Shown in pieces: positions 1-34,322 of a DNA stretch of 34,322 nucleotides; the stretch's first letter is position 1; each line of letters opens with the position of its first letter. Location of the stretch: assembly GCA_001655205.1 (NCBI GenBank), contig LPNZ01008417.1, positions 1 through 34,322 of the forward strand, given 5' to 3'. Below the pieces are notes generated by a model that worked only from the letters and a program-made list of their open reading frames with translations, did not search any database and was not told the DNA's origin. This stretch comes from Lenisia limosa. Taxonomy: Eukaryota; Protista; Breviatea. The translations under genes were made by a program, and so were the position numbers.

Positions 1-121
1 AGGGCAACTATCATGCTGCATTTGTCACTATCAAGATGCTGGAGTAAAAGCAATCTTACCTATCAAACACAAAATAGAAAGCAACATAAAAACGGATATT
101 CTAACAGAAAGTTCGGTGACA

Positions 122-2010
122 TTATTTACAATTAACAGCTCTCATATTGCATAGATTTCCACAAATCACACTGGGCTAGTTTTTGGTTGATATTGATTGA
201 CCCCGAACTCCAAACGATATAACCGCGTACCGGGTCTAATGAAGGCGGCGCCGGATTGGACGTCGGCGGCGGATTAGACATCAACTGTCGAGCTTCATCA
301 CGCTGTCGTCTTTCTTCATCCAGTCTCTGCTGTTCCTGCTGAGCTCTGGCTTCCGCCTCTTCCCTGTCCCTCCGAGCCTTCTCATCTGCCTCAGTCTGTA
401 ACCGTCGCTCTCCCTCCTCCTTCCGAAGTTGCGCGTCCCGGGTGTCTTGCTCTGTTTAGTAAAAATGGCGAACCTGCCAACGAAAGGCAATGGGCTCGTA
501 TTTTGGGAATATGAAAGTAGTGCCCACCGATTTTCTCTCTTTCAATTCGATCGTTCTCCTCTTTTCGAGCCTTCTCTTGCTCTTTTAGCCTAGACAATCA
601 CACAACTCAGAAAAGACAGGAAGAACTGTTCGGTATTTACGCAAACAAAGCGATATATGGGTCTATAAAGACGAAAATGGGTCGGCTTACCTTTTGTCTT
701 CCTTAGCCTGAGCCTCCTCACGTGCCTTCTTCTTCCATGGGTTGTCGGCCTTGGCCTCCTCAATCTCGGCCCGGGCTCTGTCCGAACTTGAACGCATGGG
801 CTGGCGGTGTTAGCAATGGGACAGCGATGAGATGTGAATAATTAGCAATGGGACAGCGATGAGATGTGAATAATTAGTACAGAAAGTTTTCATACTTACC
901 TGAGAAGCTGCTGGAGCGTCGCGAGATGCCTGTGCTGCGGCTTCTGCTTCCTCTCCTCCTTAATTGTAAAGAAAACAAAGGTATTTCAGTCATGCAAACT
1001 AACACTGGAAATATTGATGTAGGCGATGCGCATTTTAGCAATGAACAGCCAAACGTACCAGGGTGCGTCCATGATGTCTCCTCTGTCTCAGTGTTGCCAT
1101 AGTAGACCCTGCCGTCAGATGTGGTCATTTTGGTCCAGTTCGGAGGCAGTGATGCTGCGTTGTGAGAGAAATCCAACAGTAATTCTTCTTACGGTCGGCA
1201 TTGGACTCCTTCTCCCGCTGCTGTCGAGAAGCCAAAATTTGTTTGTCACGAGCTTGGGTCTATAGTGTCAGAATGTAAAACTCATGCAAAGCAGGACAAG
1301 ACCCCTTACAGCCGCAGTGTCAGTTGGTATGTCGCTGATGTTTGAGGGGAGCGCTTTGCCAACCTCTCGCTCTGGAGTGAAGGGGTCTGCAGTGTTAGCA
1401 GAAACCCCAGCAATTCGGACGAAAATATCAGCAAAAAGGCGATAGCATTGCTCTGCTAAAGCACAAGCCAAAATGTCACTACAAAGATGGCTTAAAGCAT
1501 TTGAAGTTAATTGCAAGATTCCTCAATCGGACAATGCAAAACTCGGCTCCAGCTGATCAAGAGCCTTTAACAACTACTGAATACATGCCTACAAGCAACT
1601 TCGAAGGTTTCATCACTGTCCTCACTGCTGTCGCTTTCATACTCATCTTCCTTGGAGGCTTTGCGCCTTGGTGGTGACGAGGAGCAAAAGGGACATTCGG
1701 GAAATTATTCCAACATCAAGATGTAAATTCATACAAGAGCAATATTAAAGGAGAGGAAAGACGAAGAGGGGGGCGGGAAGAGACAAACCGTTTGATCAAG
1801 GCTCCACGAATTAGGTCCATGCTAGGCTCCTCTATCGTTTTCTTGTCTTTAAACTATTCGTCTTTGTAAAGTATATATATCATAGTAGAAGATGTATCCA
1901 AGGATCCATGTCCAACGTCAAAAAAATTCGATGACGCAGTTTTTATAGGATATAATTCCTGGTACAACTACCACAGTCTCTGATGCCCTATAAACCGGAT
2001 AAACTTCCAT
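122..2010 (-). CDS. Multi-exon WW-domain protein with a charged coiled-coil C-terminal half; both ends approximate
   Basis: Exons join in frame through GT-AG introns: ...EKESNAD|PSLPPNWTKMTTSDGRVYYGNTETEETSWTHP (canonical WW: W..YY......W.HP), then E/K/R/Q-rich helical exons (KKKAREEAQAKEDK, RLKEQEKARKEENDRIEREK, EARAQQEQQRLDEERRQRDEARQ) and PPPTSNPAPP. The start (ATG at 2010) and the last exon are tentative. Confidence 0.6.
810..877. repeat. Perfect 32-bp tandem duplication in an intron of the WW gene
   Basis: TTAGCAATGGGACAGCGATGAGATGTGAATAA at 810-841 and 842-873, followed by TTAG. Confidence 0.9.
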
Positions 2011-2160
2011 TAAACTTCTTCACCTCGCTCCTCTACTCAACCAGCCAACTCAGTCAACTCCCCCCCCCCCCNNNNNNNNNNNNNNNNNNNNNNNNNNNNN
2101 NNNNNNNNNNNNNNNCTACAATTTGCCACTTGCTGCCACCCTCTCCAAATCTTCATCCTC

Positions 2161-4464
2161 ATGAGACAAGCAATACTCTTACTTTTTATCACATTGCCTC
2201 TATTGGCTTATGCATTTACCCTCAGTACTGATGGCGTCTACCATCAATTCAGGTAGGAGTTAAATTGACTTCTGAATCACAGACAATGCCCACAGATTTG
2301 ATTTACTTACAGAGTTTCCACCCCCATTGAGGCGGAGCACGTAGCAACGAAGGAGTATGTGGATGCCCTCCATAGCAACATCACATCGTTGACGGACGAA
2401 ATCCAAAACTTGAAGGCTGAACTTCAGGTAGATAGGTGAAAAATAATAAAAGCGAATCTGACATATTGCAAAACCCCCGGTAACCACCACTTTTTTTTTC
2501 AAGAATATTGACTAATAATCACAACTTTTTTTGGCTTCAAGTGTAGGAAATCCCTTGATAGATTGACGACGCGGAGTTTATTGCCATTTAGAACCTTGCG
2601 GACAGAGGCACTCAGCTTCCCAAAATAAGGGGCTACAGATTGGTAGGATAATGTACTTGGTTTGTTATTCTTTGAGACAGGAAGTCGTCCTTTAATAAGC
2701 CTACCAGCCCCGCATACCTACTCAAAACGCTATGTGTTTGCCAACGCACAGTCTACTTCAGGGTATGTTTCGTGTCATAATAAAAGGTTACTGACCTATG
2801 TACTCATGGCATCTCAAAATGAATCAGAGTGTCTTGTTTTCTAAACGACCAGAACTGAGTTGGTTTCAGTGGTAAATTATGACCCGACAAGTATCCAACT
2901 CTATGTTAGTGCAAAGGTCTGTTACTATCTAGGGGAAAGAAACATCATTGTCTTAGCTTTTCGTATCAATCCGGAGATTTGACGTTTATTAGAACGAAGC
3001 GACACCAGAATCAGTCAATGTCATTGTCTTGGATTTGCCTCTTCAATTATACTCTTATTTTGAGGTTGCTGAGAGTATATCATTTGGCCTTTTTGGCACG
3101 TATCTGACAGGGCTTGACATTCTAGCACGGGACACGAACCGATTATTCATTCAATGAAGTCCAAAGTTTCTTCAACACCTATTACAGTGCCCCTGCCATG
3201 TTTATGATGCGAGAGGTAAGATAGTTAAACATCATATTGTTTTCTATGATAACTTATTGTACATGTTATACGTACTAGTGACGCCAGTCCCGATAGAATA
3301 TGGGAAAGCCCTCGTTCATCCCTCTGAACAACCTGAACACAATCAAACTTTTCCCACTCCCTCCCCATATTCTTCGGGACTGGCGTCACTAGTGCAGATG
3401 GGATAGCATATAGTATATCGATATTTCATATTATAGCTATGCGTAGTACCCAGTGGCATTGCATGATAATAACTAGGTTACTTTTGATTTTGCTTTTTCT
3501 CACCACACAGGTAGTAGATTTTTCGGAAAGTGGAGGAATTTCGGTTTGCAGGGGTTATTCTCATGCCATGCTAGTTTGATTTATCTCTGTTTCTAGGGGC
3601 GTATTGAGTTTTGGTTTGTACCCAATTATGATACATTATTTTGGCCTAGCCTGGTACCAATTCGAATTTACATACCATCACTGAAGAAGACCATTTTTGA
3701 CTATTCAGATGAGAGTTGGCGGAGATGTCACTAAGTCGGAAGCCAATGGTGTTCAGTGTTACGGCTATAACAACCAAATTTCGTAGGTGGTTCCTTAAAG
3801 TTTCCTTCTTTTTCATACTTGTAGAACGTTCACATATCAGTATTTTGTGACTGAGCTGACAGCACCTCTCAGTTTTGCAAACTTCCAAATTGGCATATCC
3901 GCCTTGGTTTGTAATTTGTTATTGCCATCTGTGACCTTACGATTACATTTACGGATGTTGAGGGGCATATTTTGAGGTAACTGTTTGCTTTGGCCTCACC
4001 CTTTCGACCCTGCCCATTTTCAAAAAGTTGTGTATATATGATATACGCACATACAATATATCAGTAGTCGCTATACATGTCATATCAGAGTATAGTATTA
4101 TAGTCTGATAGTGAATATTATTCACCGCTGCAGAGGACCGTTACTTTCCCTATCAGCTTCGACACTGTCCCTGTTGTAGTAGTGACTATCCACAATGGAA
4201 GTGGCAACTCAGCTATTGGAATAAGTAGGGAGATATTGAAGTGAGAACAAAACACGAAGATCATAATCTAAGGCACAAAGCGTGTCCTTTGAATTGCCAG
4301 ATGACTTTTTAGCGGTTCGTTCAGTGTCGACAACAGGTTTCACCTTTGCCACAGTACTTAGCCTTGCGGCAACTACTCAAGTATGGAGATCTGTTAATAT
4401 GACTGGTGCTAATTCTATTTAGCCTGGAGTGACGTTCTCTTGGATGGCCGTTATCCCAGCTTAA
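2161..4464 (+). CDS. Secreted 301-aa adhesin/lectin-like protein: signal peptide, ATKEYVD motif, coiled coil, three H-type-lectin/gp53-like repeats
   Basis: 13 exons with consistent phases: 2161-2252, 2313-2427, 2606-2642, 2681-2762, 2853-2916, 2993-3064, 3126-3215, 3511-3543, 3709-3782, 3873-3906, 4134-4224, 4301-4380, 4423-4464 (906 nt, TAA stop). N-terminus MRQAILLLFITLPLLAYA is a signal peptide. The C-terminal repeat reads FQIGISALRTVTFPISFDTVPVVVVT...AVRSVSTTGFT...VTFSWMAV. Confidence 0.8.
3273..3394. mobile_element. 122-bp MITE-like element with ~31-bp terminal inverted repeats ending in CACTAGTG, in intron 7 of the adhesin gene
   Basis: Left end (T)ACTAGTGACGCCAGTCCCGA-T-AGAATATGGG matches the reverse complement of the right end CCCATATTCT-TCGGGACTGGCGTCACTAGTG. 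A related copy lies at 6891-6980. No clear target-site duplication. Confidence 0.65.
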
Positions 4465-4560
4465 ATCAGTGTATTATTTATTTCTCTATCATATACTATT
4501 TGGAGCAGCTCCATGTTACCTATGTGACCCCTTTAACACAGCTCCATTAAATAAAAAAAC

Positions 4561-5904
4561 CTACACATCTCTTTCAGAATCAGGTAAACTCTCCCAGGCT
4601 TGTCGTTCCATTTTTACCTAAAAGCGTAACAACATCAATCACAATCAATCACAATTAATCACACAAAAATGAAGGATGAAGCAAAAAGAGAGCAAATACT
4701 GAAATCCATGGCCAAAGATTCCTGACAATTCTCTGTAGCCTCTTTGTAAACACATCCGTATCACAATGCACGTCGTTTTCTAAATAATATAATATCGACA
4801 TGGACATGGGTATTCGGCCAGAAAAAAAAAACATAACGGAGGAAGAGGTTTTAAATGAGGTTAATTTACTTTACCTGTGTAGGGAGGGACAATTCTGCCT
4901 TTTTCCATCACCACTATCACTTCTGCCTCCCAACTACAAGCCATTCTAATGAGTAAGCATAAAAGTAGTTGTAAATTTGACATTAGAGAGCTATGTGATA
5001 TACTAATATGAAACGTTGAACCTTATCTGGTCCAAAGTGTGACATGTATACGTAACAAAGGTTCAGTTTTACAGTTAAAAGCCCTGAGCAGTCTTAAAAA
5101 AGGCCCACAAAAGAACGCACATTGGATCTGCCCACGTTTTACTCAGCTTCTTGAAGAGGAACTTTGCGATTGGGGAGCAGTATGAGCCCGTCAGTTTAAA
5201 CTTATTCTCGGCTTCTTTCTGCACCTTTTTCTCTCGGAGCAGTATCTTGGGGGGGTAAGTTTTTCACAACTAGCTGGATAATAATCCGTTGTCAGAACTG
5301 CAGACTATACTGCACACATATAAAGCAAAGGGACAAAAAACAAACAAAAAAAAAACCATCACTAAATCACCCACGCCTATCCTGCACACCAGAACCACAT
5401 ACATAACAGGGTTTCAAAAGGGGAATTCGTGTGTGAATATTTCAAGACAAAATGAAAAAGAACAAACACTCTCGGAATTGTCACAACAAAGGTGATTCCA
5501 CTCTGAGTATCTCATGGATCATCGTGATAGTTTTGAGTGTAATGGAGTAGAGCGAGAAGTCGATTAAGGTAACGCCACAACGAAAAAGACATTTCAAAAC
5601 CCACATCTTTCAGACTCATTGGTTTGACAACAGGGGGGAGAGGGCCCAGCGGGGCTGCACTGACAATCTCAAAATGAGATATCCGATCCAGATTGAGAAC
5701 AGCATACGTACTATCTGCAGCCTCTGCGTGCTATTAGATCCCTTCCGACAGCACAAAACGAAGATGGGATGATCACCAACCGATAGCAATGGAGTTTGTC
5801 GACTCATCACAGGCTAAGATTTTACCTTCAAAACGACGGCCTTTCTCCATGAAGAACACTGCTGAGACTCCTTGAACAAGGGACTGTATGTTGTCGATTG
5901 CCAT
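4561..5904 (-). CDS. LSM12: LSM12-like protein (N-terminal LSM fold plus anticodon-binding AD domain)
   Basis: Spliced product MAIDNIQSLVQGVSAVFFMEKGRRFEGKILACDESTNSIAI...KFLFKKLSKTWADP..ACSWEAEVIVVMEKGRIVPPYTENDVHCDTDVFTKRLQRIVKMER...; SKT..C.W...IVV....I.PPY is the LSM12/AD signature. TAG stop at 4561-4563. Confidence 0.8.
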
Positions 5905-6360
5905 TGTAAGGTATGGAATGGGTTGGTGTTCGTCTCGTCTTCTCTTCTTCTTGGCCGCTTTTGCGTGGCTTTTGGTGGGCTTTTTTTGCTTCCCCTTTCT
6001 AACTGGAAGGAATGGATGTGATGGGGATGGTTTTAAGCATCCCCGATGGTCGCTGGCCGGCCCGAGGAGCCTCTTGGGTATCAGATGGGTTTAAGTTGGT
6101 GCTCTCTTGGTGGGTTGATCGGTTGATCTCGTTTTGTGACCGTCCCTGGGACTTTTGGGTGGTGGCAGTGGTGGGCTATTGGAGGATAACACCCTCAGTG
6201 TTTGGGATGGGGAGGGGCGAGTTAGAGGTTGAAGCACGGTTGTAGTAGTCAAGTTTTAGTTTGTTGGCTCACTGTGTACAAAAACACGAGTAAATACATT
6301 CAAAACCAGTAGAGCCCAAGTAAGTCTCTCAGAAGCAACATGACGGTTCTTATCCCTTGT

Positions 6361-9300
6361 TCACCACCCGTATTTAGCCTTTGCTTGCATCCTATGATTT
6401 CTTCCGGATCCGAACTTTTCACGAAGCTCAAATTCATCCTGCAGCAGTGAGGAATCAATTGTCTCAGACTACCCACCTGTTTATACTGCCAAGCTAGAGC
6501 AGTGATTTGGTGTTTCCTCTTTTGGACACTGTTCGGGTTGAAGCCACTGTTTGCTGCGTCCTGAGAAATAAGAGATTGAATGAAAAAGACTGGGCTCATG
6601 GGGACAAGGAACCAAAGGATAAGACAAGCATTAGCATCTGTGACCTCTTCGAATTGCTGTTTACCCCCTCCCATACTCGAACTGAGGCTGTTTTTCTATC
6701 CACTCTCGCGAACGAAACGGCATCTTCATGTCCTGCTAAAGTGTCTATTGAAACTACATCCTGGATGAGGCAGTCGGGTCCGGCCTGCCTCATTCGGTCA
6801 AGCTGCGAGGGGGTAAGTAGAAGTTCTAATAATGGCACGAAAAAGATCGGTAAATAATCATACGTCAAACATATGTTGTACCATATGATGCACTAGTGAT
6901 GTCAGTCCCGATAGAATATGGGGAGGGAGTGGGAAGAGTTTGAGTGTGTTAAGGTTGTTCAGAGGGATGAACGAGGGCTTCAGCCGAGTTACTCTGAACA
7001 CCTGAAACACAAACATTTGCGCTACTGTGTCACCAACACTACCAATGACAATGCTGTCCACTTCATCACTCCCATCAACACTCCTTTATGTAGGGAGGTC
7101 ATCCCGAGACTAATTTGACCAATTGTCATCAAATAGGATTGGTCATGTCCAAAATTGATTCTCCCCAAAGGATTAATTAGTACAAATAAAGCTCATAATT
7201 AGGGCTTTTCATTAGTCGAAAAAAAGAAAATATGGATTTATCAAAATAGACCATGACATTCCATTTTTTTGAGACTAGAAGGGAAAAGTCATTCAAATAG
7301 AAAGGCGTTTCTTTTTTCTTTTTTTTTGAAAACAATAATTTATTCTTATGCTTCAATTCCAAATAATCATCTAAAAAATTATTTTACATGAAAAATAAAT
7401 CCAAAAATCTGCCAAATATGGAATCTCGATGAATCGCATATCGTTAGGTTACTCCCTCTGTCCCACCTCTCTTTGTTCAGACTTAGAAAGGCCGATTTTT
7501 GGTTGAGGCTTGACCTGCTCTTCCTCCTCCATAACTGGCTCAATTGCTTCGAATTCATCTGTATTGTGAGACATGAAGGGCCAAGGTTCAATATTGAGGA
7601 AATCGTGCGGCACCCTCCAGTTTGTTGGCAATATTACGCTCCAATTTTCGAATTCAAGCCCAACCATGCGTTTCAGTGAGGGGAATCTCAGAAGTGCTTG
7701 AAGGAAAAGTCTCGACCGGCTCATGGCACACTTCGTCATGAATGCTCCGGACCTGCGGGCCCTTCGGTTCCTTCGGAGGCGATACCGGTGCCGAGGGCTC
7801 TTCTTTCGCCTTAGGCTGGAGTGGCGTTAGCCAAGGTTAAACGTTTGATTCCCCCCAGTATCATAGGACAGGAGCAGGAATTATTCTCCACTCACTTGTA
7901 CCAGGGGGACGAATTTACGTTTCGGGTCGGCCTTCGTTGTTGGCTTAACTTCTGATGTGAGTTCCGAAACAAGCTGACGATTTGTTGGGGCTGCAGAAAC
8001 CTAGAAAGGGGGGGGGGGGNNNNNNNNNNNNNNNNNNNNNNNNNNNNNNNNNNNNNNNNNNNNNNNNNNNNNNNNNNNNNNNNNNNNNNNNNNNNNNNNN
8101 NNNNNNNNNNNNNNAAAAAGCAATAACAAGAGCAACCATCGCTAAAACTAGACAAAAACACAAAAGCAGAAATAAATGGAAAATTTATGAAACAAAACAA
8201 AAGCCTCAAATCAATTCTGTTGGCTAAAGCTGACACATCTTCAAGGGTTCAAAAAAACAAAACAAACAAAGCCCAGGACAGATACCAAAATGAGGCGGAA
8301 AGGCATTAATGCAAAAAAAAACTGAAAGTACCAGATGACAAATCAATATGACAAAAACATAGGCAAATATCAAAAGAGTCCATTCCTTGAAGGGAAACTA
8401 TTCATGCTAAGAATTATATATACATATCAGCCTTGCTTTCCTAAATCCCAAATTTAACGACAGATATTAGGTTATGAAGCACAAAATAATTCCTATTTCA
8501 ATACCGGAAGAGAGTGCGATTCCACTATAAAATCTAGTAATAGAGCAGAAGTTATAAATTGAAAGTGCGTGTGGCCTACAAGACATACTTATTATTACAT
8601 TGACGATGATATGATATTACACCATATATGATATGCTAAGCGCCAATCAACAGAAAAAACAACCTGGGGTGGTAGAAGCATGGAGTGCGATTTGAAAACT
8701 TTTTTCTTGACCTCTTCTTGAGGAACCTCTTTGATCTCTTCCTTTACTGGCTGAGGCTCTTCTTCCTCAATCACTCTATATTATCAAACACTGTTGAGTA
8801 CAACTAGAGATGCGATAGCCAACAATGGGGGGGAAAGCCCGGGTCGATTGACAAAGGCAAGTGTAACACTCCCACCTGTATATTTCATTTCCTGAGATGA
8901 CAGGGACATCCTCTACCTCGTCATCGCCAAAGTCTTCTTCTTCCTCCAAGAGCATGTCAAATTTGGGGTTTGTCAGACTCTCAAGGAAAGATGTGGGAGC
9001 ATCTTAGCAATAAGGATATGTCAGGGTAGGCTTCACAAAAAACGAGGTATTGTCAAGATACTATATGCAAAAGGTTCAAAAAAGCTTGATAAAAAGTAAA
9101 CAAAAAAAAAAAAAAATAGATGTTCAAAAGAGAGAAAATCAGTCAAATGAAGATTTCCTTAAGCAAAATGTGCATACTGAATTTGAGCTTCTTCCCTTTG
9201 CTTTCTTTCTCTTTCTCCTCTTCCTCAAGAATCTTAAAGAATAAAACAATCGAAAAATGGTAAACAATGGCAAAACTCCATTCTTACAGATTCATCAACA

Positions 9301-9690
9301 GGTTTCAAGAGGGGAAGCTCAAGGACTTTCTTCTTCTTCTTCTTCTTCTCCTTTCTCTTCTTCTCTTTCTTGCTCTTTTTATCAGATTTAGACTCGGGAA
9401 GATTGGCAAGAAATTGCACAAGGAGACTTTGGTCCTCAACTGCTGCCTCAGGCTTTGCTTCAGCCACCCCCTTTCGGTCTGCCAGGTCTTCCCCAATGTC
9501 TTCAACGTCACTGACTTCTTCAATTGGTCGTTTCCGGACTGCTCCTGTTCCCAGTCCTCCACCAGTGCCAGCTCTCACGATTCCTCCTCCACTAAAAGTA
9601 AGCCAAAAAAACGAAGCTACTCTCCTACTCTTCTTCTGCTGAAAGACCTGAATCCTCATCTGAGGACATATATCCAAGAAGAGATAGCAT
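6361..9690 (-). CDS. PRCC: PRCC-family (proline-rich mitotic checkpoint control / spliceosome-associated) protein
   Basis: Starts MLSLLGYMSSDEDS, has a Lys-rich tract and LLPPQ, and ends with the family C-terminus QKRKHQITALAWQYKQ|DEFELREKFGSGRNHRMQAKAKYGW*. One intron spans an N gap. Confidence 0.75.
6891..6980. mobile_element. One-ended copy of the CACTAGTG-terminated element, inverted, in a long PRCC intron
   Basis: The reverse complement matches 3306-3394 with 5 substitutions and 1 indel (counted by eye). The adjacent 6981-7160 is degenerate, with stops in the frames I checked. Confidence 0.6.
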
Positions 9691-10098
9691 TATTAAATTA
9701 TTTAAAATATTGGAGCTGGCAAATCTGGGCAAATAATGGGGTGGCATAAATAATGATGCATATATTTTTTGGGCACAAACTTACTTTTTTTTCCTGGTGG
9801 ATTCACCTGGATTTTTTTTAAAAAAAAACAAAGAATTGGAGGAGTTATATACATCTGGAGGAGATATGTCGTTAAAAAACACTACGATTTGATGATTTGA
9901 GAATTCAAACAGCCAATTTGCTGTAATTATTGCTATTTCCGTTCTTGGTGTGTCCCTCCCAGTTGCTCTCCCGTGTATTCATATTTATTAAGTATGAAGG
10001 TTTAATTTATTTAGGGTTGACTTTTCATTGAGGTATCTAGATCACCAATACAGCTTCATTCTCACTTCTTCTTTTTTTTACACAATTAGTTGTTCAAA
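9691..10098. promoter_or_regulatory. Head-to-head intergenic region (PRCC/TMEM231), probable bidirectional promoter
   Basis: 408 bp between divergent ATGs, AT-rich with A/T tracts. Promoter function is inferred from position only. Confidence 0.35.
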
Positions 10099-12428
10099 AT
10101 GGGGCTGTGGTGTGTTCATCAGAAACCGCTTACTCTGCTGTACAAGGTTGGTCCACTCTTTTTGTCAGAATTGGAATCACATCGAGAACTGATAACCGTT
10201 ATTTGCTTTTTTAAAAAAAAACAAACAAAGAAACAGAAATAAGCCTTTAGTAGCAATATAATGAGTTGAGGGTAGGGCTAGCAATATAATGAGTTGAGGG
10301 TAGGGCTAGCAATTATAGATACTAAGAAGTGTTGACACTTTGATAAAGTATTGCTTTCATCAGTCATCCGTTACCCAGTCAAGGCACACTATCTGTCATC
10401 TTCAAGTTTCATCAGCATTCTCATCACTTGTGCGGTTGTCATTTTACCGCTTGTGTTTGCCTACATGACAAACGGTGAATTGGATGTAAAGAGCCATACC
10501 AGGTTTACACATGGGGAACTCTTCATCCTCATATTGGGCTCGTCTTTATTTATCAAGGCATTTTACAAGTTGTAAGGTCATAACACTTTTTGGGTTCATT
10601 TTCACAATTGTGATACCTCATATACATTGTGATGAAAATTGACTGACTCAATGATTCTCTGATACTCGCGATGAACCGTCATGCTATCTTTGGTCATCAT
10701 TTCGAATAGCAAAGTGGAATTTGGTTACATTTTTGCTTAGTATTACAAATATTTTCTCTCTTAAATTGAAGGGGGGAATTGTATGTTAGTATTCTGCAGC
10801 TAAATATAGTTTCTTCTCACAACTTACACTTTTAGCTTTTTTCAAACAAACTGAGACTTATCGTGAACAGCCAGAAATGGAATGGACGCAGGTGAGCTTG
10901 GGTGTAACACGAAACAAGGTGCATTTTGTTATTCGTTTTGTGGGATAACGAGAAATAACATTTTTATGGTGTAAAAGACGTGTGTATTATACAAGGAATT
11001 GATATATCTTGATGACAATGTAAGTGTGCTCTCTGCTATCATTTGTGGTTACTACACAGGACGTTTATGTTGAATTGTGCCACTCTTCTGGCTGCATCCT
11101 CGCCTCAAGTGTGGCCACCTTCGCTTCGGCTGCTGGGGGAGACTATCGTCCGGCAACCTTCAAAGTGGGTTTATCTAATTGCCGCCATCATTTCAAACAA
11201 ATTTTCCAGAGTATTTCTCTTTAAAAACGGTAGTCTTGAATGTGACATGGTACTGATAGTTTATTCGTAAACATGACTCTTCTTTAATCATTACAAATAT
11301 TTAGCCGTCTTTCTTTGCCATTATCCTCTTTAGACATCTGTAGAGGACTTGGACCATGACGGGACCGCAGACCTAATGCACCTCACCGCCGCCGTACCGA
11401 TCCAGACGTCTGAGTCCATCGTGTCGGCACATCTTGTGGCTGGCGTCCGACTTTCTGCTTTCGACAACGTCCGTTTGGTTCTTCAAGGCATTGTCAGCGT
11501 CTTGGGTGCCGGCGCGGCTGGCTCAGTGGGGGGGACGTAGGTAGCAGTGACCATTGGAGAAACTATCACAGCTGGAGAGGGGGGGGGGGGNNNNNNNNNN
11601 NNNNNNNNNNNNNNNNNNNNNNNNNNNNNNNNNNNNNNNNNNNNNNNNNNNNNNNNNNNNNNNNNNNNNNNNNNNNNNNNNNNNNNNNNNNNNNNNNTCT
11701 ATTGATCTAATTCAAACAAGCTCTCTTCCCTTCGTCGGAGTTGTGAGCGGGATTGGCATTTGTACTATCAAAGCGTACTCAAAACTATCAAATTTCCATC
11801 ATTAAAATACCTGACCACTCCAGTACACCGACATGGACTACTCGGTTGTGAACACGACGTCTTTCCGATCGGTGTCGGATACCACATTCGACCGCTTCTT
11901 CGAGGCTGAAATGGCCCGCAACGGTGAGCATCTTGGCTACTGTTTTAAGAACAAGTGCTGAGTGAAAATATTAACGATGTATTGCCTGATGCTTCTTTTC
12001 TCATTTATGTCATTTCCTCAGAAACCATCACCGTTCGCAACCAAAAGACGGTTTGGAAGACCCAGACCCGAGCAGCGGCATCGGTATTTACCATTGAGGC
12101 AGCTTTCAAGGTCCCAAGTCTCAACCTTGTGTACCGTCCCAATTACGCTGAGGTTTTGAAGGTCTGATTTCATCATATTCAGTGTGTTCTGATTGTTTTT
12201 TTCAGTTTGCATGGCTGCAGTACCTTGGCATGCTCGTCATTGTTTACACCGTTGCCAATGTCTTGAGGTAAGTGTATCCCATTAATTCTCTTATTATTGT
12301 ACACCCAATCATTTGCGGTGCCTCCTCAGCATACTTACTCCCCCAGGTATATTCTCTTTGATTGCCGCATTTTGCCCACCTTGATTCGAATGGAAGAGCC
12401 CCAAGTAGTGAAGAAGGTACTTCAGTAG
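10099..12428 (+). CDS. TMEM231: TMEM231, ciliary transition-zone (MKS module) membrane protein
   Basis: Spliced motifs: MGLWCVHQKPLTLLYK, ILPLVFAYMTN|AFFKQTETYREQP, EDLDHDGTADLMHL, IDLIQTSSLP, YSVVNTTS...EMARN, LVYRPNYAEVLK|FAWLQYL. One exon starts inside an N gap, and the 3' end is tentative. Confidence 0.85.
10251..10313. repeat. 28-bp tandem duplication (2.25 copies) in TMEM231 intron 1
   Basis: TAGCAATATAATGAGTTGAGGGTAGGGC twice, followed by TAGCAAT. Confidence 0.9.
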
Positions 12429-12625
12429 TCAGAGATATGGTTTTTATCATAATGTACTTTTAGAAAAGGTCAACACATCAGTTGCTGATTTGGTCCAAAA
12501 ATCATGCTATTATAAGTGCAATTAACACGGTCTTCATTGCTTTTATAAGAGGGGGGGGGGCTACGAAATAGATAATTAGAAGTTCAATTTAGCTTTAATA
12601 AAGAGCCACAAACAAATACATATTA

Positions 12626-15600
12626 TTACAATGATACAATACCTCCGAGTCGCCCGTACACCTGAAACATCATCTTACTATGGAAAGTGTTGATGTATCC
12701 AGCCAAAAGAGCTATCTTGCATCACGCGTTGAGTTTCCTTCACTCACCTCAAATGCCTCATGAAGCTCGTTTTGAAGCTCTACAAACTCGTCAAGGGGAG
12801 GCGGTCGGGACCTTTTTGAGTTAATGAAGGGCAAAACAAGACTGAGTATCAAAACAGATTGGCTTTGTTTCGGCTTCCTCCTCGAAAAAAGAAGGATGAA
12901 CCACCGGCATCCCCTCCTACGATTTTTTCCATTTTGCTATTGACGCACGGCTTTGGTAACACGCCTCTAATAAGTCCACAACAACTTGGTAGCATAGCTT
13001 CTCCTAGAAAGTAAAACACTACTGCCGTGGTAAAAAGGAGGATAATGAAAAAAAAAAACGAATTGTGATGAAAACTAAAGAAGCCCACGTAGTCAGAGAA
13101 GTCGTCGTCATCCATTTCATGGTTTAGCATTCCTCGTGATCGCTCTTGTTGGAGTGTTGTTGAGAGAATTGATGAATATCTGAGGAGGGAGAGGGTAACT
13201 ATTTTAGAAAAGTACAACATCCCCCAAATATATCAATAACCAATTACCCACTCTCTAAAAACAGCAGCCCAAAGAAGAACCGGCCATTCAGTCTGTGGAC
13301 TAAAATATCAGGATGGTGAATGTGAGACAAAGGTTTAGGGAGATAGATGTTGATATCTAATAAGAAAGTGGAAGATTGCCTATTTTATGAAACACTGCCA
13401 TACCCCCCACATCAACGTCCGGTCCGGCGTGGCCTCTGCCATACCCCCCACATCAACGTCCGGTCCGGCGTGGCCTCTGCCGCCATTGTCGACACTGCGC
13501 TGGTAACGTCTGAGAGGTAGGCTGAGGGCTTCATGCGTTTGGGAGTCTGGGCAAGGGGATAAGTGTTCTGGGGGACACAAATACAAGCTTTGTTTGCATT
13601 GTATTGAAATGGATATCAACACCAGAATTGATACTAATATGCTGACCCACCAGTGCGCTGGAGAAGAACAAAGCCTTTTCAATCCCAGCCGCGAGGATGT
13701 CCTTCACCGTGGCAGTGACCGTCTGAGTGGCTTGCGCGGTCAGTTGGGGGACAAGGGCCGAGACCCAGCTCGCTGCTTCTTGGAAGAGCTCTGAAAATGT
13801 CAGTGGAGGGGAGCTTTCAGAAAGATAAAAGAAATCATAGAAGAACGGAGCCTGGTCACCTTTGGCGGGAGAAAGCGGGGAGTTGGCATCAGGGTTGGCT
13901 TGGAGGGTTCCAAGAAGTTCGTGCGCATGTTGTGCGTGAACTGTTCGGATCTTTCAGGTCAACAGGGAAGGATGACGGAGTGTGCGAAACAAAAGAGCTT
14001 AGATAAAAAGGCTCTGGTTCAGCTGTTAGAACCATACTCCAACCCACCATATGACTTAGTACGATGACATCGTGATGACCACGTGCCACTAGGTCCATTT
14101 TTGGCCATTTTCCGACTTCTTCAGACAGCCACGCCACCGCTTCCGAGATATGCTCTAGAGAGAGACGGAAGAGCCTGTCACTCAATAAAATAGCGTCCAC
14201 ACCATCAAACCAATATTAAAATAATGCCATTATCATTGAAGGATATCATGTGACATACCTTGGGGCTAGGCGGCGAATAAAGACGTTTCGCGATAGCGGC
14301 CTAAATCATCATATCGTGAACATAGCATGTTAGTGTAACAGGACCGGCGAATTAAAAAAATGTTCATTTTTGCTAGTTGAACGTCATGTGACGAAGTTCA
14401 GCTGATAGAGTTGCTTAATAGCCTGCCAAATCGCCTCACCCCCTACTGCTTAATAGCCTGCCAAATCGCCTCAACTGTGGTAGTTCGGAATTCTAAAGAT
14501 GTTTAAACGTCTCAATGAAGCCTCAACAGTTTATCCCTTAAGTTCATTGTGATCCACCCAAACTCCTTGTATTACCACCACCTCCCCACTGGAGTTCTCA
14601 AGCTTCGTAGGTTCCACCTTGAGGGCTTCTAAAAGGGCCTCGCGACTCTGTTTCGAGCTACTATGTGAAAGGAAAGTCAACGGGTACCTGAGCATTCATT
14701 TTTTTTACAACAGGAGTTCTGACAAATGGCACTACTACTTTTTGGCCTCAACCTACCATATGGAGTAATACACCTCAAGGTTCCATTTCGACTCCAATTC
14801 TCGGGATCTTTGATCAGATCGCAACTCTTCAATTCGGTGGCGACTTTGACAAATCTTCTCAACAAAGAAAATTAGGCTCCTGTAGGCCATATAATTCTAT
14901 ATGGTCAAAAGGTGAGGTACACACTTGGGGTTGGGAGTCACATTTTTTAAAAGTACCCCAACACCCCACCTGGTGGAAGTCTTCGGGCGAACCGGAAAAA
15001 AGGACGTTGGTTAGCGGGGAAAGGTGCTCATAGATGGCAGAGAGCAGCATTGGTCCCAAACGAAGTTGAGGTAAGGCGGCGGTAATACCGGAAACTTGTA
15101 GGTGAATAAAGCGTCAATTTCTGATACTAAATATCGTAATATATGAATGACATGTAATTTTGTAGATATATCATATCATATATATAGTATATAAAATGTC
15201 TGTGTTATTCCCACCGTTTTGCACGGCTTCTTCGAACTTGGGGATAATGGAGGTGAGGACAACAGAGAGGGGCGAAGAGGCTTCTTCGCTGAAATGCTGC
15301 AATGTATGAGATAATAGTCATGTTTGGCAGGTTGTGGAGAGATATTAGCACTTAAGATTAATTGGTCACTTATCATTTAAAAAAGGCACCCGTAGTTATT
15401 GCAGGAGGATATGTTGAGAAAACTTGCCATTAAAGGAAGCCCCTCCCCTACAATTTTGGCCAGAGTTATAAAGACACACTCCTGCATCACTGTCTCAGCA
15501 GCTGTCAACTGGTCGATGGAAATGTAGGCCTGGCGGTGATCAAAGGAGAGGATTAAATATGTTGAAGTGAACACGCTATTGATTAAAGGATATTATAACC

Positions 15601-17675
15601 TGCTCATATAACACCGTACACATATGAGCTGTTTTCACTCGGATGAGCGTTTCGCTTACATTGATTACGTTGACAATCTTATTTGCATTCCTTTTAGGTT
15701 TGCATAACACTGCAGGGTAAGTTTCAGCAGAACTTCATTCGAAGAGAAATCCCAAGATAAAAGCAGCATAAAACCAAAAAGAAGATTCTTTTGAAAAAAA
15801 AAAAAAACAGAGTAAGGGCTCGAAAGCAAGAGAGAACAAACAACAAATCCAATACAGGATCAGGTTATTTACTCAACATTGGGCAGGAATATATAGCACC
15901 ATTAGACCGAGACTTACAATGAGAGAGTTCGGCTTTGAGTTGCATGCGCACAACGGAAATGAAATCCCTGTGTGTCTAAAGAGTCAAAGAGTGACAACGT
16001 TTCACTCGCTGCTTGTCCAGTTTTTGTTATTGATATTAAATTTCTCCTAACCCCCCACAGCCTTGGCAGTTTTGAAGTACATAACATTGGGGTTCTTGGC
16101 AATAAGGAACCCTGCTTTGCTGAGGTCATGCTCCAACTCCTGACACAGCTCCACAGGTTTCATTGTGCCACCTGAGGGGGCGACTATTGTCATTGAAATG
16201 GAAATGGTTTGCATACCCCAGCAAAAACAAACTGATCCGTTGCTAACAGTTATCCACCACTTGTTTTACGTTACGAAGGCACGCGTCCACTTCAATAACC
16301 TCACAGCACACCTGTTTCATCAGTGTTTGTACCAGATCATTTCGGTCCAAAAAGATATACATATGTCATTTCATATCAAGTATAATACTAGAAGAGGGGA
16401 ACGGACTAACTCAAATCATATGATACCTGGTCACCGTTCTATAGGCCGCAAGATTGGCTGCAGATGTCAAAAGTGAGGTCACATGACTTGATGCGACTGC
16501 CAGTCGGTTCTGTACGTCCTGGGGGGGATAAGAAATCGAAGCAAAAAGAAAATAATAATCAAAACGAGGTGATTTTGAAGGCGACTGGTAAAATAGGTAA
16601 ATAACATTGCTATTTTAAAAATGTCTTCATTTCTTATTCCTCACTTCAATGGATACTTTTGCTGTTTTTAAAGGCGAGGTGATCTCATGTGGCTTCGAGA
16701 GCAAAGACGCTGTTGCAGGTCAGAAGATGATGTAACCAGAATCAACACTACCAGAAATATCTCTGTGAAATGAAGAAAACCAGACCAGTTGGAAAGAAAA
16801 CAAGGATAACGTGCAAAATAGCAGTCCCTAACCAGGGGGCTGTTATACCTCTTCAACAGCCCCCTAATATTCTCTGTATTAGACAGGTCACCCACCCAGG
16901 CCGGCCGAAACTTCGACCAGTTCAGTTCTGGACTTGCCGACGGTGGCGTCCAAAGTGTCTCCAAGCTCGGCCGCAAAGCTGACCAGATCCTGGTGTAGCT
17001 GGTTTAGCGAGGACACGCGACATACCGAGGCTGCTTTGTTAGCGGTTGTACTACGATTCGCGTTGCAAATATATATATGATACATATGTGTACGTAGAAT
17101 GGTTATGAAAGCGAATGTTTGTGATGGGGTGGGTATCTAGGGCCAATACCAGTATGTGTTTATGGAAGCTGTGATGGGGGTCAATCAGGAGAATATCATC
17201 AATAAACCTTATGGGCGTTGCTAAGGTTGACACAACCCAAGGTTAGCAAGCAGTGAACATACGTATTTACGTATTAGAAACAACCAAATGAAGAAGTTCA
17301 TAGATGTATCAGATTTAGACAAGACACTATTGGTTGGCGCATGGAGCATAAAGCTTAGGAGTAGTAGTAGTAGTAATAATACTACAATCAGAAAGAGGGA
17401 AAGAAAACGAAAACAGCAAAAAAGACCCAAAAGATTCAATGGTAACAATTGAAGCTCTGAAAAAGACTAGTCTATTAAATTATAACGAAGCAAAATCAAA
17501 CTTGGAAAAAAAAGATACCCCTTCAGAAAAAAAGGAAGATCGTAAACATACCAATAAAACCATTTGGGTCAAAGCTGTCGACAAGAAGCAAGCCGGGATT
17601 GAAACAGTAGTTGTCACCCTTTGGCAAGATGCTCATACCGGCAACACCATGCACATCTGGCGACAGTGTTGCCAT
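12626..17675 (-). CDS. COG2: Conserved oligomeric Golgi complex subunit 2
   Basis: N-terminus YCFNPGLLLVDSFDPNGFI|ASVCRVSSLNQLHQDLVSFAAELGDTL...ELVEVSAGL; middle AIWQAIKQ|PLSRNVFIRRLAPR|LFRLSLEHI; C-terminus TPKRMKPSAYL and DDFSDY|EKLCYQVVVDL, matching the COG2 PS.Y and D.DKI..Q..LD motifs. Some central exons were not fully resolved. Confidence 0.8.
13395..13481. repeat. 41-bp tandem duplication spanning a COG2 exon end and splice donor
   Basis: CTGCCATACCCCCCACATCAACGTCCGGTCCGGCGTGGCCT twice, followed by CTGCC. Confidence 0.9.
14412..14473. repeat. 27-bp direct repeat: COG2 exon end copied into the intron
   Basis: TGCTTAATAGCCTGCCAAATCGCCTCA at 14412-14438 and 14447-14473; the spacer reads GTAGGGGG on the minus strand. 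Confidence 0.9.
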
Positions 17676-17881
17676 ACTCAGGTATCTTGGATAATCCCCT
17701 TTCCTGTTCTCACGTTTCTTTGTTATGGTGTTTTCCTGTTGTTGTTGTTTTGTTCTTTGTCACTTCTGTGTCAGTTATAATTGCAAACAAAAAACAATAG
17801 GGGGGTGGGGGGACTTGATGGGGACGAGTGAAAAACCTGGGGGAGCTTGCTGGGGACCGGAAAGAAAAATGCGAAAAAGAC

Positions 17882-17887
17882 AAAAAA
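17882..17887 (-). terminator. Pol III terminator (T6) of tRNA-Val
   Basis: TTTTTT on the minus strand, 3 nt after the discriminator base. Confidence 0.7.
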
Positions 17888-17890
17888 CTT

Positions 17891-17963
17891 AGGAACCACC
17901 GGGGATTGAACCCAGGACCTTACGCGTGTGAGGCGTACGTGATAACCACTACACTATGATTCC
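17891..17963 (-). tRNA. tRNA-Val, anticodon CAC, intronless
   Basis: GGAATCA TA GTGTAGTGGTTATCAC G TACGC CTCACAC GCGTA AGGTC CTGGG TTCAATC CCCGG TGGTTCC T: full cloverleaf with A and B boxes. Confidence 0.95.
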
Positions 17964-18045
17964 TCGAAAACTGTTAATCATAATTGATTCCCGATAATGA
18001 TCAAAAACCCATCTTTACTGCATTTAGTTCATCATTTATCTAAAT

Positions 18046-18128
18046 AAGTGTGTTCATGATGAAGTCCTCCTGTTTCTTTGTTTCCTGTGGATGTTTCGTT
18101 TCGGCTCAACCACATCTGAGGTGCACTT
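18046..18128 (+). ncRNA. Candidate orphan C/D-box snoRNA
   Basis: Box C ATGATGA (18056-18062), box D CTGA (18116-18119), terminal stem AAGTGTG/TGCACTT. No clear internal D'/C' boxes and no target recognised. Confidence 0.3.
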
Positions 18129-18724
18129 GTTTTGGAATCTGAACAAATAAAGGGGTTATCCTACGATATGTTTCTCTGATCATCCTAGTTTCAATAGAGA
18201 CTTTACTGCAAAAAAAGTGCAGACGATGATATCCCTAACTCAGCACACTCTCAGCACATGACATCCAAATGACATCTGGACAAACCGTTGTTTGCCCGCT
18301 GTTCCAAAATTTATATTGAATTTTTAAAAGAACTCACAGCCGCCTTGTGTCCCCAATCGCTCCTCCCTTTCTGCTTTTCCCTGTAGTACTTGTGTCTCTG
18401 CCGCCAGCTCTATGTCTAAATTTTCAATTTAGACCCCAGCAAACAGTTCGTGTGACTAGGGAACTCAGCTCCCCCCCCCCCNNNNNNNNNNNNNNNNNNN
18501 NNNNNNNNNNNNNNNNNNNNNNNNNNNNNNNNNNNNNNNNNNTTCTTTTGTCAGTATTTTATCTTTGTTTATCTTCTCCCCTTTCCCCTTTTCCCCCATA
18601 AACAAATGCGAAAGTCAAAGTGACATGATTATCTTAAAAATGTTTTCATAAATCGAAATAGAAAGAAAGGGTTAAATTAGATTGACCATATTTCTTCAGA
18701 AATAGTACCTGACCAGTGGGGGAT

Positions 18725-21700
18725 TCAACAGATACCTTCAACTTCAAACACTTTTCCAGCGGATATTGACCTAAGCAATGACTTTTATCAACATCACAAT
18801 AACGACATGATAATAGCCTCAAATACAGTCAACCAAATGTGATTTCCCTCCTTCCAGACTTACTGGAGTATATTGAGGACTCCCAAAGAGATCATGAGGA
18901 CTGCACTGAACGCTAAAGGTATCAAACCAAGACAAGGTGCCATGTTAATCACGGTTTTATAACATTAGTTACAAGTTTCAATAAGACAACGAATTGCTTA
19001 CCCATTATTCCAGCCAGGACAAACACGTTAATGGAAGCCATTTTGTACTGGCGGATCAGGATAGTTATAACCTAGAAGAAGGTAACATGTAGAAATAATA
19101 ATAAAAAAAGCAGGGTTGGAGAAAATACTTTTTGAGAGAGTAAAAAAAAAAGAGGTCAGATTCAAAAATAAAATACTAGCAAATTACCAAGTATCATCAT
19201 GGGGGCCAAGTCCCACCATTTTGCCAACAACTGAACCGGTAGTCCCGACAAAGAAAAAGAGAAGACCATAGTCCCAAGATAATCTTCCTAGGCTCAATAA
19301 GAATGATGGCATTCCAATACAAAAGAGAACTGCTGCATAAAATAGCACACAAATTGTTTCCTCACCCAAAAGAATGAACTGAATCACAACCGAAGTTGAT
19401 GAAAAGAGGACAACGAAGAGACTGGTTGCTGCAACGGCTTGGGGTGCAAGGCCGAATTCTAGAAGAAGCGGACCTGACAAGGTCAAATCGGAAAAAAACT
19501 GGACACTGCAACTTAAAAATATCATTTAATAATTTGGTAGCCTCAGTTTACCATTAATCATGGCACCTCCAAGGCCAACAGCTCCCGCAATGACACCAGC
19601 AAAAAAGGCGAATTTTGGCAGAACCGACGCGGTTCGCACGTCCCACTTCACATCGCCATCCTGAGGTGTTGAAAAGAAAAGACAGTCAACTTTGTTGATT
19701 GAAAAAGAAGAAACGATATTTTAATGCTCGAGGTACACTTACCGAGAACTGATATCCCAGACGTATCAAGGTGTCATTGTGTTTGACCAACGACTTCACC
19801 ACTGACCGTGCTGGAAGATGAGCAAGTGAACAAACATGAGTAATTCATTGCACCTTTATTTAAGAAACTGTATTATTGATAAAGTGCAAAGACTGATTTC
19901 TATTAACTTACTAATGAGAATAACAATAGGGAAAATAGCTGCGGAAGAGATCCACCACCCAAGACTGCAGGACGAGAACACCGACATGGCTACGTGTCAT
20001 CATAACAACAAAGAATCGTCTTCCGTAGATGATATTCAGTGAGCAAAAAGAGCAACGAAGTGCTGACTGTGATTGATAAAATGGATGCTGTTTTGGAAAA
20101 CGAAGGTTGAGATGTAAAAGTGGGTGTTGTTTTTCTTGCCTACATTTGCCACCTCTGATAAACGAGAAGCACAAAAACATTAACCATCTACAAAGTGAGG
20201 CAATAGCACTATTTGAGACAAAAGGGAAAATACTACAAATGAACCACTAACACTGCAATCATAATCAGAATCACGTCAAATGGGGTTTTTTTGAGCTTGT
20301 TCTTGGCTTCGCGGAGCTCTAGCACAGTCAGACACCCAAGAGTGAGACAAACCTGACTCTTCGGCCGGTGTCAACGGCAGTCTGCACGAAGACGGTGTTT
20401 TGCCCTAAAGGTTGTGAAATAAACGTTGGTGCCATCCACATAAGAGAAGCAGTAGCACTCCCAATTTAGCAACGCCCCAAACAGATTCCACTTCGGGTTC
20501 TGGTGATGCTATATGGACTAAATGATCATTCGAAATAAAAAATGAGATAATAATTGTCAAATCTTTTTTACACCAAAGAAACAAGCAATACCCCAGGTGT
20601 CCATTCAGAGACACATACTTTCAGTTAGGTCGGTGGGACTTTTTGTTACTTCATCTTTCTCATTGTCTGAATCTTGAGTGTGGATGTTAGCTGAAAAGAC
20701 AGCAAATACCAGAATATTAGGACTCGCTGCAATAATTTTATTTCGAAAATTTTCCCAAATAAAATATTTATTTATATTTGAGAAATAGTTTTAACTAATT
20801 AATGAAATAGATCTGGAAATTAAATATTTGAAGTAAGACCTATTACAATTAGAACTCCATTTCAGACACTTTTCAATTCGAAAATTAACAAATAAATTCT
20901 TGAAAGATTATATATAATATTATGCATATGATATATCATATAGTATATGATATTATATTATGCATATCATATATAATATATGATATATTTTTTACAACGA
21001 GTCCTATTAAATTCGCAATTTAATTCTATTTATGAATAATGACCAGTTTCTTCTTCAAAAGGGTCTCACTCTATGTCACATCTCTTAATAGTAATATAAT
21101 ATCAAATGTTTTTCTCTGTTTTTCTTTTTCAAACATTTCAGAAACTGATTACTGAGACTAATTCCAAATTTATTTCGAGATATCATTTGTCCAGAAAGAA
21201 TATATGAAATTACTTTAAAATATAATTAATTAAGAAATAGTTTCAAACTATTTGCAATAATATGGTCAAAGGCATCCACATACTACAGAAAGTAGCGGTT
21301 CCACTCACCTGGTTTAGTCTCTTCCGTATCAGGTTCAGGCATGTATGAAGGGGATTTTTGCTGAAAATATCATACTATCAAATCAAGAATTACACTATAC
21401 TGTTAAACTAATGAGTATAATATGATGTAGTATCATTTGATTACTTCCTTACTTGTGACTCTACTTGGGTTTTATCCAACGTCACTGCCTCAGTCATTCT
21501 AGACAATAAGTAACATAGTATTAAAGACGGGCCTGGTGAGATTTTATAAAAACCCACACACTCAGTTTTTTCTTCACTGTCCGAGTGCGGGGAGACCATG
21601 AGTTGCGTTGGGAGTTCTGAAGAGAAAATTCATATTAGTTTCTAGTATAAGTAGATTTCCCACCTCTTTTTACTTTTTCTTGCTTGGAAATCTTTAGTCC

Positions 21701-23294
21701 CTACGAGTTAAAAGAAAACAATAAGAATTCTTACCTTCTTGAGAGTTCTGTAAGTAGAGTAAGTTAGGATTACGGCAAGAAGTGAAAGGGTGACGAATGT
21801 TGGCATCATAATGTTGAAAAGAACTCCGATTACACTTCCAAGAAGAACCATTGGTTCTAGGAAATCAGGACAAGAGTGGCATATTCATAAATACTGCAGC
21901 ATACGAAGCAACAACGCAGCTTCATATTTGATCAAGGGAATATCTGCAGATGGATGGCGTTTAGTACAGTTCAGAATGTAAGCAGCCAGGGCGGAACCTG
22001 AAATTGTGGCCTAAGTTCAGTCAAAACTGACCTGAAACTATTCAATGTGCACTTGCATTCTTGTAGAAAATATCGAATAGCACTGAACAAGATGGTCATT
22101 CGATACCACTTCTGCCCCCTTACACTTGAAAGGGGAACACCAATTTGCGCATAAAATCCAGCAACGAAGACAAGTGCAGGGACAAATATTCCTCCTCCTC
22201 CAATACCTAAAGATGTCACTTCCATGGAAGCGAAGAACGGGGGAATTCCAAGTCATAAAAAATAAAAGGAAACATGTTGTTTGAATAATTTTCCGACTCT
22301 GACACTACTAGTTCTTGTCCGTCATACGTTTTGTGTTTTTCAATACATGTTAGAATTTCTAAATTTTGGTCTATCATCTTTTAGTATTGCAATAACGATA
22401 AAAAAGGGTTTAAAAATAGAATTCAACTATAAAGTAAATTTTTCAGGCGCAAAAAAAATAAAAAATAAAGGCACCGATTTTTGATATTATATATCAGTGA
22501 CTGGGATAAGTCTTGACCGAATTGCAATGTGGTTTCTCAAGGAAAATAGGTCAAGGCTTATCCCAGTCACTGTATATATTAAACCTTCTGAAGCTTGGGC
22601 AAGTGGCCACCAGAGGGTCCCTCCAGATAACTTAGGTTTATTGTTTTGGATATAATATTAAATTACAAAAGCAGAAAAATTATTACTAAATATAAATTTT
22701 TTAACTAATATATATAATATATATTTTTTTAATCACCCTAGTGACTTCAACCAACCTCCGGCCGCGGCGAAGGCACCAGCCGTGACCATTACTGCGGCAC
22801 ACAAGAGTATCCTATTCTAAAGAGTTTCAGAAATAATATATGCACATATTCACCAAAATATGGATGTGGAGGCTTAAGCCACGTTCCATTGGCGTTTTAC
22901 CCTACCAACGTTCATTGGAAATAAGGAGTTTAGTTCACATTCGGAAGGGTGAATATGGTCACATGAATAATGAAGCTCGCAGTCACTGTCATCTTCACAT
23001 CTCCTGAAACTGTCAGTTGAGTGCACGCATCAGTGTGCATCCCAACTCGCAACTTACACGCATGTTTCGCCTTGGCAAGGGAGACGGTACCCACAATCGG
23101 TCTCTGCGGTAAGCTCATGACACTCCATACCATCAGAATCGTCCGAGTCAAACGAGGCGAATGCTACACGGGGGAAAGAATAATACTCCTCTTGACCCAT
23201 GCCCCGTACCATTAGTTATTAAAATGAGAATTAGGAACGTTAAAACGCCCTTGGAGAGTCCTTGCCTAGAGAGGAACTTTGTCATTAAGAGCAT
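18725..23294 (-). CDS. TauE/SafE-family (sulfite exporter-like) multi-pass membrane protein with signal peptide and Cys-rich N-terminus
   Basis: AGAFAAAG|GIGGGGIFVPALVFVAGFYAQIGVPLS, GSVIGVLFNIMMP, LGGAMI, GPLLLEFGLAPQAVAATSLFVVLFSS and the C-terminus GKVFEVEGIC* match eukaryotic TauE motifs. Confidence 0.85.
22495..22572. mobile_element. 78-bp Tc1/mariner-type (Stowaway-like) miniature element in a TauE intron
   Basis: 24-bp inverted repeats CAGTGACTGGGATAAG(T/C)CTTGACC with one mismatch, CAGT termini, embedded in a (TA)n tract. Confidence 0.6.
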
Positions 23295-23552
23295 TTTAGA
23301 AATAAAAGATACTACTTATCATAACAATACAGGTAATTATTGATTTTTCCAAATTCAAAATAAACAAAAAGAGAATTCCTGAACAAAAACTGGGATCAAA
23401 AACAGAAAAAAGACACATGTTTCTTTTTTTTCTCTCAAAAGAACATTCTGGAAAATCGAAGTTGAAATATGATAAGGATTAATTGGGTGACCTTGAGATT
23501 CCTCTTTTAAATGAAAAAATGAGTTGAATTGGCCTCTTTTGCATAAGTTAAT
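23295..23552. promoter_or_regulatory. Compact head-to-head region (TauE/GAPDH), probable bidirectional promoter
   Basis: Only 258 bp separate the two divergent start codons. Confidence 0.4.
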
Positions 23553-25026
<1,474 letters not shown>

Positions 25027-25476
25027 CTTTTTTCCTTTGTTTCTAATATGTTTCGTTGTGTGTAATACAATAGTGTATATTACCCTGCCCACAATGGTCT
25101 TGGCTCATCTGTTAAATAAGTGTTAAGGCAAAGCATGAAGAAAAAGACTTTTTTCAAGAGTAATTAATTGTGGTGGTACACAAACCCATTTTCCTCGTAT
25201 ATTTTTTTGTTAGTGTTTTGTCTTTTGTTTGCAATTATTATTGTATGTAAACACGCGTAACTACAAAGCGAGCAGTGTGAGGTTGTATGAGAAAAGGAAA
25301 TGGGTAGTTATGGTCAGCATTGACCTCTTCTCTTGAACCTGGACCTTTGCTGAGGTGCAAGTAGTGGATTTACAGCCGCCCAGGATCCTAGCTATTAAAT
25401 AACAACACAGGCAACATACAGGTTTGATCAGATTCTTGGAATTCTGTACTCATCTGAGTGTTTTTACCATGACAGC

Positions 25477-28400
25477 ATGAGAGAAATCCATCAAGTGCTT
25501 ATATTCCTCACGGTTATCTCTGGTTTTATCTTCTTTGTAAGGGGGGTTGGAATCTGGCAAAAGGAAGTATTGTATTTTCATGTCTCAGGTCTACACCAAC
25601 GTATGGAGTAAGCCATCATATCAGTTTGACCAGTACGAAACCACCGCCAGTTCTGTTATTGATGATGTGGATAACAAAGAAAGCACTATCATGTATGCGA
25701 AGTTCGGACTGTTGACTCAAATCTCTTAGTGAGCAATCTTCATCTGGTGTGTCATCATCGTCATCAGACACCCCTCTTCCCCCTTCATCTTCTGAATACC
25801 CTCCTTTATCATCCACAACACCCTCTTCACCAGCACCATTGGAAGAGAACTTCAAGTAAATGGGCTTGGATTCTTTGGCTCCATAGTACCTGTCATTATG
25901 TCCTAATGCTCCAGAATTGCCATCCCTGGACGTACCCAGTATCTGCCAGTGACAAAGGTGCTCTCAATAGTGCCTCCTCAATCCTCTGAAAGCACCGAGT
26001 TTGTCGGGGCTATACACCTAAAGTCTTTTTTATTGAAGCAGATGTGACCCACTATGTCCCTTTTTTTCGCTTCCTTATAACAATCTTTAGTGGAGGTTTC
26101 AAATGCGAGATATACTCCCCAGTACCGGGTAGGTGTCGTAGGAAATCTTGTTTTACTAAAAAGGAATCCAAAGCAGCCATCTTTATATTATCATAGTTAT
26201 CAAAGAAGAATTCACAAATATTATACCAACAAAGCATATCTACAATGCTGAGTTGAGATCTGTACTTACCTTGGCAGATGATATCTACAATGCTGAGTTG
26301 AGATCTGTAAAACAACCAGCCAGTACTATCCAAAAACCGAAGTTCAAAGCTGTATGTCCCCNNNNNNNNNNNNNNNNNNNNNNNNNNNNNNNNNNNNNNN
26401 NNNNNNNNNNNNNNNNNNNNNNNNNNNNNNNNNNNNNNNNNNNNNTGCAGTCAAGTTTGATGCGCTTGACGGCCGGGCCAAAGCCATGAACCAAGCGATT
26501 GATTCGATCAATGCTTCCGGCGGAAGTAGGTGGTCAGGTGTCACCTTTACTTGTTTTTGTGTTGAATTCTTTCGTTTTGTAAGGCCAAGTTTTAGAAAAA
26601 AGTGCTCCTGTAATGGGACGAATAAGAGGTGATTTGTTTATCATACGGCGTTTCCATTGATCCCTCTTCTCAGGCATAATAAGATATGTACTATGNNNNN
26701 NNNNNNNNNNNNNNNNNNNNNNNNNNNNNNNNNNNNNNNNNNNNNNNNNNNNNNNNNNNNNNNNNNNNNNNNNNNNNNNNNNNNNNNNNNNNNNNNNNNN
26801 NNNNNNNNNNCATCTCATACTTTAGAACTGGATAATTATTTTGCTTCCCACCCGCCGCACATTCTGAGGGTTACCCTGGAATCAGCAGGACGGGTCGCGA
26901 CTCCCCTTGGATATCCCAATGTAAATGATGTAGGCCATTCACTTGTTATGTTCCTTGCCTCTTTTTTTTTGCCTACGTCTCTTTTGCGTTATAGTATATG
27001 GTGTGCAAATAGCTATGGTTAACTTCGGGCTGGAATTTTGAAGCGTTATCATTGTAGTTGGTGACCAACGACAAGAGGTTCACTGTCTTCAACAAGGTTT
27101 GATAGAATATGCTACCACACCAATTAAAGGGGATATTAAGGTAAATAAACTAGAGGAGCATGATGACACAGCAAGTAGTTTTGAGAATACTGATGAGTTC
27201 AGTTCCACAGGGATGCTGGCGGAAACTCGTTCTGCAACCGACTGCTTATGAATACAGGGTATCGCTTTCTCGACGAGGTTTGCCACCATCATGTGCTAGG
27301 AATTTTTATTTTCGTCATTTTCCCCTGAGATTCCTCTTTTTTTTTTTTTTTTTTTTTTTNNNNNNNNNNNNNNNNNNNNNNNNNNNNNNNNNNNNNNNNN
27401 NNNNNNNNNNNNNNNNNNNNNNNNNNNNNNNATTAAATTTGGAAAATTGAAGTATTCCTCTGATGCTCAATACTATTAGGGCGGAAATATACATAGAGTA
27501 TTGTAAATATTTTATACAATCACCACCAAATAATTAGGGGCTTATCAAGAAAGTGAACCTTGATGAAGTGAAAAGTTTCTGATTTTGCACCAGGCCCAAG
27601 GGAACAGTAAGACGGTTCTTGGAGGCATCACGGACCTGGACTTCATTAGTAGAAAGTCCAACCCCAATTCGGTTAGAAGATACTGTAGTAAAAGTGGGTT
27701 TAACTATTCTAGATGACCTTGGATCATATGATCAAACACAAATTCAGCCATATTGTTGCGGAATATGGCTCCCTTGGATATCAGACCGGTTTCTTCGGCC
27801 CAGAGCTTCTCATCCACTACTCGCCAGTTGTCAAAAACAAGTTCCCTGGATTACAGCATGATGTGGGGAGTGGACCTTATACAGCATGATGTACTTCTGA
27901 TTGTAATAAACTGAACTTAATAACAATCCGTTTGACATTTCAGATTTTTGATACGACTCTAATTGGAAACACTTACAACGGAAATTTGGTGGGTGGATGG
28001 TGCTGTTTGGACTTAGTGATGAATTGCATTTGTCAGGTGTGTCTGAAAGCTACCAGCACCATTACTGTTAACTGAGATGCTTTAGGCTCCCGATCGGGTC
28101 TACCCAGCCTGGGATTTCCTCCACAAGTATTCAAGCAAAGGCCCTGTCTTCACTGATCTCAATGTATGAGCTGATTTAGTTCCACTATCAGAGGACTTTA
28201 GCACAACTTAGGGTGCTTTATATTGCGGAACAATATCATGTGGTTTTAACTTACCTTTAAGATATGATACCCTGTTATTGTTTCAGACCTTCAACCTCCA
28301 TTGTCACCCTCACCCTGCCTCATGTTGTGCCGGGGAAGATAAGGCGGTCACCGAAGTAATCAACGCTGCAATTTTGGTTTGTGATTGATAACACATTTTA

Positions 28401-30713
28401 GTAATAGCTATGATATGTATCTTATGTGCTGTGTATCAATTTATTGTAGGTCTGAGATGATGAGAGTGCTTGAGGGACACTAATGCAATTAGGACAGCGA
28501 GGAGCGAAAATACCCTCTGATTATCTTCGTTGTTGGCGACCATGGTGTGCATTGCGATCAGTTCTCTTTGAGCCACACAGGTATGAATCATCCTTGGAAA
28601 TATATTTGGGGTACAAACAAAAAACCAGTGTTCCCTCGCCTCCGTTTTACCACCCAGGTATCATGGACTATAACAACCCATTTCTTGGCGTTTTTATGTC
28701 GAACGACATTGACGAGCATTATCCTGAACTCAGGTTTGATGGCACTTAGGGGGTAAATTGCCTTGTGGTGTAACTTGGTGCAGAGCCGTCTTGAAACACA
28801 ATGCGGAAGGGCTGTTCCATTCGCGTGACATCCACAAGTCTCTCAGGTATTTACTTGGCCTTTTCTTTGTTGCATAAAGACCTTATTGGAACCGCTCTTC
28901 TTCTCGAACCAATGGGTTTACGCAATGCTGAAAATACCTCCCCCCCCCCCCNNNNNNNNNNNNNNNNNNNNNNNNNNNNNNNNNNNNNNNNNNNNNNNNN
29001 NNNNNNNNNNTGATGTTGCTGGAACACCCAAGACTCCAAGAGTACGGGGATACTAACTTGCGATTAACCTTATGTTTCTTATCTCTCATTGTGTCGCACT
29101 CAATACCAAGAAGGAAAAGGCTCATCACGCAGGACTTTACGCCACTTTCGCTGTTCACTCCGCACCGGTGGCGGACATGTTCGGAGGCGGGCGTGGCAGC
29201 ATCGTTCTGCATGTGCGGCGTCAAATCCCTCACAGAGCAAAGATCCAAAGTAGGCTTGGAATCTAGGCTTATTTTCTTTGGTTGTCTTTCTGTTGCCCTA
29301 ATAGTTTGGCTTTTGATTGTGTAGCCATCTTCAAATGTTCCTTTCAATCAGCTGGACTATGCGGTGGAGGCTGAAGGTTTGTCACTTGTGTTGATTATAA
29401 ACCTGGTGTTTCAGTAAGATTAAATCATGATATCATTCCAGATATACAACATATTAATGTCACATTTTGGTTCACTCACCCATCAGACAATAACGGAATA
29501 TTGGTAAACAAACCTGTGGAGTACAAAGGTCATCCAACTGAGTTGGCAACAACAACATTCCCAGAAAGTGCCTCTTTCACTGCTCCGGTTTGTGGTCTCT
29601 AACAGAGTGTTCTTTGCCACAAGTAAATCTAACACCGCAGCACGCAGCAAAGCTCATCCTCAAGTGGTACTACGACATGTTGGATACGGTAGCCGGTGTT
29701 TGTTTGTATATAAGGATGTCTTTTGTGTTTTGGAGGGGTTGTGACATTCTATAGAATTGGTCATAGTAAAACTAACAATTGTGTTTTTTTTTTTCTGGTA
29801 CCATTTATGAAATTAGACACTGGATGCGGCGGCGAAGTCGGTGTGTCAGATCAAGCCTCGGCTGAACTTTGTTTATGTTCGATATGCTGAGTGGGCCCTG
29901 GCTGAGGGAGTCTGATTGTAAATCATTGATAGGACCAAATGCTCAAACTTCATTCAGATTGTAAATAATTATTTACAATGCAGGAATAACATGAGAGTTG
30001 AAGGCACGAATTCCACAATCAAAGTTGAGGTTGGTGGGTTAAAAATGAAAGTAATCTAATCAAGATCAAAATTATCCCCCACCCCCCTGGTATTCTCACA
30101 CCATCTGCTGATATCTTAGTTCTACGAGACAGTGACATGGGTTGACAAACCCACACCGGGGTTTAAACCTGAACGCCCCCCTCAGATCTTCTTCTCCATT
30201 TCCTATGTCAACCCCCTCCAGGTGGGTGGCGCCTCTTTTGGCATTTGGTTGGGTCATGGAAACCGGCAGAGACATTTAGAGACATTTCAAGAACTGTATC
30301 TTATCATTCATACTCGTTAGGTGTTTCGTAGCACTCACTCCTGTAGAAGTTTACTGGTGTGCCAGAAGATGAGCAGAAGTGGATTGATGCTTTGACTGTT
30401 ATCCAGAACGTGAGGCATCCCGGAGTTGCTGCTTTTTTTACATACTCGTCTTTTTTACTTTCTAGAAAGACGAGTCGATTTCAATGGTCAAATTTATGCC
30501 GGCATATATGTAGTATGAAGGGGTCACTGGTACATGGTAGTTTTCCTAATAAATGGGCTTTCTTTGCCTTACCCCCTATAGATAGTGTATATATATTTTT
30601 TGGGGATATCATTTACTTTCAGATGCAACTAACACATGCACTTACAATTCAGCTCTTCGACAGTGCCGTGTTCCAAGAGGTTCAAAAGGATATGCTTGTG
30701 CGGCCGCTCGTAG
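25477..30713 (+). CDS. Type II membrane DUF229-like protein (alkaline phosphatase/sulfatase superfamily)
   Basis: Signal-anchor MREIHQVLIFLTVISGFIFF, S/P-rich stem, then PHILRVTLESAGR, EYGSLGYQTGFFG, IIFVVGDHG, LKHNAEGLFHSRDIHKSL, PLSLFTPHRWRTCSEAGVAASFCMC and terminal CSKRFKRICLC, in the order typical of DUF229. Spans four N gaps, so the model is incomplete. Confidence 0.75.
26236..26309. repeat. 29-bp direct repeat with period 45 in the DUF229-like gene
   Basis: ATATCTACAATGCTGAGTTGAGATCTGTA at 26236-26264 and 26281-26309; in frame it encodes IYNAELRSV twice. Confidence 0.9.
27852..27892. repeat. 13-bp direct repeat covering an exon end and donor in the DUF229-like gene
   Basis: TACAGCATGATGT at 27852-27864 and 27880-27892. 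Confidence 0.8.
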
Positions 30714-31220
30714 CAGCTGCAAATGGATTATGGTTTAGCAATGTGTTTCTTTATTTCTTTCTTAGTTTTATTCCTAATTTTTACGTCACTGTTGTTGCCG
30801 AGGCGGGTTGTTGCCCTGTTGGTCTTGTGGTCCTGTGTGTGTGTGGGGGGGTATTAACAAGAGTAAGATGAGGAGGAGATGATACAATGATTGGGGGATA
30901 AGGAGGGAGGGAAATTAAAACTAGGGATCAAATTAATAAAATCTCCAAAACCCGCCATGAACCATGAACACAGCTTTATACCCGCGACCATGCATTTGCC
31001 GATTTCCTGGATTTCCGGAAAAAATATTTATAATTGTTAGCTTACCATAAAATTAACTTATTAACACTCAAGAAGTATTATGGTATAACAGTATAACACA
31101 ACAACAACACAGTATAACAACAAAGAAGCACAACGAGAACAGGATCGTTTTTGAGAGGGAGAGCCGCGTCTCTCACCCCTCCTCTTCTTTTAAGGTGTTC
31201 ACTGTAAATTAATCTGTATA

Positions 31221-31692
31221 ATGGGGCCTCAGCGGAAGAAGAGAGCCTCCCTGCAGATCCCAGCATCGCCTGTTGCTGGTGTGTTCTTCTTTAGGCTCCT
31301 AAGGGTGCTCTTTTACTATTCCATGATTCTTGCGGTATTAAACACCAGCCTGTTGTACTTTTGCCATCATCATTGTTTCCTCATTTGCATTTTTTGAAAA
31401 GGCAGTGCCGATTCTCTACTGACTCCAACAGAAGCAGCATCACGCAGGCAGCAAGTGCTTATCAAGGCTCCTTTTGAGAGTCAGCAAAAGCATGTTGCAG
31501 TTCAGGAGGATATGCTGGTTTCCGAGGTTGGTGGGTGGAGGTCAGAATGCTTTACGTTTTCAGCCAGACCAACACGATTTGATTTATTATGTATTCCAAA
31601 TGGCAACATCTTATACTGTAGCTCATTGATAGGTGCCTTGACAAGTTTCACGTCACTGATGAAAGAGGGATATGGGTGGGTGAAGTGCCAAT

Positions 31693-31724
<32 letters not shown>

Positions 31725-34051
31725 TTTGGTTTATTTGAATCCTACCATTTTCTATTGTACTTCAGAAGAGACTCCTGGCATGGGATTTTTTTCAAGCCCT
31801 TGTGTGTCTCTTTTTCTTCTTTGCTCTGTTTGCCCCGCTCCCTGTCAACCCTTTGCCACCAAGCTTCAAATGTTCCAATGGGTTTTTGTTTCGTTTAATA
31901 AATTTTCACCGTTACGCTGGAGTGATGGCATGCGGTGCTGCAGAAGTGACTAGACTGGCTTCGTTTGTTTTGTTTTTTCAACCCTTCGTGTGTTGTCAGC
32001 AAATAGAGTAAATCCTGGCTCTCTTTTTTTTTGTTTCAAAAATGTTCCAACTTTAATCCCCCCACTAATGTTTTAGTCACTCTATACATGCGACCAAGTG
32101 ACTAGATTACACCCTGAGAACAAACTGGGCTCTTACAGTGACCAAGTAAGCCTGTACAGATCAGCACACTTGGTTAGCAGCTTTTTACCCCGCAGACGGG
32201 GCTCTTCAAACTGTCCGTATCAGCTCGGCCCGTGTTGATCTTCAGGCAAATGAAGAAATCTGCAGGTTTGCACCATGCAAGAGGGAGAAACAGAGTTATA
32301 GAGGTTCTTTATTCCTTCCTTTTGTACATAAAATGGTGATCCTTCTGACTCAGAAGAAATCGAAGAAAAGTCTGTCAATATTCCCGAAGGAGTTGAGAAG
32401 TTCACACGCCCTAACTTTGATGTCGAAGAGTGTATGCGGGTATTTTCCTACGATGGCTCTTCTGTGAACTGAAAAAAGGTAAACTGATATCGCAGATGTA
32501 CGACAGTCATTTGTGAAAATGAATGAAAGAGATGCAGTACAGCATCTTGAGGAGCTTCACCATGTGAAAGTAAGCTCCATAGCCTCAAAGAGGTTAAGAA
32601 TTGCTGTGATCAGCTTATCTATATTTCCTATGAAGTGATAATGATCACCTTCTTTCATGGTATTATACCATGTAGTAGATTATTTAATTTCAAAACGGTT
32701 ACTTACTTATTCGTTCAATTGTTGCCATTTACAGAAAGCAAATTTTGATATTCAACCTCTAAAACCATCATGTGCATTTCTTTGAGTTTCTGATTCATCA
32801 GTCTTCTGCATTGAGAGCTCTGAAGTCCAACATCCAACAGTCCCATGCTCGCTTCCTTGGAACCTCAAAAGACATATCCAGTTTGGGGGTAAATGGAGGG
32901 GGTTTTACGTTGAAACTATTGTGTTCACCCACAGGCTCTTCTTTTGCTTTGGGCATTCACAGATTTACATGTTTAGATTTAGAGGATAGTGTCTCAAGTA
33001 TTACCAACATTCTCAATGACTCCATCGCACTAATGCGAAGATTGGAAGAAAGCAAGTTTACTAATTTTGGTAAGTTTGCCCCCCCCCCCCCNNNNNNNNN
33101 NNNNNNNNNNNNNNNNNNNNNNNNNNNNNNNNNNNNNNNNNNNNNNNNNNNNNNNNNNNNNNNNNNNNNNNNNNATTTCTCTAACGTGTAGATGTTACTG
33201 AATCTTGATCCATGTAGAAGAGAGATCAGCGCCCTTCACCTCCTCTCGCGAGGCGTACACGTATCTTTACGCGGATTCTGGGGGTAGATGGGGTGATATA
33301 TGTAATTGAAGTAGAAAACGGAATTATCAAATAGTACTTGCTGATACTGTGGTCATTTGCACCCCCAGAGCTAGGCATGTTGAACCGGCTTCCCGAACGA
33401 GTGGACGCCCTCCTCGGCGACCGGGACATTGAAGCCGCTGTGGCCGCCATCCAGGATGGTGGGGTGCGGCAAGAGCTGAGGGACACATCATGGGGATAGA
33501 ATTTGGTGAAGCCTGGCCAAAGCTGTGTGGAATTGTACTGAACAATACTTAGGCGGATTTGTACCGCAATCTGGTGGTGGTTCTCGTCTTACCCCCTCCC
33601 AGCCCGGCAGCAGATCCATGGGGACGGACCTCGAGCTCTTTTGGCTGACGGCGATATTGAGAAGCTTGAGAAAACCTTGGACAAGAAAGCNNNNNNNNNN
33701 NNNNNNNNNNNNNNNNNNNNNNNNNNNNNNNNNNNNNNNNNNNNNNNNNNNNNNNNNAGCATAATACTGTACTCTGTTCTCCTTCTACCTTTACTCTGTT
33801 AACGCGGCAGACTCTGATTACATCTGACCTGAGGGACTCGAATGGCTCCACTGGGGAGTCCAAGTCCCAACTTAAGCTTGTCGTCAAGCTTGGCTATGCC
33901 CTCAAGGTAGGGGGGTGACATTGAAGTACCGCATGGCAAGAAGCAAGGGACGTTTCTGTTGTAGCAACTTTTGGGCCATTTTTATTGCTCTCTCTCAGGC
34001 AAGAGAGACATTTTTGGCCGTGTGCTCTCACGCGATTCACCAGTCAATCAA
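31221..34051 (+). CDS. EXO84: Exocyst subunit Exo84 (EXOC8); 3' part lies beyond the window
   Basis: FTRPNFDVEEYVR, ALKSNIQQSHARFLGTSKDISNLEDSV, LNRLPERVDALLGDRDIEAAVAAI, QLKLVVKLGYALK|ARETFLAVCSHAI match Exo84 CorEx and helical motifs. N-terminal exons are tentative. Confidence 0.75.
31698..31724. repeat. (TG)13 microsatellite in an Exo84 intron
   Basis: Seen directly in the sequence. Confidence 0.95.
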
Positions 34052-34322
34052 GTAGGGGGAATATGAGTGAAGCCATTGCTTTCGGGAGTATTCTGGTGAA
34101 AGTGATGATTAGATTCAGTTTAATGATATTTTGATATGATATGCTTCATAAAGGGATGATTTCTGTTATCTCTCATTTTAACTACATTTGAAAGAGCTCA
34201 ATAATACTGACTATATATCAAACCGTCCATATATCATATCTGTGAATTTTCCTTTATCTGTGTTTTTTTGAAATTTACGGAAAATTTTGCTAAAAATATG
34301 GCATATAACTAAGAGAATTGTC

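Follow-up and report, generated by a model that had tools for sequence, protein, structure and literature searches.

A putative secreted lectin of a breviate with a tail-fibre-type neck and an H-type lectin head

The closest published architecture to that considered here is the fibre of a Cyanophora paradoxa polinton-like virus, in which two phage tail-fibre repeats are combined with a C-terminal H_lectin domain (PMC12220804), and phage-like fibre proteins are carried more generally by polinton-like viruses of protists (PMC12220804). Among the phages a short motif with the consensus P-T-x3-H/D-A-A-T-K-x-Y-V-D is present in P2 gpH, the side fibres of P1 and lambda, the end of the N-terminal domain of T7 gp17, mycobacteriophage minor tail proteins and streptococcal phage hyaluronidases, and some of the fibres that bear it end in a Gp53-like_C tip (e.g. 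P0058). The shaft of T7 gp17 that follows the motif is a coiled coil. The known H-type lectins, of which Helix pomatia agglutinin, the Dictyostelium discoidins, an Acanthamoeba H-lectin protein and the pilus minor pilin CofB were used for comparison, are trimeric GalNAc/Gal binders that recognise other cells (PMC11377244, PMC6048534), and Pfam describes their domain as a homotrimer. A third point of reference is provided by the collectins, ficolins and angiopoietin-like proteins of animals, in which a signal peptide precedes a neck that oligomerises and includes a short coiled coil, with a glycan-binding head at the C-terminus. Animal innate immunity relies centrally on multivalent lectins carried by oligomerising stalks. 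We know of no H-type lectin that has a phage-fibre neck.

The DNA analysed here (34,322 nt, hereafter the window) is contig C8417 of a 49-Mb assembly comprising 11,727 contigs. It has a GC content of about 40% and contains scaffolding gaps and interrupted genes. The contig is eukaryotic, with a GAPDH gene at 23816-24502 (Gp_dh_C, E 5e-42, the Pfam match stopping mid-domain) and a WW-domain exon at 877-1176 on the minus strand (Pfam E 7e-10), which is the immediate upstream neighbour, in divergent orientation, of the gene that is the subject of this study. That gene, on the plus strand, is probably a host gene for a secreted lectin with a tail-fibre neck, a coiled coil of about three heptads and a C-terminal H-type lectin domain, a reading that draws on sequence comparison. 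Like the C. paradoxa virus fibre it belongs to a eukaryotic setting and pairs a phage-type repeat with an H-type lectin head, but the C. paradoxa protein is viral and its repeat is Phage_fiber_2, whereas the gene in the window is host-encoded, intron-rich, predicted to be exported and a member of a family with swapped heads. With the phage fibres and tailspikes it shares the neck motif, recognised in both directions of search, but these have from 3 to 27 tandem copies against one here, and the gene differs from them in its signal peptide, its introns, its eukaryotic locus and its lack of a particle-attachment domain. The layout is the same as that of the collectin group, with which paralogues of the gene share even the fibrinogen-like head, but there is no collagen stalk and the neck has no sequence relationship to that of the collectins, resembling viral fibres instead, so that the likeness to collectins and ficolins lies in the manner of working and not in membership. 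What is new is thus an exported host lectin with a viral-fibre neck; H-type lectins and phage and viral fibres are already known, and no new category is involved.

The N-terminal exons and the tail-fibre-type neck

Exon 1 (2161-2252) supplies the start codon and a signal peptide composed of one basic residue, about 15 hydrophobic residues and a small-x-small cleavage motif. The signal peptide claimed in the original prediction was recovered, with a mean Kyte-Doolittle hydropathy of 2.43 over a core (residues 4-18) that follows the single basic residue, and the paralogues described below open with similar signal peptides. No C-terminal hydrophobic tail or membrane anchor is present in the predicted product, which is predicted to be secreted. 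Upstream of the start codon, at a distance of 46 nt, is an assembly gap (2072-2115) that follows a poly-C run, and the reading frame is open from the start codon back to this gap, so that an additional upstream exon is possible.

The neck repeat occupies approximately 2317-2364 within exon 2 (2313-2427). A search of 1.84 billion representative proteins with a profile built from three breviate copies of the neck yielded 1193 matches at E<=1e-3; of the best 150, 132 carried the motif at least three times, frequently in strict tandem, and those matches that were examined were phage tail fibres, tailspikes or phage hyaluronidases. PHROG tail-fibre families matched the motif-bearing proteins with E values down to 3e-38, Pfam placed Phage_T7_tail, Collar, Peptidase_S74, Gp53-like_C, DUF2793 and Phage_fiber_2 domains on them, and tblastn of the same proteins against phages led to P2 gpH, P1, lambda-type side fibres, BcepMu and mycobacteriophage minor tail proteins. 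The matches of the profile to PDB were weak (E 0.09 to 1.3), and 11 of the 12 were to phage fibres, tailspikes or phage hyaluronidases, all of which we take to be trimeric fibre proteins.

For the converse search, 408 repeat units taken from non-breviate proteins were made into a profile and run against every open segment, in all six frames, of the window and ten further loci (96.5 kb); the repeat units had been collected with the breviate profile and the two tests are therefore not fully independent. Exon 2 scored 38.3 bits (E 3e-10), the next-best match being at 8 bits (a 30-bit gap), whilst two paralogous neck exons gave 40.9 and 34.8 bits. The original identification of the N-terminal motif as a tail-fibre repeat withstood searching in both directions. 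The positions matched are P, T, H, A, T, K, Y, V and D, and thus are not only hydrophobic ones. The reverse profile found a single copy in the gene, whose fibre likeness is confined to the approximately 20 residues of the neck.

The neck used as a single tblastn query against phages yielded only E>=1. The repeat was matched by no Pfam model, although it occurs in many PHROG tail-fibre families; PF03406 (Phage_fiber_2) had no match on exon 2 at E<=10, and this family is present in only one of 45 motif-bearing fibre proteins. Whole-genome searches with a single neck exon and with the phage protein P0130 recovered known copies only, with a filter that is too coarse for 20-residue motifs, and DNA patterns of the motif occurred genome-wide at chance frequency (2 matches against 1 in the control, and 13 against 18), which makes them useful as pointers only. 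The neck repeat is continued directly by a stretch of coiled-coil character (approximately 2359-2427), in which hydrophobic residues at exon-2 positions 16, 19, 23, 26, 30, 33 and 37 mark out three heptads that begin at the V of Y-V-D. The heptad stretch of the earlier reading is thus upheld by its hydrophobic spacing at all seven positions, and weak leucine-zipper matches in Pfam (E 0.003-0.005) were also obtained with this exon.

The lectin head, its paralogues and the reuse of the neck

At the other end of the gene, exons 10 to 13 encode what is, from its profile matches, a predicted domain of the H_lectin / Gp53-like_C type, situated at the extreme C-terminus of the predicted protein. The domain opens with a Q-I-G strand in exon 10 (3873-3906), for which an alternative acceptor at 3841 is frame-compatible with exon 7; C8283, the closest paralogue, also has the Q-I-G motif, in a 96-codon open frame and 13 residues ahead of its lectin exon. 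Exon 11 (4134-4224) encodes the first half of the domain, exon 12 (4301-4380) the central strands with a conserved T-G-F-T-F motif, and exon 13 (4423-4464) the last strand, with a W-x-A motif, and the stop codon. Exon 11 alone matched H_lectin (PF09458) at 19.9 bits (E 8e-4, positions 1-24 of 67, cut-off 24 bits) and Gp53-like_C (PF21882) at 20.5 bits (E 7e-4, positions 21-46 of 84, cut-off 24.9 bits), and exons 12 and 13 taken singly had no match in Pfam. That the H_lectin match falls below the Pfam cut-off is explained by the division of the domain over three to four exons, which are scored exon by exon.

A further test is provided by the paralogues. A genome scan with H_lectin found ten lectin-type exons, and the paralogous lectin exons, scanned singly, matched H_lectin in ten out of ten cases (best E 2.5e-4) and Gp53-like_C in two; the window itself was absent from the matches of a genome scan with the Pfam Gp53-like_C model. 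When profiles were made from the paralogues only, leaving the window out, and the whole 34-kb window was scanned with them, exons 11, 12 and 13 were its top matches (34.5, 24.6 and 17.4 bits), collinear and on the plus strand, exon 12 being collinear in six paralogues and exon 13 in four. A C-terminal domain of this kind had been proposed originally from its pattern of residues, and the Pfam matches of exon 11 together with the recovery of exons 11-13 by the paralogue-only profiles support the proposal. PDB profile searches with the lectin exons returned a pyocin side fibre at E 0.62 together with noise, and no solved H-type lectin; a scan of viral contigs with the lectin exons found no relatives, and exon 11 had no significant tblastn match among phages. 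In a language-model atlas exon 11 adjoins Gp53-like_C, H_lectin and mixed clusters, mostly of phage origin, with scores of 0.83 that serve as a lead only.

The C-terminal lectin domain is present with the same exon layout in at least nine paralogues, and the neck in at least four other dispersed, intron-containing genes. Two of the latter have a different head. In C7934 (segment C7934:4000-13999, approximately 6310-6660 and downstream, minus strand) and C10460 (segment C10460:5500-11500, approximately 1800-3600, plus strand) a signal-peptide exon is followed by the neck, a short coiled-coil exon and a fibrinogen-like head, with Fibrinogen_C scores of 25.9 and 25.6 bits respectively, both above the Pfam cut-off. 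In the C10460 segment a second signal-peptide exon (approximately 1720-1673, minus strand) is arranged head to head with the fibrinogen-like gene, its body being hidden by assembly gaps. A further copy of the neck (26 bits) is found on the short contig C6784. In C8136 (segment 1-5500) a probable neck at approximately 1980-2025, read by eye and scoring 8 bits (E ~1) in the reverse test, lies upstream of an H-lectin head at 3429-3973 and is apparently split by an intron immediately after the residues A-V-T-K; searches that require the whole motif in one exon will therefore miss such copies. For most H-lectin paralogues a neck was not found within the 2.8-5 kb upstream that were inspected, a stretch of 3-5 kb in the majority of cases. 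Upstream of the H-lectin paralogue in C8283 (segment 2500-8324) there is an open segment rich in G/S/L/A repeats, like a fibre shaft (4427-4558, minus strand). The overall pattern, as predicted from these sequences, is one of a small set of exported proteins with a common stem and differing heads.

The gene model and its middle exons

An important consideration is how much of the gene between these two ends can be relied upon. The 13-exon model proposed originally was rebuilt from the sequence, with exons at 2161-2252, 2313-2427, 2606-2642, 2681-2762, 2853-2916, 2993-3064, 3126-3215, 3511-3543, 3709-3782, 3873-3906, 4134-4224, 4301-4380 and 4423-4464, all on the plus strand. It was exactly reproducible: all introns are GT-AG and from 38 to 295 nt long, and the 906-nt coding sequence specifies 301 aa with no internal stops. 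The model is not unique, however. Exon 2 can be linked to exon 11 by some 5.6e15 stop-free GT-AG chains if exons of at least 12 nt and introns of 30-600 nt are permitted, and 20 shuffles of the same stretch produced from 1e13 to 1e17, i.e. as many as the real sequence. A frame-consistent GT-AG path is consequently without weight for exons 3-9 (2606-3782), each of which, the chain count being at chance level, needs support of its own, and frame-consistency as evidence for these exons was ruled out by the shuffle control. Three shorter models (276, 161 and 139 aa) keep the frame just as well, with junctions 3215/3841, 2427/3841 or 2427/4134, and in these alternatives exon 2 can be joined directly and in frame to exon 10 or exon 11.

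The candidate exons 3-9 (about 150 residues), which are frame-consistent only, have no match to a Pfam family, a PHROG or a paralogue. Exon 7 resembles one segment of the C8283 paralogue at a non-significant level (E 4.8) and loosely resembles a second, which precedes the Q-I-G strand (E 7), and exon 4 is loosely like the first of these segments when read by eye. A transcript-derived protein of the gene was not found among the best 150 of the 1193 matches in the representative-protein search. The original reading of three divergent repeats was not supported: repeats 1 and 2 score nothing against the H-lectin exon profiles and were rejected as detectable lectin domains, and the three-repeat reading of this gene is a guess. 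Tandem heads do occur in the lectin family, C10670 (segment 1-5000) having two tandem lectin-type domain starts at approximately 1149-1340 and 2788-2871. Part of intron 7 is certainly non-coding, since it contains a 120-bp MITE-like element (3274-3393, strand unassigned) with perfect 20-nt terminal inverted repeats, which has at least 14 copies on other contigs (77-93% identity) and a second copy in the window at 6889-6980. An AATAAA polyadenylation-type signal (4550-4555, plus strand) is located 86 nt past the stop codon.

What stands, then, is that the gene is real and that only its two ends are established. The description of it as a eukaryotic, intron-containing gene for an exported protein is supported. 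Hand-built multi-exon models of this kind may look complete though half the exons carry no evidence.

Origin and possible role

On sequence grounds, viral-fibre type is demonstrable for the neck only. The idea that a whole fibre-derived gene had been domesticated exceeds the evidence: only some 20 residues of neck are demonstrably fibre-like, the neck is also found on fibrinogen-like heads, and the head matches H_lectin in all ten paralogous exons as against Gp53-like_C in two. The H_lectin match is common to the ten paralogues, that of the window gene itself being sub-threshold and scored exon by exon. The presence of the neck on fibrinogen-like heads is more suggestive of a neck module that has been shuffled than of the capture of a single complete gene. 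A eukaryotic virus is a plausible donor because the polinton-like virus fibre joins tail-fibre repeats to an H_lectin head. It may be, and this is offered tentatively, that the free-living protist lineage captured a viral or phage fibre neck, of trimerising kind, as a shared stem for exported lectins with interchangeable heads (H-type and fibrinogen-type). This would be an invention in the style of the collectins and ficolins but independent of them, possibly for catching prey bacteria or keeping bacterial partners at the cell surface.

Other explanations have to be considered. An ordinary, vertically inherited eukaryotic H-type lectin, the neck of which arose by convergence on a short trimerising motif, would be in keeping with the occurrence of H-type lectins in Acanthamoeba, Dictyostelium and animals (PMC11377244), with the predominance of H_lectin over fibre-tip matches among the paralogous exons (10/10 and 2/10), with the shortness of the motif and with the failure of single-sequence phage tblastn to go below E 1. 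It is rendered rather doubtful by the observation that a profile of breviate copies returns phage fibres almost exclusively, by a reverse match of E 3e-10 that stands 30 bits above the next, and by a correspondence that takes in P, T, H, A, T, K, Y, V and D and so extends beyond hydrophobic residues. It is improbable that the neck and lectin exons belong to no single product, as they would if a decayed or mis-assembled copy, two genes or a pseudogene, had been read as one. The exons supported by profiles or by the signal peptide are intact, in order and on one strand, with a start codon, a stop codon and an AATAAA signal, direct in-frame joins from exon 2 to exon 10 or 11 exist, and the paralogue C8136 has a probable, if weakly scoring, neck exon upstream of its lectin head; these points have to be set against unsupported exons 3-9, frame-consistent paths that arise by chance and an assembly gap just upstream of the start.

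The architecture of the Cyanophora polinton-like virus fibre, with two tail-fibre repeats and a C-terminal H_lectin domain (PMC12220804), also raises the question of whether the gene is simply the fibre gene of an integrated eukaryotic virus (polinton-like virus, virophage or giant virus), or a very recent capture from one. This is highly improbable given that at least four spliceosomal introns are required by the supported exons alone, that the signal peptide is eukaryotic, that a host MITE lies inside intron 7 and that the GC content is host-like (0.45 in the exons, compared with 0.33-0.49 per 1-kb bin across the window). Moreover the neighbours are a WW-domain gene and GAPDH, no viral hallmark was seen among the window ORFs scanned, and the neck recurs in at least four other dispersed, intron-containing genes. 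An integrated virus at the window locus is accordingly unlikely.

If the gene does specify a secreted lectin with a fibre-type neck, the neck and coiled coil would bring chains together, most likely three of them, since trimers are formed by the motif-bearing phage fibres and by H-type lectin domains alike. A short stalk would then present the lectin heads at its far end, where they could bind glycans with multivalent avidity, candidate targets being the surface glycans of bacteria, prey or attached partners. The neck would act as a reusable stem, carrying fibrinogen-like heads instead in the two paralogues, and as it is shared across head types the family may work like the collectins and ficolins, with a virus-type stem. 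A bacterivorous or epibiont-bearing protist might plausibly use such proteins to catch or hold bacteria.

Should this reading be correct, it would mean that parts of viral fibres can be recycled into host recognition proteins, and that the collectin-style design arose more than once, here in a deeply branching lineage related to the animals and fungi. These proteins would be concrete candidates for the bacterial attachment machinery if the organism proves to be the epibiont-bearing breviate.
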